Position numbers and translations under genes: made by a program. Shown here in pieces: positions 1 through 64,000 of a stretch of DNA of 64,000 bases; the stretch's first letter is position 1; every line of letters starts with the position of its first letter. The notes beneath the pieces are model-generated. The model was not told the DNA's origin, searched no databases, and was given only the letters and a program-made list of their open reading frames with translations. Source of the DNA: a virus (lineage: Duplodnaviria > Caudoviricetes); the IMG/VR virus record IMGVR_UViG_3300012665_000259, positions 4,404 to 68,403 of that record; one strand, given 5' to 3'.

Positions 1-2
1 GA

Positions 3-1151
3 CATCATCTTACGAGCTTCGTCACCTACAGAACTTCTGTCTAACTTAACTTGACTTAGATACTGTTCAGACTTTTGATATGCGGCAATGTCTGCTTTAG
101 CTCGTTCCATTGCGGCATTGGCAGCATCTTTCTGTGCTTGAGTAGTTGCATTCTTCTGCGCTAAAACTGCTTGTTCAAATGCGCGACCTGCTGGACCAAG
201 TGCTGCCATACGGTCAGAACCTTCTTTAGTTCTAACACCGCCTGTAAAAATTTCATCAGCTAACTTGCTTACACTGTCGCCTAGTGGTCCTAATTTTGTT
301 TTTAGTAAGTCATATCGATTAGTTGCATCTTTATCCATGCCCATTAGTTCGGCTTGAACCATGACATTTTCTTTGTCTTTGGCTAACTTAGCCATTTGTT
401 CTTGGCGACTTACACCGGTTAGTCTTGCAACTTCATTCATCTCGCCAGATAACGCAATAGTGTTATCTAACATATTTTGTCTAGCGGCTTTATCGTTTAA
501 ATCAAGACCTCTACGCTCTTTCATAGAAATCATTGCAAGTTCTGCAACTTCTTGTTGCGTAGTACCTGCCGCTTTCATCATTTCAATAGCTGGTGTTTCT
601 TGTAAGTCTCTAGAGAATCCCAACACATTCTCTATTGCCTTATTCATAGTTGGACCCATGCCAGAATATGAAGATGCATTTTTACGCATCTCATCAGCAA
701 ATTGTTGCTGACTTGCTCCTGAATCTACAACTGCTTTATTAGCTTTACCTAAATCACCTGCAAAGTCAACACCAACTTTAGCAGTTTCTCGCATTCGATC
801 ATTTGCATCTAATACTGCGCCACTCATTTTACCAAATACAGTACCTAGTCCCGGAGCAACTGATCCTAATACGTTGCCAAAACTAGTCAGTGCATCTCTA
901 GCTGTATATGCGCCGGTGCCTAATGATCCAACTGCACCGGCTGCTTCTTGAGCGGCTGTTCCTAATACGTCAATACCACCAGTTATTATACTTCCTAATC
1001 CAGTAGCAATACCACCTCCACCTCCTCCTGATGAGGGTTTAGGCGTAAAATTGCCACCAGGGCTTCCACCGTTCTTCATAAGATTGGCTATATGAGTGCC
1101 CTGATCTCTAAGAAGATCACGCATCTGGTCGTATGTGACTGGATCTGCCAT
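3..1151 (-). CDS. Tape-measure-like tail protein, 5' part (runs off the left edge)
   Basis: Not in the ORF track. Manual translation from ATG at 1151 (MADPVTYDQMRDLL...) showed no stop in the portion read codon by codon. It is Ala/Gly/Met/Gln-rich and helical-looking, lies next to tail genes, and has a GATAAATA box upstream (1194-1201). Confidence 0.65.
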   Translation of the reverse strand, partial: MADPVTYDQMRDLLRDQGTHIANLMKNGGSPGGNFTPKPSSGGGGGGIATGLGSIITGGIDVLGTAAQEAAGAVGSLGTGAYTARDALTSFGNVLGSVAPGLGTVFGKMSGAVLDANDRMRETAKVGVDFAGDLGKANKAVVDSGASQQQFADEMRKNASSYSGMGPTMNKAIENVLGFSRDLQETPAIEMMKAAGTTQQEVAELAMISMKERRGLDLNDKAARQNMLDNTIALSGEMNEVARLTGVSRQEQMAKLAKDKENVMVQAELMGMDKDATNRYDLLKTKLGPLGDSVSKLADEIFTGGVRTKEGSDRMAALGPAGRAFEQAVLAQKNATTQAQKDAANAAMERAKADIAAYQKSEQYLSQVKLDRSSVGDEARKMM

Positions 1152-1176
1152 AATAAAAATCCCTAAAATGTGCGTA

Positions 1177-1201
1177 TATAAATACGTATAATATATTTAT
1201 C
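1177..1201. promoter_or_regulatory. Back-to-back T4-type late promoters (TATAAATA on + at 1177-1184; GATAAATA on - at 1194-1201)
   Basis: Matches to the T4 gp55 late consensus in the short divergent intergenic gap. Confidence 0.7.
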
Positions 1202-1212
1202 TGGAGTTAAAC

Positions 1213-2040
1213 ATGAGCATAAATCCGTTACAGAAGTACTTTAGACAACCTAAAATTTTTATAAGTTTGCCTTCTAAAGGCATTTACAACTTACCAGGTG
1301 TCATTCAAGGCGATGTATCAAACTTGCCCGTTTACGGCATGACAGGCATGGACGAAATTATTATGAAGACTCCTGATGCGCTGTTAACGGGCGACAGCGT
1401 AGTTAAAGTAATCGAGTCGTGCTGTCCCGCAATTAAAGATGCATGGCAACTATCAAATCTTGATACTGACCTAGTGTTATCTGCAATTAGAGTTGCAACA
1501 TTTGGTAATCAAATGGGTGTAACTAATGTATGTTCAGCATGTGATCACGAAAATACATATGATGTCGAAATTGGTCAAATTATTGAACACTTTAGTAAAT
1601 GTGTATACGAAAATAAAGTCATTATTGATAACCTAATTGTTAAATTGCAACCGTTAACTTATAAACAAGTAAGCGAGTTTGCATTAAAGAATTACGAAAT
1701 GCAGAAAACATTACAGAAATCTATGGAACTACCAGATGAGCTAGACCGTCAAAAAGTAGTCGGTGATCTTTATAAGAAATTAGGACTACTACGTAATGAA
1801 ATTTTTGCAGCCGGTATTGATGCTATTGATACACCCGAGGGAGCAGTTAGCGATCGAGTGTTTATTATTGATTGGTTAAACAATGCCGACAAATCAACTT
1901 TTGACAGTATTAAACGAGTTATTGACCAAAATACAGATGCGTGGAAATCACCAGTAATGACTGTAGCTTGCGAAGAGTGCGGTGCTGAAAATTCAATTAG
2001 AGTTGAAATGGATCAATCAAATTTTTTCGCCAACGCCTGA
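1213..2040 (+). CDS. Baseplate hub / tail assembly chaperone, T4 gp26/gp51-like
   Basis: NPLQKYFRQPK start, two CxxC motifs (CSAC, CEEC), ends ...DQSNFFANA, adjacent to the tape-measure-like gene. Confidence 0.7.
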   Translation: MSINPLQKYFRQPKIFISLPSKGIYNLPGVIQGDVSNLPVYGMTGMDEIIMKTPDALLTGDSVVKVIESCCPAIKDAWQLSNLDTDLVLSAIRVATFGNQMGVTNVCSACDHENTYDVEIGQIIEHFSKCVYENKVIIDNLIVKLQPLTYKQVSEFALKNYEMQKTLQKSMELPDELDRQKVVGDLYKKLGLLRNEIFAAGIDAIDTPEGAVSDRVFIIDWLNNADKSTFDSIKRVIDQNTDAWKSPVMTVACEECGAENSIRVEMDQSNFFANA

Positions 2041-2261
2041 TTAGGTACTCTGACGAAGAAATTTCTGAATATCTCGTCAGGCTAGACAACGAAAACAAAC
2101 AATTTAAAAAAGACTTGTTCAAAACAAGTTGGTACATGCGAGGCGGAGTAAGTATGGAAGACTTACTGCATGTCTATTCGTTCGAAGATCGAGATATGCT
2201 CAACGCAATTATCAAAGAAAACGTTGAAGCAACTATTGAATCAAGAATGCCGTTGCTTTAA
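2025..2261 (+). CDS. gp51-like C-terminal segment in the -1 frame (probable frameshift extension of 1213..2040)
   Basis: This frame is open from 2007 to TAA at 2259-2261 (...LIRYSDEEISEYLVRLDNENKQFKKDLFKTSWYMRGGVSMEDLLHVYSFEDRDMLNAIIKENVEATIESRMPLL*). The first ATG is only at 2136. A slippery A AAT TTT TTC lies at 2019-2028. Confidence 0.65.
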   Translation, partial: FRQRLIRYSDEEISEYLVRLDNENKQFKKDLFKTSWYMRGGVSMEDLLHVYSFEDRDMLNAIIKENVEATIESRMPLL

Positions 2262-2587
2262 TAGTAAACTAAATTACCACGTTTGTTACGGATCATACCT
2301 GGTGGAGTGTAACGATCAGGATAATCTTTGCTGTAGTCCTGCTGAGGCATGCCTTCTTTGTCATCTTTCTTTTCAGGAGGAGTTGAAGTTCCGCCAATAT
2401 CTTTCTTTGGATCAGGTTTAGCAGGTTGTGCGCCACCTTCTTTTTCACCGTGAATATTTTTAATCTTTTTATTAGGATATTCTTTCTTCACAGCTTCTTC
2501 AATCATAGCAGGTGTTGAGCTATCTGGTACACCGGTATATACCTTTTGAGTATCATCGTCAAAAGTAATAGTTACTTTACGAGTCAT
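2258..2587 (-). CDS. Hypothetical Lys/Pro-rich protein
   Basis: ORF track 2258..2599; the ATG at 2587, just after the upstream TAA, is the more likely start. Confidence 0.6.
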   Translation of the reverse strand: MTRKVTITFDDDTQKVYTGVPDSSTPAMIEEAVKKEYPNKKIKNIHGEKEGGAQPAKPDPKKDIGGTSTPPEKKDDKEGMPQQDYSKDYPDRYTPPGMIRNKRGNLVYY

Positions 2588-2589
2588 GA

Positions 2590-3606
2590 TTATTTCCAAT
2601 CACCGGATACTGTTGCGCCACTAGGTGTATTACCTACTACTGCCGGTTGAGCTTGTTGGCCAGATTGTGCAGGTCTTTCGGATTGCGCAGTAGTGCTACT
2701 AGATGCACCAGGTTGTAATATGCTTTCAAATTTTGACACAAATTCAGCAGATTTTTCTGCTAGCTCAAATATGCCTTCTACTCCTTTACCGATCGCTGTT
2801 CCGCCGGCACTAGTAAGCCAGTAAGCAAATAACGCACCGCCAGCGGGCGAATTGATAAGATGGTATAAGGCTGCTAACGCCGCTGGCGTAGCTGTTTTAA
2901 TTAAATTAGTAAATGTTGCTGCCCATGGTCCGGTTTTTTCTAGTTTACTAATTAACGCCGCTTTCCAACCTACTTCAATACCTTTCATCGCTAGTTTACC
3001 TGTAGTGTATACACCAAGTGTTGGTAATATTACAGCAAGTTTGCCTATCATGATAATAAATTCTTGACGTGCTAGTTTTTCAAATTCTTTGTCAGACATT
3101 TCGCCGTTTTTTGCTTGCTCTGCGGCTTCTTCTAATATAGAGTTGTATTCTATCCACGGCTGGGTAGCTCCATACAACATATAGACTCTAGTGAGCCACT
3201 TACCAGTTTGTGCCGCCCAGTTAGTATATTTGCCTACAGTATTAGAGACATTTTTAACACCTTGAATAACATCTTTTAAAAGACCTTTATTTTCTGCTTC
3301 TACATAAATCTTTCTAGCTGCCATATATCCTTCTTTTTTTACAGCTTCGTCGGCAGCTAATGCTACATCTAATTTGGCATCAGCTAAGATTTTTTCAATT
3401 TGATCGGGTTTAAATGATATTACTTTTCCAGGAGCTTTTGTGTTCTCCATCATTTCTTTAGCCCATACTCTAGCCAATTCTTCGGCAGCTTTTGTACGAG
3501 GACCTCTTCCTAAAGTCCAAGCCATTCCTTTCAACATAGTGTTGATAAATTCAGCAACAACTGGATTTCCAAGTCGTGATTCGCTAATAATGTCGTATAT
3601 TTTCAT
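2590..3606 (-). CDS. Putative internal head / ejected virion protein
   Basis: N-terminus MKIYDIISE resembles the T4 capsid-targeting sequence; late ATAAATA box at 3628-3634; hydrophobic helices mid-protein. Confidence 0.5.
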   Translation of the reverse strand: MKIYDIISESRLGNPVVAEFINTMLKGMAWTLGRGPRTKAAEELARVWAKEMMENTKAPGKVISFKPDQIEKILADAKLDVALAADEAVKKEGYMAARKIYVEAENKGLLKDVIQGVKNVSNTVGKYTNWAAQTGKWLTRVYMLYGATQPWIEYNSILEEAAEQAKNGEMSDKEFEKLARQEFIIMIGKLAVILPTLGVYTTGKLAMKGIEVGWKAALISKLEKTGPWAATFTNLIKTATPAALAALYHLINSPAGGALFAYWLTSAGGTAIGKGVEGIFELAEKSAEFVSKFESILQPGASSSTTAQSERPAQSGQQAQPAVVGNTPSGATVSGDWK

Positions 3607-3637
3607 AATATCTATTCCCAGTGTTCTTATTTATTCA

Positions 3638-4121
3638 AGATGAACTACGTTCATCTGTGTTTATCGCTTGCGCTCAAACACATATTGTTTTATTTTAATT
3701 ATTATTAAGTGCGAAGCACTTTAAATATTATCTAGATTCGTCAGTCACAATTGCCCGTTTGCACGGGCAAAAAAAGTAAAACACATTATCTGAGTTCTTA
3801 CAGTCACTAGCGTTATAGCATTACCGAGGCGGTCGTCCTGTACCTCTAGCTACGTTCTTGTCCTTTTACGGAAACGGCGGCGGTTTATATAATATACGCT
3901 AACATACTATATAAACGCGGGGGTATTTCTCCCCTCATTGAGCTCTATTAAAATTATTTTCAAACAATCAAGCCGCGGCAAATTGCGACCTACATCCTTT
4001 CGGGTAGTGATTGAGTGCTTGCTTACAGCGGCAAGTCTACGGATCCCTGCGACACGATGTCCAGGTTTCTTCTGTTCGGCACCCGATTTTAGCCGGTGCG
4101 AGCCCTAACTGTATGATTAGC
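3638..4121 (-). ncRNA. Candidate large structured non-coding RNA (unassigned family)
   Basis: About 480 nt with no ORF in an otherwise wall-to-wall coding genome. It is densely covered by hairpins whose GNRA loops (GAAA, GCAA twice) read correctly only on the minus strand. Confidence 0.5.
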
Positions 4122-4547
4122 CTAAGATTTTAATATATGTGAGCCATGTACACGAACTTGAATATGTCCGTTATAATAGTCGTCTGATTCTAATACTTTG
4201 CGGGAAAATTGTTCTCTGGCCTCGATGTAAGAGCATTGCGCCTTGGAGTTGCAGTAATATAGGATTTCTCTTGTGAAGTTTTCTGTGCCTAGTGAGTCTA
4301 TGTCTTTTTGAAGATTAGGACTACTTCCGTAGTACTCACGCCAATCGCTATCGATCTTACTGCGTATCTTCTTTTTCTTCTTTGTGCCATTCTTTAATTT
4401 CACAGTTTTATATGTGGTCTTTGAGAATTTGGCGAGTTTTTTGCCTATGTATTTCCTGCCAGAGATGACATTTGTTATCAAGTATACGAAGCCGATACAT
4501 TCCTCGGGAAGTGTTTCAACTAAATTACCTTGATAAGTCCATGACAT
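4122..4547 (-). CDS. Small GIY-YIG-superfamily (Seg-like) endonuclease
   Basis: GFVY-x10-YIG motif (GFVYLITNVISGRKYIGKK) and a downstream Glu (YIEAREQ); catalytic domain only, 141 aa. Confidence 0.75.
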   Translation of the reverse strand: MSWTYQGNLVETLPEECIGFVYLITNVISGRKYIGKKLAKFSKTTYKTVKLKNGTKKKKKIRSKIDSDWREYYGSSPNLQKDIDSLGTENFTREILYYCNSKAQCSYIEAREQFSRKVLESDDYYNGHIQVRVHGSHILKS

Positions 4548-4550
4548 GCT

Positions 4551-4802
4551 TTAGTTAGCACTATCATCCTGCGAGCCTGATTGTTTTTGAGCCTTTTTAG
4601 CTTTGGTTTTTTCGTTTAAATCGTAACGCCATTCCATAATATTGTAACGTCGTTGTTTAGCAATACGCCTAATTTCACTGAGCCAGAATCGTGCGTTTTG
4701 ACCAGCCCGTCTTGTACCTTTATTGATCCAGTCTTGGTTGGCTTTAAAATATTCTCTAAAGGCACGCATGAGTTCATCATGCGTATCTTCTTCTCTTATC
4801 AC
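4551..4802 (-). CDS. Hc1/histone-H1-like small basic DNA-binding protein
   Basis: KGTRRAGQNARFWLSEIRRIAKQRR resembles the Hc1 N-terminal helical motif; Lys-rich tail. Confidence 0.5.
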   Translation of the reverse strand: MIREEDTHDELMRAFREYFKANQDWINKGTRRAGQNARFWLSEIRRIAKQRRYNIMEWRYDLNEKTKAKKAQKQSGSQDDSAN

Positions 4803-6577
4803 TCAGTAATCTCCAAATCATTTGCGTAGCTGGTAAATCCGTTTTCTTTAATAACTTTAAGTACGTTATTCACACGCCCGATCAATTCATCTTTATGACT
4901 GATCAAATAAATGTTCTTCTTGCGTTCACGTGCCATTTTCTTTAGTACACCCAAAGCATTTTCTACACCCGATGCATCTAGTCCGTTGTCAATCAATTCG
5001 TCAATAAACAACAAGTTGATATTCTGATACAAGGATTCCCACACATCACGGAACGCCCAACTCAAGCCAAGAATCAAACGATTACGTTCACCACGAGATA
5101 AGTTGTCAAAGTCTAGATCTTGCCCTAACTGTGTAATTTCTACAGTAAGATCGTTCTGGAACATGACTGTATGCGGCAAGCCCATCTTGTCGAGATAGTA
5201 GGTCAAGCGGTTATTCAAATAGGCCAAGTTTTGATCAATAATCTTCTTACGAATAAAGCTGTCTTTACTGGTCAATAACTTTAACAAGAACTCTTGATGG
5301 TCTTTGAGTACAGTAAGTTCGTTTACACGATCCCATGTAATCTCCTGCATGGCAGTATGATGTAATTCATCAATTTGCTCTTGATAAGGATCTACTTCAC
5401 CTGCTTTGATTGTAAGGTTAGTTTCTAATGTTTTTAGATTATTCTGATGTTTAAGTGCTTGCTCAACTGTGTCATAATATGTTTCTGGTCGAGTAGTTTG
5501 CTCACCAATAGCAGTAATTTCTCGTGTAATCTTAGCAAGGTCTTTGGCCACCTTGTCTGCATACTTTTGTGCTTCATCTAAATGCTTATTAGCAGTAGCA
5601 GACATTTCTTCATGTTTGTGATCATGCAGATCCTGTTCACAAGCGTGACATTTTTTACCTGCTAAGGCGGCAAGCTCGCTAGCGTATTTTTTTACGCTTC
5701 GCTCCGCTTGCGCTGTCGCGCTTTCTAATGTTGCTCGTTCTTTGTTGAGGCTCTTTAGACGAGCAGCCTGCTCTGTATAAACTTTTAGTTGAGCGTGTGC
5801 TTCTAACTCTTGTTCAATATCTACATTTTCAAGTTCAATAATAGCACGACCGATCTTTTCTAAATCGCTGTCGTGCTGGCTATTCCATGCAGTTTGCCTA
5901 GTGACTAAACTGTCAATACTAACCTGAATTTTTTCGTTGCTTTTTCTAGCCGCTTCAATGTTTGCAGTTTCTTGATATATGTCATCTTTTGTAGATTTTA
6001 CAAGCTCTTTAAGTGCTTCTGCCTTTTCACTTAGTAGAGTAATACCTAAAAGCTGTTCAATGATAATCCGCTGTTCGTTAGCTTTCATTGACAAAAACGG
6101 CTCTGAATAAGTGTTAAGCGCAACAATGTTTTTAAACATGTCGTGACTCATACCTAATAGGTCGTCAAGGTCTTTTTGTGTTTCTCTAATGTCGCCCTGG
6201 CTATCGTCAGTTTCGTCAGCGGATAGTTCTTCGTCGTTTGCAAAGAACTTTAGGATGTTGGGTTTACGTCCTCTTTCAACACGATAGTCTAATCCGTCTT
6301 TTTCAAACGTGAGCGTGACTAACATATTTTTATTATTGATCTTGTTGATCAAATTATCTTTTTTAATGTTAGTAAGCGCAGTACCGTAAAGTGCATAGCT
6401 TAACGCATTAATGATAGTAGTTTTACCCGTACCATTACGACTACCGCTATCATCGCCGCCCTGATCTAAGTTTTCACCTAACACAAGGGTTAGTTGTTCT
6501 CTTCCAAAGTCAACAGCCTGGGTTTGATTACCCACACTCATAAAATTCTTTACAGTTAAATCTTTAATCTTTATCAT
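4799..6577 (-). CDS. gp46: Rad50/SbcC-like recombination ATPase (T4 gp46)
   Basis: Walker A GTGKTT, zinc hook CHAC, signature LSRGE, Walker B LFIDE, H-loop ISH, coiled coil. Confidence 0.93.
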   Translation of the reverse strand: MIKIKDLTVKNFMSVGNQTQAVDFGREQLTLVLGENLDQGGDDSGSRNGTGKTTIINALSYALYGTALTNIKKDNLINKINNKNMLVTLTFEKDGLDYRVERGRKPNILKFFANDEELSADETDDSQGDIRETQKDLDDLLGMSHDMFKNIVALNTYSEPFLSMKANEQRIIIEQLLGITLLSEKAEALKELVKSTKDDIYQETANIEAARKSNEKIQVSIDSLVTRQTAWNSQHDSDLEKIGRAIIELENVDIEQELEAHAQLKVYTEQAARLKSLNKERATLESATAQAERSVKKYASELAALAGKKCHACEQDLHDHKHEEMSATANKHLDEAQKYADKVAKDLAKITREITAIGEQTTRPETYYDTVEQALKHQNNLKTLETNLTIKAGEVDPYQEQIDELHHTAMQEITWDRVNELTVLKDHQEFLLKLLTSKDSFIRKKIIDQNLAYLNNRLTYYLDKMGLPHTVMFQNDLTVEITQLGQDLDFDNLSRGERNRLILGLSWAFRDVWESLYQNINLLFIDELIDNGLDASGVENALGVLKKMARERKKNIYLISHKDELIGRVNNVLKVIKENGFTSYANDLEITE

Positions 6578-7587
6578 AGGCTATTGTAAATTTCCAACAA
6601 CTTGTTTTTGTCAAATTGATCACTTTCAATGTTTACAATTTGACTAGACACAATTTGATCTACACTCTCGAACGCTTGTACATCGATGTTGGTATTAATT
6701 TCAACATCTTTCTTTTCAGTAATCAAAGTAAGTTCACGAATGCTGTAATCCGCAATAAACTTTTCTTTAATAAAACTAGCTTCTTCATATGTAATATCAA
6801 TGTCCAAGCTGACTCGTAAGTGTTGCTTAGGTTTAATTATAACATCTGCTTCATCGATTAGCTGGCTCAGTTTCACCGTTCTAAACGTAGGTTGATCGGG
6901 CCAAGCATGATATTCTGGCTTACCGCCCCACTCTAAAATCATCATGCCACGTTCATCGTCCCATGCATCTGCATAGTTGTGCGGAAATGCATTACCAATA
7001 TAAATCATATTTTGACGTTGCTGACGTTTGTGGAAATGTCCGCTAAATCCTAGTTCATAGCTTTGAAAACTGTCTAATTGGATTTCACCGTGGTCTGGCA
7101 TTTGCACCATAGCGTTCATAAAGAAGCTAGGTAATTCAAAGTGTCCAAAGATGTACTTGCCGCCTTTTTTGCCTATGGTTTTCCATTCGTCCCCAACGAG
7201 CCAAGGACATAAAGTAACGTCACCAATAGTAGTGGGCTCGTGTACCACAGTGATGCCAGGAATATACTTTCCGAATTCAACGCTGTGGATGTCCCGCTTA
7301 TCTTTGTAGTAAAGATCATGATTACCAGGAAAGAAATAAAACTTATCGAAAGCCTGTCCCAGTTTCTCAAGGGCTCTAAGGCTATAGTCCATAGTAGTAA
7401 TATTAAGACTGTTGCGATTGTGATGCCAATCGCCCATAAAAATTCCAGTGTCACAACCTTCCTCCTTTGCTTTTGCAATATACCAATCTACAAAATCTTC
7501 ACAGTCTTGATTATGTACTGAACTATTAGATTTTAAGCCAAAGTGGATGTCTGTGAAACACGCAACTTTTTTAAACAAATTTGTCAT
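6574..7587 (-). CDS. gp47: Mre11/SbcD-like nuclease (T4 gp47)
   Basis: Metallophosphoesterase motifs DIH, GDWHH, GNHD, GHF, GHFH; 4-nt overlap with gp46. Confidence 0.93.
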   Translation of the reverse strand: MTNLFKKVACFTDIHFGLKSNSSVHNQDCEDFVDWYIAKAKEEGCDTGIFMGDWHHNRNSLNITTMDYSLRALEKLGQAFDKFYFFPGNHDLYYKDKRDIHSVEFGKYIPGITVVHEPTTIGDVTLCPWLVGDEWKTIGKKGGKYIFGHFELPSFFMNAMVQMPDHGEIQLDSFQSYELGFSGHFHKRQQRQNMIYIGNAFPHNYADAWDDERGMMILEWGGKPEYHAWPDQPTFRTVKLSQLIDEADVIIKPKQHLRVSLDIDITYEEASFIKEKFIADYSIRELTLITEKKDVEINTNIDVQAFESVDQIVSSQIVNIESDQFDKNKLLEIYNSL

Positions 7588-8414
7588 TCGCCCATGTCCT
7601 CATTGTGTCGTTTTAGTGCCGCGGCATGTTCGCCTGCGCCCGTGCGTGAGTATGACGGATTCATTCCGTTCATTTCTAACACATCGTCTCGTATATTTTG
7701 ATTACGTTTTTCTATGTTGATGACTCTAACAAAACTGTTAGTAACGGCGGCAGTAAAATAAGCAAAAGGATTGTCCGACTTACTTTCGTCGAACTGAAGA
7801 CCAATTTGAGTAAGTTGTAATATAGCCTGGCCGCGCATTTCATCGTTGTAAGTATATCCACGTACATTACCTCTTGTAGCATAACGTTCACATAGTTTAA
7901 TCATCATGCGGGCTAGTGTAGGAGTAATACAGCCTGCATCTTTATCAAAGTGTCCTGTATCTAACGGACCTTTCCAATGACTTTTACCCACGCAGATTAG
8001 TTCATCTGCATCATTAAATTTCCAATGTTGGAACGGGGGAAAGTTTACTTTATCGTGCCGATCAGCAGTACTTTTAGGATTCTTTTTACGAATAGCGTTA
8101 GTTGGAATATGATCAAAACTCATTATCCTAAAGACTAAATCTGTCTTTTGAATCTTCTTATAATCCACTTCGCAGTCAGCTTGTTTGACTTTTTCGCCTG
8201 CTTTTTTGCGAGTACTATAGTCCAAATCACCTATTCTTTTAGCCTGATTTCTTTTAGCTTCGGCTATCGTACGTATGTTTATTTTGTCTAAACTCGGCAA
8301 AATAATGTCATATTGATGATACATCGGGTCTGTAAAACTACAATAAGAGCTCTTTGATCTATGTATTTCTAACAACATATCCTTGTTGTTTAGGTAATTA
8401 ACTTTGGTCGCCAT
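7584..8414 (-). CDS. gp55: Late-transcription sigma factor (T4 gp55-like)
   Basis: NYLNNKD start; YTYNDEMRG...FDESKSDNPFAYFT...NSFVRVINIEKR; position upstream of gp47/gp46 as in T4. Confidence 0.88.
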   Translation of the reverse strand: MATKVNYLNNKDMLLEIHRSKSSYCSFTDPMYHQYDIILPSLDKINIRTIAEAKRNQAKRIGDLDYSTRKKAGEKVKQADCEVDYKKIQKTDLVFRIMSFDHIPTNAIRKKNPKSTADRHDKVNFPPFQHWKFNDADELICVGKSHWKGPLDTGHFDKDAGCITPTLARMMIKLCERYATRGNVRGYTYNDEMRGQAILQLTQIGLQFDESKSDNPFAYFTAAVTNSFVRVINIEKRNQNIRDDVLEMNGMNPSYSRTGAGEHAAALKRHNEDMGE

Positions 8415-8434
8415 GGAATAATCCTCTTTTGTAT

Positions 8435-8463
8435 ATTATAAACTATGTACATAATTTTGTCAA
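8435..8463 (-). promoter_or_regulatory. Consensus sigma70 promoter for the gp55-47-46 operon
   Basis: TTGACA (8463-8458), 17 nt spacer, TATAAT (8440-8435). Confidence 0.8.
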
Positions 8464-8470
8464 ATAAATA
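8464..8470 (+). promoter_or_regulatory. Late promoter (ATAAATA) for the baseplate module
   Basis: T4-like late box 20 nt before the ATG at 8490. Confidence 0.7.
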
Positions 8471-8489
8471 CTTGCCAATGGAGAAATAA

Positions 8490-9491
8490 ATGGGATTATT
8501 CGATTCAGCCGCAGGTATCACATCTAAGATTGGTGCCGCGCAAAGTACATTTGGTGCAATATCCGGCGGAGCAGGAGTTGTTAGAAACTTGAGCTCTGCA
8601 TTAGATCTTGCCAAGGGCGGCGATATTATGGCGGGTATACGCTCTATTAATTTGCCAGCAGCCGGCGAACTAGTGGGTAACGTAATGGCCGCAGTATCAT
8701 TGTTTAGCAGTGATAATAACAGTGACGATTGGCGTGTCCGTTTAAGTTTACCAAGTTGGCCCGCTTTCTCAAGCAGTCCGGTTCTTAAACCGTTAAAAGA
8801 TGCTGGCGGTTTAATATTCCCATACACTCCGACTATTAATATCGAATCAAGTGCCAAGTACACTCCTGTTAGTCCAGTACATACAAACTTTGCATTTCAA
8901 ACTTATGAAAATAGTAAGCCCGGGGCAATAACTATTACAGCGCCGTTCTTTGTTGAAGACGCTAGTCAAGCATTGTATTGGATTGCCGCGGTGCATTATT
9001 TAAGATCTGTGTCCAAAATGTTCACAGGTCGTGATTTTATTGCTGGTAATCCTCCTCCATTAGTTTTGTTAAATGGTTACGGCAACTATGTGTTTAAGAA
9101 TGTGCCAGTAGTAATTACAAAATTTTCAGTATCTTTAAAGAATGATACTGACTATATTGCTACCGGTGTTGAGGGAAGTGCCGCAGGTGCAGTTACCGGT
9201 CTGGCAGATAGCATTGGCGGTCTTGCCGGAGCATTAGGCGGCCTTGGTGGCGCCATTGGTGGTATTGCAAACACTGTTGGAAAAATTGCAGGCGGTGTTG
9301 GAGACGTATCTAGTCTAATGGGTGGATTTGGATTAGGTGGTACAGTAAGTGGAGGCACAACATATGTGCCAGTAAAGAGCGAAATGACAGTGACAGTAGA
9401 ACCTGCATACAGCAGAACTAGTGCTAGAAACTTTAGCCTACAACAATTCGTTCAAGGTGGCTATATGAACGGAACACCTGGATATATTTAA
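8490..9491 (+). CDS. Tail tube initiator / baseplate-tube junction protein (gp48/gp54-like)
   Basis: LIFPYTPTI, PPPLVLLNGYG, VPVVITKFSVSL, YVP tube-fold motifs; first gene of the baseplate module. Confidence 0.6.
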   Translation: MGLFDSAAGITSKIGAAQSTFGAISGGAGVVRNLSSALDLAKGGDIMAGIRSINLPAAGELVGNVMAAVSLFSSDNNSDDWRVRLSLPSWPAFSSSPVLKPLKDAGGLIFPYTPTINIESSAKYTPVSPVHTNFAFQTYENSKPGAITITAPFFVEDASQALYWIAAVHYLRSVSKMFTGRDFIAGNPPPLVLLNGYGNYVFKNVPVVITKFSVSLKNDTDYIATGVEGSAAGAVTGLADSIGGLAGALGGLGGAIGGIANTVGKIAGGVGDVSSLMGGFGLGGTVSGGTTYVPVKSEMTVTVEPAYSRTSARNFSLQQFVQGGYMNGTPGYI

Positions 9492-9492
9492 T

Positions 9493-9792
9493 ATGGCAAC
9501 TTACGCAACTAACAGCCCGTGGCACACTACAAAGATAAAACAAGGATACTTAGATGTTTTATCTATTAGAGCAGTCAGTGCCGAACCTGATGATTTTTTA
9601 TATACTATAGAAGCACAGTATACAAATCGTCCCGACTTATTATCGTATGACTTATACGGAACTCCTAGCCTATGGTGGGTGTTTACGCAAAGAAATCTTG
9701 ACACTATTCAAGATCCTATTTTTGATTTTGTGCCAGGCACTCAAATTTACATACCTAAGAAAAGCACTTTGTTTACTATATTAGGATTATAA
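9493..9792 (+). CDS. LysM-like baseplate wedge protein (gp53/gpX-like)
   Basis: RPDLLSYDLYGTPSLWWVF...N...PGTQIYIP. Confidence 0.8.
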   Translation: MATYATNSPWHTTKIKQGYLDVLSIRAVSAEPDDFLYTIEAQYTNRPDLLSYDLYGTPSLWWVFTQRNLDTIQDPIFDFVPGTQIYIPKKSTLFTILGL

Positions 9793-9793
9793 T

Positions 9794-12175
9794 ATGTTTG
9801 ATATATCGTCAGCTACAAGTGCTGTCAGCAAAGTTAAAAATGTTTTTCAAGCCGCCGGCCCTGCCGCAGGCCTAACAGGAGTACTAGCTGGTGCTGCCGC
9901 AGCCTTCCCAGGAACACTAGGAGGCATTGCAGACGCGGTCGGTGGATTTTTTAAATCATTAAGTAAAAGTCTTGCTACATTTGACCAATCACTTCCGTTA
10001 CCCAATGTTCTTCATAACTATGCAACTTACAATTATATTTTAAGTTTAGGAGTATTGTCAACTAAGGAATTGAATTTTCCTGATGATACTTACATGGCCG
10101 GCATTAGTCCTAAACTAATTTTAAAAAGTGCAAATGCAGAGCCTAACAATCGAGTTCAAACTCCTTATGGTAAGTTTGACTTCTTTATGACAGAACTTAC
10201 ATTTGAAGGATTTGTTGGTAACTCAAGAAAGACTGGCAATACTAATGCAACTAACATTCAATTTAAAATTGTTGAACCGTATAGTATGGGCATGTTTATG
10301 CAAAGCTGCCAACAGGCTGCATTTGAAGTTGGATATAGTAACTTTAGAGATGCACCTTTTATTATAATGATCGAATTTAGGGGTAATCAACAAAACGGTA
10401 TTCCAGAAAAGATTCCAGGGACTACTAGATATTTGCCAATTAAGTTTACTAATATCAGCATGAACGTTACTGGTGCAGGCAGTACTTATAATATCACAGC
10501 TTTTGCATATAACGAACAAGCACACAGTAAACAAGTATCTACATTAAAAACTGATGTAACTGTTAAAGGTAAGACTGTACAAGAAATGTTGCAAACTGGA
10601 GAAAACAGTTTACAGGCAGTTCTAAACAGACGACAAAAAGATTTAGAAGAAGACGGCATTATCCCAGTGGCTGATCAATATCTAATTTTATTCCCAGACG
10701 ATATTGCATCGTCTGCAAGCACTCCTTCGGCAGAAGATGATGCACCGGAAGATGACGGTACTGCAACGGATACTCCGGCAGGTGAGTCCGGAGATTCTGA
10801 TATCTTTAAAAAGTTAGGAGTTGCGCTAAGTGCAGTAAATTCTGCTATCGGTGCAGTTCAGGTAGCAGGTGATTGTAATGCTATTGGCAAAGCATCTATG
10901 GGGTTTGGTCTTGACCGTAGGGGAACAACTCCTATGACAGAAATGGACGAAGTCTATAATGAAAAGAAAGGCATCATGGAAAGAGCCAAACAAAAGATAG
11001 ACCCAGAAGAAAGTGATTTTAAGTTTCCGCAGAACAGTGATATTTCTAATTCTATAAACAACGTTATTTTGAATAGTGAGTTTGCGTCTAAAGCATTAGA
11101 TGCAGGAACACCAGTCACGTCGGAAGGTATGCGCAATTGGTGGAGAATTGATCCTCAAGTGTTTCCTATCGATTCTGCCGCCAACGAATCTACAACTGGC
11201 GTTAAACCTAAATTGTATGTTTATAGAGTAGTTCCTTACGAAGTACATTCTGGAAGATTTACTCCTCCTAACGTAGCGGCACCTGGATTTGAACAACTTA
11301 AACAACAAGCGGTAAAAGTATACAATTATATCTATACAGGTAAGAACGTAGACATCATTAGATTTAATATTGATATTGCAAACGGGTTCCAACAAATGAT
11401 GGCAGCTGATGATGGTCGAAGAAATGCTGACGTTAGGCGAACTGAAGAAGAGTCAACTGGAACTTCAGAAGAATCTGATATTAAACAACCTAAAGGTTCT
11501 TCACCTCCTTCGAACGGAGAAGAACTTCCAACTCAAGCTTCATATAGTTTAACAAAAACTTCAACAGATGGTAAGGGCGGCGGCGGCTTAGAAACTCCTG
11601 GTGTGCGAGTAGCAAAGTTATTTCAAGATGCAATATTGAACGGAAAAGATTTAGTAAACTTAGATTTAGAAATAGTTGGAGATCCATATTTCTTGTATAG
11701 TAGCGGTATGGGTAATTATACCGCACAATCTAGTAATTACAAAAATTTAAATAGCGAAGGGTCTGTTGACTACCAAAGCGGCGAAGTTGATTGCGTAGTA
11801 AATTTTAGAACACCAATTGACATAAATCAATCAACCGGATTATACGACTTTGGCAATACTGTTGCAGTACAGCAGTTTAGCGGGTTGTACAAATTAACAA
11901 CAGTTAAAAGTAGTTTTAAAAACGGACAGTTCACTCAGGTACTAAACGGGTTTAGACGATATGGGCAAGACAGCACAGCACCAGTTGATGTTGCTAAGTT
12001 GATAACATCTACACCTAACACACCAAGAACTGACGAATATGAAAGTAATTTATCTTCAGAAGGTACACCGGGTCTACAAGTGTTTGATGACGGATCTAGC
12101 ATTCAAACAATGGACGATGGATCGACTCTAGTAACAGACTCTGATGGAAATGTAACTTCCACAGATGCACCATAA
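9794..12175 (+). CDS. Baseplate hub protein (gp27/late-control-D-like)
   Basis: Lies between gp53 and gp5; C-terminal LEIVGDPYF...FSGLYKLTTVKSSFKNGQFTQVLNG. Confidence 0.6.
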   Translation: MFDISSATSAVSKVKNVFQAAGPAAGLTGVLAGAAAAFPGTLGGIADAVGGFFKSLSKSLATFDQSLPLPNVLHNYATYNYILSLGVLSTKELNFPDDTYMAGISPKLILKSANAEPNNRVQTPYGKFDFFMTELTFEGFVGNSRKTGNTNATNIQFKIVEPYSMGMFMQSCQQAAFEVGYSNFRDAPFIIMIEFRGNQQNGIPEKIPGTTRYLPIKFTNISMNVTGAGSTYNITAFAYNEQAHSKQVSTLKTDVTVKGKTVQEMLQTGENSLQAVLNRRQKDLEEDGIIPVADQYLILFPDDIASSASTPSAEDDAPEDDGTATDTPAGESGDSDIFKKLGVALSAVNSAIGAVQVAGDCNAIGKASMGFGLDRRGTTPMTEMDEVYNEKKGIMERAKQKIDPEESDFKFPQNSDISNSINNVILNSEFASKALDAGTPVTSEGMRNWWRIDPQVFPIDSAANESTTGVKPKLYVYRVVPYEVHSGRFTPPNVAAPGFEQLKQQAVKVYNYIYTGKNVDIIRFNIDIANGFQQMMAADDGRRNADVRRTEEESTGTSEESDIKQPKGSSPPSNGEELPTQASYSLTKTSTDGKGGGGLETPGVRVAKLFQDAILNGKDLVNLDLEIVGDPYFLYSSGMGNYTAQSSNYKNLNSEGSVDYQSGEVDCVVNFRTPIDINQSTGLYDFGNTVAVQQFSGLYKLTTVKSSFKNGQFTQVLNGFRRYGQDSTAPVDVAKLITSTPNTPRTDEYESNLSSEGTPGLQVFDDGSSIQTMDDGSTLVTDSDGNVTSTDAP

Positions 12176-12186
12176 TAAGGTAAACA

Positions 12187-13641
12187 ATGGCAGATCAAAA
12201 TACAGAATCAAGACCGTCGCAAGACCAACCCTCGCAAAATACAACAGGGTTTCCTCAACTTGCTAAAGTGGTAGGGCATACTGATGCAACCTATAGCGGT
12301 AAGCTATTGGTAGAATTATTACGTCCGTCGGGCAATAGTAGAGATAGTGGTCAAGTACAGCAAGTAAAAATGATTAGTCCATTTTTTGGATATACTAGTA
12401 CTGACTACTTAGGTGAAGAAGACGATTATAATAGTACTCAAAAAAGCTACGGCATGTGGATGGTACCTCCTGATGTAGGTACCATTGTAGTAGTAATCTT
12501 TATCAACGGTGATGCAAAGGATGGATATTGGATTGGCGGCGTACCGGCGGGCGATATGAACTTTATGACTCCGGGATTGGCAGCTACTAGCTTTGCAGTT
12601 GAAGATACTAAAACAACTGATAAAGAACGTGTCCCTGTTGCAGAGTTTAATAAAACAGTTAATGAACAGCCTGGACTTGATACTACAAAAATTCCAAAAG
12701 CAGCCCATCCTCTTGAGGTAGTGCTTGACGATCAAGGATTGTTAGAAGACGACATTAGAGGTATTACTACAAGTAGTGCAAGAAGAGAGACTCCTAGTGC
12801 AGTTTTTGGAATTAGTACCCCTGGACCACTTGACAAGCAAGACGGTGCAACTAAAGGTAAGATTGGCACAAAGGGTAAAGAAGTTAATGCGTTCGTTAGT
12901 CGATTGGGTGGCTCTACATTTGTAATGGATGACGGCGATGATAAGTTTCTTCGAAAAACTCCTGCAGGTGAAGGCCCACCAGACTATGTATCAGTAGAGC
13001 AAGACGGCCCTGACGGAGGAGAGCCAACTATACCGCACAACGAGCTAATAAGAATTAGAACTAGAACTGGTCACCAGATTCTAATGCATAACAGCGAAGA
13101 TTTAATTTATATTACTAATAGTCGCGGAACAGCATGGATAGAGTTAACAAGTAACGGAAAGATTGATATTTTTTCTACTGATAGCATAAGCGTTCACAGC
13201 GAAGCTGATATTAATTTTACATCTAAACGAGATATTAATCTTACAGCAGGTGCAAATATTAATATGAATGCTGTTACTAATATTAACGAGCAATCGGGCG
13301 CCGCAATTAATATAAAATCGGGAGCCGCAACAAATATAAATCCTGCCGGGGATTGTAATATCTTAGCAGCCAATACTTCAATAGATGGTGGTAATATTAA
13401 TTTAAACTCTGGAGTTGCAGGTGCTGCTGCCGCTGCCCCTAAGACTGGCAGGGTTCCTCAAACAGAACCCTGGGCGCATCATGAAAATTTAGATCCAGAG
13501 TCATATACACCTGATAAGACTAAAGCAGGCACTCCGACACCGGCAGAGCCCGAATGGTTTAAGAAATACACAACAATAACTGACACATTTGCAAAAGTTG
13601 CAGGTGAAGAAGAAGAACCGCCTGAAGGGGAAGAAGAATGA
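12187..13641 (+). CDS. Baseplate central spike (gp5/VgrG-like)
   Basis: OB-fold motif YGMWMVPPDVGTIVVVIFING...YWIG; RTRTGHQILM; C-terminal beta-helix-type repeats. Confidence 0.8.
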   Translation: MADQNTESRPSQDQPSQNTTGFPQLAKVVGHTDATYSGKLLVELLRPSGNSRDSGQVQQVKMISPFFGYTSTDYLGEEDDYNSTQKSYGMWMVPPDVGTIVVVIFINGDAKDGYWIGGVPAGDMNFMTPGLAATSFAVEDTKTTDKERVPVAEFNKTVNEQPGLDTTKIPKAAHPLEVVLDDQGLLEDDIRGITTSSARRETPSAVFGISTPGPLDKQDGATKGKIGTKGKEVNAFVSRLGGSTFVMDDGDDKFLRKTPAGEGPPDYVSVEQDGPDGGEPTIPHNELIRIRTRTGHQILMHNSEDLIYITNSRGTAWIELTSNGKIDIFSTDSISVHSEADINFTSKRDINLTAGANINMNAVTNINEQSGAAINIKSGAATNINPAGDCNILAANTSIDGGNINLNSGVAGAAAAAPKTGRVPQTEPWAHHENLDPESYTPDKTKAGTPTPAEPEWFKKYTTITDTFAKVAGEEEEPPEGEEE

Positions 13642-14081
13642 GCTCAAACGCTAACCTATACAATAAAGTAGTCTTAAAGGCTGCAAAACAACAGCCTGCA
13701 TTGGGACCTAAAACTTACAAAGGATTTAGTACCATCAGTGCAGATACTGAAAACTTTCACTTGTTTGATTTGCAATTAATCCAGCAAGACTTATTAAATC
13801 ATTTCCATATTCGCCAGGGCGAACGTTTAATGAATCCTAAGTTTGGCACTATTATATGGGATGTATTGTTTGAACCTTTAACAGACCAGTTGAAGCAATT
13901 AATTACTAGTAATGTTACTGACATCATTAATTACGATCCAAGAGTAGTTGCAGATCAAGTAATTGTAAGTCAGTACGAAAGTGGAATTCAGATCCAATGT
14001 CACTTGACATACCTGCCCTACAACGTCACACAGAGTATGCAATTACGGTTTGATCAGCAGAATGGTCTACTTGCACAATAA
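13638..14081 (+). CDS. gp25: Baseplate wedge / sheath initiator gp25
   Basis: GERLMNPKFGTIIWDVLFEP...INYDPRV. Confidence 0.88.
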   Translation: MSSNANLYNKVVLKAAKQQPALGPKTYKGFSTISADTENFHLFDLQLIQQDLLNHFHIRQGERLMNPKFGTIIWDVLFEPLTDQLKQLITSNVTDIINYDPRVVADQVIVSQYESGIQIQCHLTYLPYNVTQSMQLRFDQQNGLLAQ

Positions 14082-14110
14082 ACTACCCTGATAATTTTAT
14101 TCAATAAATA
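14080..14110 (+). promoter_or_regulatory. Late promoter with upstream AAACTA-N5-ATAAT element
   Basis: ATAAATA at 14104-14110, ahead of the gp6 ATG at 14129. Confidence 0.7.
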
Positions 14111-14128
14111 CTAGATATAGGACAAATC

Positions 14129-17100
14129 ATGAGCGCAACAGATAGACAAAACAGACTGCTAGTAGCAGAGGACTGGAAGAAAATTTATCAAACCTTCCGC
14201 AATGCGGACTTCCAAAGTTACGATTTTGAAAATCTTCGTCGTACTATGATTAACTATCTGCGTCAAAATTATCCCGAAGATTTTAACGATTACATTGAGT
14301 CTAGCGAATACCTTGCCCTAATTGATATGATTGCGTTCTTGGGCCAAAGCATAGCTTTCCGTGTTGACTTAAATGCCCGTGAAAACTTCTTGGAACTAGC
14401 AGAACGCCGCGAGTCAATCCTGCGTTTAGCTCGTATGTTGAGCTATAATGCTAAAAGAAACATCCCTGCTAACGGTCTATTAAAATTTACATCCGTACAA
14501 ACTAGTCAAACTATTATTGATAGTAATGGTAGAAACATGGCTAATCAAGTGGTTGTTTGGAACGACCCTGCAAACTCAAGTTGGTATGATCAGTTTATCC
14601 GCATTATTAATGCCGCAATCCCCGCAAGCCGCCAGTTTGGAAATCCAGACGACAAAGCAACAATCTACGGAATTCCGACAGAGCAGTATCGCTTCCAAGC
14701 AGTAAATTCTGATGTACCGGTATACGGGTTTACTAAAACTATCGACGGCCGAAGCATGAACTTTGAAGTTGTTAGTACAGTATTCAACGGCGAAGATTAC
14801 ATTTACGAAGAAGCACCAAAAGTTGGTAATAAAATGGCCTTCTTGTACAGAGATGACGGCAAGGGCGCATCAAGTAGTGGCAATGGTTTCTTTTTACATT
14901 TCCGTCAGGGTACATTGAATACTGGTGCATTTGCAATTTCTCAACCTAGCAATAACGAATCTGTTGATATTGATGCAACTAGTATCAACAATGAAGATGT
15001 ATGGTTGTATAGATTAGATAAGAACGGTGCTGAAGCTGAAGCATGGACGCCTGTCCCTGCATTCGAAGGCAACAACATTATCTATAATAGTTTAAAGAAA
15101 AATATTAGAAACATATATGGTGTTGTTACCCGCACGGGAGACAGAATAAGTTTAGTGTTCAGTGATGGTACTTTTGGTAATTTACCGTTAGGAACATTCC
15201 GTGCATATTACAGAACAAGTAACGGCATAACATACACTATCAATCCTAAAGATATGCGAGGAATTTCTATTAGCATTCCTTATATTTCGCATCTAGGACA
15301 ACTAGAAACGTTAAGTGTAACTCTAAGTTTACACACTAGTGTATCAAATGCTTCGGCAGCAGAATCTAATACTAACATTAAAATTAAAGCTCCGCAAAAT
15401 TATTATACACAAAATCGTATGATTACCGGAGAGGATTATAATATTAGTCCGTTGGCCGCAAGCCAAGAAGTTGCAAAAATTAAAGCAACTAATCGCTCAT
15501 CAAGCGGCATTAGTAGATATTTTGATCTAGTTGATCCAACAGGAAAATACAGTTCAACAAATTTATTTGCCGATGATGGTGTGTTGTATCAAGAAGAGTT
15601 TACTGATAAAATTCGTTTTAGTTATGCAAACAAAACAGATATCGAAGGCATTATCTATAATACAATCTTTGATATTCTTAAAAGAGAAAGTTTAAGAAAT
15701 TACTATTATACTAAATTTTTAAAATTAGCAACTGCTAGTTTGAATATCTCTTGGTATAACAAAACAACCGACACTGGCATGAGCACTGGTTATATTGGTG
15801 ATTCCTATGACCTTACAGCTTACAAAGTGGGTCAGTTTACAGCAACTGATTTGAAATATGTTGAAGCAGGCTCGTTGGTAAAGTTTGTAGCACCCGATGG
15901 ATTCTACTTTGATACAACTGATAACAACGCTTTAAAAGCAGGCACACCAACTCAGTTGGGCGCAGTTAGTTATATTTGGTCTGAAGTTGTTTCAGTTAGC
16001 GGTGACGGTACTGCTAACGGTACTGGATTACTATCAACTGGTTTTGGCCCTATTAAATTTAATGAAGTTATCCCGGGCGACTCTAGTGTTGCACCCCGTG
16101 TTTCACAAATTATCCCTAAGTGGAGAACAGTAATTGATGACTCGGTGATAACTTCAATGATTGATTTAATATTTTCTAACAAACCATTTGGTCTTCGCTA
16201 TGACACTACATCAAAAGCCTGGCAAATTATATTTGAGTCAAACTTAGATTCTAAAAAATCATTTAGCTTAGGTAAGCAGGGCGATGTTAGCAATCAACAA
16301 CTTGACTCAAGCTGGTTACTATTGTTTACTACTGATAATGAATTTTACACAGTTACTAGTAGAGAATTGCGTTATATTTTTGAAAGCGACAAGCAAATTA
16401 GATTCTTCTTTGATAGTACAAACAAAATTTATGATAGCAAATCAAATGCAATTGTTAAAGACAATATTAAAATTTTAAATATTAACACAAAACCAAGCAC
16501 TATATCGTCTTTTACATATGATCATTCTTGGGACATTGTTTCTGAATTTAGAGGACTAGACGGTTACGTTGATAACAAGAAAATACTTGTCACGTTTGCA
16601 GATCCTGATGATAACGGTGTAGTTGATGATCCGGATAGTTTTATCAACATTGTTGGACCACTAGTTGGAGATCCGTTAACCAAGTATATTGTATTAGAAA
16701 GATACGAAGTTGCACAAGGACAAGAAGATTATCGTTATATTGATAACAGCAGTAATATTGTAAGAATTTTAAGTAGTGAAACTGATATCACAACTTACCT
16801 AGATTGGACAGACGGCCAGTATTTTTACTTTGTTGACACTGGCATTGTTAAACGTTTAACGTTAGCAACTGCACAATTAAAATCCTCGTTAGACTATAAA
16901 GTTTATTTAGGCCGCAGTAATTTAAAATTCCAATATATTCACAATGCTGATTATGAATCAAGAATTGATCCAGGATCAAGTAACATTGTCGATGTGTTTA
17001 TTTTATCTCGAACATACGATACACAATTTAGACAATATCTAAATGGTGCTAGAAAAACTGAACCGTTGCCGCCGAGCAGTGATGCATTATACAGCACACT

Positions 17101-17587
17101 TGCTCCTAGTTTAAATTTAATTAAATCTATAAGTGATGAAATCATTTACCATCCTGTAAAGTATAAAGTTTTATTTGGAGTTAATGCTACTAGCGAAGTG
17201 CAAGCAACATTTAAAGCAGTTAAAAATACTGCTCAGGTTGTATCTGATAATGATATCAAAGCACAAGCTCTGCAGGCAATAAATCAATTCTTTGTCTTAG
17301 AAAACTGGGACTTTGGCGATACATTTTATTTTAGCGAGTTGGCAACTTATGTTATGAATCAATTAGCACCAAACATTACTAACTTTGTAATTGTTCCTAA
17401 GGCTAACGGATTAAACTTTGGTAGTCTATTTGAAATTAAAGCAGGCACAGATGAATTATTCATCAACGGCGCAACGGTAGATGACATTGAAGTTATTTCA
17501 GGTATAACAGCAAGTACAATTAAAGCAATCAGTTCAACAACTATTACATCAAATGCAGTTGGACAACAATCTATAACAAGTAGTTAA
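14129..17587 (+). CDS. gp6: Baseplate wedge subunit gp6-like
   Basis: DFENLRRTMINYL...FNDYIESSE...ENFLELAERRESILRLA; QNRMITGEDY. Confidence 0.85.
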   Translation: MSATDRQNRLLVAEDWKKIYQTFRNADFQSYDFENLRRTMINYLRQNYPEDFNDYIESSEYLALIDMIAFLGQSIAFRVDLNARENFLELAERRESILRLARMLSYNAKRNIPANGLLKFTSVQTSQTIIDSNGRNMANQVVVWNDPANSSWYDQFIRIINAAIPASRQFGNPDDKATIYGIPTEQYRFQAVNSDVPVYGFTKTIDGRSMNFEVVSTVFNGEDYIYEEAPKVGNKMAFLYRDDGKGASSSGNGFFLHFRQGTLNTGAFAISQPSNNESVDIDATSINNEDVWLYRLDKNGAEAEAWTPVPAFEGNNIIYNSLKKNIRNIYGVVTRTGDRISLVFSDGTFGNLPLGTFRAYYRTSNGITYTINPKDMRGISISIPYISHLGQLETLSVTLSLHTSVSNASAAESNTNIKIKAPQNYYTQNRMITGEDYNISPLAASQEVAKIKATNRSSSGISRYFDLVDPTGKYSSTNLFADDGVLYQEEFTDKIRFSYANKTDIEGIIYNTIFDILKRESLRNYYYTKFLKLATASLNISWYNKTTDTGMSTGYIGDSYDLTAYKVGQFTATDLKYVEAGSLVKFVAPDGFYFDTTDNNALKAGTPTQLGAVSYIWSEVVSVSGDGTANGTGLLSTGFGPIKFNEVIPGDSSVAPRVSQIIPKWRTVIDDSVITSMIDLIFSNKPFGLRYDTTSKAWQIIFESNLDSKKSFSLGKQGDVSNQQLDSSWLLLFTTDNEFYTVTSRELRYIFESDKQIRFFFDSTNKIYDSKSNAIVKDNIKILNINTKPSTISSFTYDHSWDIVSEFRGLDGYVDNKKILVTFADPDDNGVVDDPDSFINIVGPLVGDPLTKYIVLERYEVAQGQEDYRYIDNSSNIVRILSSETDITTYLDWTDGQYFYFVDTGIVKRLTLATAQLKSSLDYKVYLGRSNLKFQYIHNADYESRIDPGSSNIVDVFILSRTYDTQFRQYLNGARKTEPLPPSSDALYSTLAPSLNLIKSISDEIIYHPVKYKVLFGVNATSEVQATFKAVKNTAQVVSDNDIKAQALQAINQFFVLENWDFGDTFYFSELATYVMNQLAPNITNFVIVPKANGLNFGSLFEIKAGTDELFINGATVDDIEVISGITASTIKAISSTTITSNAVGQQSITSS

Positions 17588-17596
17588 AGAGATAAT

Positions 17597-20500
17597 ATGG
17601 CAGATAACACAAACCCAAACGACAGCGGAATTTCTAATTTTCTTCCTAGATTTTATAGATCTGAGTCGAATAAAAAATTCTTGCAGGCTACTATTGAGCA
17701 ATTGGTTAAGCCAGGCACTGTTAAAAAGATTAACGGATATGTTGGAAGAAAAAACGCTAAGGCAACTACCGGCGAAGATATATTTGTCGCAGCCCCAACA
17801 AGCGATAGACAAAATTACCAATTAGAGCCAGGCATTGCTATTGACGACACATTGGGTAACACTGAATTTTTTAAAGACTATCAAGATTATATAAACCAAT
17901 TAAATGTATTTGGCGCAAATGTTAAAAATCATAGTCGTTTAAACAAACAAGAATTTTATTCTTGGGATCCGCATATTAACTGGGATAAGTTTGTAAACTT
18001 TCAACAATACTACTGGCTACCTTACGGCCCTGACATTGTTACTATCTACGGTCAACAACGTAGAATTACCAGTACATATACTGTTACAACAGAAATTGAA
18101 TTAGACGACAAATCATTTTTGTTTACCCCTAATGGACTAACTCGTAACCCTACATTAAAATTATATAGAGGGCAAACATACTATTTTGAAATAGATAGCC
18201 CCGGCGAACCTTTTAGTATTAAAACTTTACGATCAGGAAGTACCGATAACAGATTTGATAACGGCTTTTCTATTGATAACTTTGCTGTAGAAAAAGGTAC
18301 AATTACATTTACAGTACCGGACGATTGTCCTGATGTGCTATTTTATGTTAGCGAAAACAATATTGACCTCGGCGGCGTATTCCAAGTATTAGACATTAAA
18401 GAAAATACTGAGATTGATGTTGAGTCACAAGTAATTGGAAAAAGAACATACACTTTAAGTAACGGTACAAGTTTAAGCAACGGTATGAAGATTGAGTTTG
18501 GCGGCAACGTTAGTCCCGCTGAATATGCTAAGAAGAAATTTTATGTTGAAGGCGTTGGAACTGCAATTCGTCTTGTGGCAGAAAACGATCTTGAACTAAT
18601 AACACCTTATTCTGCAGAAGTTTCTGTATTATTTGACGACACAACATTTGACTCATTACCGTTTAGTAACGCTACAGTCTATTCAGGCCAAGTTGATTAC
18701 ATTGTTATAAATCGTGCCAGCAGAGATAGAAACCCGTGGAGTCGCTACAACAAGTGGTTCCATCAAGATGTTATTACTAAGAGTGCTGAATATAACGGAA
18801 AGATTTCAGACTTAAATCAAAATATCCGAGCAGTAAGACCAATTATTGAATTTGATGCTGACCTTAAATTGTTTAATTTTGGTTTAGAGTCTGCACCAGA
18901 CGTAGACTTAGTAGATACATTTACAACAGATGTCTTCTCAACAATTGAAGGATCTATTGGTTATAACGTTGACGGTGTACAGTTAGTAAATGGACACAAG
19001 GTTCTTTTTACAGCTGACAACGATATACTTGTTAAAAATAAAATTTATCAAGTAAGTTTTATTGATGTGCAAGATAGTGTTAAACAGACTAGAGTTAGAC
19101 AAATACATTTATTAGAAATAAATGCTCCTGTTGAAAATCAAGTAGTTGTAATTAGACAAGGTGATGCCAATAAAGGTACTATGCGTTGGTTCAACGGTAG
19201 CGATTGGGTTGTTGCACAAAATAAAATTTCATTAAACCAGCCTCCATTATTTGATGTTGTTGACAGTAACGGATATAGTTTTAGTGATAGATCTGTATAT
19301 GATGGTTCAACATTTGTTGGTACAAAACTTTTCTCATATAAAATTGGAACAGGCACTGCTGATGCATCTTTAGGATTTTCTCTTTCTTATAGAAATATTA
19401 GCAACGTTGGTGATATTGTTTTTAATTTTAATGCAGTTACTGACAGTTTCCAATATAAGCAAGTAGAAAAGATTTTACAAAAGAATATTAGCGTTGGATA
19501 CTTGGTTAAATCCGCGGGTAACAATACTGTAACCTACGAAAACGGATGGCAAACAAGTACGATTGATCATAATTATCAACCGGCAATTAGAGTTTACAAA
19601 GATTCTAATTTAACAAACAACTTTAGTTTAGATATATTTGATAATAAAAACAACCTAGACGATTTAGAAGTTAGAGTATACATTAACGGTATTCGTTTAG
19701 ATAAATCCTTATGGACAATCGTTGACGGTGCAGTTTATAAAAAGATTTTACTAACAACTGATATTAAAACATCAGACGTGTTAACTATTAAAGCGTTTGC
19801 AAATCAGCCAATTAACAAAAACGGTTACTATGAGATTCCTGTAAACTTACAAAATAATCCGTTGAATGCGGTAATGGAAGATTTTACATTAGGTGAAGTA
19901 ATCGACCACGTAAATTCTATTATTGACAACTCTACAAAGTTTGTTGGTACATTTCCAGGAAGTAATAATTTAAGAGACTTAGGAAACGTTACTACATTAG
20001 GTACAAAATTTGTACAACACAGCGGCCCTATGAGTCTTGGCATGTACCATGTTACTTCTAGCTCAAATAATATTGTTAGGGCTATTGAACAGGCAAGAGA
20101 GGAATACGGACAGTTTAAACGAAACTTTTTAACAGTGGCAATCAGTTTAGGGATTGACACTGATCCTAAGACGCATGTTGATTTGATCTTACAAGACCTG
20201 AACAAAGACAAGCCAAAGAAATCTCCCTATTATTTTAGTGATATGATTCCTTATGGTTCCACAGTGCGTAATGACTTTACAGTTATTGATTATCGAATTT
20301 TAACATATCCGTTGTCTAATGTATTTGATTTAGATGTGTTATCTAACAAGAGTGTAGGTGTGTACTTAAACTCAGTGCAACTTATATACGGAAAAGATTA
20401 TGTATTTGATAGCCAAGGGTTTGTAAAAATCATTTCTGGTTTGCAAAATGATGACATCGTTACAATCTATGAATATGATAACACCGACGGATGTTTTGTT

Positions 20501-23500
20501 CCTCAAACCCCTACTAAGTTAGGCATCTGGCCAAAATACGAACCTAAAATTTATACTGATACAAGTTTAATTACTCCCCGAGTAATGATCCAAGGTCACG
20601 ACGGCAGTCAAGTATTAGCCTACGGGGACTTTAGAGACAATTTAATTTTAGAATTAGAAAAGAGAATTTTTAATAACATCAAAGTAGATTACAATCCAGA
20701 AATTTTTAATATCTATGATATTATTCCAGGATATTCTCGAAACACTGATTATTCGTTAGCAGAATTTAATGAAGTACTCGCTCCTAACTTTTTTAAATGG
20801 ACAAGTTTAATTGATAGAGATTTTACAAAACCGCTAAGTTTTAATAGAAATGATTCTAAGACATTCAACTATCGAGGACAGTCTGCCCCAGATGGAAGGG
20901 AAGTTCCGGGATATTGGAGAGGAATCTATCGTTGGATGTTTGACACAGACCGTCCAAATATTTGCCCGTGGGAAATGTTGGGCTATTCTCTTGAACCAAC
21001 ATGGTGGCAAACTGTATATGGACCAGCACCATATACTAGCGATAATAAAATCATGTGGCAAGATTTATCTGACGGAGTTATCAGAGAACCTGGAAAACCA
21101 GTTGAAAGAAATTATACATTTGCCCGACCATTTTTGATCAATTGTATACCTGTTGACGAATCTGGAAATCTTGTTAGCCCTTTATATTCTAATACTGCTA
21201 TTGGTTTAATTACCCAAGCGTCTGAGGGTGACTTTGTATTTGGTGATGTAAGTCCTATTGAAGCCGCATGGCGCAGAAGTAGTTATTATCCGTTTAGCGT
21301 GTTGTTAACAGCAATGTTGTTAAAGCCTGCAAGCACATTTGGTTTATTATTAGATAGATCAAGAGTTGTTAGAAATCTAACAGGACAACTAATTTATAGT
21401 GATTCTGGATTGCGAGTAACACCGAGGGATGTAGTACTACCTAACATTTATTCTAGTGATACCCGTAGTCAAACAGCAGGTGTAATCAACTATATTGTAG
21501 ATTACATTCTAAGTGACAATTTAAAATCTTACGATCAATATTTGTACGACCTTGACAATCTCAATTTTAAATTAAGTTATCGAATTGGTGGATTTACAAG
21601 TAAAGAAAAATTTAATTTACTATTAGATAGTAAGAATCCTACTGCGGTAGGCGGAGTCTTTGTTCCTCAAGAAAACTATAAAGTTGTTTTAAATTCAAGT
21701 AGTCCCATTAAAAAGCTAACATACAGCGGTGTAATTATAACAAAATTACAAGACGGTTTTGAAGTTAAGGGATATTCTAAAACTCAACCTTTCTTTAAAT
21801 ATTATGCGTGGATACAATCAGGCCTGCCAATTAACGTTGGCGGAATTTCTGAAAATTATGTTTTGTGGTCTCCTAACGAACGATATACATTGCAAAAAGT
21901 TGTTGCATACAACAATAAGTTTTATAGAGTAATAGTTCCTCATTTGTCAACAGCTACCTTCGAACCTAAGAATTTCCAAGGGCTTGCTAAATTACCTATT
22001 ACTGGCGGCCGAGACGCTATTTTTAGAAAACTATGGGACCGAACTGATGCATTGGTAGTTCCTTACGGTACTAAATTTAGAACTATACAAGAAGTTGTTG
22101 ATTTCCTGCAGGGATACGGCGAGTATTTAAAAGACGAAGGGTTTATATTTGATGATTTTAATACTACCTTAAGCCAAATTACTAACTGGGAAACTAGTGC
22201 TAAAGAATTTTTATTCTGGACAACTCAAAATTGGTCAAGTGGCCAAGACAAGTGGGCCGACTGGATGGCCGACGAGAAAGTTGAATATGGAAGTATTGTA
22301 AGATACAATGGCGACTACTATAGAGCTATTAGGCTTGTTCCGGCATCTCCTATTTTTGAAGAGCAATATTATAATAAACTAGAAGGGTTAAGCACTGTTG
22401 GTAGCTCAGTAATTTCTTTAAGCCCGGCTGCTAGTAGAATTGTAGTTAAAACTGAGTATTCAGTTGTTGATGACATTTTAAATCAATTTAATGGATACGA
22501 AATTTTTAAAGTAGATGGTACAAAACTTGAACCAAACTTTATTAACTCTTACAGGTCTGGAAATTATGTTACATATTCTCCAGCAACGGACGACGGCATC
22601 TTTGGTGCTACGTTCTTCTTAGTACAAAAAGAACAAGTAGTGTTGTTGGATAATTCAACATTATTCAATGATACGATTTACAATCCAACGAGCGGTTACA
22701 GACAAGAGCGTATTAAAACTTCTAGTTATGTTAGCACAGCATGGGATGGCAGTTTTGATGTAGCTGGTTTTGTGTTTGATCAAGCTAAAATACAAAACTG
22801 GGCAGCATGGACTGATTATGCGTTAGGAGATGTAGTCAAGTATAAAGAATTCTATTACAGCGCATTGTCGTCTATTGTAGGTGGAGAATTGTTTATCTCT
22901 AACGAGTGGACAAAGCTAGCTGAAAAACCAACACCTGCATTACTACCTAATTGGTCTTACAAGGCTGCACAGTTTACTGATTTCTATAGTCTTGATAGCG
23001 GAAACTTTGATGTTGGTCAGCAAAAGATGGCTCAACATTTAATTGGTTATCAACCTAGACAGTATTTGTCTAACATTATTAAAGATGATGTTAGTGAATT
23101 TAAATTCTATCAAGGTATGATTATTGAAAAAGGTACACAAAATAGTTTAAACAAACTGTTTGACGTATTAAGTGCAGAAGGCCAAGAAAGTTTAAAATTC
23201 TTTGAAGAATGGGCAGTTCGTGTTGGACAATACGGTGCTTCATCTGCGTTTGAAGATATTGAATTTGAATTAGATCAGTCATTATTTAAAAACAATCCAC
23301 AAGGCTTTGAGTTAACTCAGTTGCCTGAAGACAGGCTTGATTTTATTATTAGACAAACTCCAAATGATTTATATTTAAAACCGTTAGGATATTCAAGCAA
23401 TCCTTGGATCTTAAATAAGAAATTTACACCGTTTCTCAGAACCCCTGGCTATGCCCGACACGAGGATGTCGCATTAGTATTAGATAATGTTGACGAAGTT

Positions 23501-26500
23501 TTAAACGAAGACCCGTCGGCATTAAATGTAGATGATTATATTTGGTGTGCGTTTGAAGGACGCGAATGGAATATCTATCGTTATGCCGCATCTGATTTAA
23601 AAATTACTAATATTACATATGGCAATCAAAAGTTAGTAGTCACTACTAATATGCAAGTACGCCTAGACGTCGGCACATACATTGCATTGGTACAATTAAA
23701 TAAAATTTCTGGATTCTATAAAATAGATTCTGTTAGCTTAAACACATTTACAATTAAAACAGTATTAACAGTTCCTCCAGATGTGCCATTTGCAGATCAA
23801 GATAGTGTGCAATTATTTTATCTAACTCCGCAACGAATTGATTCTATAGACAATGCACGTACAATTATTCCAAACAGACTATCGCCTGGCGAACGTATGT
23901 GGACCGATGACCGAGGTGACGGCAAATGGGCAGTATGGGAATATAACAGTGTGTATACTGAGCGTGCATTTGAAAACTCTTCTCCGGAAGATGATCTTGC
24001 ATACGGAAAAAACATTGCAATCACTAAAAACGGTACATATGCAGTTGTGTCTACAGCAAACAACATTGTAATTGCATACGATAAAGTCCCTGGTTCAACA
24101 AAATGGTTACAACGTCAATCTATTGCAACACCATTTATATTTTTAATTGGTAATACAAATGACCAAGTTCCTGGATACTTTGGAGAAACAGTAGCAATAT
24201 CAAATGATGGCACTTGGATTGCAATTGGTTCGCCTTTAGTAAGTGAAGCCGCAACTAATTTTGCAGGTGTACACTCTTCTGGTTCTTCTTACTCAGCAGG
24301 TGATATTGTGTATAGTAATTTGTTACACTATATTGCAAAACAAAATGTTACCAGCGGAGTTGCGATTACAAATACTGTATTCTGGAAAGCAATTAGTTAC
24401 CTTGAAACAGATGTAACTGGTTCTGCATCCGGTCTAACTGCACACGGTGTAGTATCTATATATAAACGCGATGCTTCAAACATTGCAAACTTAGTAACTA
24501 CAATCCTTAGCCCTTACCCAGCCAATAACGAAAAATTTGGTTCTTCAATTGCATTTGCAAACGATACTATGTTTGTTTCGGCAGCTGGCGCAAATAATAA
24601 TCAAGGCCGTGTCTATCAACTAAACTACAATACTGTTGTTGCAACATCAACTTATATTCCTAACGGTAGCTCTGGTACTACATTAAAAGTAGCAAGTACT
24701 GCCGATATTGAAGAGGGTATGTTTATCACAGGAACGGGATTTGCAGGTTATCAAGAAGTGTTGTCAATTGTAGATTCTTCTACATTACAAATTTCAGAAG
24801 CACCTGGATCAACACCGTTTGGTACACTAACATTTACAATTAGTCGTTGGGAATATTCTTATAACAGAAAATATAAGAATACATTTAATTCTTCTGCAAC
24901 TTATTTGAAAGACGATCTAGTACAGTATAAAAATAATGTTTACCGAGCATTAACTAATATTACTTTAACTACAAATCCAACGGTGAATAATGAATGGGAA
25001 CTAACCACTCCTGGAAATATCACAGGTTTCTATCCTCAACAAGTAGTATCTGGCGACAGTACAGTATCCTACTTACCGTCAATTGGTGAAAATGTTGAAG
25101 CTATTCAACAAGGTGGCCTATTTGGTTATGCTATTTCAGTAAGCGAAGACGGTTCTCAGTTGGCAATTTCAGCACCATTAGCAGATCAAACAACCTATAC
25201 AACATTTAAAGGTGACTACAATGCTGATATGGTTTACTCAATTAACGATATAGTTCAACGAACATTTGGCAATAAGGTAGCGTCAGTGTTACTCGATAGT
25301 ACTTTAACTCGTAACTTCGATGCCGGCACAGTTGTTACATTCTCGGCGCCTCAGTTAGCAGGTGGCACTACTGCCACGGGAACAGCTACAGTTGTACTAG
25401 ACGATGGCGATGAAGTTCAAGAAAACGATGAACGCACCGTTATTAAGATTACTATAACAAATCCAGGCAGCGGATATACTTCTCCGCCAACAGTCACATT
25501 AACAGATGCCGACAGTGGTAGTGGCGAGTTTTATGAAACTATTGTAACAACTATAGAGCCTGATATTGCATATTACAGATGCACTTATAACTTTGATGGG
25601 GCAGCAGCCGGAGTATGGAATGCCGGCCGCTGGAGTAGATTACCAATTGATAGAATTAGAACAGGTAATGTATTTGTATACTCATTAGAGAATAACAATT
25701 ATACATTGAAACAAACACTTTCTAGTTCTATTATTACAACTGCACAACGTTTTGGTAATAGCATTGCAGTATCTGGTACTGGTCAGTACATTGCTGTTGG
25801 TTCTACACTATATGACGGTGCAGAAACTGACCAGGGTAGGGTTGTTGTATATAAATTAGGTCAATCTTTATTTGCAGAATATCAAGTAATTGATGGACAC
25901 AATGTTGAAGAAGGTGCATACTTTGGATCTAAGTTAGGATTCATGAATGATTACGAGACATTAGTAGTGTTTAGTGCCAATGCTGACAGTTATTCAATTG
26001 CATCTTTTGATAATGGAGATACTATTTTTGATAACGGAGTAATGCAGTTAGTTGAAAATAATATTGACAGTGGTAGAATTGATGTGTTTGATAGATATGC
26101 AAATAACTGGATCTTTAGTGAAAGTTTAGATGTTGAAACTATCGCTGGTGACGGATACGGTATTGGATTTGCAGTAGGAACTAATAACATTTTAGTAGGC
26201 GCACCGTATGCAACTGATAATACATTAAACTCAGGACTTATTTTTAATTACGAAAAGCCAAGACATACACGTTCTTGGTCTCAAGTGTTCTACGAACACG
26301 ATAAACCAGATATTAGTAAAATTAAAAAAGCATTCTTGTATAACAAACGTAGTAATGAACTTATTACCTATATTGACATAATTGATCCTATTCAAGGAAA
26401 AATTCCAGGTATTGCTGAACAAGAACTTAAATTCAAAACATTTTACGATCCTGCAACATACTCTACAGGAGCAGGAGATGTAAAAGTTGATGAAGGTATG

Positions 26501-29500
26501 GCATGGACATCTGGTAAAGTTGGAATGCTATGGTGGGATCTAACTCGCGCAAAATTTATTGATAGTTATGGCGGAGATGTAGTATTTAGAAACACTACAT
26601 GGAATACTTTATTTGATACTGCTAGCATTGATATCTACGAGTGGGTTGAGTCTTCACTAAAGCCATCAGAGTGGGATAAGAAAGCAGATACGGAAGCAGG
26701 ACTTGCATCCGGCATCAGCGGAACAAGTCGTTACGGTGATACAGTATACAGTCAAAAAACTAGATACGACAATATTAGCAAGACTAAGAAATTTACATAT
26801 TACTACTGGGTAAAGAATAAAAAGACTATACCTGGCACACAAGGCCGAATGATGAGCGCAAGTGATGTTGCAACTTTAATTGCAAATCCTAAAGGGCAAG
26901 GTCACAAGTATCTTGCGTTAACTAGCGCCAATTCGTTTAGTCTTGTAAACGTTAAGCCTTTGTTGCAAGATAAAGATGTAGTCCTATCAGTTCAGTATTG
27001 GACTATAGATCAAACATCTCAAAATATACACAGTCAGTGGAGTTTAATCAGCGAAGACGAAAATAGTAGCTTGCCTGCATCAATTGAAGAAAAGTGGTTT
27101 GACAGTCTATGCGGAAAAGATAGAAACAATCGAGTTGTTCCTGACTTAAATCTTCCGCCTAAACTACGATATGGTGTAGAATTCCGCCCACGTCAAAGTA
27201 TGTTTGTTAACAGATTTGAAACATTAAAACAGTTTGTTGAAAGAGCAAACTCTGCGTTGTTAGCAAATCAAATCGTTAAGAGCAGAGATATTTCAGCGTT
27301 AAACAGTTTTGATCCATCTCCAAGTTTAATTACTGCATTGTATGATGTTGCATTTGATACAGATGCGGAATTAAGATTTGCAAGTGTTAGTACAGTGAAG
27401 CTTGCTATTATTACTCCGGTAGTAGTTGATGGTTATATTACTGGTATTGAAATTAGTGAAGCAGGAAACGGTTATCTAACTGCACCTTATATTACGGTAA
27501 AGGGTAACGGCACTGGAGCAGAACTTCGTGCAATTATAAATTCAAAAGGCCAAATTACTGGTGTTGATATTATCGACAAAGGTAAGGGCTACGATGAATA
27601 TACAACTTTAGAAATTAGAAATTATTCAGCATTGGTGTTAAGCGATAGCCAGGCCCTAGGTCGCTGGAGCATCTATTCATATGATCCATATTATAAAGTA
27701 TGGTCACGAACACAGAGTCAAGCATATGACACTAGAAGATACTGGACATATGCTGACTGGTATGCAGACGGTGTAACACAATTTACTCTAGCAGATTTCT
27801 CAGTAGATACTATTAGTGAAATTGGTTCCCTAACGGTTAAAATTGGCCAGTATGTTAAAGTAAGAACTACAGGTAATGGCGGCTGGGAATTGTTACAGAA
27901 GTATGCAGAGTCCGAATCAATTGATTGGACACAAAGTTATCATGTTGTAGGCACACAAGCTGGCACAATTCAGTTGAGTAGTGAACTTTATAAATTTACT
28001 GACACTACATTAGGATACGATGGCGCACTATTTGACGGGGACACTTTTGATAATACCGCAGTAATTGAACTGCGTGTAATTTTAGATACTATTAAGAACA
28101 AGTTGTTTATTGACGATCTAAAGCAAGTTTACTTAGATCTATTCTTTGCGTGTCTACGATATGCACATACTGAACAAACTTACTTAGACTGGGCATTTAA
28201 AACTAGTTTTGTACGTGTTCAGCACAATGTCGGTGAACTAAAACAAAAAGTAACTTATAACAACGATAATTTAGCAAACTTTGAAGATTACATTGCAGAA
28301 GTTAAACCTTATAGAACTCAAATTAGAGAATATGTAAGTGAGTATACTAGATTAGACACAACACAAAGTTCAGTAACTGATTTTGATTTACCACCGATTC
28401 TTAGAAATGCACAAAATGTTCCTGTGTTTGTAAACAATGTTGCAGGAGATATCCAGTCAACTGAACCTGCTATTTTAGAATATCCATGGAAACATTGGTT
28501 AGACAATGTCGGTTTTGAAATTACAAGTTTAAAATTAGTTGATCAAGGTTCTAATTATATTACAGAACCAGTAGTTAGAATTATTGATCAAGATGCTAAC
28601 AGTACTGCTATACCGGCAACTGCTAGGGCATTCATTGCCAACGGCCGCGTTAGTCGAATTATTTTATTAACACCTGGCTCTGGTTATTTAACAGCCCCTA
28701 AAGTTGTTATTGATGGTGGTCTTGATGTAGGCGGAGTTGCCGCAACTGCTGTGGCAATCATAGGCAATGGTGTTGTACGTTCTAATTTTATTAAAATGAA
28801 ATTTGATAGAACAAGTCGAACATACTTTATTTCTGAATTAGATGAGTCGGCAACATTTACCGGTACAGGCAATCAACTACAATTTGTATTGAAGTGGGCA
28901 CCTGATATTAGAATTGGTAAGAGCACAGTTACAGTAGACGGTGTAGAAGTGTTGAGAGCTAACTATACATTGGCAATCAACAAGACAACAACTCGTGGAT
29001 ATACTAGTTACTATGGCACTTTAACTTTTAAAACAGCACCTGCCAAGAATGCATCTATTGCAATCTCATATATTAAAGATTGGTCATTGTTAAATGCCGC
29101 TGATAGAATTCAATATTACTATAATCCAGAAACTGGACAATTAGGTAAGGACTTAGCACAATTGATGACCGGTGTTGATTACGGTGGTGTAATTATAACT
29201 GGTTTAGATTTTAGTGTGTCCACCGGCTGGGATAGTCTTCCATTCTTTACTGATCGTTGGGATGAAATTGACCCAACCTTTGATGATTACATTATTAAAG
29301 CTGGTTTAAACTCTAACGAGTTTGAGTTACCTTATATTCCAGAATACGGTACAATTATCAACATCTATCATAACGGTATTAGAATTGATGACCCGTACTA
29401 CGGGACAGGATTACAGACAAATGATAATGCTACAATGCAAACATTTGTAGGCGACGGATTGACTAGTTTAGTATCACTACCGTCAATTGCTGTAACTCGT

Positions 29501-32500
29501 GCATCAGACACAGTTTCATTATCTGGATCATCAAGTATTAAATTTACAGATGTAACTGGTATTCAAGTAGGTAGCTTGGTATTATCACCGGACGTGATTA
29601 CAGTAGGAACAACAGTTGTATCAGTTACTGGAAACGTTGTGCCAATTACAAGTACTGGCACTATTTCAGAAACTACATTGACAGCTCCCGGACTAACATC
29701 TTATGCAGTTGGCATGAGGGTAACCGGTGTAGGTGTTCAACCCGATACTTACATTTTATCAGTAGTAGCATCTGTTCCAACAGTTAAAGAAATACAAAAG
29801 ATTTTAGTAACTGGAACCGCAACAGGCCCTGTATCTTTCTTAGGTAATACAGTACTTGGCTCAGCCGCTGGTAATACTGCAAAACAAATTGTAATTAAAA
29901 TTGTATCTGATAGAGTTGCAGTAATTGCAGCCTGGAATTCTGCTAATCCGTTAAGCTCAATTGAAGAATTAGAAATTGACTTATTTGAAAATGGCGAGAC
30001 TACTATTAAAGTTACATTTGCCAGCTCTGCCGGTAACACTTCAAAATTGATATCTGTAGTTGGAGGCGTGTTTAGCGCAGGCATAACATTTGGAGAAAGC
30101 CAAGTTACTAGAGAAGGTGTCGGCGGAACTACATCAACAGCTACTATTTCTGTAAGTCAAACAGTGGCAACAGCTACGCCGATGACGTTCCTACCAATAA
30201 TAGAAATATCAAATCCTATTTTAGCAAATATTCCTAATAGTGTTGAGTTGGTGGTTGGTAACGGTACTAACTTTACATTAGGTGAGCAACTAAAAGGTGC
30301 AACAAAAATTGCACTAAGCAACGCTACTGGAATAGAAGACGGTGATGAAGTTAGTTCTTATCTAGATAGAATTACAACTACTGCAATACCTGTCAACACT
30401 TCGGTAGTAAGTATTAATCCTATAACTAACATTGTTGAGTTATCTCACGCAATTACTGCTGAAATTCCAGTTGATACTGATATAACATTTGGATATAACA
30501 AATTATATTTCCGTAAGAGCACTAGTGATGGTAGCATTAAACCTCAAGAAGTAGATTATGATACTACCTTAATTGGCGGTGATTTGGCGTATACTAGTGC
30601 CACTGGACTAGCAGCCGACGACATTTTAGTTGACGGTGACGGATTTGTTACCCCTACTACTAGTCCGGATGTTGAAGAAGTTGTCCCTGGACAAATTGTT
30701 GACACTGTAGCGATTAAAGTATTTTATAGACCGTCTAGCGGAGCAGCCAATGTTAGAGTTGATAATTATGTTGCTGACGGAGTTACAGATTCATTTACAA
30801 TAACACAGTATCCAAATAGTAAAGAGGCTGTACTAGTAAAAGTAGGAAATACTATTTTAACTAATGTTGTTGATTATACTGTAAATTATCGTGACCGCAC
30901 AATTACGTTAGACGTTGTTCCGGCTGCTAATTCGATTGTATCATTGTTTACTTTTGGATTCAATGGTGCAGGTGTATTAGATATTGACTACTTTGTTGGG
31001 GACGGCGATACATTTGAATTTATCACAAAAGCACCGTGGACCGGAGCGCAATCATCAATTGCATACGTTGATGGTTTGATAGAGCCTTACGAGCTATTCC
31101 AAACAGATTCAACTTATGAAAGCGTAAACAGCGTTGGGATTAGATTTGGTACTGCACCCGCAATCGGTGCAATTATTAACTTTGTAGTAGTTGAAGGCGC
31201 TGATGAAAACTTCTCCACAATTAAAACAGAAACAATTACGGGTAACGGCACAACACGTACTTTTGACCTAGTAAATAAAATTGGCTCAGCTTTACCATTA
31301 GAGCCAAATGTTATTGTTCGTGTTGGTCAAGAGATATATCGTCCTGCTAATAACAGTTACTATCAAATTTCTAAAAATAAATTAACGTATGTCATTGATC
31401 AATCTAAGGTACTACCTTACGAACCAGATATGGCAGATATTACTGTGTTTGCAAACGGTATACAACTTTCAGTGAATGTTGATTATATTATTGATCCAAG
31501 TGTCATTAGTGTTAAAATTACTAAAGCAGCCTATGCATTGTATAAAGGCACAACATTAATAGTTAGTGTTGCAAAAGGTCAAGAATACATATTGACTCCT
31601 TCAGCAGAAGCCATAGGTGATGTATTAGCAATACCTGCAACAATTACATTTACTACTGCTCCTGGTGTTGGTCAAGTAGTTGAAATAATGTCTGCTTATA
31701 AACACGATGTTCTAGATATCCAGCGTACTGCAATTAGTGTTAAGACTAACCTAACCTACGAGCCAGATTCTTTTGAATACTATAATTACATTGGTATAAA
31801 CAGCGGATATATTAAATTAGATAGATCAGTTGTCGATACATCAAGTGTATGGGTAACTAAAAATGGATTGTTACTAACTCCAAGCATAGACTATAAATTG
31901 AATAAAGACAAGCAGAGCATTACATTTGATCAACCGCTATCAGAATTTGATACAATTGATCTAATAACATATTCTAGCAATGTTTATAAACAAACATTGA
32001 GCTATATGCAATTTAAAGATATGTTAAATAGAACACACTTTAAACGACTGAGCCTCAAGAAACAAACAGAGCTTACTCGAGATCTAAACTACTACGACTT
32101 TGAAATTCACGTAGCTGATGCAAGTGCATTTGATGTGCCAAACCAATCTAAAAACTTGCCAGGTATTGTTGAAATTAATGGAGAGCGTATCGAATATTTT
32201 GTAAAATCTGGTAATATACTAAGTCGCTTACGCCGAAGCACATTGGGTACGGGCGCCGCTTCTAAGTATCTTGCCGGCACAAAGGTTCAAGATATTGGAC
32301 CTAGTGAGACTATTCCTTATAGAGATACTACTACTGTTGAACAGATTACAACCACTGGCAGCGGATTAGTTGAATTAAATTTTGTCCCAACTAAGTCAGC
32401 AAATGCATGGAGTTTTGATCAAGGATTTGAGACTGCAATTCCTGAAGGGTACGGACAGAGTAACGAAATGGAAGTGTTTGTTGGCGGATACGATACTTCT

Positions 32501-33001
32501 GCTATATGGCAATCTAATGTAGATTACAGTGTAGGAGTGATTGTCCAAGTAGGTAGTTATACTTACAGATGTATCTCAGCACATACATCTAGTGCTAAAT
32601 TTAGTCTAGATAGCGATAAATGGATTTTCTTTGTTGGAAATATTCGTTTGAAGAAGCATCCATTTAAAATACATAATGTTAGTGTACATCCAGAAAGCAC
32701 AGAGGGCGATGTACAGTTTGATGCCGACTTTGCAGTTACTGGCAACAGTAATATGCTTCGACTAACTAACTTGTTAGACACTGGTGTTAAAGTAACAGTA
32801 GTGAGAAAGACTGGTCGATTATGGACTGGAATTACTTACAACCCAACTCCGTTAAACCTTGATACAGGGCTAACTGATGTTGATACAGGGAATACGACCT
32901 TTGATCAACGAGATGCAACTATTTTAGCTAATAGTAACAAGAATATCATAGAATTTTTGAAAGCAGAACCAGGTATTTGGTACACAAATACTAAGAGTTA
33001 A
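17597..33001 (+). CDS. Giant (5134 aa) multidomain baseplate wedge / fibre protein (gp7-like position)
   Basis: Single uninterrupted ORF after gp6, with CBM5/12-like repeats, FG-GAP-type propeller repeats and GSGY repeats. Confidence 0.75.
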   Translation: MADNTNPNDSGISNFLPRFYRSESNKKFLQATIEQLVKPGTVKKINGYVGRKNAKATTGEDIFVAAPTSDRQNYQLEPGIAIDDTLGNTEFFKDYQDYINQLNVFGANVKNHSRLNKQEFYSWDPHINWDKFVNFQQYYWLPYGPDIVTIYGQQRRITSTYTVTTEIELDDKSFLFTPNGLTRNPTLKLYRGQTYYFEIDSPGEPFSIKTLRSGSTDNRFDNGFSIDNFAVEKGTITFTVPDDCPDVLFYVSENNIDLGGVFQVLDIKENTEIDVESQVIGKRTYTLSNGTSLSNGMKIEFGGNVSPAEYAKKKFYVEGVGTAIRLVAENDLELITPYSAEVSVLFDDTTFDSLPFSNATVYSGQVDYIVINRASRDRNPWSRYNKWFHQDVITKSAEYNGKISDLNQNIRAVRPIIEFDADLKLFNFGLESAPDVDLVDTFTTDVFSTIEGSIGYNVDGVQLVNGHKVLFTADNDILVKNKIYQVSFIDVQDSVKQTRVRQIHLLEINAPVENQVVVIRQGDANKGTMRWFNGSDWVVAQNKISLNQPPLFDVVDSNGYSFSDRSVYDGSTFVGTKLFSYKIGTGTADASLGFSLSYRNISNVGDIVFNFNAVTDSFQYKQVEKILQKNISVGYLVKSAGNNTVTYENGWQTSTIDHNYQPAIRVYKDSNLTNNFSLDIFDNKNNLDDLEVRVYINGIRLDKSLWTIVDGAVYKKILLTTDIKTSDVLTIKAFANQPINKNGYYEIPVNLQNNPLNAVMEDFTLGEVIDHVNSIIDNSTKFVGTFPGSNNLRDLGNVTTLGTKFVQHSGPMSLGMYHVTSSSNNIVRAIEQAREEYGQFKRNFLTVAISLGIDTDPKTHVDLILQDLNKDKPKKSPYYFSDMIPYGSTVRNDFTVIDYRILTYPLSNVFDLDVLSNKSVGVYLNSVQLIYGKDYVFDSQGFVKIISGLQNDDIVTIYEYDNTDGCFVPQTPTKLGIWPKYEPKIYTDTSLITPRVMIQGHDGSQVLAYGDFRDNLILELEKRIFNNIKVDYNPEIFNIYDIIPGYSRNTDYSLAEFNEVLAPNFFKWTSLIDRDFTKPLSFNRNDSKTFNYRGQSAPDGREVPGYWRGIYRWMFDTDRPNICPWEMLGYSLEPTWWQTVYGPAPYTSDNKIMWQDLSDGVIREPGKPVERNYTFARPFLINCIPVDESGNLVSPLYSNTAIGLITQASEGDFVFGDVSPIEAAWRRSSYYPFSVLLTAMLLKPASTFGLLLDRSRVVRNLTGQLIYSDSGLRVTPRDVVLPNIYSSDTRSQTAGVINYIVDYILSDNLKSYDQYLYDLDNLNFKLSYRIGGFTSKEKFNLLLDSKNPTAVGGVFVPQENYKVVLNSSSPIKKLTYSGVIITKLQDGFEVKGYSKTQPFFKYYAWIQSGLPINVGGISENYVLWSPNERYTLQKVVAYNNKFYRVIVPHLSTATFEPKNFQGLAKLPITGGRDAIFRKLWDRTDALVVPYGTKFRTIQEVVDFLQGYGEYLKDEGFIFDDFNTTLSQITNWETSAKEFLFWTTQNWSSGQDKWADWMADEKVEYGSIVRYNGDYYRAIRLVPASPIFEEQYYNKLEGLSTVGSSVISLSPAASRIVVKTEYSVVDDILNQFNGYEIFKVDGTKLEPNFINSYRSGNYVTYSPATDDGIFGATFFLVQKEQVVLLDNSTLFNDTIYNPTSGYRQERIKTSSYVSTAWDGSFDVAGFVFDQAKIQNWAAWTDYALGDVVKYKEFYYSALSSIVGGELFISNEWTKLAEKPTPALLPNWSYKAAQFTDFYSLDSGNFDVGQQKMAQHLIGYQPRQYLSNIIKDDVSEFKFYQGMIIEKGTQNSLNKLFDVLSAEGQESLKFFEEWAVRVGQYGASSAFEDIEFELDQSLFKNNPQGFELTQLPEDRLDFIIRQTPNDLYLKPLGYSSNPWILNKKFTPFLRTPGYARHEDVALVLDNVDEVLNEDPSALNVDDYIWCAFEGREWNIYRYAASDLKITNITYGNQKLVVTTNMQVRLDVGTYIALVQLNKISGFYKIDSVSLNTFTIKTVLTVPPDVPFADQDSVQLFYLTPQRIDSIDNARTIIPNRLSPGERMWTDDRGDGKWAVWEYNSVYTERAFENSSPEDDLAYGKNIAITKNGTYAVVSTANNIVIAYDKVPGSTKWLQRQSIATPFIFLIGNTNDQVPGYFGETVAISNDGTWIAIGSPLVSEAATNFAGVHSSGSSYSAGDIVYSNLLHYIAKQNVTSGVAITNTVFWKAISYLETDVTGSASGLTAHGVVSIYKRDASNIANLVTTILSPYPANNEKFGSSIAFANDTMFVSAAGANNNQGRVYQLNYNTVVATSTYIPNGSSGTTLKVASTADIEEGMFITGTGFAGYQEVLSIVDSSTLQISEAPGSTPFGTLTFTISRWEYSYNRKYKNTFNSSATYLKDDLVQYKNNVYRALTNITLTTNPTVNNEWELTTPGNITGFYPQQVVSGDSTVSYLPSIGENVEAIQQGGLFGYAISVSEDGSQLAISAPLADQTTYTTFKGDYNADMVYSINDIVQRTFGNKVASVLLDSTLTRNFDAGTVVTFSAPQLAGGTTATGTATVVLDDGDEVQENDERTVIKITITNPGSGYTSPPTVTLTDADSGSGEFYETIVTTIEPDIAYYRCTYNFDGAAAGVWNAGRWSRLPIDRIRTGNVFVYSLENNNYTLKQTLSSSIITTAQRFGNSIAVSGTGQYIAVGSTLYDGAETDQGRVVVYKLGQSLFAEYQVIDGHNVEEGAYFGSKLGFMNDYETLVVFSANADSYSIASFDNGDTIFDNGVMQLVENNIDSGRIDVFDRYANNWIFSESLDVETIAGDGYGIGFAVGTNNILVGAPYATDNTLNSGLIFNYEKPRHTRSWSQVFYEHDKPDISKIKKAFLYNKRSNELITYIDIIDPIQGKIPGIAEQELKFKTFYDPATYSTGAGDVKVDEGMAWTSGKVGMLWWDLTRAKFIDSYGGDVVFRNTTWNTLFDTASIDIYEWVESSLKPSEWDKKADTEAGLASGISGTSRYGDTVYSQKTRYDNISKTKKFTYYYWVKNKKTIPGTQGRMMSASDVATLIANPKGQGHKYLALTSANSFSLVNVKPLLQDKDVVLSVQYWTIDQTSQNIHSQWSLISEDENSSLPASIEEKWFDSLCGKDRNNRVVPDLNLPPKLRYGVEFRPRQSMFVNRFETLKQFVERANSALLANQIVKSRDISALNSFDPSPSLITALYDVAFDTDAELRFASVSTVKLAIITPVVVDGYITGIEISEAGNGYLTAPYITVKGNGTGAELRAIINSKGQITGVDIIDKGKGYDEYTTLEIRNYSALVLSDSQALGRWSIYSYDPYYKVWSRTQSQAYDTRRYWTYADWYADGVTQFTLADFSVDTISEIGSLTVKIGQYVKVRTTGNGGWELLQKYAESESIDWTQSYHVVGTQAGTIQLSSELYKFTDTTLGYDGALFDGDTFDNTAVIELRVILDTIKNKLFIDDLKQVYLDLFFACLRYAHTEQTYLDWAFKTSFVRVQHNVGELKQKVTYNNDNLANFEDYIAEVKPYRTQIREYVSEYTRLDTTQSSVTDFDLPPILRNAQNVPVFVNNVAGDIQSTEPAILEYPWKHWLDNVGFEITSLKLVDQGSNYITEPVVRIIDQDANSTAIPATARAFIANGRVSRIILLTPGSGYLTAPKVVIDGGLDVGGVAATAVAIIGNGVVRSNFIKMKFDRTSRTYFISELDESATFTGTGNQLQFVLKWAPDIRIGKSTVTVDGVEVLRANYTLAINKTTTRGYTSYYGTLTFKTAPAKNASIAISYIKDWSLLNAADRIQYYYNPETGQLGKDLAQLMTGVDYGGVIITGLDFSVSTGWDSLPFFTDRWDEIDPTFDDYIIKAGLNSNEFELPYIPEYGTIINIYHNGIRIDDPYYGTGLQTNDNATMQTFVGDGLTSLVSLPSIAVTRASDTVSLSGSSSIKFTDVTGIQVGSLVLSPDVITVGTTVVSVTGNVVPITSTGTISETTLTAPGLTSYAVGMRVTGVGVQPDTYILSVVASVPTVKEIQKILVTGTATGPVSFLGNTVLGSAAGNTAKQIVIKIVSDRVAVIAAWNSANPLSSIEELEIDLFENGETTIKVTFASSAGNTSKLISVVGGVFSAGITFGESQVTREGVGGTTSTATISVSQTVATATPMTFLPIIEISNPILANIPNSVELVVGNGTNFTLGEQLKGATKIALSNATGIEDGDEVSSYLDRITTTAIPVNTSVVSINPITNIVELSHAITAEIPVDTDITFGYNKLYFRKSTSDGSIKPQEVDYDTTLIGGDLAYTSATGLAADDILVDGDGFVTPTTSPDVEEVVPGQIVDTVAIKVFYRPSSGAANVRVDNYVADGVTDSFTITQYPNSKEAVLVKVGNTILTNVVDYTVNYRDRTITLDVVPAANSIVSLFTFGFNGAGVLDIDYFVGDGDTFEFITKAPWTGAQSSIAYVDGLIEPYELFQTDSTYESVNSVGIRFGTAPAIGAIINFVVVEGADENFSTIKTETITGNGTTRTFDLVNKIGSALPLEPNVIVRVGQEIYRPANNSYYQISKNKLTYVIDQSKVLPYEPDMADITVFANGIQLSVNVDYIIDPSVISVKITKAAYALYKGTTLIVSVAKGQEYILTPSAEAIGDVLAIPATITFTTAPGVGQVVEIMSAYKHDVLDIQRTAISVKTNLTYEPDSFEYYNYIGINSGYIKLDRSVVDTSSVWVTKNGLLLTPSIDYKLNKDKQSITFDQPLSEFDTIDLITYSSNVYKQTLSYMQFKDMLNRTHFKRLSLKKQTELTRDLNYYDFEIHVADASAFDVPNQSKNLPGIVEINGERIEYFVKSGNILSRLRRSTLGTGAASKYLAGTKVQDIGPSETIPYRDTTTVEQITTTGSGLVELNFVPTKSANAWSFDQGFETAIPEGYGQSNEMEVFVGGYDTSAIWQSNVDYSVGVIVQVGSYTYRCISAHTSSAKFSLDSDKWIFFVGNIRLKKHPFKIHNVSVHPESTEGDVQFDADFAVTGNSNMLRLTNLLDTGVKVTVVRKTGRLWTGITYNPTPLNLDTGLTDVDTGNTTFDQRDATILANSNKNIIEFLKAEPGIWYTNTKS

Positions 33002-33029
33002 ACTATCAGATAATATGAGCAGATAAATA
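33000..33029 (+). promoter_or_regulatory. Late promoter with upstream AAACTA-N4-ATAAT element
   Basis: ATAAATA at 33023-33029. Confidence 0.7.
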
Positions 33030-33050
33030 ATACGATAACGCGAGATCACT

Positions 33051-33659
33051 ATGCAAAGTAAAGATTTAACAGGACTACACATCGAAGGACATATTAAGAT
33101 ATGGAATCCCGAAACCGAGGAAGTGTTTGTAAATAAACGCAATGCTATTCACTATGAAAATATTAGTATAGCATTAGCTCAAAGTATTGCAAACAGCGGT
33201 CAAGGATTTATATATCAAATGGCCTTTGGTAACGGCGGAACTGCTGTAGACCCAACGGGTATTATTACATACCTAACACCTAACAGTTCAGGGTCAAACG
33301 CCAGTTTGTATAATCAAACTTATGCTAAAGTTGTTGACGACCGAAGCAGTAATAATAGTGATCCAACAAGAAATTATATCGAAACTCGACATGTTACTGG
33401 CACAAATTACACTGATGTGTTTATTACCTGTTTGTTAGACTACGGTGAGCCAAGCGGACAAAGCGCATTTGATAATACTAACGACAATCAAAGCGAATTT
33501 GTCTTTGACGAATTAGGATTAAAGAGCTATAGTTCTACAGATCAAAGTTTATTACTAACTCATGTAATCTTTCATCCGGTACAAAAGAGTTTAAATCGTC
33601 TAATTCAAATTGACTATACTGTTCGAGTACAGAGTTTAACTGGCTTAGCAGGAGTATAA
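33051..33659 (+). CDS. Virion structural protein preceding the tail fibres
   Basis: Late promoter; position between the giant wedge protein and the fibres; MAFGNGG and FDELGL motifs. Confidence 0.5.
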   Translation: MQSKDLTGLHIEGHIKIWNPETEEVFVNKRNAIHYENISIALAQSIANSGQGFIYQMAFGNGGTAVDPTGIITYLTPNSSGSNASLYNQTYAKVVDDRSSNNSDPTRNYIETRHVTGTNYTDVFITCLLDYGEPSGQSAFDNTNDNQSEFVFDELGLKSYSSTDQSLLLTHVIFHPVQKSLNRLIQIDYTVRVQSLTGLAGV

Positions 33660-33660
33660 T

Positions 33661-35814
33661 ATGAGTTATAATGTACGCTATTCAGAATTAAATAATCCAC
33701 AAAAAACAACGTTAGTTGTTGAAGACCAAACGTTAAACACTGAAACTAGTTTAACCTTTGTAGGTAAGAATTATGCAGGATATGCACAATTTGTTGCAGA
33801 AAACTTTTTACACTTATTAGAAAATTTTGCTAAAGCAACAGCACCAACTAATCCAGTACAAGGCCAACTATGGTTTGATAGTACTGCCGGTGTAAGCCAA
33901 CTTAAAGTATATGATGGCACTACTTGGACAGCAGCCGGTTCTGTTAAAAAAGCTACAAGTGCTCCTAGTGTAAGTAACAGTATTAAAGGCGATCTGTGGG
34001 TTGATACAGATAACCAACAACTATACATGTTCTCTGGCTCTAGCTGGGTTTTAATTGGACCACAGTTTAGTGGCGGATTAAAAACAGGACCAGATGTCGA
34101 ATCAATTGTTGATACTTCAAACAATGCCCACGGTGTTGTTAGTTTATATTCAGACGGTGAACGAATTGCTATTATTAGTAATGCACAATTTGCTCCTAAA
34201 AGTTCTATAGTTGGTTTTGAGATTATCGGAAAAGGTTTAAATTTAAGTACAGTTGATGCGACTAGTTCAACTGCACCTATGAAAGTATGGGGAACTGCTA
34301 GTAAAGCAGATGCATTAGTTGTAAACAATGCAGTTATTCCTTCAACAAGTTTTTTACGTTCGGATCAAGTCAGTACAACTAACTTTGGATTAAATGTTAG
34401 AAGTAACAGTGGTATTGGCCTTGGCGGCGACCTAAGTTTTAACATTGGTACAGATACCAATAGTGCTGTATTATATTCAAAGACTAGCAATTCAGTTATT
34501 GATTTTAAACTTACACTAGCAAGTGGTGATCCTAAAACTGTTATGCGTATTAACAGTACTGAAGAAATTACTAACGTTGGTATTAACAAGACTAATCCTA
34601 ACGAAAGTCTTGATGTAAGTGGAAATATTAGAAGTGACTTGGGTTTAATTATTACTGGCACGGGCTCAGATAGTATTCTTACAGCAGGCGGACTAAGAGT
34701 TGGCGGAGCAAGTTCATTCACTGGGCAAGTAACAGCTAATGCTCCTGTAATTTTTAACTACATTGATGCTAACGGAAATCCAAGAACTGATAATCCAGTT
34801 ATTGCTCCAGGTACAGACGCCGCAAATTTAAAGTATGATATCGGTACACCTACTCGAGCATTTAGAAATGTATATGCTGAAACATTTGTTGGCGCTTTTA
34901 GTGGATCATTTAGTGGATCACTAACGGGTAACATTAGCGGTACAGCCGCAAGACTAGCCAGTGCTACATTATTTCAGTTAGTCGGTGATGTTACAAGTAA
35001 TCAAATTAGCTTTAACGGACAAACAAATGATGGTACTGCAACATTCCAAACTGTAATTGGTCAAGATATGATCGACGCAAGGGAATCTGTTGCATCTGCA
35101 TACCAAACAGACGAATTTTTATTACTTAGACCTAACTTAGGTTTACGAAAAATTAGCAAACAAACTTTATTTGCATCGGCAGCAACTGTGCCCACTGGTG
35201 CAATACTTCCATTTGCTGGACCAACAGCACCAGCTGGTTACTTGTTATGTGATGGTAGCGAAATACGTATTGCAGAATTCCCTGCACTATTCAGTGTAAT
35301 TGGATATAATTACAGAGACATTAGTTTGTTAAATGGTGCAAGTACATTTGCATTGCCTGACTTGCGTGGTAGATTCCCGTTAGGTCGTGATAACATGGAT
35401 AACGGAAGAACTATTCCAAGTAAGGATAATAGTTCTATTCTAGTTGACGCCGGTGGTGGAATTGCAGATAGAGTAACAGATGTTACTGCTGACTATGTTG
35501 GTGGATTTGGCGGCTCAGAAGAGAAGACGCTAACACAAAACAACGTTCCAGATCACGAGCACGATTTACGTGGTACTAAACCCGATGGTAGTACTGGTAG
35601 TCAATATTATGCTACAAGAAATATTCCAGGAGCACCAACTGATAATGGTATTCCGGCAGCTGGTAACACTGGTTCTGCAGGATCTGCACAAGCTCTTGCA
35701 CAGAGTGGCGGCATTTTAACAGATGATTATGCTGTTAAGGATCTAGGTACTCCGTTCAATGCTATGAATCCGCATTTAACAATCAATTACATTATCTATA
35801 CTGGTACACTATAA
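33661..35814 (+). CDS. Tail fibre protein with C-terminal tail-collar domain
   Basis: PTGAILPFAG...GYLLCDG...LPDLRGRFPLG...NPHLTINYII. Confidence 0.85.
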   Translation: MSYNVRYSELNNPQKTTLVVEDQTLNTETSLTFVGKNYAGYAQFVAENFLHLLENFAKATAPTNPVQGQLWFDSTAGVSQLKVYDGTTWTAAGSVKKATSAPSVSNSIKGDLWVDTDNQQLYMFSGSSWVLIGPQFSGGLKTGPDVESIVDTSNNAHGVVSLYSDGERIAIISNAQFAPKSSIVGFEIIGKGLNLSTVDATSSTAPMKVWGTASKADALVVNNAVIPSTSFLRSDQVSTTNFGLNVRSNSGIGLGGDLSFNIGTDTNSAVLYSKTSNSVIDFKLTLASGDPKTVMRINSTEEITNVGINKTNPNESLDVSGNIRSDLGLIITGTGSDSILTAGGLRVGGASSFTGQVTANAPVIFNYIDANGNPRTDNPVIAPGTDAANLKYDIGTPTRAFRNVYAETFVGAFSGSFSGSLTGNISGTAARLASATLFQLVGDVTSNQISFNGQTNDGTATFQTVIGQDMIDARESVASAYQTDEFLLLRPNLGLRKISKQTLFASAATVPTGAILPFAGPTAPAGYLLCDGSEIRIAEFPALFSVIGYNYRDISLLNGASTFALPDLRGRFPLGRDNMDNGRTIPSKDNSSILVDAGGGIADRVTDVTADYVGGFGGSEEKTLTQNNVPDHEHDLRGTKPDGSTGSQYYATRNIPGAPTDNGIPAAGNTGSAGSAQALAQSGGILTDDYAVKDLGTPFNAMNPHLTINYIIYTGTL

Positions 35815-37712
35815 TGAGCTATATTATCAATAAAACTGATGGATCAGTACTAACTGAAGTTGTAGATGGTACAGTTGACCAAACATCTACAGATTTAACA
35901 CTAATTGGAAAAAATGCCAGTAGTTACGGTGAATTTTTTAACGAAAATTTAATCCGCCTATTAGAAAATTTTGCAAATACTAGTGCGCCAAGCAATCCAA
36001 TACAAGGGCAGTTATGGTACGACACAACAGAAGGTCGTTTAAAAGTATATGATGGCAACGGATTTAGGGTCTCAGGCGGAACAATTGTTGCAAACAAAGT
36101 TCCTAACAATTTAGTGCAAGGTGATATTTGGATTGACAGCTATAGAAAACAATTATTTTTCTATGACGGCACACAGCTAACATTATCGGGACCTCAGTAT
36201 ACTGATCAACAGGGTCTAACTGGTTTAACTATTGAATCAATTTTAGATACTAATCAGTTAAGCCATACTGTAGCTGTTATGTATGTTGGACAGGTACTGA
36301 TGGGAATCTGGAGTAAAGATCAATTCACCCCAGCTGCCCCAATTGCAGGTGCAAAACCCGGAGTAATCTATAAAGGCTTTAACATTGGTGCATTATCAGG
36401 TGCAGAATTTAAAGTTATTGCAAGTCAAGCTCGTGGTTTAATTGCGGCAGACGGTTCGAATAAAGTTCCAGAAGATTTTGTTTCTGTTACAGATCCAGAA
36501 ACTATTTTCCAAGGTAAAGTCTACATTAATAATACACTTCCTTTAACTCTTGGACCAGGCCCGTCTACAGAAATTAGAGTTACAAATAATGAATTTAACA
36601 TTACTCCGTTACAGTCAGGACAAGAAGTAGTATTAAAAGTTAAAAATTCTGGCGGTATTAAATCTGCAATTCATATTAAACCAACTACAGAATATGTTGG
36701 TATTTTTACAGCAGCCCCAGAGGCAATGTTAGACGTTAATGGTGACACAATTGTTAGAGGCAACTTAACAGTTAAAGGCAGTACAACTACATTTGAAACT
36801 AACAACGTAGCAATAGAAGATATTGCAATTGAATTAGCTAAGACCTCTAGCCCTAACGATGTTACGGCAGACGGCGCCGGAATTATTGTTAAAGGTACTA
36901 CTGATCATACAATTACATGGATTAGAGACGGCATCGATATTACGAATAGTAATTGGACATTTAGTGAGCATGTTAGTTTAGATGCTGGAAAAAGCTATAA
37001 AATCAACAATGTAATGGTCATTGACGAAGAAGGTCTAGGTAATACTATTGTAACTGCACCCGGATTACGATCAGTAGGGAATCTATATAGCTTAGGGGTT
37101 GATAATTTAAGTCTAAATGACAACACGATTAGCTCAACGGATACTGACGGTGACATCGTTATTAGTCCTAACGGTACTGGTAAAGTTAGTGTTGCTTCTA
37201 GCATTATTTCTAACCTAGCAGATCCAGTTAATCCTACAGATGCTGTAAATTATCAATTTTTAGAAGAATATATTCAAACAAAACCTATTGGATTTAGTCT
37301 AGATATTACTGGACTAAGTGCAGTAAACACAACCCGCAGAACACAAATTGCAAAAATTTTAACTGATGTGTTTCCAATTGTATCGCACCCTAATGGTGCA
37401 AGTTGCAGAGTATATTGTACAAAACAAGAAGTTAGTTTCCCTGCATTAGATGTAAGTTCAGGAGTAGTTACTACTAACGAATCTGTATTGCAAGCACCGG
37501 CGGCAGCGGGCGTATTAGTAACAGTTCCGGGCGGAGAAGCTACAATTTATGGAGTTGTTCCAGGGTCTGTGGCGTCAGTAGTGCAGGATATTACAGTGAA
37601 TCCGGTCAACACCGGCCCTGCAACGATAACTTATACTCGATCAATTGAAGTATATAATGTTGTAGCAGGTGCATGGACATGGGATAGTGACGAAGCTGCT
37701 ACTCCATTATAA
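35814..37712 (+). CDS. Tail fibre protein (paralog)
   Basis: Shares the LIGKN..YG...EN...LLENFAN...GQLWYD N-terminal module. Confidence 0.75.
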   Translation: MSYIINKTDGSVLTEVVDGTVDQTSTDLTLIGKNASSYGEFFNENLIRLLENFANTSAPSNPIQGQLWYDTTEGRLKVYDGNGFRVSGGTIVANKVPNNLVQGDIWIDSYRKQLFFYDGTQLTLSGPQYTDQQGLTGLTIESILDTNQLSHTVAVMYVGQVLMGIWSKDQFTPAAPIAGAKPGVIYKGFNIGALSGAEFKVIASQARGLIAADGSNKVPEDFVSVTDPETIFQGKVYINNTLPLTLGPGPSTEIRVTNNEFNITPLQSGQEVVLKVKNSGGIKSAIHIKPTTEYVGIFTAAPEAMLDVNGDTIVRGNLTVKGSTTTFETNNVAIEDIAIELAKTSSPNDVTADGAGIIVKGTTDHTITWIRDGIDITNSNWTFSEHVSLDAGKSYKINNVMVIDEEGLGNTIVTAPGLRSVGNLYSLGVDNLSLNDNTISSTDTDGDIVISPNGTGKVSVASSIISNLADPVNPTDAVNYQFLEEYIQTKPIGFSLDITGLSAVNTTRRTQIAKILTDVFPIVSHPNGASCRVYCTKQEVSFPALDVSSGVVTTNESVLQAPAAAGVLVTVPGGEATIYGVVPGSVASVVQDITVNPVNTGPATITYTRSIEVYNVVAGAWTWDSDEAATPL

Positions 37713-37714
37713 CG

Positions 37715-37721
37715 ATAAATA
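37715..37721 (+). promoter_or_regulatory. Late promoter (ATAAATA)
   Basis: Box in the gap before the ATG at 37744. Confidence 0.65.
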
Positions 37722-37743
37722 CTAGGAACGAGGAATACACGAG

Positions 37744-39195
37744 ATGGCTTATACCATAAACAAATATGACGGATCGCAAGTTACTGTAATTGCTGACGGT
37801 ACCATTGACAACACGCTAGATATCAAGCTCATTGGTAAAAACTATGCTGGTTATGGTGAAGTACAGAACGAAAATCTAGTCTTTTTATTAGAAAATTTTG
37901 CAAATGCAACCCAACCATCAAAGCCCATCAGAGGCCAAATTTGGTTTGATAGCGGGACTAGAAAGTTAAAATTTTATGACGGAACTAAATTCCGTACAAC
38001 AGGTGGTGCAGAAATTTCAGCAACTGCTCCTACAGGTCTTACTACTGGTGATTTCTGGTACGATACTACTAACGATCAATTGTATGCATGGAACGGTGCT
38101 GAGTTTATTCTAATTGGCCCGCAGGGCGTTTCTGGATCAGGCACTACACAGATGCTTTCACGTAGTGTGTTGGATAGTAATTCAGTAGGTCATGCTATTA
38201 TTGAAGGCATTGTAAACGACAAGACTGTTTATATTATTTCAGCTGATGAATTCACGCTATCTGCGATCAACCCAATTACTGGTTTTACAGTAATTAAAAA
38301 GGGTCTGACACTTGCTTATAGTTCAACTGGTGTTACAGCAACTGATGACAGATTCTGGGGAACTGCTACTGACTCTGACAAATTAGGTGGTGTTGCAGCC
38401 GCTAACTATGTACAGTCTGGTAATGCTAGTTTTAATACGTTAGTTAGATTTAGTGATTTAGGTTATACTGTTGGTAACAATAATAACTTAAAAGTATTCA
38501 TCGAAAGCTCAACAGATCCAATTATTCAAAATCAAGTTGGCGATAAGATTATCTTTAGAACAACTGTAGCAAGTGTAACACGTACTCCTTTAAAGATTAT
38601 TGGTAATGATATTTTACCAGGTGTTGATAACAGTTCTGATATTGGTACTACTTCGTTTAAATTTAGAACAATTTATGCAAACAGTTTTAGTGGAACAGCT
38701 ACTCAAGCTTCAACATTAGATGTATCTGGTACGTTTAGAGCTGCCAGTACTAGTGCAACAGCTAGTAGTATTGCCGCAAGAGACGGTAGTGGTAATTTAT
38801 ATGCTACACTATTCCAAGGCGAAGCATCTCAAGCTAGATACGCTGACTTGGCAGAAAAATACTTAGCTGACGCAGAATATGAAGTTGGTACAGTTGTAGT
38901 CGTAGGCGGCGAAAAAGAAGTTACAGCAAGTGTATGGGGCAAACGTGCATTAGGCGCAGTATCTGCAAATCCAGCTTATATGATGAATAGCGATTTAGAA
39001 GGTGGCACATACATTGCCCTAAAAGGTCGTGTTCCAGTCAAAGTTATTGGTTCTGTAAAGAAAGGCGATAATTTAATAGCGGCTAACAATGGTTGCGCCA
39101 GTGTTGCAGTTCATCACTCAAGTGAAGTATTTGCAATTGCTTTAGAATCAAGTACTGATTCTGGTGTAAAGTTAGTCGAAGCAGTGATACTATAA
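37744..39195 (+). CDS. Tail fibre protein with putative C-terminal intramolecular-chaperone (peptidase G2-like) domain
   Basis: Same N-terminal module; C-terminal YADLAEKY...ALKGRVPVKV. Confidence 0.75.
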   Translation: MAYTINKYDGSQVTVIADGTIDNTLDIKLIGKNYAGYGEVQNENLVFLLENFANATQPSKPIRGQIWFDSGTRKLKFYDGTKFRTTGGAEISATAPTGLTTGDFWYDTTNDQLYAWNGAEFILIGPQGVSGSGTTQMLSRSVLDSNSVGHAIIEGIVNDKTVYIISADEFTLSAINPITGFTVIKKGLTLAYSSTGVTATDDRFWGTATDSDKLGGVAAANYVQSGNASFNTLVRFSDLGYTVGNNNNLKVFIESSTDPIIQNQVGDKIIFRTTVASVTRTPLKIIGNDILPGVDNSSDIGTTSFKFRTIYANSFSGTATQASTLDVSGTFRAASTSATASSIAARDGSGNLYATLFQGEASQARYADLAEKYLADAEYEVGTVVVVGGEKEVTASVWGKRALGAVSANPAYMMNSDLEGGTYIALKGRVPVKVIGSVKKGDNLIAANNGCASVAVHHSSEVFAIALESSTDSGVKLVEAVIL

Positions 39196-39208
39196 AAAGG
39201 AAATTATT

Positions 39209-40120
39209 ATGCCAGGTGTAGGTTCAAGAGTTAGGGCAGCTGACTATAATTCAATACAAGGTAAGGTTGCCTTGGTCCTTGGCTCGGGCTCCGGAAATAG
39301 CGGATACGGGCAAGCTCTTTCGAGCGGACAAGTTAGTGTCGGCGATCAAATCCTTGTAAGCCAGTGGAACAACCTGCGTACTGATTTATTAAAAGCACGC
39401 CAACACCAAACTGGTGCAACTGAAAGTTTAACAATTACTAGCACTAGTACAATTATTAGTGAAGCGATTCGTTTACAATTTGATGATATGGCAGATGCTG
39501 TAACTGCAAATAGACTAGCAGTTGGTGGTAATCAAGGTACTACTGAAAACGTTATTGCACCGTATCAACGAAGTGCCGCATGGAATGGTACACTAACACA
39601 TACTTGTGTAATGACATTTGCCAGCGCAGATGCCGCACGTTACTTTTTTAATGCGGGCGGAAATTTACAAGTTAGTGCAAGCCGCGAAGGTGGTAATGCA
39701 GGTTCTAAAAATAATACATGGACATTGATGCTTAGTCAAATGGGCACAATTACTATGAATTATATTACAACTGTATGCGCAGACCCAAGTGCAACAGCAA
39801 CGGCTTCTCAAATTGGTTATTACGGTCTAACAACAAGTAATCAACAAATTTTCCGTAAGCAAGCACCGTCTGGTGTTTATGCAGAAAACGATTATTTTAT
39901 CTATGCAAGAACCGCATCAGGCGGAGCACAGGTAATTTTTGACATTGTATTTGAAGACGAAGACTCAGGTGATTTGAACAATCCAAGTCCTGGTTTCCCA
40001 GCTGGCCCAGTTCAAGACGAAGATGTTGATGGTACACTAACTAGCCAAATTCGTATGTTTAGACCCTCTGGTGCAAACGTATCAGTTGCTGGTCCGAGCG
40101 CAAGTCAGTCAGGATTCTAA
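39209..40120 (+). CDS. Virion structural protein (fibre-associated)
   Basis: Ser/Thr/Gly-rich, beta-type composition; within the late operon. Confidence 0.5.
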   Translation: MPGVGSRVRAADYNSIQGKVALVLGSGSGNSGYGQALSSGQVSVGDQILVSQWNNLRTDLLKARQHQTGATESLTITSTSTIISEAIRLQFDDMADAVTANRLAVGGNQGTTENVIAPYQRSAAWNGTLTHTCVMTFASADAARYFFNAGGNLQVSASREGGNAGSKNNTWTLMLSQMGTITMNYITTVCADPSATATASQIGYYGLTTSNQQIFRKQAPSGVYAENDYFIYARTASGGAQVIFDIVFEDEDSGDLNNPSPGFPAGPVQDEDVDGTLTSQIRMFRPSGANVSVAGPSASQSGF

Positions 40121-40173
40121 TCCTCCCCCACCCTACTTAGATAATTACTTGATACACTCAAGTAGGATTATCT

Positions 40174-40527
40174 ATGGACGAACGCTTAGAAAAAGCATTT
40201 CAAACTGCCAACTTTATGGCTTCTTTAACAGGGCAACGAAAAATTGCTTTGGAAGAATTTCAGCAAGGCCTAATTTATTACCAAAGCGGTGCTAGTTTCA
40301 CAGTGACCAAAGAGCTGTTGAGCTTTGTAAAGTTACTGATTGATTCTGGTTATACAGAAGATACAGTGCTCATTGACGATAATAATATGCCAGTCCAAAT
40401 TAAAGATGTACAGGCATTTTATGATAATATTTTAGATCAATATTTTCAAAGTGCAAATCAATACTTTGTCAAATATACAAATTTAAAACGTCAACGTAAA
40501 GTAGAAGATCTTATCAAGTATGACTAA
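40174..40527 (+). CDS. Small helical protein, possible fibre assembly chaperone
   Basis: Follows the fibre genes; LIDDNNMPVQI motif; function inferred from position only. Confidence 0.4.
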   Translation: MDERLEKAFQTANFMASLTGQRKIALEEFQQGLIYYQSGASFTVTKELLSFVKLLIDSGYTEDTVLIDDNNMPVQIKDVQAFYDNILDQYFQSANQYFVKYTNLKRQRKVEDLIKYD

Positions 40528-41386
40528 AGGTGTACTAATTTTTGCGCAAAACAACAGCGAAATTGACTATGTTAAATTAGCTGTAGCAGCCGCAAGACGA
40601 GTTAAAGAATACTTAAATGTTCCTGTATCTTTAGTAACAGATAGTCCGGATCATTTATTAAATTTAAATGCAGAAGATGTATTTGATCAAGTAATTGACT
40701 TGTGGAAAGTAACAGACTATAGAAATTCTCAAATTCAAAACAGATCGTTTCATGACGGTACTCTTAAAAAGAAAATCTTAAAATGGAATAACTTTAGTAG
40801 GTCAGACTGTTATGGTCTTAGTCCCTATGATGAAACTTTAGTAATTGATAGTGATTATATTATTTGCTCGGATAATTTAAAGTCTATTTGGGATAATGTT
40901 TATGATTTTGCAATCTATAAAACTAGCTATGACTTATCTAGATGGCGTATTTCCTACGATCACTTAAATCAATATTCTATTCCATTTTATTGGGCCACAG
41001 TTTTTTATTTTAAGAAAAATGAATACACTGAATCGTTTTTTGATCTAGTACAAAAGATCAAAGAGAACTGGAGTTATTACAGATTATTATATTGTATAGA
41101 TGCAGGAACATTTAGAAATGATTATGCATTTAGCATTGCCATAAACATTATGAACGGCGGAAATCCTAAAGGGGATTTTGCTAGCCCGCTACCGGGCAAA
41201 TTATATTATACTGTTGACAAGGATATTGTTGATAGCATACAAGGAAATCAAACTAGAGTACTAGTTGAAAAAGAATCATTTCCCGGCGAATACGTTGCAC
41301 TAAAAACGTCGGGTATTGATGTTCATTTAATGAACAAATATAGCTTATCAAGGGCTATTGATAATTATTTTAAGGATATAACATGA
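40520..41386 (+). CDS. GT-A fold glycosyltransferase (GT8-like)
   Basis: PYDETLVIDSD DxD motif; RNDYAFSIA. Confidence 0.7.
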   Translation: MTKGVLIFAQNNSEIDYVKLAVAAARRVKEYLNVPVSLVTDSPDHLLNLNAEDVFDQVIDLWKVTDYRNSQIQNRSFHDGTLKKKILKWNNFSRSDCYGLSPYDETLVIDSDYIICSDNLKSIWDNVYDFAIYKTSYDLSRWRISYDHLNQYSIPFYWATVFYFKKNEYTESFFDLVQKIKENWSYYRLLYCIDAGTFRNDYAFSIAINIMNGGNPKGDFASPLPGKLYYTVDKDIVDSIQGNQTRVLVEKESFPGEYVALKTSGIDVHLMNKYSLSRAIDNYFKDIT

Positions 41387-41844
41387 AATTTATTGAAAAT
41401 CATCCAAGAACAATAGCCAAGGTAATTTCCTGGCGTGTTCTTTTAACAATCAGCCATATTGTAAATGGCTTTATTGTATCAGGCAGTTGGACTACTGGTT
41501 TGCAAATTGCCGGCCTTGCAGCCATTATTAACTCAGTATTGTATTGGGCACACGAACGTGGATGGAACTTTGCACAATGGAATCGTAAGCCTAAAGATGG
41601 ACTAATGTTCTTTGAAGGCCAACCACGTACAATTAGTAAAATTGTCACATGGCGTGTTCTAATTACATCTAGTAACTTTTTGATTCCGTTTATCATGACT
41701 GGTTCATGGGGATCAGCAGCCGCATTCTTAGGTATTGCTACTGTTGTAAATGTTGCATTATTCTACACTCACGAACGTGTGTGGAATAGAATTGTCTGGG
41801 GTAAAGTTGCAGACGTTAAAGAAGAAGAACTACAGGTAGCATAA
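41383..41844 (+). CDS. Tandem DUF2061-like membrane protein
   Basis: Two copies of E..RT.(A/S)K..(S/T)WR......(Y/W).HER.W. Confidence 0.7.
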   Translation: MKFIENHPRTIAKVISWRVLLTISHIVNGFIVSGSWTTGLQIAGLAAIINSVLYWAHERGWNFAQWNRKPKDGLMFFEGQPRTISKIVTWRVLITSSNFLIPFIMTGSWGSAAAFLGIATVVNVALFYTHERVWNRIVWGKVADVKEEELQVA

Positions 41845-41845
41845 T

Positions 41846-42688
41846 ATGAGAGGGTATCTTGTTCTAGCACAGAATAGTGAAAATGTTGACTATGTACAAC
41901 AAGCGTATGCATTGGCGCTTAGTCTACATGCTAGTCAAGATACCTGTCTAATAAGCCTAGTAACTAATGATCCAGTACCAGACGAGTACAAAGTTGTGTT
42001 TGACAAAATCATTCCTATCCCAGGTAATGACGATGCAGCCAATTCTGCATGGAAGGTAGAAAATCGTTGGAAGTTATATCATGTAACGCCCTATGATGAA
42101 ACTATTGTATTTGATACTGACATGTTGGTGTTTAAATCTTTTAACGGTATCTGGGATACATTGTCAAAATATGATGTATTCTTTGCCAGCAAAGTGCTAG
42201 ACTTTAAAGGTAATCAAGTCAATGATCATTACAATAGAAAAATGTTCAATGAGAATAGTTTGCCAAATTTATACTTTGGCTTGCATTATTTCAAGAAGAA
42301 TAAGCCTGCATTAGATTTTTATAACACACTGGCATTTGTTGTTGCTAATTGGGAACGTGTATATTTTGACATTGCTCCAAAGAGTAAACAGAAATGGGTT
42401 AGTATGGATGTTAGTGCAGCCATTGCGGCAAAAATATTAGGTATTGATGATAGTATTATTCATCCTAACTTTGATTTTACATTTACCCATATGAAGGCTA
42501 ACTTACAAGGTATAGACCCTATTCCTAGTTTGTGGACAAAAGTTCTTGACTACTATATAAACGGTCAGGGTAATTTAATTGTATCAAACATTCAACAAAC
42601 TGGTATTTTCCATTATGTTGAAAATAATTTTTTAGACAGCACGATCATACGTGCATTAGAAGAGGTATATCATGGAACACGAAACTGA
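41846..42688 (+). CDS. GT-A fold glycosyltransferase, paralog of 40520..41386
   Basis: KVENRWKLYHVTPYDETIVFDTDM DxD motif. Confidence 0.7.
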   Translation: MRGYLVLAQNSENVDYVQQAYALALSLHASQDTCLISLVTNDPVPDEYKVVFDKIIPIPGNDDAANSAWKVENRWKLYHVTPYDETIVFDTDMLVFKSFNGIWDTLSKYDVFFASKVLDFKGNQVNDHYNRKMFNENSLPNLYFGLHYFKKNKPALDFYNTLAFVVANWERVYFDIAPKSKQKWVSMDVSAAIAAKILGIDDSIIHPNFDFTFTHMKANLQGIDPIPSLWTKVLDYYINGQGNLIVSNIQQTGIFHYVENNFLDSTIIRALEEVYHGTRN

Positions 42689-43307
42689 AGAAATAGAATA
42701 CCTCACTGAAGAAGAGTTAGAGCAGGCAACTAATGTTAGTATAATTGACAATAATTTTTTAGTCTATTTTGATAAGGCTACTGGCACAATTATCTCAATG
42801 ACTAATGAGCGTCGAGCTACTGATGAGCCATTTATCACAATGCCTTACGATGATATAAAGTCATTCTTAGAAGGCAAACAAAATTTTAACGATTTTAAAA
42901 TTATTTTTGAAAAAGATGAAATTACTCTAGTAAGTAAAAAAGTCAGTAATGACATCAATTTTAACTCGTTAGCATCAGTAAACATTACTAACAGTTTAGA
43001 AAATTCTTTAACTGTTGAAAATCACATTGATGTAAAACATTGGGGATTTACTCTTCGAGAAGATTTAAAAATTGGGTTGCAACAGAAAATTTTAGATGTA
43101 AATTTAGAGTTTTATCTATGTGTAAACGGAAATAAAAACTTTCCAGTTAGAACAATATCCGTTGCCTTAGAGAGCCTAGTAAAAGAAAAAACATATTTTA
43201 TTCCTCATGAATTTGAGATTGAAGCAGACAAAACAAAGATAACTATCGTTACAAAGAAATTCTTTGATACATATGGTTTAAGGATATTAAATGAGTCAAA
43301 AGTTTAA
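42672..43307 (+). CDS. Hypothetical protein
   Basis: 211-aa ORF overlapping both neighbours. Confidence 0.6.
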   Translation: MEHETEEIEYLTEEELEQATNVSIIDNNFLVYFDKATGTIISMTNERRATDEPFITMPYDDIKSFLEGKQNFNDFKIIFEKDEITLVSKKVSNDINFNSLASVNITNSLENSLTVENHIDVKHWGFTLREDLKIGLQQKILDVNLEFYLCVNGNKNFPVRTISVALESLVKEKTYFIPHEFEIEADKTKITIVTKKFFDTYGLRILNESKV

Positions 43308-44214
43308 AGTTATTGATTTTGATATTATCTATCTTAGCTATGATGAACCAAATGCTGAGAAAAATTACGCAGACTTATTAAACAAAGTGCCATGGGCAAA
43401 ACGTGTACACGGTGTTAAAGGTAGTGATGCCGCACATAAAGAGTGTGCTAGAATAAGTGACACTGATCGATTTGTTACTGTAGACGGAGATAACATTGTT
43501 CACGAAGATTTCTTTAATCAAGAAATCGACTTTGATGAAAACAAAGATTTATCCAAGTGTGTAGTAAGTTGGTGCGGACACAATGTAATCAACGGGCTAA
43601 TGTACGGAAACGGTGGTTTGAAACTTTGGCCTAAAGAATATGTGTTAGCAATGAAGACGCATGAAAATGCGCCTGAAGACGATCCAAACGCTCAGGTGGA
43701 TTTTTGCTGGGATGCAGAATACATCCAAATGAACAGTTGCTTTAGTCAAGTACACAACAACGGCACTCCGTTCCAAGCATGGAGAGCAGGGTTCCGAGAA
43801 GGTGTTAAAATGAGTTTAGATCGTGGTGTGCGAGTTAAACATAGTAATTTTAAACGTGAAGTGCATTGGAAAAATTTACATCGTTTACTAATTTGGATGA
43901 ACGTAGGTGCAGATGTTAAAAATGGGTTGTGGGCTATACTTGGCGCACGACAAGGGTGTTATTTGACCAATTGCACTGATTGGGATTATGTACAAGTCAG
44001 AGACTTTGAGTACCTTGGCACATTGTGGAAAGATACTGTAGAAGGTACAATTGACAACGATAACATTCTCGAATATATTAAAAACTTTGGAGATTTGATT
44101 AGTCCACAGTTAGATATTCCTTTATCGATACTTGATGAAAGTGCAAGTCGATTCTTTAAACATGTACATGCTGATCAAACTAGGATATCTAATAACGCTT
44201 TAGATAAAGAGTAA
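43291..44214 (+). CDS. GT-A-like glycosyltransferase
   Basis: LSYDEPNA, RVHGVKG, TVDGDN (DxD), GNGGLKLWP. Confidence 0.6.
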   Translation: MSQKFKVIDFDIIYLSYDEPNAEKNYADLLNKVPWAKRVHGVKGSDAAHKECARISDTDRFVTVDGDNIVHEDFFNQEIDFDENKDLSKCVVSWCGHNVINGLMYGNGGLKLWPKEYVLAMKTHENAPEDDPNAQVDFCWDAEYIQMNSCFSQVHNNGTPFQAWRAGFREGVKMSLDRGVRVKHSNFKREVHWKNLHRLLIWMNVGADVKNGLWAILGARQGCYLTNCTDWDYVQVRDFEYLGTLWKDTVEGTIDNDNILEYIKNFGDLISPQLDIPLSILDESASRFFKHVHADQTRISNNALDKE

Positions 44215-45239
44215 TGTACGACATTATTTTCTATCATCGTTCAGACTGGCCTGACAGTGCATTGGCCCACGCTAAAGATTTACATCCGTTAGCAAAGGTA
44301 GCTAACGAATCTCTTAGCTATACTGAAATTGTATCAAAGTATTCTAAAACTATCCGTACAAAAATGTTTTGGATTATTCCAACAATACAAATATTAGATT
44401 TTCAATTTTTAAATATTGTACCTAGTTTTTTTAATCGAGTATTTTATCTGCAAGATCCTAACGGGACTAACATTTATCTAGTTCCAAATAAAATGGAATT
44501 AAATGCAGATTCTTTTACATCTGCAAAACCCTTAGTAGCAACAAAGTATTTAAAAACGCCTGTGTGCTATGATATCGTTTTTATAAGCTATAACGAAACA
44601 TACGCTGATGAAAATTGGAAACGTTTAAAAGATCGTGTACCACACGCAAATAGAGTAAACGGTGTTAAAGGTATATTTGAAGCTCATCAACAAGCAGCCA
44701 AATCAAGTGCTACTAACTTTCTATGGATTGTAGATGCAGATGCTAATGTATTAGACAGTTTTAAATTTACATACGAAGTTAGTCTGGATCATTTTGATAC
44801 AGTACATGTCTGGCACAGCCAAAATCCAGTAAATGGATTAGAGTACGGGTATGGGGGGATTAAATTACTACCTAAACACCTATTGCTAGATCAACAACCT
44901 ACTGTTGATGTTACTACAGGTCTAAGCCATAATGTTAAAATTATCGACGAAGTTAGTAACATAACTGAGTTTGCTACGACTCCCTTTGAAGCATGGAAAG
45001 GTGCATTTCGCGAATGTGCCAAACTAGCTAGTAAAGTAATTGACCGTCAGTCTAATGTAGAAACAGCCGATCGTTTACATGTATGGTGTACTAAGACAAC
45101 TGACAAAAATGCCTTAAAAGGCGCACTCGCCGGCAAACAGTACGGTCAAGAGAATGCCTCTAATATAGAGGCATTGAAGAAGATAAATGACTTTACTTGG
45201 CTACAAGAGATGTGGTCATTGGAAATATCTCAGCAATAG
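44214..45239 (+). CDS. GT-A-like glycosyltransferase, paralog of 43291..44214
   Basis: ISYNETYA, RVNGVKG, IVDADA (DxD), GYGGIKLLP, AWKGAFRE. Confidence 0.6.
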   Translation: MYDIIFYHRSDWPDSALAHAKDLHPLAKVANESLSYTEIVSKYSKTIRTKMFWIIPTIQILDFQFLNIVPSFFNRVFYLQDPNGTNIYLVPNKMELNADSFTSAKPLVATKYLKTPVCYDIVFISYNETYADENWKRLKDRVPHANRVNGVKGIFEAHQQAAKSSATNFLWIVDADANVLDSFKFTYEVSLDHFDTVHVWHSQNPVNGLEYGYGGIKLLPKHLLLDQQPTVDVTTGLSHNVKIIDEVSNITEFATTPFEAWKGAFRECAKLASKVIDRQSNVETADRLHVWCTKTTDKNALKGALAGKQYGQENASNIEALKKINDFTWLQEMWSLEISQQ

Positions 45240-45861
45240 CTTTAGCACAGGCAATAGCAACTTCTTGGTGCTCTTTCTGAGTACCATTTGCACTCCGCAA
45301 TTCAATAAAGTGAATCCAGCTACGTAGTGTACCATTCATATATAAGCGACTTTCTGTAAGACCTTCGGGTAGTACTGCACGGGCCTGCTCCTTAGCAATG
45401 CCACGCTCAATTGCTTCTGCATAGATACGTTGTACATTTTCAATTACAAATTTCTGTTGTGCATCCCACCAAGCAGTTAATTCTGCGTCGGATGTTTCTA
45501 TGCTGTTTTGTCGATTCTTTGTGTCTTGCAGTCTTGCTTCTCTAAGTACAAACGAGAGATCCTTCGTTGGGTCAGCGTATCTCTGACTGAACTCTTGGAA
45601 GCTGAAACTTCTGTGGCGCAAAATTTGTCGTGCAATATCGCGTGTTGTCGTAATTTCCATACATGCTGATACCATTTCAAGTGGTGACCAATGCTGGTGT
45701 TTGACGAGATAGTTGATAAGTTTTTCACTGGTTTCAGTGTTAAATTGATTGGAAGGATTGCTGACGCGGGCACAGTACGCAATAAGTTCCTGCGCATCAT
45801 CAATGCCCATAGAAGCAAACTCTTCCGTTGGTTGTGAATATGATAGGAGTTTAACATTCAT
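45193..45861 (-). CDS. thyX: Flavin-dependent thymidylate synthase
   Basis: ThyX motif RHRSFSFQEFSQRY; ARAVLP. Confidence 0.95.
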   Translation of the reverse strand: MNVKLLSYSQPTEEFASMGIDDAQELIAYCARVSNPSNQFNTETSEKLINYLVKHQHWSPLEMVSACMEITTTRDIARQILRHRSFSFQEFSQRYADPTKDLSFVLREARLQDTKNRQNSIETSDAELTAWWDAQQKFVIENVQRIYAEAIERGIAKEQARAVLPEGLTESRLYMNGTLRSWIHFIELRSANGTQKEHQEVAIACAKAIAEIFPMTTSLVAK

Positions 45862-46182
45862 TTAATTTAGCTTTCGTTTTAAAAATTTATCTGTACCTTT
45901 TGTCATGTCTTTTTTAACTCGATCAGTATCAAGTTTAAAATCGACATTGTCTATCTTTTCTTCGTAGTTCTTTACAAGTTCAGAGATAGATTTTTCAAAA
46001 TGATTCCAACCAGCATCCCGGGTTTGTTTTGTTATTTTTATTTCCCAAGTTTTTCCGTCTTTAAAGTTTACTAGCACAGAGTGAAGATATCGTAAGGGGA
46101 GAACGTTTACTTTAACTTCCCCGAATACTTCTGGCCAATGTGCTATTACATCTTTTGGGAGAGACTTCCCAGATTTGTTCAC
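45862..46182 (-). CDS. Hypothetical protein
   Basis: GTG start overlapping the upstream TGA (GTGA). Confidence 0.6.
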   Translation of the reverse strand: MNKSGKSLPKDVIAHWPEVFGEVKVNVLPLRYLHSVLVNFKDGKTWEIKITKQTRDAGWNHFEKSISELVKNYEEKIDNVDFKLDTDRVKKDMTKGTDKFLKRKLN

Positions 46183-46820
46183 TCTACGGCAACGGCCTTC
46201 TTCTTAGTCGGTACTAATGCTTCTGCTTGTCTGCGTAGTTCTGCAGCCTCTTTGCTTAAACGATCAGCATCGCTTCGGAATTTCTTAGCTTGGTCTTCTG
46301 GAGATAAGTGTGCAAGAGCTGCCTCTGCTTTTCTTTCTTCTACAGTTTTATGTAAGTCTTCGCCTGGTGTTGGGCTAATATCATGAGCCGCACCAATCTC
46401 AGTTACTTCAACTGTTGGATCAATCACTGATGGATTCTTAATAGATAAATCACCTACAGTTAAACCACGCTGTTCCGCAATAAGTTGATTAAGTTCGGAC
46501 AATACAATTGAAGTTGCCGGAGTTGGTAACATTTCAATTTCACTAGTACCTACACTTTGCATACGTTGTTGAACATGCAATGCTGCCAACATAATACTTC
46601 CGTCGGGGAAATTACTACGGCACATTACTTCACCGAATTCGTATGCACTTTGACCAGCGTTACTTTCAACTAAGTTAATAATTGCATCGTGATATGAATC
46701 GGGTAAGTTTTCAGTTGGAACGATTAAACAGCGATCCGAATCCCCTGGTAATGTTCGAAATGCTACAATACACTTCTTACCGGTCGAAATGATTCGACCT
46801 ACATGTTTAAGTTCTGACAT
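46179..46820 (-). CDS. Hypothetical protein
   Basis: ORF track 46179..46850; the likely start is MSELKHV at 46820, just after the upstream stop. Confidence 0.6.
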   Translation of the reverse strand: MSELKHVGRIISTGKKCIVAFRTLPGDSDRCLIVPTENLPDSYHDAIINLVESNAGQSAYEFGEVMCRSNFPDGSIMLAALHVQQRMQSVGTSEIEMLPTPATSIVLSELNQLIAEQRGLTVGDLSIKNPSVIDPTVEVTEIGAAHDISPTPGEDLHKTVEERKAEAALAHLSPEDQAKKFRSDADRLSKEAAELRRQAEALVPTKKKAVAVE

Positions 46821-46821
46821 T

Positions 46822-47040
46822 TTATTTTGCTCCTTCAGCAGTTTTTGCAACGGTATCCAAGAACGTAGTTAGCTTAGTATAAGTTTGTCCAACAGCTACC
46901 ATTTCATTTGGTTTAAATGCACCTCTAGAACTTGCAATGTCGATAATAACTCTAAGAGCATTTAAATCGTTAATATTGAGTTCAGGACCCTCTTGGGCTG
47001 GTGCTGTAGTTTGTGGTACTTCTTTGTTTTCTTCAGTCAT
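46822..47040 (-). CDS. Hypothetical protein
   Basis: Strong AAGGAG SD upstream. Confidence 0.65.
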   Translation of the reverse strand: MTEENKEVPQTTAPAQEGPELNINDLNALRVIIDIASSRGAFKPNEMVAVGQTYTKLTTFLDTVAKTAEGAK

Positions 47041-47074
47041 GTAGTATCTCCTTATTCGAAAACTATAGTATAAT

Positions 47075-47362
47075 TTATCTTGTTTCTAAAACAGGACAGG
47101 CAATCTTGAAGAAACTGAGTTCTTTCTCAGTCTCAAAGCCTAAACTGGTTACATACACAATAGTATTGGTATGATCTAATGCTAGTGACTGCCCAATGTA
47201 ATATCTGCCGTTTAGATTCTGCCTAATCCACTTGTCTAAACTTCTAATTAAAGTTGGACTATATTTGTCTATAGTTGTATATTTAAAATGAGGAGCACAA
47301 AACTCTACTCTTCGTAGATTAAAGAAGTTTAATGGATTTGGCTTGCCGTTTTTAAGCGCCAT
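47075..47362 (-). CDS. Hypothetical protein
   Basis: Coupled to the upstream gene (TAATG). Confidence 0.6.
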   Translation of the reverse strand: MALKNGKPNPLNFFNLRRVEFCAPHFKYTTIDKYSPTLIRSLDKWIRQNLNGRYYIGQSLALDHTNTIVYVTSLGFETEKELSFFKIACPVLETR

Positions 47363-47910
47363 TATTTTTTTCCTATAATCATAAAACGTGTGTAAGAGTC
47401 TAACACCTTACTACCTTCGTACATAATTTGATCCAGCGGAAACGCATTTTTTAATTCGTCAATGCTATCAACTGTAGATACGTGATCTTGATGCACTAGA
47501 TTGTTTGATTGGATAAGGCATAATGTACCTTTAGGAATACGATCAAACCAATCTCTACTTTTAACATGTTCTGTAATAGTGTTTACGACACAGTTGACAT
47601 GCAAAGGATAATCTAGAGTGTTTATATCTTGAGGATATGCTCTAAACTGCCAATCATTTTTTTCCCAAGTGTTGTTTATAACATTAGCCATAGAACACGC
47701 ACTCGGATCTAAATCAAAACTTCTACAGGAATTTATTGTAATGTTATTTCGTATTTGTAACATGAAATGTAACAAAGCATACCAGCCCCCTAGTATGTAC
47801 ATATCTAGGGAGCCGATATTATTTTCAATAACACATTGCTCTAATTCAACAGCGGCCCATAGTTTACTATCGACTTGCCCGTTACTAAATGCATCAGTTT
47901 CTAGTTGCAT
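47362..47910 (-). CDS. Class I SAM-methyltransferase-like protein
   Basis: YILGGWYALL glycine loop, acidic strand-2 end (RSFDLDP), VVNTITEH. Confidence 0.45.
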   Translation of the reverse strand: MQLETDAFSNGQVDSKLWAAVELEQCVIENNIGSLDMYILGGWYALLHFMLQIRNNITINSCRSFDLDPSACSMANVINNTWEKNDWQFRAYPQDINTLDYPLHVNCVVNTITEHVKSRDWFDRIPKGTLCLIQSNNLVHQDHVSTVDSIDELKNAFPLDQIMYEGSKVLDSYTRFMIIGKK

Positions 47911-49108
47911 CGTCTAAGTCGTAATAAGCATACTCACCAAACGGTGGAACAATAGTATTGTTACCGTGGATGATGAATACAGTATCGCAGTATTGTTCAT
48001 CACCCCAAGAACCGTATGGGTAACCGTCTGTGAACATGATAAACTTTTTAGGGTTAATATCATTTTCTTTCATGTACTCCCAGTTGGCATCAAACTCAGT
48101 TCCGCCACCACCCATAGGCTCGTAGTCGTCAAATTCGTCCATTGAGTAACCGTCGTAGTCTGCTTCATTGTATACTTGTGTATCAAAACACCACAATTTA
48201 ATTTTGAAGTCTTTGTATTCTTGCATAATGCCTTTAATTTCACTTAGGAAATCTTTAGCCTGCTCATCACCAATACTACCAGACATATCAATACTAACAC
48301 AGATGTCAATAGTTTCATCATAATTCATACCTGGCAAAATAGCACTCATATGCCAGCCCTTACGATTAGGACGTTGGAATGTAAAGTCATTACGAATAGT
48401 ACTTTGGATTTGCTGACGTAAAATTTCACGCCAGTTCATCTTAGGTTCAGTTAACTCTTTAATCATGCGTTGTACGCTAGCCGGAGTATTGCCTGCACCC
48501 GCCGCCTGTGCCGCTTGCATTGTTGCTTCACGAATCTCATCGCGGATTTGTTTTAATTCTTCTTTAGTATAGCTTGGGCGACCGCCGTTACCTTGCTGGT
48601 TGTCGTCGCCATCGCCACTGCCTTTACCCCAATCTACGTGATCGTCTAGCAATTGACCTAATGCTTGCAGTTGCTCTTCGTCATACTTTTCGTAGATTTC
48701 GTCATAAATTTCTTCTGCACTTTTACCGTAGTATTTTGGATCGTGGAAGATTTTAATTTCTTTAGGCGGCAAATCGCCAATACGGTCACGAACTAATTGT
48801 CCGTTTACACAATAGTCTGCGGCAATATTGAATACACGTTTATCTCGACCCTCTTGACGACCAAGGTGATCGAATACATTGTGCATAATCTCGTGTGCAA
48901 TGACAAACTCAATTTGCTTAGTTGTCATTGGTGTAAAAAATTCTCTGTTAAAGAAAATAGTGCGTCCGTCAGTTGCGGCAGTAGGACACCAGTCACTACC
49001 ATCTTGAATTTTAAGACGAGTTGCCATATTACCAAAAAATGGATGACGTAGTAGCAGGCCTACGCGAGCTACAATAATTTTATCTATAATCGGATCTACG
49101 TGTGACAT
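47894..49108 (-). CDS. Metallopeptidase-like (HEXXH) + VWA domain protein
   Basis: TAATDG, HEIMH, MIDAS IDMSGS, FTDG. Confidence 0.85.
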   Translation of the reverse strand: MSHVDPIIDKIIVARVGLLLRHPFFGNMATRLKIQDGSDWCPTAATDGRTIFFNREFFTPMTTKQIEFVIAHEIMHNVFDHLGRQEGRDKRVFNIAADYCVNGQLVRDRIGDLPPKEIKIFHDPKYYGKSAEEIYDEIYEKYDEEQLQALGQLLDDHVDWGKGSGDGDDNQQGNGGRPSYTKEELKQIRDEIREATMQAAQAAGAGNTPASVQRMIKELTEPKMNWREILRQQIQSTIRNDFTFQRPNRKGWHMSAILPGMNYDETIDICVSIDMSGSIGDEQAKDFLSEIKGIMQEYKDFKIKLWCFDTQVYNEADYDGYSMDEFDDYEPMGGGGTEFDANWEYMKENDINPKKFIMFTDGYPYGSWGDEQYCDTVFIIHGNNTIVPPFGEYAYYDLDDATRN

Positions 49109-49135
49109 CTCTACTCCTGTTTACTGTATGTATAT

Positions 49136-49164
49136 ATTATAACACCGCCCGAAGGCGGTGTCAA
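49136..49164 (-). promoter_or_regulatory. Consensus sigma70 promoter whose spacer is a C(UUCG)G hairpin
   Basis: TTGACA (49164-49159), 17 nt, TATAAT (49141-49136); ACACCGCC-TTCG-GGCGGTGT at 49161-49142. Confidence 0.75.
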
Positions 49165-49179
49165 CCAGGTTAAAACTGT

Positions 49180-50271
49180 TTAGTTTTTCTCTGTAGCTGC
49201 CGAGATATATTTTCCATATTTGGTATGGAACTCGTCAAAGCACTCAATCTCATCTGGGTCCAACGGCAGTTTATAGCTAGACAATGCCAATTTAGTACCC
49301 ATAATAACCAACTCAGTTTCAAAGTTTTTCATCATAAACTCAAAGAAGTTGTTTACTTGATTGTTCCAAGTTTTAGACTTTTTCTCGTTTGCATCTTTGA
49401 GCTCATAGCACAAGGAGATAGTTAAAGAGTACATTGCTGAGATCTCTTTTGAATCCATCTTCTTAACCTTGCCTGACAAGATGTCTTCTGGGTTAGGCAT
49501 TTTAGATGCAATTTTACGGTGAGCCATAAATTTAACAGCCAAGCCCTCACCAATTGCACCCGATGTCAAATCAGTCAATGTATCGTTGTCGCAGTCGTCA
49601 TCAACTAACAGTTCGCTTACAAATGACCAGCTACGTGGAGTAGCAAAAGCACGTGAGCTAGACTTTGGATCAAAGTCGTACAAGTCTTTCTTAGAGAAAG
49701 TCAAAAAGCCCACAACATCCTTATGGATCTTGTTTTCAGTAGCCCACTCAAAGTAGTCGTCCCAATCAACAGTAAGTTCCAAGTGAACAAAACGGTTAGC
49801 CAACGGAGCAGGCATACGATAAGTAACACCCTTGTCAGTTTCACGGTTACCTGCCGCCACCATAACAACATTGTCTGGCAATTTATAAGTGCCTACACGG
49901 CGATTCAAAATAAGCTGATAAGCTGCCGCTTGCACACTAGGTGCCGCAGAGTTCATTTCGTCCATGAACAAAATAATTTGCTTGTGTTGACTAGCTAATG
50001 CCTCGTCTGGCAATTCGCCAGGGGGTGCCCAAACCATTTTATTAGTGTTTGAGTCAAAATACGGAATACCTTTAATATCGGTAGGTTCCCACAGTGACAA
50101 ACGAACGTCAATTACATGAGCATCGAGTTCTTCACCCAATTGTTTAATAATATCTGATTTACCAATACCGGGGGGGCCCCACATAAAAATTGGTCGTTTA
50201 TTTTTAAAGGCTTTACGCAGGCTTTTCTTGGCTGCTTTTGGGCCGACTGTACGGGAAATAATCTCTGCCAT
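49180..50271 (-). CDS. MoxR-type AAA+ ATPase
   Basis: GPPGIGKS, LFMDEMN, AAGNR, PLANRF; paired with the VWA gene. Confidence 0.85.
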   Translation of the reverse strand: MAEIISRTVGPKAAKKSLRKAFKNKRPIFMWGPPGIGKSDIIKQLGEELDAHVIDVRLSLWEPTDIKGIPYFDSNTNKMVWAPPGELPDEALASQHKQIILFMDEMNSAAPSVQAAAYQLILNRRVGTYKLPDNVVMVAAGNRETDKGVTYRMPAPLANRFVHLELTVDWDDYFEWATENKIHKDVVGFLTFSKKDLYDFDPKSSSRAFATPRSWSFVSELLVDDDCDNDTLTDLTSGAIGEGLAVKFMAHRKIASKMPNPEDILSGKVKKMDSKEISAMYSLTISLCYELKDANEKKSKTWNNQVNNFFEFMMKNFETELVIMGTKLALSSYKLPLDPDEIECFDEFHTKYGKYISAATEKN

Positions 50272-50321
50272 AAATACTCCGGGTTAAAAAATTGTTTACG
50301 AAATTTGCTGTCGATGTATGT

Positions 50322-50350
50322 ATTATACAGAAGTTCAGCTAAGTCGTCAA
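50322..50350 (-). promoter_or_regulatory. sigma70-type promoter
   Basis: TTGACG-N17-TATAAT upstream of the MoxR gene. Confidence 0.75.
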
Positions 50351-50373
50351 CATCTTTTTAAAGTATTTTGTGC

Positions 50374-50769
50374 TCAATTGTCCAATTCTTTTTGGCGCTC
50401 AGTCATTGCCTTGATTAGCCCAAACTTACGTATATCGTCCGAAAACAAATACAGCTCAAAACTTTTGCGTTCTGAGAACACTGTGATACTTTGGTTAGTA
50501 AGGAAATACGGGCAGTCAATATATCTTTCCAAAAATACAATCGTTTGGGGACTGAGTTCAATAGGTTCGGTAAATGGTATTTCGTATGATTTGAGATCAA
50601 GCTCGTTTGTCAAAAACTCAAATCCGTCTTCGCTCAATCTGTAGGCTGTTTGCTTACCTACTCTAGTTGATTGCCACCACTTGCGTGAATATAGTTTAAC
50701 ATTAGTATCATCTATACTCTTACCCCATTGTGCTAAAAAAATCTTAGTTAGGGTATCTCTGGCTATCAT
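50374..50769 (-). CDS. Hypothetical protein
   Basis: 131-aa ORF coupled to its neighbour. Confidence 0.6.
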   Translation of the reverse strand: MIARDTLTKIFLAQWGKSIDDTNVKLYSRKWWQSTRVGKQTAYRLSEDGFEFLTNELDLKSYEIPFTEPIELSPQTIVFLERYIDCPYFLTNQSITVFSERKSFELYLFSDDIRKFGLIKAMTERQKELDN

Positions 50770-51050
50770 TTTATTACTTTGCCTTCAGTTAGTTCAACTA
50801 CCTGAAAGTCTTGTGTACCAAAGGTTAAATTTAATTTCTTGGCCAAGTTGTGTGCATGGCCAGGATTGCTGAAAGATACTTTTTTATACTTAGGGCCTGG
50901 ATAACTTGTTAGGCTATTAAAGCTCTTTAAGTTAAATGGGTTTCCTTTAAAGAAAACAGCCCAGATGGCTTCAGCTTCCAAAATCTGTTCGGCTTTGTAA
51001 GTCTTTTTGTTTACGTTTTCTAATAAAACTTTTGGTTTCGGTCTACTCAT
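50766..51050 (-). CDS. Hypothetical protein
   Basis: Likely start MSRPKPK at 51050, with an ATAAATA box at 51082-51076. Confidence 0.6.
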   Translation of the reverse strand: MSRPKPKVLLENVNKKTYKAEQILEAEAIWAVFFKGNPFNLKSFNSLTSYPGPKYKKVSFSNPGHAHNLAKKLNLTFGTQDFQVVELTEGKVIK

Positions 51051-51084
51051 ATATACGTCCAGAAATATGCGTATATATTTATCT

Positions 51085-51330
51085 TTATTTGTCTTCGAAA
51101 CCGCCACCGTCCATTTCAACGTTTACGACTGCCGGATCACCGGCTTGTTTAAGAGCATGATAAAGCGATTCCCAGTCTCTATTCATTTTTTCAAGAACTT
51201 CAGCAAGAGCAAGATTTAGTAGTCTTGCCTGCTGAATAGGCATCTTTAGTTCTTTTTGTTGTGTAAGTTCAGCAGTACGTAACTGCTGAATAAACTGAGT
51301 AATTGGTGTTAGATTAATCTGATTTTGCAT
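51085..51330 (-). CDS. Hypothetical protein
   Basis: 81-aa ORF in the operon. Confidence 0.55.
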   Translation of the reverse strand: MQNQINLTPITQFIQQLRTAELTQQKELKMPIQQARLLNLALAEVLEKMNRDWESLYHALKQAGDPAVVNVEMDGGGFEDK

Positions 51331-51796
51331 TTGCCAACATTACCTTCATTTCGATCTCACTAGTAAATGGACCTTTGAAAGGATACCTTTCAATAGTAAT
51401 TGCTTTAGGACAAAATGATTTTACCCAACCCTTGTCAAATTTGATAACATAGTATCCTGCACAATACAAGCTCTTAGACTTTTCACTTTTTGTAAACAAT
51501 GGAAGTTTGCGTCTTACATCGTACATTGCATTATAAGGTTTACAACTTGTTGGGAATCCATGACATTCTTTTACATCATCAGTTGATGTGACCTTAACTT
51601 TAGTATTCTTTAGAAAGAAGTCTTTACCAAATCGTTTAGTCAACTCGTCTTTCTTATTAAACATGACTTCACCGTCAGTTGAACTTAGCATAAATTTATT
51701 ATTTTCTTTTTTATGTAGTAGTCCAACTTTAACACCGTCTTGCTCAATGATCCAAAACTTTCCATCGATGATGGGCTTTGCATATAAATCAGTCAT
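51314..51796 (-). CDS. Hypothetical protein
   Basis: Likely start MTDLY at 51796 with a GAGG SD; the ORF track extends it to 51886. Confidence 0.55.
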   Translation of the reverse strand: MTDLYAKPIIDGKFWIIEQDGVKVGLLHKKENNKFMLSSTDGEVMFNKKDELTKRFGKDFFLKNTKVKVTSTDDVKECHGFPTSCKPYNAMYDVRRKLPLFTKSEKSKSLYCAGYYVIKFDKGWVKSFCPKAITIERYPFKGPFTSEIEMKVMLANAKSD

Positions 51797-51858
51797 AGTT
51801 GTTACCTCGCATGTGTCTGTACTGTTTGGGCATGTGTCTTTATATTCACATTTCATTT

Positions 51859-52878
51859 TTAAGTTTCCTGAACCAGTTTGCGCCATGTTACTGCGCTTTC
51901 GGGATATTTTGCTTGGAATGGTTCAGCATATGTTTGTATGTTATCTGCAATCTTTTTCATATCCCAAGCATTACAAAATTTAAGCATACGGATACCTACT
52001 TGCGTAACATCTTTAGGCACCGCATGGGTATCGATTGTTTCTTTAATAATTGCACGAATTTCATCAGGCTGTGCAGTAAGGTCACACAGTTTAACATTTC
52101 GAATATAATCGTCGAGTACACGATGTTCTACACCATTATGGTCAACCCACCTCTGAAGCATGAGATTGTTCCAATTGAACCCCTTGCTTTTACGGTCTTC
52201 AAATGCTTCCATAAGCCCAACTTTATTTTTACTACCTTTAGTACGCACACCTGGATATGCACTAAAGACATTATCGCTTGTATCGCCACGCATACATTTT
52301 TCAAACAGCATCCATTCTGGATCTTGTGCTGGCTTTGGCTCACCTGTTTTCTTGTCTTTAACGGGTTTACCTTTCGCATCAAAGATGCCTTCGTGTGTAA
52401 TGTGTAAATCACCTACGCCGTTATATTGGCTAACGGTTGGACTTACTAATTGTGCGAAATCTCCGTCTGTACTAATAATCACGTGCTTGTCATTTGGATG
52501 AGCCTGAATGAAGCCTGCAATTAAATCATCTGCTTCTAGTTGCGGATGTTGCATTACAGTACAGTTAGTCTTATCTGTAATGAATGTTTTGAACTCGTCA
52601 AATGCTTCCCAGAATAACTTGTCTTCTTCTTGTTCTTTAACAGTCATTGCACTACGAGTTTCTTGTCTATTACGTTTATACGGTTCGTAAAAGTCTTTGC
52701 GCCAGCTACGACCTTCGAGGCAGAACACTACATGTTTCCCTCCAAAGTCGTTCCACGCTTTTTTAACTGAGTTGAAAGTAATATGAAAAGCCATACCGAG
52801 TTTAATATCAGCACCGCCTTGCACCACGTGTCTAGCACGAAAGAACGTGTTAGCAGTATCAACTATAATATATGTCAT
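51859..52878 (-). CDS. rnh: T4 RNase H-like 5'-3' exonuclease (FEN family)
   Basis: IVDTANTFFR, EADDLIA, STDGDF, RGDTSDNV. Confidence 0.88.
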   Translation of the reverse strand: MTYIIVDTANTFFRARHVVQGGADIKLGMAFHITFNSVKKAWNDFGGKHVVFCLEGRSWRKDFYEPYKRNRQETRSAMTVKEQEEDKLFWEAFDEFKTFITDKTNCTVMQHPQLEADDLIAGFIQAHPNDKHVIISTDGDFAQLVSPTVSQYNGVGDLHITHEGIFDAKGKPVKDKKTGEPKPAQDPEWMLFEKCMRGDTSDNVFSAYPGVRTKGSKNKVGLMEAFEDRKSKGFNWNNLMLQRWVDHNGVEHRVLDDYIRNVKLCDLTAQPDEIRAIIKETIDTHAVPKDVTQVGIRMLKFCNAWDMKKIADNIQTYAEPFQAKYPESAVTWRKLVQET

Positions 52879-53306
52879 GAAACCTCTGATTTGCCTTTAG
52901 CAATTGGAACTACGTTTATAAAACCTGCTGTACGAACTCTTGGATCGAGGCCTTGCTCCATTAGCATATTGCTTGCTAGGTCTCTGAACCAACGATCTAC
53001 AATTTCTTCTTCTGGATCACCGTCAAAACCGTAACCAGCTTGTTTCAATTGTACTATAAACTCATCGTTCCAGTCAAGCTCAAAAAAGCCGTTACGGATA
53101 TTATCTTTATTCACGTGAGTATCTAGTACACTTACCCAAGGTTCACCTCTAAGGGTAGCACGTTCTTTTGGAGTAGCTTTTGCAATCTCTTCAGCAGCCT
53201 TTGCTTCTTCAGCAGCCTTATTAGCAATAACTAATGCCTTTTCGGCAGCTGCCTTTTCTTCTTCTAATTTAGTAATGCCAAAGATGCGTTTAATAAACTT
53301 TTTCAT
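52875..53306 (-). CDS. Hypothetical protein
   Basis: 143-aa ORF between queE and rnh. Confidence 0.6.
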   Translation of the reverse strand: MKKFIKRIFGITKLEEEKAAAEKALVIANKAAEEAKAAEEIAKATPKERATLRGEPWVSVLDTHVNKDNIRNGFFELDWNDEFIVQLKQAGYGFDGDPEEEIVDRWFRDLASNMLMEQGLDPRVRTAGFINVVPIAKGKSEVS

Positions 53307-54173
53307 TTAAGTTCCCCACTCGTTCTTAAACAACGGCACTTGCAATCTGTCACTGTATCGTAAACCGTGTTTCATTGCCAACAATGCTACATTTTTATTG
53401 TTCATTGCATAGACACTTTCAACACCGCCGACTGGCATTAGATAAATGTGTCCTTTAAATCCAGCTTGGCGGTATTCTGCAATAGCACGTTCAGCATCAG
53501 TAAAATCCTGCTCTGTTGCAACAACAAATTTTAAATATGCTGTACCGACTTCTTCATATTCGCAAACTACATCTGGAAGAATTGCTTCTTCCCACTTCTC
53601 GCCACTACATGGTAGTTTAGCACTTACGCTAAATGTAACTTCTCTATCAGTCCTATACCCAGCTTTTAACCAACCAAATTTTAAATACTCTTTAAATTCT
53701 GCTGACAGTTTTTGAGTACCGTTTGTTTCAAACGTAATCTCTTTTAGACCTTCCATCTTAGGATTGTTTAGCAAGTCTGGATATGCACGTTGCCAACCTA
53801 ACAATGGCTCGCCGCCTGTAATAACTAGATGTTCGTCTTTCCAATGATCCTGCGGAAGGATTTCCATAATGCGATCTGCTATTGCTTCGCTTGTAAGCAT
53901 TGGGCTAAGGTCTTTAAACTCAGGCATCCAACTAGCATAGCTGTCACAACCTGTACTGACCAATGGAAGCTCCTCATACTTTTGAAAAGACTCAATCATC
54001 GTATGTGTTGCCGCAATGTCAGTAGCTTCGTGACTTACTTCGCCACGGGGCATACCAAAGCCGGCACATTTAAAATTACAACCAAATGTACGTAGAAACA
54101 CAGACGGGACGCCCATGTAGCGTCCTTCACCTTGAATTGAATAAAATAATTCTGCAATTTTAATTTTTGACAT
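53307..54173 (-). CDS. queE: 7-carboxy-7-deazaguanine synthase (radical SAM)
   Basis: ELFYSIQGEG...VFLRTFGCNFKC, ITGGEPLL, ETNGT, SAKL, LMP, RLQVPL. Confidence 0.85.
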   Translation of the reverse strand: MSKIKIAELFYSIQGEGRYMGVPSVFLRTFGCNFKCAGFGMPRGEVSHEATDIAATHTMIESFQKYEELPLVSTGCDSYASWMPEFKDLSPMLTSEAIADRIMEILPQDHWKDEHLVITGGEPLLGWQRAYPDLLNNPKMEGLKEITFETNGTQKLSAEFKEYLKFGWLKAGYRTDREVTFSVSAKLPCSGEKWEEAILPDVVCEYEEVGTAYLKFVVATEQDFTDAERAIAEYRQAGFKGHIYLMPVGGVESVYAMNNKNVALLAMKHGLRYSDRLQVPLFKNEWGT

Positions 54174-54501
54174 TCTGTTTCCTAAATTCTTCTAAATCTT
54201 TGATTGCTAATTGTAACACACTTGCGTAGTTTAATGCAACCTGTTTGGTCATGATAATACAAGTTTCGTAATCTGTATAACCTTTGGTTAACAGACGCCA
54301 AATATGATGCCACCTGCTCTTAGTCCAAAAATTAGTTCTAGTTGTAGTATAAATGGTTACAACAATGCCAGTATCCTCTGCTTCAACGTCAATAGTATGT
54401 GTGCAGTCATTATCTCCGCATTCACATACTGCTTTGTACATTTTACTAGTTCCCCAATCTTTAACTAGTAGTACTCCTTGAGCCGGTTCTTGCGGAATCA
54501 T
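54160..54501 (-). CDS. Hypothetical protein (CECGDNDC motif)
   Basis: 113-aa ORF with a Cys/His cluster. Confidence 0.55.
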   Translation of the reverse strand: MIPQEPAQGVLLVKDWGTSKMYKAVCECGDNDCTHTIDVEAEDTGIVVTIYTTTRTNFWTKSRWHHIWRLLTKGYTDYETCIIMTKQVALNYASVLQLAIKDLEEFRKQNVKN

Positions 54502-54800
54502 TTTAAAACCTCTAAGGTAGAAATTTTACTAATCTTTGCACCAAAGTCTTCGTCTTTACCAATAATATAAATTTGATGGTCGTGTCGATCAGTCTTACGA
54601 TCATATCGACTAAACTCTACAATCTTGCCACCAACGGCACTATACACTTTAAAGTTTAGAGTAGGTTCGCTGTCAACTCCGCTTCGTGTAGTAACCATAC
54701 TTGCTTTAGAAAGTGTGTTATAGTGATGCGGTTGGTCCTCTCTGGCTTGTTCCCAGTCGTCGCGCACCCACTTAATCACCATTCGTTTGAACCAGTTCAT
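54498..54800 (-). CDS. Hypothetical protein
   Basis: ATGA-coupled ORF. Confidence 0.55.
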   Translation of the reverse strand: MNWFKRMVIKWVRDDWEQAREDQPHHYNTLSKASMVTTRSGVDSEPTLNFKVYSAVGGKIVEFSRYDRKTDRHDHQIYIIGKDEDFGAKISKISTLEVLK

Positions 54801-55057
54801 TGTAATTTCCTTTTAAACTCATCTGGGAGTTCTTCATCTTCGATTATAGATATAATTTGTTTAATTGCCTCGGGATCCAAGTCTTCTAAATCGTCTTCAG
54901 TTAGTAGTCTAGAGTTTTCTTCAAACTCTCCGCTGTCAAACATCTGTTGTATTTGAGCAATCATTTCGTCTAGTTCTTCTTGAGTACCGTCAAACTGATC
55001 AAAGCAACCGGGCGCAAATTCAATCTTCATAGGTTTCTTTTCTTCTGTCATTTGCAA
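54797..55057 (-). CDS. Hypothetical acidic protein
   Basis: ORF in the operon. Confidence 0.5.
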   Translation of the reverse strand: MQMTEEKKPMKIEFAPGCFDQFDGTQEELDEMIAQIQQMFDSGEFEENSRLLTEDDLEDLDPEAIKQIISIIEDEELPDEFKRKLQ

Positions 55058-55263
55058 GTTTCCAAAAAATCATTTAATCTAGTTACAGCTTCGTCAAAGT
55101 CTACAGCATAAACTTTGGCAGCAATTTCTCCGTCTTTAATTTCCATGTCAAAAGGAACAACACCGTTAAATCTAAAATCTTCCGGGACGCTAGTTGTAAC
55201 AATAAATTCAGTCAAATGTTTTGCTCTAAAAATTAAATTATTTGCCATATCTACTGAGTTCAT
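55048..55263 (-). CDS. Hypothetical protein
   Basis: ORF in the operon. Confidence 0.55.
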   Translation of the reverse strand: MNSVDMANNLIFRAKHLTEFIVTTSVPEDFRFNGVVPFDMEIKDGEIAAKVYAVDFDEAVTRLNDFLETCK

Positions 55264-55264
55264 T

Positions 55265-55798
55265 TTATTCTTCCTTGGGAAATTCTTGGCTAAAAGGCCA
55301 GCTTGTACTAGGATTTGGTCGATCCTTCAGTACTACGTTTTCTTCGATAACTGTTCCATCTTCTTCACATAAGCTAATTTGGTAAGGCCCGATGATTTCC
55401 AAGTAATCGTCTTCAACTTGCCAATCATGGGTACCATCAAATAGCCATGCCGCACCGCCCATATCTGGAACATTTTCGTCATCCGGGTCACCATTATAGT
55501 AACACTCTTTGATAAACTCTTGTGCTTCTTCGTCTAAGTCGTCGCTAAAGTCCCAATCAATAGCACAACTATCTTCTAGTTCAGCACCCCAACCGCAATC
55601 ATTTTTAGCATATACTGTATTGTCGCCGTTGTACGGCAAGTTACAATCCATATCTCCTTCGATAAAACCTTGACCCCAGCGATATGTTTCGCTCATGTTG
55701 AACCAGCTAATAGAACCGTCCCTATTCTCACGGAACATTTCAATATGCCAAACAATACTTTTCTTTTCAAGCGGTTTAACTAGATAGACTTTAGACAT
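55265..55798 (-). CDS. Hypothetical acidic protein
   Basis: 177-aa ORF. Confidence 0.6.
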   Translation of the reverse strand: MSKVYLVKPLEKKSIVWHIEMFRENRDGSISWFNMSETYRWGQGFIEGDMDCNLPYNGDNTVYAKNDCGWGAELEDSCAIDWDFSDDLDEEAQEFIKECYYNGDPDDENVPDMGGAAWLFDGTHDWQVEDDYLEIIGPYQISLCEEDGTVIEENVVLKDRPNPSTSWPFSQEFPKEE

Positions 55799-55800
55799 GA

Positions 55801-56496
55801 TTATTTCCGGTCACCAAACAACTGTAATAAGTTTAAGAACAAGTTGATAAAGTCCATGTACAACGTCAACGCACCTGTTACTTCTACAGCCGGGCTAGTG
55901 TCAACGCTAACTGCTTCACGAATTTGTTGTGTGTCATATGCAGTTAAGCCCATAAAAATGATAATTGCTAATGCACTAATTACCATTTGCATAACTGTAC
56001 TACCAATGAAGATATTAACAATGCTAGCAATAATAATTGCAATCAGGCCCACAAACATAAATTTACCAAGGCTATCTAAACTCTGTTTAGTAAAGTAGCC
56101 ATAGCCACTCATAACACCAAACAAGATTGCCGCACCCATGAACGCACTAACAATACTGCCCATATTAAACACAGCAAAAATTGTAGCAAAGCTCAATCCC
56201 ATTAATGCCGCAAAACCATGCAGACAAAGTTGAGCAACTCCTTTGCTAGGGTTGTTACCTAAAACATAACTGATACCAAAAATTGCCACTAAGGGTGCAA
56301 AGATCACAATCCACTTTAGTACACCTGTAAAAAAGAATTGTAACAATTCTGGACTAGTGCCCACAAAGTAACTGACAAACATTGATACGATAACTGCTAG
56401 GCTCATGTGTCCGTAAACACGGCCCATTGCTGAATTAATTTCGCTAGCACTGCGGTAACTTAGTACATCACCGCCTGTATAATTTGTTCCAAACAT
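55801..56496 (-). CDS. Bax inhibitor-1 / YccA family membrane protein
   Basis: About 7 hydrophobic segments; AYDTQQI and ALTLYMDFINLFLNLLQLFG signature. Confidence 0.88.
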   Translation of the reverse strand: MFGTNYTGGDVLSYRSASEINSAMGRVYGHMSLAVIVSMFVSYFVGTSPELLQFFFTGVLKWIVIFAPLVAIFGISYVLGNNPSKGVAQLCLHGFAALMGLSFATIFAVFNMGSIVSAFMGAAILFGVMSGYGYFTKQSLDSLGKFMFVGLIAIIIASIVNIFIGSTVMQMVISALAIIIFMGLTAYDTQQIREAVSVDTSPAVEVTGALTLYMDFINLFLNLLQLFGDRK

Positions 56497-56507
56497 AATA
56501 GTTCTCC

Positions 56508-56699
56508 TTAATTATCTAAATCCATTGCGTTGTATTCTTTAACTACAGCAAGGACTTCTTCTTCTGTATTGCATACAACCTTAGAGTTCTTCCATTCACC
56601 TTCGCCATCACGACCGCCAACTTCTACCATCCAACCGTTATCGTAACGATTGATAGTAATAGATTCATTTACTTTTGCTAATTTAGTTAGTTTTGCCAT
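56508..56699 (-). CDS. Hypothetical protein
   Basis: AAGGA SD, 63 aa. Confidence 0.6.
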   Translation of the reverse strand: MAKLTKLAKVNESITINRYDNGWMVEVGGRDGEGEWKNSKVVCNTEEEVLAVVKEYNAMDLDN

Positions 56700-56700
56700 T

Positions 56701-56814
56701 TTATATTTCCTTTATATAATATTTAGATGCAGGATAGTTTTCCTGCAACCATTCTAACAAGCCTTCCTCTACTGGAAAACGAATGCTTTCAAACTTGTTA
56801 GTAATGTATTTCAT
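56701..56814 (-). CDS. Small hypothetical protein (37 aa), not in the ORF track
   Basis: MKYITNKFESIRFPVEEGLLEWLQENYPASKYYIKEI*; ATGA overlap with the folE stop; fills the gap exactly. Confidence 0.55.
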   Translation of the reverse strand: MKYITNKFESIRFPVEEGLLEWLQENYPASKYYIKEI

Positions 56815-57560
56815 CGCGGTGCAAACTCCTGTTGCAGTTTAATGTTGTCAAAGAATTCTTTCTTTGTATGAGGATCATCTTTGAATGTACCTTTAAGTAC
56901 TGTAGTCTGTGTTAGACTAGAGTGTGCCATAATGCCACGATTCTCACAGCATCCGTGAACAGCTTGAATATAGACTGCTACGTTTTTGGAGTCAGTTGCT
57001 TTTTGGATTTCCCTAGCAATGTCATTACAAAGTTCCTCCTGGAGAGTACCTCGTCTTGCACACCACTGTGCGATACGTGTGTACTTAGATAAGCCGATAA
57101 GTTTATTAGCGGCAATAATGCCAATATAAGCAACACCACTAACGGGTTGGTGATGATGGCTACACATACTGCGAAGCTCACTACGAACAACCAACATACC
57201 TTCGTAACGGTCCGCCGAATCATTTGGAAACGCTGTTGCGTCTGGTCCTGGTTCATATCTTCCTGCCATTATTTCATTAAAGTACATCTTAGCAAGACGT
57301 CTTGCTGTACCTTTTGAGTTTGGATCGTCCTCACGATCAATTAGTAAACGATCAAGCACTAGTTCAAATGCTTCTGCGGCTTCGTCGATTAGTTGTTCTT
57401 TAACATGATCATTGTCAATATATTCGCTAATGTTATCGCCTGCCCAGAATCTTTTACCATCTCGTTTCATTTTAAAACGAAGATAGTTACCTAGGTATTT
57501 TTCTTCTTTATAGCCGCCATCGCCTGCCATAGCGTCTAGTCCTGTTTCTTTACTTGTCAA
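56811..57560 (-). CDS. folE: GTP cyclohydrolase I
   Basis: SMCSHHHQP, GLSKYTR, QEELCNDIA, HGCCENRG; TTG start behind a GGAG SD. Confidence 0.92.
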   Translation of the reverse strand: MTSKETGLDAMAGDGGYKEEKYLGNYLRFKMKRDGKRFWAGDNISEYIDNDHVKEQLIDEAAEAFELVLDRLLIDREDDPNSKGTARRLAKMYFNEIMAGRYEPGPDATAFPNDSADRYEGMLVVRSELRSMCSHHHQPVSGVAYIGIIAANKLIGLSKYTRIAQWCARRGTLQEELCNDIAREIQKATDSKNVAVYIQAVHGCCENRGIMAHSSLTQTTVLKGTFKDDPHTKKEFFDNIKLQQEFAPR

Positions 57561-57602
57561 TTAAATTTCTCCGATGTTATGGCAGTGGATTGCCTTTGTA
57601 TT

Positions 57603-57631
57603 ATTGTACAGTATTATTTAGGTTTTATCAA
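57603..57631 (-). promoter_or_regulatory. sigma70-type promoter upstream of folE with an embedded TAAATA
   Basis: TTGATA-N17-TACAAT; TAAATA lies in the spacer. Confidence 0.55.
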
Positions 57632-57816
57632 CCTTTAGTTGCTCGAAGTTTTCGACAGGCTTCTTTAACTTGTAAAGGATAGTCTGGGCTAATTTCCGAA
57701 ATACTGCAATCGTATGCTTTTTCTTTTGGCGCAGGTAAGAACCAAAGAGCAGTAGCAGCCATCAAAATAAGATTGGCTGCTACTACTATTTCAATATGGC
57801 TACGATCGATCTTCAC
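57628..57816 (-). CDS. Small membrane-anchored hypothetical protein
   Basis: N-terminal hydrophobic helix; two Cys. Confidence 0.5.
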   Translation of the reverse strand: MKIDRSHIEIVVAANLILMAATALWFLPAPKEKAYDCSISEISPDYPLQVKEACRKLRATKG

Positions 57817-58046
57817 AGGGTAATTGCGTGAGCCAGCTTTTCAATTTCTTCTTTGGTCATAAAAAAATTATAAGTTTGACTATCTACAACATCACCGTCT
57901 TTTAAACTTTCCTGAATAAAATCAAGACTGAATGTTCCTTTAGGGCTTAGTACTTCATGTTTTTCCATACGAACACGGAAGCCTTCGTTTTCTTTAATTG
58001 TTGCTTCACGGGCGGTGTGAGCAACTGATTCGTGTAATACTTTCAT
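57813..58046 (-). CDS. Hypothetical protein
   Basis: AAGGA SD. Confidence 0.55.
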   Translation of the reverse strand: MKVLHESVAHTAREATIKENEGFRVRMEKHEVLSPKGTFSLDFIQESLKDGDVVDSQTYNFFMTKEEIEKLAHAITL

Positions 58047-58057
58047 TTTTCTTTCCT

Positions 58058-58621
58058 TTAAAAAACCATATCTGCCGCAATTATAAAACGATCTTGACTA
58101 GACTGCGGCGGGCAAGGTCTATGCCAAGTTTTTCCTGGGTAAATCAACCATTTATACTTTTCAGGTACAACTGTATGACGTTCAGGTTTATCAATCCCGT
58201 TTATAGCAAACTCTGTGCCACATGTATTTAGGTCTGCAACATCGTCTGGTATATGCAAATAGTATATGCCCGACAGCGTTCTTTCGCTACCATATTGGTG
58301 AGTGTGCCATAACTTATCTCTGTCTTCGACAGTTTTATTTGAAGTCATAAAACTCCAACTCTGTACTTGATCAATTTTTACTTCTTGTTTTAGGTACATA
58401 AAACAACTAAAGATAAAACTCATTTTAAATTTCATCCAGTGTTCACCGGGATGCCCAAACACATTTACATTAGTTTGATATCGTGGGCTATTAGTAAAAT
58501 ACTGTCCAGCATTTATAATAGCTCTAATATCGGTCATTGCCGCAGTTTGATCTTCGTTGGTGATTAAATTACTAAAATCAAAAGACTCAAACGTTTCCCA
58601 CTGATTTTGAAATACTATCAT
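58058..58621 (-). CDS. 2OG-Fe(II) oxygenase superfamily protein
   Basis: WHTHQ...LSGIYYL...YPGKTWHRP...RFIIAAD double-stranded beta-helix pattern. Confidence 0.7.
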   Translation of the reverse strand: MIVFQNQWETFESFDFSNLITNEDQTAAMTDIRAIINAGQYFTNSPRYQTNVNVFGHPGEHWMKFKMSFIFSCFMYLKQEVKIDQVQSWSFMTSNKTVEDRDKLWHTHQYGSERTLSGIYYLHIPDDVADLNTCGTEFAINGIDKPERHTVVPEKYKWLIYPGKTWHRPCPPQSSQDRFIIAADMVF

Positions 58622-58824
58622 AATCTCTCACTTAGTAATATACGACATAAGTCTGCGTCTTTATCATTCTTAAAATCAAAAAACATTGCATCGTGGGACG
58701 GCCTCGATTCGTAGCGGCCACCTGGTAATCCAAATACTTCTAGTACTATAGCACAAGTTTCATTCCACCAGAAACCGTTCTGATTGTTCCAAAGCACTAC
58801 AACTCGATTAGATATCTTTTCCAC
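58618..58824 (-). CDS. Hypothetical protein
   Basis: 68-aa ORF. Confidence 0.5.
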   Translation of the reverse strand: MEKISNRVVVLWNNQNGFWWNETCAIVLEVFGLPGGRYESRPSHDAMFFDFKNDKDADLCRILLSERL

Positions 58825-59077
58825 TTAGATCCTGTTGACCTGTTTGATATTTTTCAAGACGTTCTTGGAATGCCTCTTCGGTTAGCCCGTGCCAGCCAAT
58901 GCACTTGCCTGTAGGACTACGACCGCAGCCGCACTTACCAATTTCGTTAGTATCTTCTTTAACTCGTACTTGCATGTTTCTTTCCTTTTTACCAAATATT
59001 TTTTCAAAACTATTAGCGAATTCTTCTTGACTTACGCTAAATGGTCTTGGTTTTGATCCTTTACCACCGTCACTCAT
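58808..59077 (-). CDS. CDGSH-like Fe-S/Zn-binding protein
   Basis: CGCGRSPTGKCIGWH; possible internal start at 58975 with an AAGGA SD. Confidence 0.55.
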   Translation of the reverse strand: MSDGGKGSKPRPFSVSQEEFANSFEKIFGKKERNMQVRVKEDTNEIGKCGCGRSPTGKCIGWHGLTEEAFQERLEKYQTGQQDLSGKDI

Positions 59078-59442
59078 TTTTTATAATTTCCTTTTTCTGG
59101 TATAACATGTCTAACTCCTCCTCGAGGATCTTCCATATCTCCGTGTCTTCTTGGTATCATATGTACGTGAGGATACATTACTGTTTGACCAGCAGCCTCG
59201 CCGCAGTTTTGTCCAATGTTAAAAGCGTCCCATCTTTCTGACGCAACCCCGTCGTACCCAAATTTGTAGGCTGCTTTGAAGCACTCCCAGAGATTGTTAC
59301 CTTGCTCTTGGGTAGGCACAAATAACAAATGCCCTGCGGTAACTGGATATATGTCTCTGAAGACCCAGAAGTCTTTTGTTCGATATTCGATTTCTGTCCA
59401 AGGAGCTCGTTTTTCATCTAATGCCTTTTCTAAATCATTCAT
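59074..59442 (-). CDS. HIT family hydrolase
   Basis: YPVTAGHLLFVP, NIGQNCGEAAGQTVMYPHVHMIPR. Confidence 0.88.
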   Translation of the reverse strand: MNDLEKALDEKRAPWTEIEYRTKDFWVFRDIYPVTAGHLLFVPTQEQGNNLWECFKAAYKFGYDGVASERWDAFNIGQNCGEAAGQTVMYPHVHMIPRRHGDMEDPRGGVRHVIPEKGNYKK

Positions 59443-59587
59443 TTGTTAAATTATTCAATTGTTCTAGTAAAAACTCTCTATACTGACGGAGCATGTCTCC
59501 TTTTTTATCAGCATTTTCTTGCCCTACAACTTTTTCAATATCAGCATCTACTTGTGATATCTTCATCCTAATTTCATCTTCGGTCAT
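59435..59587 (-). CDS. Small hypothetical protein (50 aa), not in the ORF track
   Basis: MTEDEIRMKISQVDADIEKVVGQENADKKGDMLRQYREFLLEQLNNLTNE*; overlaps both neighbours. Confidence 0.55.
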   Translation of the reverse strand: MTEDEIRMKISQVDADIEKVVGQENADKKGDMLRQYREFLLEQLNNLTNE

Positions 59588-60081
59588 TTAGTCCACCACT
59601 CCTCGTACGGAAATTCAATCCATACATCTTTTTCTGCTTTGTTAACTTCCATTCCTGCATAGTCTACTATGGCATTGAACTTACTGGCTAGATTATCTAC
59701 TACTGTTGCAAATCTAACATTATTATTCCATATATCTGGCCATCTAATTGCATCAGGGTGACAACCACTTGGCCAATCTTGCATAATCCAATTTAATGTA
59801 GCACCAGTATCGTTGATGTCATCTACAATAAGAATGTTCTTACCTTCGTATGCATCTTCAGCCATACTGAAGTTGCTAACACATATATTATTATCTCTGA
59901 GGCTAACATCTAATGATTGCATAGGTATATCAAACCATTGGCTAATCATTATTGCAGGTAATAGCCCACCTCTAGTAATGCCCACAATGTAGTCTGGTCT
60001 CCAGTCGGTCGCAGAAATTTCTCTACAAATACCAGTAACTAACAGTTTGAATTCAGCGTTATCAATAATATACTTGTTCAT
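59584..60081 (-). CDS. Type I phosphoribosyltransferase (purine PRT-like)
   Basis: VGITRGG, PRPP loop LIVDDINDTGATL, FPYE. Confidence 0.88.
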   Translation of the reverse strand: MNKYIIDNAEFKLLVTGICREISATDWRPDYIVGITRGGLLPAIMISQWFDIPMQSLDVSLRDNNICVSNFSMAEDAYEGKNILIVDDINDTGATLNWIMQDWPSGCHPDAIRWPDIWNNNVRFATVVDNLASKFNAIVDYAGMEVNKAEKDVWIEFPYEEWWTK

Positions 60082-60260
60082 ACATAATCTTTAAACATTT
60101 GTTTACGACCATTTTCACCAATATGCAAGTCAAATATATCTTTGACAGCGGTCATCATTGCACATGCTAGCATAAGTTGATCATTCCTGTCGTCGCACAT
60201 CATGATTTGTTGATCGATAGGTTCCATTAATTCTTGCATTCTTTGTTGTACGTTATCCAC
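60078..60260 (-). CDS. Hypothetical protein
   Basis: Likely GTG start at 60260 behind a GGAG SD; the ORF track extends it to 60323. Confidence 0.5.
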   Translation of the reverse strand: MDNVQQRMQELMEPIDQQIMMCDDRNDQLMLACAMMTAVKDIFDLHIGENGRKQMFKDYV

Positions 60261-60699
60261 CGTCTTCTCCTTTGATTGCTTCAAATGTTCTATACTTACC
60301 CAATGCTTGAATGTATTCATCATACAGTTTCTTTAGCTTTGGATGCTTCTTTTCTAGTTTAGCATCTCGTTCGGGTATTTGCAAGACTTTTTCAATAGTA
60401 TCTAACCGTTCTTCTATGTCTTTGCCGTTAATAATCATACGACCTTTAACTTCTAAACTAGCTGGATTTTGATTGGCTACTAATACAGCATCGTACGGGG
60501 TAGTTGTAGTACCAGTAGTCCATGTCATGCCATTACTGCCAGAGGACGTTAAAAATTGTCCAGACGTTCCCGAGGTAGTATATACCGGCGGCTGCGAAAC
60601 ACCTACATATCCAGGAAGATTATGAGTTAAAGGTGTTGTACCTACTACTGTTCCGCCATTATGTACTGTGTTGTTTGCGTGATTCAAGATAGTCGCCAT
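60253..60699 (-). CDS. Hypothetical protein (Thr/Gly-rich N-terminus)
   Basis: 148-aa ORF. Confidence 0.55.
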   Translation of the reverse strand: MATILNHANNTVHNGGTVVGTTPLTHNLPGYVGVSQPPVYTTSGTSGQFLTSSGSNGMTWTTGTTTTPYDAVLVANQNPASLEVKGRMIINGKDIEERLDTIEKVLQIPERDAKLEKKHPKLKKLYDEYIQALGKYRTFEAIKGEDGG

Positions 60700-61141
60700 T
60701 TGGTATCCATTTATTTTTTACGAGAAATCCCCATTCTCTTTTTTGTGGACCCGGCATAAACAAAGTCCAAGCTGTTACATTAGGATCTAGTTCAATCCTG
60801 TGATAACTAGTAGAACTACAAATACGAAAATGACCTGGAGCTCGCCACTTTGCAATCTCACCAATCTTTTCACCGTAGTTGTTAAATTGTGGAATCCATT
60901 CATAGTAGCCGCCTTTAAGTATTAGAGTAGCATAGGGCCATGGGTGATCGTGTACATCGTCGGGATCGCTTTTAAGGAACTTATGTACAAACACATTGAA
61001 TGGAAACCATGTCCTATCTTTAAGAAAGATATAGTACCTCTCAAGATACGGTTCGTTATCAACTCGATCCATGATCACACGTTTACGATCGTGTGATTCT
61101 AACCAAGAAAAGAATTTATTTTTTATCTTTTGGAGTATCAT
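60659..61141 (-). CDS. Cupin-fold protein
   Basis: HDHPW...GGYYE...YHRIEL metal-binding cupin pattern. Confidence 0.7.
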   Translation of the reverse strand: MILQKIKNKFFSWLESHDRKRVIMDRVDNEPYLERYYIFLKDRTWFPFNVFVHKFLKSDPDDVHDHPWPYATLILKGGYYEWIPQFNNYGEKIGEIAKWRAPGHFRICSSTSYHRIELDPNVTAWTLFMPGPQKREWGFLVKNKWIPNGDYLESRKQHST

Positions 61142-61490
61142 AGTCGTCTTTTACAAGTTTGTAAGTAGTTTTAAACTTTTCGAACGCAATTTTTAATCCT
61201 GGATATTGTTTACACATATCCTCAATCCTTGCCCACTGCGGAAATGCGTTGACCCATTCTTCGTCATTCCAACTAAATGTTGTTGGATCTATAGTAAATG
61301 TACTTGAACCTGCGCCAGTAGTAAATGTGCTACTAGCACCGGTACTAATAGTATATGTACCCATAGCCGTACTATATGATGGGACTGCACCGTATGATGG
61401 ACTTAGTGTGATTGTATCAGTAAGTATGCTAGTACTGATAGTATCATCTAATGTTATTGAGTAAATTTGTTCCGCTGAAGAATTGCTCAT
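61116..61490 (-). CDS. Hypothetical protein (Ser/Thr-rich N-terminus)
   Basis: 124-aa ORF. Confidence 0.55.
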   Translation of the reverse strand: MSNSSAEQIYSITLDDTISTSILTDTITLSPSYGAVPSYSTAMGTYTISTGASSTFTTGAGSSTFTIDPTTFSWNDEEWVNAFPQWARIEDMCKQYPGLKIAFEKFKTTYKLVKDDYDTPKDKK

Positions 61491-62538
61491 GTAAATCCTT
61501 TGTTTGTTTACGTAACTGTGGTAAGTACTTGTCGTAATTTTCCATATAACTTATAATCTGCATACAGATTTCTTTACGATGTATTGTATATGCTTCAAAC
61601 GATTCAGTCCACTTGCTAGGATACTTAAATGTATCATACGCCATTTCACTGTAGCTTAGTCTGTCAGGCACCATAGGAATGGCATCTACTACTGCACCTT
61701 CATACCAACTAATGCCAAGTGTTTCTTGTAAGTTAGCACTGAACACTAGTTTAGCTTCACCTAACAAATTATGATATTCATTTTTTGTTAGCTGTTGATC
61801 CTGACACACTACAAATTCATATTGTGGCAAGTGTTCTTTTAAGTCACGAAAGATTTCAACTTGCTTCTCTGGAGCAATACGATGCGGAAATAAAATTAAG
61901 TCACGCTTTGGCATACCCTTGTATGCGGTAAGTATATCATCCATATACTCCATGGGCCAGCCTGTGCGTACAACCTTGTTGTTGAATAACGTATCGTCAA
62001 ATACAGTCTTATACATACTTACTTTACGATCCGGATCTGGTTGGATCAAGTTTTCGTAAAACATGTGAATATGAAAGTCTGTGGCAAAGTAGTTGTGATC
62101 AAAAGCATGGTAGAAACTTTTTTCTGCATGCCTTACCCAAGGCTTATCTCCAACAAGACGTCCTAGAAAGTCCTGTGGATCATAGCTACCAGCATGCCAT
62201 AGGCCATGTGTAGTTACTGGAATACCTAACAACTCACTCATGTACTTTAAGTTTATGATACCTGGGTGCCAAGCATCAGTAAAAATAAAGTGATCGCCGG
62301 GATGAACGGCTCCGTTACAAAATAAACGACCCATCTGCTCAACTTGACTAGCCTTGTATATATTAGTCCCGCCAAAGTTAAGAAACGCTCCTGGAGTGGT
62401 AGCACTAGGTATGTCCATAGGACCAGAGATAATTTGAACATTGTGTCCTGCCTTTTTAAGTAGTTTGGGTACACTAGTTTTCCATTGACCAGTGTACCGT
62501 GTGTCAACTGCTTCAAGGTCGACTAAAAAGACTTTCAT
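61444..62538 (-). CDS. GT-B fold glycosyltransferase
   Basis: FPHRIAPEK, FSANLQETLGISWYEG...PMVPDRLSYSE GT-B acceptor/donor-site pattern. Confidence 0.75.
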   Translation of the reverse strand: MKVFLVDLEAVDTRYTGQWKTSVPKLLKKAGHNVQIISGPMDIPSATTPGAFLNFGGTNIYKASQVEQMGRLFCNGAVHPGDHFIFTDAWHPGIINLKYMSELLGIPVTTHGLWHAGSYDPQDFLGRLVGDKPWVRHAEKSFYHAFDHNYFATDFHIHMFYENLIQPDPDRKVSMYKTVFDDTLFNNKVVRTGWPMEYMDDILTAYKGMPKRDLILFPHRIAPEKQVEIFRDLKEHLPQYEFVVCQDQQLTKNEYHNLLGEAKLVFSANLQETLGISWYEGAVVDAIPMVPDRLSYSEMAYDTFKYPSKWTESFEAYTIHRKEICMQIISYMENYDKYLPQLRKQTKDLHEQFFSGTNLLNNIR

Positions 62539-62777
62539 CAGTCTTTGAACCTTGGTTTGCTGTTAAAATTTGGATTATGTGGACGAGGATTCTTGCCCAA
62601 ATAAGGTTTACGTTCACCGTTCCATGCCTTCTTAGGTCGACGGCTGTACTCAAAATCTCGCCAATTTTGACTTTCCCTATTATAAAGGTCAGCTGGGTTA
62701 TAGTTACGCAACTCAAAGCGACAAAAGTCGAGATAGTTGTCCAGGTCATCAAAAATCTTAACGACTTCGTTTTTCAT
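62538..62777 (-). CDS. Hypothetical protein
   Basis: Likely start MKNEVV at 62777; the ORF track extends it to 62885. Confidence 0.55.
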   Translation of the reverse strand: MKNEVVKIFDDLDNYLDFCRFELRNYNPADLYNRESQNWRDFEYSRRPKKAWNGERKPYLGKNPRPHNPNFNSKPRFKD

Positions 62778-62796
62778 AGGAGTATTTCCTTTAATT

Positions 62797-63192
62797 TTAG
62801 TACTTAATAAATGAACCATTTTCTCCGTCTTCGGAGACCTCAATCCAAACCTCACGGCCTGGATACTTATTGGAAATAACGTCATACAAATCGTCTGACA
62901 TCATTTCACAACTCTTATGATCTAGCGACAAAACACCTTGTGCGCTAGAATACAGTTGTTCAAGCCATCGCTTGAACTGAATGAATTCCACATCTCTATC
63001 ATTGTGGGTGACACTAAGCCATACCCTAAAATGGAAAATATGACGATGAGGATTAGCAAGAAACGATACATCATATTGATCTCCTGTTGCTAGGTTAGGG
63101 TCTGTTGCGGCCGCAGGATAGCAATGGATGCCTTCCTTTTGAAATGTGACCCAAATCATTTTAAGCGGCCGTATATCTTGTTTAAGAATCAT
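62797..63192 (-). CDS. queD: QueD-like T-fold protein (6-carboxytetrahydropterin synthase-like)
   Basis: HCY...HRHIFHFRV...EFI...SCEMM...VSEDGEN; ATGA overlap with the upstream stop places the start at 63192. Confidence 0.6.
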   Translation of the reverse strand: MILKQDIRPLKMIWVTFQKEGIHCYPAAATDPNLATGDQYDVSFLANPHRHIFHFRVWLSVTHNDRDVEFIQFKRWLEQLYSSAQGVLSLDHKSCEMMSDDLYDVISNKYPGREVWIEVSEDGENGSFIKY

Positions 63193-63725
63193 AGTGTTGT
63201 ATCTTGTGTGTACTGATCCCAATGAGTATACTTGTCTTTACTCATCAAGCTCTGTAAGTGATGTGTCCACACACCTGGATTTGTAGCACCCCAAGTTCGG
63301 TCGTCCAGTTTAAGTGTGGCATTATAGTTGAGTTGATTAATGTAAGGTAACTTGACACTAATCATGGGAACAAAGCGAGGATATTCGTTATATGCTGATT
63401 CCAATACACCTTCAATGTGTTCAACACCAAAGTCTAAAGTAACCCAATAGTCTGCTTTTAAACAGCCAATAATAACTTCATCCCATGCTTTATATTCTTC
63501 GTGGCTAATACTTTTAGGATTAAAACTTTGACTAGTGCCAAAGTAAATATGTTTAATACGTTTGCTTTCGTCCAAGTATGCTTGTGTATCCCCTGCCTTA
63601 CGAAGTATGTCTTCTAAAGGAGGTGTGCCTACAACAAACAAAGTGAACATGCCATGACAAACAGTATGCTCTACTTCGTAGCCTGTAAAATATGTGACGT
63701 CTTGTCTTTGTTGTGTATCTAACAT
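63189..63725 (-). CDS. Hypothetical protein upstream of queD-like
   Basis: 178-aa ORF; no family recognised. Confidence 0.6.
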   Translation of the reverse strand: MLDTQQRQDVTYFTGYEVEHTVCHGMFTLFVVGTPPLEDILRKAGDTQAYLDESKRIKHIYFGTSQSFNPKSISHEEYKAWDEVIIGCLKADYWVTLDFGVEHIEGVLESAYNEYPRFVPMISVKLPYINQLNYNATLKLDDRTWGATNPGVWTHHLQSLMSKDKYTHWDQYTQDTTL

Positions 63726-63731
63726 GTTGTA

Positions 63732-63760
63732 AGTATATAATAATTAATATATAAAGTCAA
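63732..63760 (-). promoter_or_regulatory. sigma70-type promoter
   Basis: TTGACT-N17-TATACT, ending 6 nt before the ATG at 63725. Confidence 0.65.
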
Positions 63761-63768
63761 ATCCAATT

Positions 63769-63999
63769 TTACCAAAGTAAGTAGCCTCTGCTTTGATTGG
63801 CTTTTCGATTAATACTTTCTTCAAATGCCTGTTCCCACTGTGATACTCTAGGATATGCGTTTGACCAAAATCTATCAACAATTATGTCACCGTTTTCAAT
63901 CCAAGTAGCCGCATCTTGCATACATTTATAAAAACCTTCAGTTCTTGGACTAGGGAACATAATAGTACATGCTTTCCAAAGTAAATTACCAAAATCAGT
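63769..63999 (-). CDS. 3' end of a hypothetical gene starting beyond the right edge
   Basis: The frame is open from the window edge (TDFGNLLWKACTIMFPSP...). Confidence 0.55.
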   Translation of the reverse strand, partial: TDFGNLLWKACTIMFPSPRTEGFYKCMQDAATWIENGDIIVDRFWSNAYPRVSQWEQAFEESINRKANQSRGYLLW

Positions 64000-64000
64000 G

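What the first reader, a model, noticed from the sequence alone, without database searches (positions are those of the whole stretch)
3638..4121. ~480-nt hairpin-dense non-coding region: candidate large structured RNA of unknown family
Seen: this is by far the largest non-coding gap, and read on the minus strand it is tiled with stems. They include CCTG-GAC/GTC-g-CAGG (4065-4046); CTTGC/GCAAG (4035-4018); a three-way junction closed by CAATCA/TGATTG (4013-3965) holding a CTAC-CC-GAAA-GG-at-GTAG arm and a GTCGC/GCGGC arm; a 14-bp stem with G-U pairs (3916-3883); TAGC..GAGG/CCTC..GCTA; a perfect 8-bp TTGCCCGT-GCAA-ACGGGCAA (3770-3751); AAGTGC-ttc-GCACTT; TGTGTTT..GC-GCAA-GC..AAACACA; and AGATGAAC-gta-GTTCATCT (3656-3638). 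GNRA loops and G-U pairs work only on the minus strand, which favours RNA over DNA structure. I could not match it to tRNA, tmRNA, SRP, RNase P or group I/II intron cores. Inference: a phage-encoded ornate ncRNA or ribozyme co-transcribed with the gp55-47-46 operon.
Basis: partly seen in the sequence, partly recalled or inferred. Interest (0 to 1): 0.85.

Follow-up and report, generated by a model that had tools for sequence, protein, structure and literature searches.

The report
Modular twin-box phage RNA, Polynucleobacter-1 head
The gene-free stretch behind a small nuclease gene of this uncultured giant T4-like freshwater phage encodes a real, knotted non-coding RNA of about 480 bases; its first third is the catalogued orphan motif Polynucleobacter-1, its middle resembles a second orphan motif (cow-rumen-2), its tail carries one 7-letter word twice, and its job is still unknown.

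Summary
The stems are real and lie on the minus strand. In 106 distinct homologues, 12 helices (66 pairs, three of them pseudoknots) are 95.8% paired, against 76.4% after column shuffling. G-U outnumbers A-C 621 to 40.

"Unknown family" is only partly right. Window 3962-4104(-) is a full-length Rfam Polynucleobacter-1 match (RF01718, 90.2 bits, cut-off 37). That model covers only the 5' third. The whole block 4121-3636 is conserved behind a 141-aa SegE-type GIY-YIG gene, downstream of gp46, in hundreds of IMG/VR contigs.

- **Core:** 3799-3916 resembles Rfam cow-rumen-2 but scores below its cut-off. A model built only from the freshwater homologues finds true cow-rumen-2 RNAs of rumen phages at the right coordinates.
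- **Heads:** relatives carry at least two other 5' heads on the same tail.

The tail holds twin boxes, ACUC-AGAUAAU and AUCU-AGAUAAU, identical in 104 of 106 RNAs across 11 variants. I found no complementary partner.

The RNA also occurs without any nuclease: in a phage contig, and in freshwater betaproteobacterial islands beside DUF6641. So it is not an obligate partner of the nuclease. Function is unknown.

This scan has already noted this RNA in at least 184 other genomes.

The parts
4122..4547 (-). 141-aa SegE-type GIY-YIG nuclease gene. It has the catalytic domain only and no DNA-binding domain. Its stop codon lies 9 nt before the first RNA pairing.
   Evidence: PF19835, 1.7e-32, residues 3-129. 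The GIY and YIG motifs are readable. 73-93% aa identity in 80 loci whose gp46 is only 49-92% identical.
3636..4121 (-). The whole conserved non-coding RNA block, about 480 nt.
   Evidence: blastn and nhmmer conservation runs from the ORF stop to about 3636 in 48 of 71 loci over the full length. The downstream gene is not conserved.
3962..4104 (-). Head domain, equal to Rfam Polynucleobacter-1 (RF01718).
   Evidence: 90.2 bits against a cut-off of 37, model positions 1-141 of 141.
4025..4112 (-). Pseudoknot PK1. ACAGU (4112-4108), which lies 5' of the Rfam model, pairs with GCUGU (4029-4025) in the loop of the third hairpin.
   Evidence: 5 bp, 4 positions with compensatory change, 100 compensated cells, 89% paired.
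3799..3916 (-). Knotted core, cow-rumen-2-like. It holds the 14-bp hairpin 3916-3883 with a UUAGCG loop, the GCCGCCGU strand, the nested helices 3852-3849/3819-3816 and 3846-3843/3829-3826, and the invariant GGUAC-GGA---ACCGCC.
   Evidence: RF02947 at 20.5 bits, full model, below its cut-off of 66. Model R1, built from this family, finds true RF02947 RNAs.
3808..3901 (-). Pseudoknot PK2. The hairpin loop UAGCGU (3901-3896) pairs with ACGCUA (3813-3808).
   Evidence: 100% paired in 48 sequences, and all 5 counted pairs change on both sides. 634 of 636 cells are paired in 106 sequences.
3832..3878 (-). Pseudoknot PK3. GCCGU (3878-3874) pairs with ACGAC (3836-3832) inside the loop of the GAGG/CCUC hairpin. 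This window has one C-A mismatch.
   Evidence: 97-99% paired, switching between GUUGU/ACAAC and GUCAU/AUGAC.
3785..3807 (-). Twin module 1: GUGAC (3807-3803), a 7-nt spacer, ACUC (3795-3792), then box AGAUAAU (3791-3785).
3751..3770 (-). Hairpin between the boxes: UUGCCCGU-GCAA-ACGGGCAA.
   Evidence: 43 distinct complementary stem versions. The inter-box segment has a mean fold z of -3.8.
3727..3748 (-). Twin module 2: GUGAC (3748-3744), a 6-nt spacer, AUCU (3737-3734), then box AGAUAAU (3733-3727).
   Evidence: Box 1 equals box 2 in 104 of 106 distinct RNAs, across 11 variants. 14 variants are seen over all loci.
3707..3721 (-). Small hairpin AAGUGC-UUC-GCACUU. It is absent in some relatives.
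   Evidence: The stem covaries: GUGC, CUGC, ACGC, CUAC and CGUC versions.
3657..3681 (-). Stem with tandem G-A flanks and a GNRA cap: GUGUUU-GA-GC-GCAA-GC-GAU-AAACAC.
   Evidence: Present in types A, B and C and in the bacterial copies. The outer stem covaries.
3638..3656 (-). Last hairpin, AGAUGAAC-GUA-GUUCAUCU. It is the likely 3' end of the RNA.
   Evidence: 8 bp, 7 positions with compensatory change, 96% paired. The simple scan does not call it a terminator on the minus strand.
3628..3635 (-). AAUAAAUA, resembling the T4 late promoter TATAAATA, 22 nt before the next ATG (3606). It probably belongs to the next gene, not to the RNA.
   Evidence: Read. [T/A]ATAAATA follows the RNA in 45 of 106 homologues. 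Exact TATAAATA follows 12 of 12 rumen cow-rumen-2 RNAs.

Best explanation
Shown:
- Window 4121-3636(-) is a gene for one large, multiply pseudoknotted non-coding RNA. It is a member, with extensions, of the Polynucleobacter-1 family.
- It is modular. The 5' head is the Rfam P-1 motif, and relatives carry at least two other heads.
- The knotted core is related to the Rfam cow-rumen-2 motif of rumen phages.
- The tail shows one 7-nt box twice, in near-identical roughly 25-nt modules on either side of a hairpin.

Inferred:
- The RNA is made as the 3' end of the gp55-47-46-GIY-YIG transcript, or from a start inside the nuclease gene, and ends at the last hairpin.
- It then works in trans as a folded scaffold.
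- Its two mostly unpaired twin modules hold two copies, or two equal halves, of one outside partner whose specificity drifts between phage lineages. The partner could be a protein dimer or a nucleic acid encoded elsewhere.
- The GIY-YIG gene is a long-resident neighbour of homing-endonuclease type, sitting next to a conserved RNA gene. It is not a subunit the RNA needs.

The biochemical job is not known.
For: **Identity:** RF01718 at 90.2 bits over the full model.

**One conserved unit:** conservation runs from the ORF stop to about 3636, while the next gene is unrelated in 79 of 80 loci.

**RNA-level structure on the minus strand:**

**Core related to cow-rumen-2:**
- Weak full-length RF02947 hits at the same relative place in the window and in L132.
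- A model built from this family alone hits four true RF02947 RNAs at their own coordinates (E 0.002-0.014). It hits none of four GC-rich controls.

**Alternative heads on the same tail:**. A head-independent twin-box regex matches 70 of 80 GIY-YIG loci. Of the other ten, eight are cut short and two differ by one letter between the boxes.

**Twin boxes:**
- Identical in 104 of 106 RNAs, across 11 variants.
- GUGAC to AUGAC or GUGGC changes, and the spacer ends, also tend to change in parallel.
- The module pattern occurs nowhere else in the 64-kb window.

**RNA without the GIY-YIG gene:**
- L122 has a PDDEXK/RusA-like nuclease in its place. L151 has no nuclease.
- Bacterial copies have none.
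- Twelve rumen relatives showed no tblastn match to this GIY-YIG. Only some upstream ORFs were scanned against Pfam.

**Nuclease under long-term selection:** about 83% aa identity at about 72% nt identity.
Against: - No transcript ends, abundance or strand have been measured. The four metatranscriptome runs are assembled contigs and show only that near-identical pieces (3703-3907, 3758-3908) sit in RNA libraries.
- The partner of the twin boxes was not found, so "scaffold for two copies of a partner" is an inference from parallel covariation alone.
- Near-universal linkage to a strongly conserved, minimal nuclease would also fit a functional pair. From the RNA side, 66 of 68 RNA-bearing IMG/VR loci carry the GIY-YIG gene.
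- The cow-rumen-2 link rests on sub-threshold scores (about 20 bits each way) and on roughly calibrated E-values.
- Sequence-only nhmmer found no rumen match.
Confidence: 0.6

Rival explanations
1. Nuclease-RNA pair. The RNA is the cofactor, guide or 3'-UTR control element of the minimal GIY-YIG nuclease, which lacks a DNA-binding domain. The twin boxes or the head would supply target recognition, or would control the nuclease's mRNA.
For: - The ORF stop lies 9 nt before PK1, so a terminating ribosome would cover the PK1 5' strand.
- The protein has the GIY-YIG domain only.
- Every GIY-YIG locus with enough downstream DNA has a twin-box RNA, two of them with one letter differing between the boxes.
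- The nuclease is better conserved than gp46.
- Weinberg 2010 already noted P-1 downstream of one gene family.
Against: - The RNA exists with a different nuclease (L122), with none (L151), and in bacterial islands with no nuclease nearby. Twelve rumen-phage relatives gave no tblastn match to this GIY-YIG.
- Other genes can sit between the nuclease and the RNA, as in L104, L116, L045, L016 and L040.
- The boxes show only 11-14 point variants, unlike guides.
- The same nuclease (about 82% identical) sits before three unrelated heads.
Confidence: 0.13
2. DNA or R-loop element. The locus would mark a replication origin or a clamp-loading site. The structured transcript would stay hybridised like a ColE1 RNA II pre-primer or a T4 origin transcript, next to a late promoter.
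For: - The RNA occurs once per genome in the records searched, including a 99%-complete genome of about 345 kb.
- It sits in the replication and recombination gene row.
- A late-promoter-like octamer directly follows the RNA here, in 45 of 106 homologues, and in 12 of 12 rumen relatives.
- Earlier notes of this scan raised the same idea. Those notes are leads only.
Against: - Covariation with many G-U pairs and three pseudoknots shows selection on a folded single strand, not on duplex DNA.
- Pairing with its own template gives no reason for the two boxes to stay identical.
- No AT-rich unwinding element or iterons were found beyond the two modules.
- Earlier notes report up to four copies in rumen phages. 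I did not check this.
Confidence: 0.1
3. Conflict element. The phage RNA would be a mimic or decoy of a homologous RNA carried by small islands of the hosts (freshwater Betaproteobacteria). It would neutralise or hijack an island-encoded system, as pseudo-ToxI RNAs do for ToxIN.
For: - Full RNAs with their own twin boxes lie in Limnohabitans sp. Bal53 and a Comamonadaceae MAG. The boxes there are AUCGAAA, with one Comamonadaceae copy reading AUCGAAA/AUCGAAU.
- Box AGCGAAA is seen in Polynucleobacter NC_009379 (Weinberg's own alignment flank) and in an unnamed Burkholderiales genome (L334).
- A near-twin pair, AGCAAAA and UGCAAAA, lies in a contig binned as Nitrospira lenta.
- In every named copy whose 5' flank was examined, the RNA lies head-to-head with a DUF6641 gene, at variable chromosomal sites.
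- Phages carry the RNA but not DUF6641.
Against: - DUF6641 and its neighbours match no PADLOC defence model.
- Only about 4 of 27 DUF6641 loci in 401 Burkholderiales genomes have the RNA.
- The hosts of these phages are unknown.
- The islands could equally be phage remnants or satellites.
Confidence: 0.08
4. Not one RNA. The gap would be a spacer holding the small P-1 sRNA plus unrelated terminators, promoters and chance hairpins.
For: - The Rfam model stops at 3962.
- Weinberg noted that the 3' half of P-1 is not always detected.
- The A-rich linker 3706-3682 is poorly conserved.
- Heads are exchangeable.
Against: - PK2 and PK3, the core and the tail covary as strongly as the Rfam part.
- The twin boxes are kept across all head types and in bacteria.
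- No minus-strand terminator separates the domains.
Confidence: 0.04

Closest known systems
Polynucleobacter-1 RNA motif (Rfam RF01718; Weinberg et al. 2010, Genome Biol 11:R31, PMC2864571)
   Same: Window 3962-4104(-) matches the whole 141-position model at 90.2 bits. The hairpins and the three-way junction are the same. The position is the same: downstream of one conserved small gene family, which the paper calls GOS11034 and links to cyanophage P-SSM2 locus 218. The freshwater setting also matches.
   Different: The published motif is only the head.
- The functional unit here is about 480 nt. It adds a 5' pseudoknot strand outside the model, a knotted core and a twin-box tail.
- The paper found no P-1 in any purified phage. 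Here it sits in giant T4-like phage contigs, 33 of the 50 records searched.
- The tail with twin boxes is visible, unannotated, in the flanks of the paper's own alignment.
cow-rumen-2 RNA motif (Rfam RF02947; listed in the Rfam 15 paper, PMC11701678)
   Same: - A hairpin whose YUAGC-type loop forms a pseudoknot.
- The GCCGCC strand that pairs with AUGAC inside the next hairpin loop.
- GUAGC, then the invariant UACAGGAYGACC-CC, then GUAA.
- Full-length alignments in both directions.
- In rumen phages the motif is likewise followed by a hairpin flanked by a repeated word, then TATAAATA.
   Different: - It scores 20.5 bits against a cut-off of 66, so it is not a member by Rfam's rule.
- The enclosing helix is built differently.
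- The rumen RNAs have another head. tblastn found no relative of this GIY-YIG in the 12 loci. Of the upstream ORFs, only three were scanned against Pfam, with no family match.
- Sequence-only search finds nothing.
GOLLD and ROOL large ornate RNAs of phages and prophages (Rfam RF01998, RF03087)
   Same: They are large, intricately folded, function-unknown RNAs carried by phages and prophages. This comparison rests on my own knowledge and on earlier notes of this scan.
   Different: No Rfam match to either at E<=1. This RNA is smaller, has a different architecture, and has twin boxes that those lack.
Free-standing GIY-YIG homing endonucleases of T4 (Seg proteins) beside conserved genes
   Same: A SegE-type catalytic domain. 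The gene is inserted between conserved genes of a T4-like phage, next to a highly conserved sequence that could serve as its homing target.
   Different: - Only 141 aa, with no DNA-binding domain.
- Nearly universal and better conserved than its core-gene neighbour, unlike sporadic selfish genes.
- Cleavage and homing were not tested.

Membership tests
Rfam RF01718 Polynucleobacter-1 | Covariance-model score at or above the curated gathering score (37 bits), over the full model. | tested here: met
   90.2 bits, E 1.3e-19, model positions 1-141 of 141, window 3962-4104(-).
Rfam RF01718 Polynucleobacter-1 | Consensus helices kept by compensatory change in relatives. | tested here: met
   Four helices are 92-100% paired, with 36-140 compensated cells each, in 106 homologues: 4099-4095/4083-4079, 4035-4033/4020-4018, 4013-4008/3970-3965 and 3990-3985/3976-3971.
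Rfam RF01718 Polynucleobacter-1 | Genomic context reported by the authors: downstream of one small conserved gene family. | tested here: met
   The RNA starts 9 nt after the SegE-type GIY-YIG ORF. Of 68 RNA-bearing loci fetched by an RNA pattern, 64 have that gene 218-294 nt upstream of the core and 2 have it about 1 kb upstream.
Rfam RF02947 cow-rumen-2 | Covariance-model score at or above the curated gathering score (66 bits). | tested here: not met
   20.5 bits (E 0.57 in 1.3 kb) at 3799-3916(-). L132 scores 22.9 and L118 scores 20.3.
Rfam RF02947 cow-rumen-2 | Homology of the core, tested by a reciprocal model search against confirmed members. | tested here: inconclusive
   Model R1, built from 48 freshwater sequences only, hits L395, L364, L363 and L406 at the coordinates of their RF02947 matches. 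Those matches score 103-110 bits in the three loci that cmscan covered; L406 itself was not scanned. The R1 hits have E 0.002-0.014 over the full model. 0 of 4 GC-rich controls were hit. The E-values are only roughly calibrated, and nhmmer found nothing.
Known ribozymes, group I and II introns, tmRNA, RNase P, SRP, 6S, GOLLD, ROOL (all Rfam 15 families) | Any covariance-model match at E<=1 with permissive filters. | tested here: not met
   Only RF01718 and the weak RF02947 match were returned for 3400-4700 on both strands.
Intrinsic (rho-independent) terminator at the RNA 3' end | A G+C-rich hairpin followed by a U tract on the transcribed strand. | tested here: not met
   The scan lists no minus-strand site at 3656-3638. 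The tail after the stem is UGAAUAAAUA. The 3770-3751 hairpin has its U run on the 5' side.
Pfam PF19835 SegE_GIY-YIG (the neighbouring gene) | Profile score above the curated cut-off, and GIY / YIG motifs present. | tested here: met
   112.7 bits against a cut-off of 25. The sequence GFVY...KYIG is readable. Nuclease activity was not tested.
Guide-RNA systems (omega-RNA/TnpB, bridge RNA/IS110 type) | A hypervariable guide segment complementary to a nearby target or to element ends, and an obligate cognate protein gene. | tested here: not met
   The boxes have only 11-14 point variants. No complement was found in 3-7 kb flanks or in the 64-kb window. The RNA occurs without the nuclease.

The most novel reading that the evidence does not exclude
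Polynucleobacter-1 and cow-rumen-2 are not two small orphan motifs. They are the head and the core of one modular superfamily of large twin-box RNAs, shared by giant T4-like phages of lakes and rumens and by small islands of their likely hosts. On this reading the RNA works by gripping two copies of a co-evolving partner with its twin modules, in a phage-host conflict (decoy or hijack of an island system) or in some other mode of action not yet described for RNA.
Probability: 0.12. Interest if true: 0.85.

Novelty: new variant of a known kind. Interest (0 to 1): 0.6.

Why it matters
Two Rfam families have stood for years as unexplained short motifs. This locus shows both as parts of one large, knotted RNA of about 480 nt that is among the most conserved features of a widespread group of uncultured giant phages. 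It is better conserved than the neighbouring Rad50-like core gene.

The twin boxes changed in step at least ten times. That is a clear, testable signature of an outside partner and has no ready parallel among known RNA classes.

Homologues sit in cultivable Limnohabitans and Polynucleobacter strains. So the RNA can be studied at the bench without first isolating the phage.

The finding is tempered in two ways. The head is already catalogued, and this scan has met the same RNA in many other genomes.

Tried and rejected
- **Deposited phages:** blastn of the locus against 50,697 phage records gave no match.
- **First box patterns:** my first two patterns were mistyped and said nothing. The corrected scan shows the module is unique in the window, so it is not a genome-wide promoter.
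- **Sigma-70 reading of GAUAAU:** rejected. The spacing to any -35 is wrong, and variants lose the key T.
- **Complement of the box:**
  - None is enriched in 3-7 kb flanks.
  - None is specific to a box variant inside the RNA. The U-rich 3966-3961 can wobble-pair with any variant, so it explains nothing.
  - No composite target exists in the 64-kb window apart from the antisense strand itself.
- **Stop-codon or mini-ORF reading:** in phages, box positions 4-6 are UAA or UGA. Rejected because bacterial boxes read AGCGAAA, AUCGAAA and AGCAAAA, and the frame to GUG is not kept in this window.
- **Anticodon-loop mimic:** rejected by eye. Box 2 lacks U33.
- **DUF6641 as the universal reader:** rejected. 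It is absent from six phage records, and most DUF6641 loci lack the RNA.
- **Island proteins:** no PADLOC hit. ORF137 and ORF134 are not homologous. No paper mentions DUF6641.
- **RNA-library contigs:**
  - They give no ends, strand or level.
  - No cover over 3200-3626, and two contigs starting at 3907/3908, are not used as evidence.
- **Genome-collection pattern scan:** almost all chance hits. 4 of the 80 loci fetched are real.
- **RNAalifold on plain MAFFT alignments:** it missed most helices because of indels. Pair statistics were therefore computed directly.
- **PDB sequence search with the nuclease:** nothing significant.
- **nhmmer of the RNA profile against rumen loci:** no hit.

Full report
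**What is in the window**

On the minus strand the gene row runs as follows:
- a late sigma factor of the gp55 type (8414-7584)
- a gp47-like phosphoesterase (7587-6574)
- a gp46/Rad50-like ATPase (6577-4799)
- an 83-aa ORF
- a 141-aa SegE-type GIY-YIG nuclease (4547-4122)

After that, no ORF of 40 aa or more lies on this strand until the ATG at 3606. The record is a 68-kb IMG/VR fragment that CheckV rates 19% complete. Complete relatives are about 345-355 kb.

I collected 80 loci through the nuclease protein and 80 through an RNA pattern. From these I extracted 106 distinct full-length homologues that are 59-79% identical to the window.

- Twelve helices (66 pairs) are 95.8% paired, against 76.4% after column shuffling and 31-40% with partners slid.
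- G-U outnumbers A-C 621 to 40, which fixes the RNA to the minus strand.
- The tool's own count on an independent 48-sequence alignment of the core gives 96.3% against 75.8%. There, 27 of 32 pairs change on both sides and 0 of 500 shuffles reach that level.
- The hairpins of the tail recur in 43 complementary versions.
- Only the CUAC/GUAG extension is private to this window.

**What it is**

Rfam gives one hit above threshold in the whole window. It is Polynucleobacter-1 at 3962-4104(-), 90.2 bits against a cut-off of 37, over the full model.

The authors of that motif noted three things. It lies downstream of one gene family with a possible cyanophage relative. Its 3' half is not always found. 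No sequenced phage had it.

Here the conserved block is far longer than their model. Conservation starts about 10 nt before the nuclease ATG and runs without a break to about 3636. The gene after it is unrelated in 79 of 80 loci. RF01718 was found once each in 33 of the 50 nuclease-bearing records searched.

**The core resembles a second orphan motif**

The only other Rfam signal is a weak full-length match of 3799-3916 to cow-rumen-2: 20.5 bits against a cut-off of 66. It recurs at the same relative place in L132. L118 gives a further weak match, placed further downstream.

- The matched letters are the invariant ones of my alignment: the UAGC loop, GCCGCC, GUAGC, UACAGGAYGACC-CC and GUAA.
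- I fetched true cow-rumen-2 RNAs from AT-rich rumen phage contigs. They score 90-110 bits.
- I then searched them with a model built only from the freshwater family.
- It hit four of them over the full model, at their Rfam or pattern-match coordinates, with E 0.002-0.014 in 240 kb.
- It also hit type-B relatives, and none of four GC-rich decoys.
- The rumen RNAs continue with a hairpin flanked by a repeated word, and then TATAAATA in 12 of 12.

I read this as distant homology of core and tail. It is not Rfam membership.

**Modularity**

Relatives with an equally conserved nuclease carry other sequences in place of the P-1 head.
- Type B: for example L012, from a complete 347-kb genome.
- Type C: for example L056, with box ACAUGAA.

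RF01718 does not match these heads, yet both types keep the twin-box tail and the terminal hairpins.

**Twin boxes**

Each module reads GUGAC, then 6-7 nt, then A, then CUC or UCU, then a 7-nt box.

- The two boxes are identical in 104 of 106 RNAs, across 11 variants. 14 variants are seen over all loci.
- That means at least ten coordinated double changes.
- Changes in GUGAC and in the spacer ends also tend to run in parallel.
- The module is unique in the window.
- I found no partner. Nothing is enriched in the flanks, nothing variant-specific lies inside the RNA, and the window holds no composite target.

**Relation to the nuclease**

From the nuclease side, 70 of 80 loci have a twin-box RNA. 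Of the other ten, eight are cut short and two differ by one letter between the boxes.

From the RNA side, 66 of 68 loci have the GIY-YIG gene. L122 has a PDDEXK/RusA-like nuclease at the same spot, and L151 has no nuclease.

The nuclease is about 83% identical in protein at about 72% in DNA, while gp46 falls to 49%. That points to long purifying selection rather than a recent sweep.

**Bacterial copies**

RF01718 is found in these genomes:
- the isolate Limnohabitans sp. Bal53, twice, one copy cut after the head
- a Comamonadaceae MAG, twice, 8.9 kb apart and 80% alike
- a beta-proteobacterial MAG
- a contig binned as Nitrospira lenta

The flank of the Polynucleobacter hit in the original alignment shows the tail with twin AGCGAAA boxes.

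In every copy whose 5' flank was examined, a DUF6641 gene (phrog_31551, function unknown) lies head-to-head with the RNA. The beta-proteobacterial MAG and the Polynucleobacter flank were not examined. No nuclease is nearby. Short integrase genes sit next to two of the copies.

DUF6641 is absent from six phage records, and most DUF6641 genes lack the RNA. It is therefore not the general reader.

**Expression**

Freshwater metatranscriptome assemblies from four studies hold near-identical pieces of the RNA, for example 3703-3907 with one difference. This shows presence in RNA libraries only.

**Verdict**

This is a real RNA gene. Its head is already catalogued, and its full architecture is not described in the papers I could search.

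The working model is a trans-acting scaffold whose twin modules hold two copies of one partner, with the nuclease as a neighbour rather than a subunit. That model is inferred, not shown.

The scan has noted this RNA before in at least 184 genomes. The link to cow-rumen-2 and the DUF6641 neighbour did not appear in those notes.

Noticed in passing
L151:3911-4304 and L151:5169-5240: A phage contig that carries the twin-box RNA without any nuclease also encodes a permuted, alpha-type tmRNA (RF04321 at 92.5 bits, RF01849 at 65.1 bits) and a tRNA.
   Followed up: no
window 4122-4547 compared with 4799-6577, and loci L003-L082: The small GIY-YIG nuclease is better conserved (73-93% aa) than the Rad50-like core gene beside it (49-92%). 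That is unusual for a homing-type gene. PHROGs labels its family phrog_447 "NAD synthetase", which looks like a mis-annotation.
   Followed up: partly
window 3628-3635 (-): AAUAAAUA lies 22 nt before the ATG of the 338-aa ORF and resembles the T4 late promoter TATAAATA. The exact octamer follows all 12 rumen cow-rumen-2 RNAs at +162 to +231, 11 of them within +162 to +174. In L363 the gene after it is a T4_baseplate gene.
   Followed up: partly
L329 (Comamonadaceae MAG), L330 and L331 (Limnohabitans sp. Bal53), L332 (contig binned as Nitrospira lenta): Small islands hold the RNA head-to-head with a DUF6641 gene at unrelated chromosomal sites. Short tyrosine recombinase genes of 192-195 aa follow the RNA in two cases. 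In L330 the RNA is cut off right after the P-1 head.
   Followed up: partly
L051, L054 and L081, about 3430-3790: In some type-C loci an extra small ORF with a CxxC...CxxC-like motif sits between the nuclease gene and the RNA.
   Followed up: no
window 3878-3874 with 3807-3803 and 3748-3744: The PK3 5' strand (GUYRU in relatives) could also wobble-pair with either invariant GUGAC of the twin modules. That is a possible alternative conformation, and only G-U-tolerant complementarity supports it.
   Followed up: no
G059, G080, G106, G148 (Burkholderiales genomes of 1.7-2.1 Mb): DUF6641 genes occur in 2-4 copies per genome in small freshwater-type genomes. Most have other, partly conserved upstream regions that were not examined for RNA structure.
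   Followed up: no
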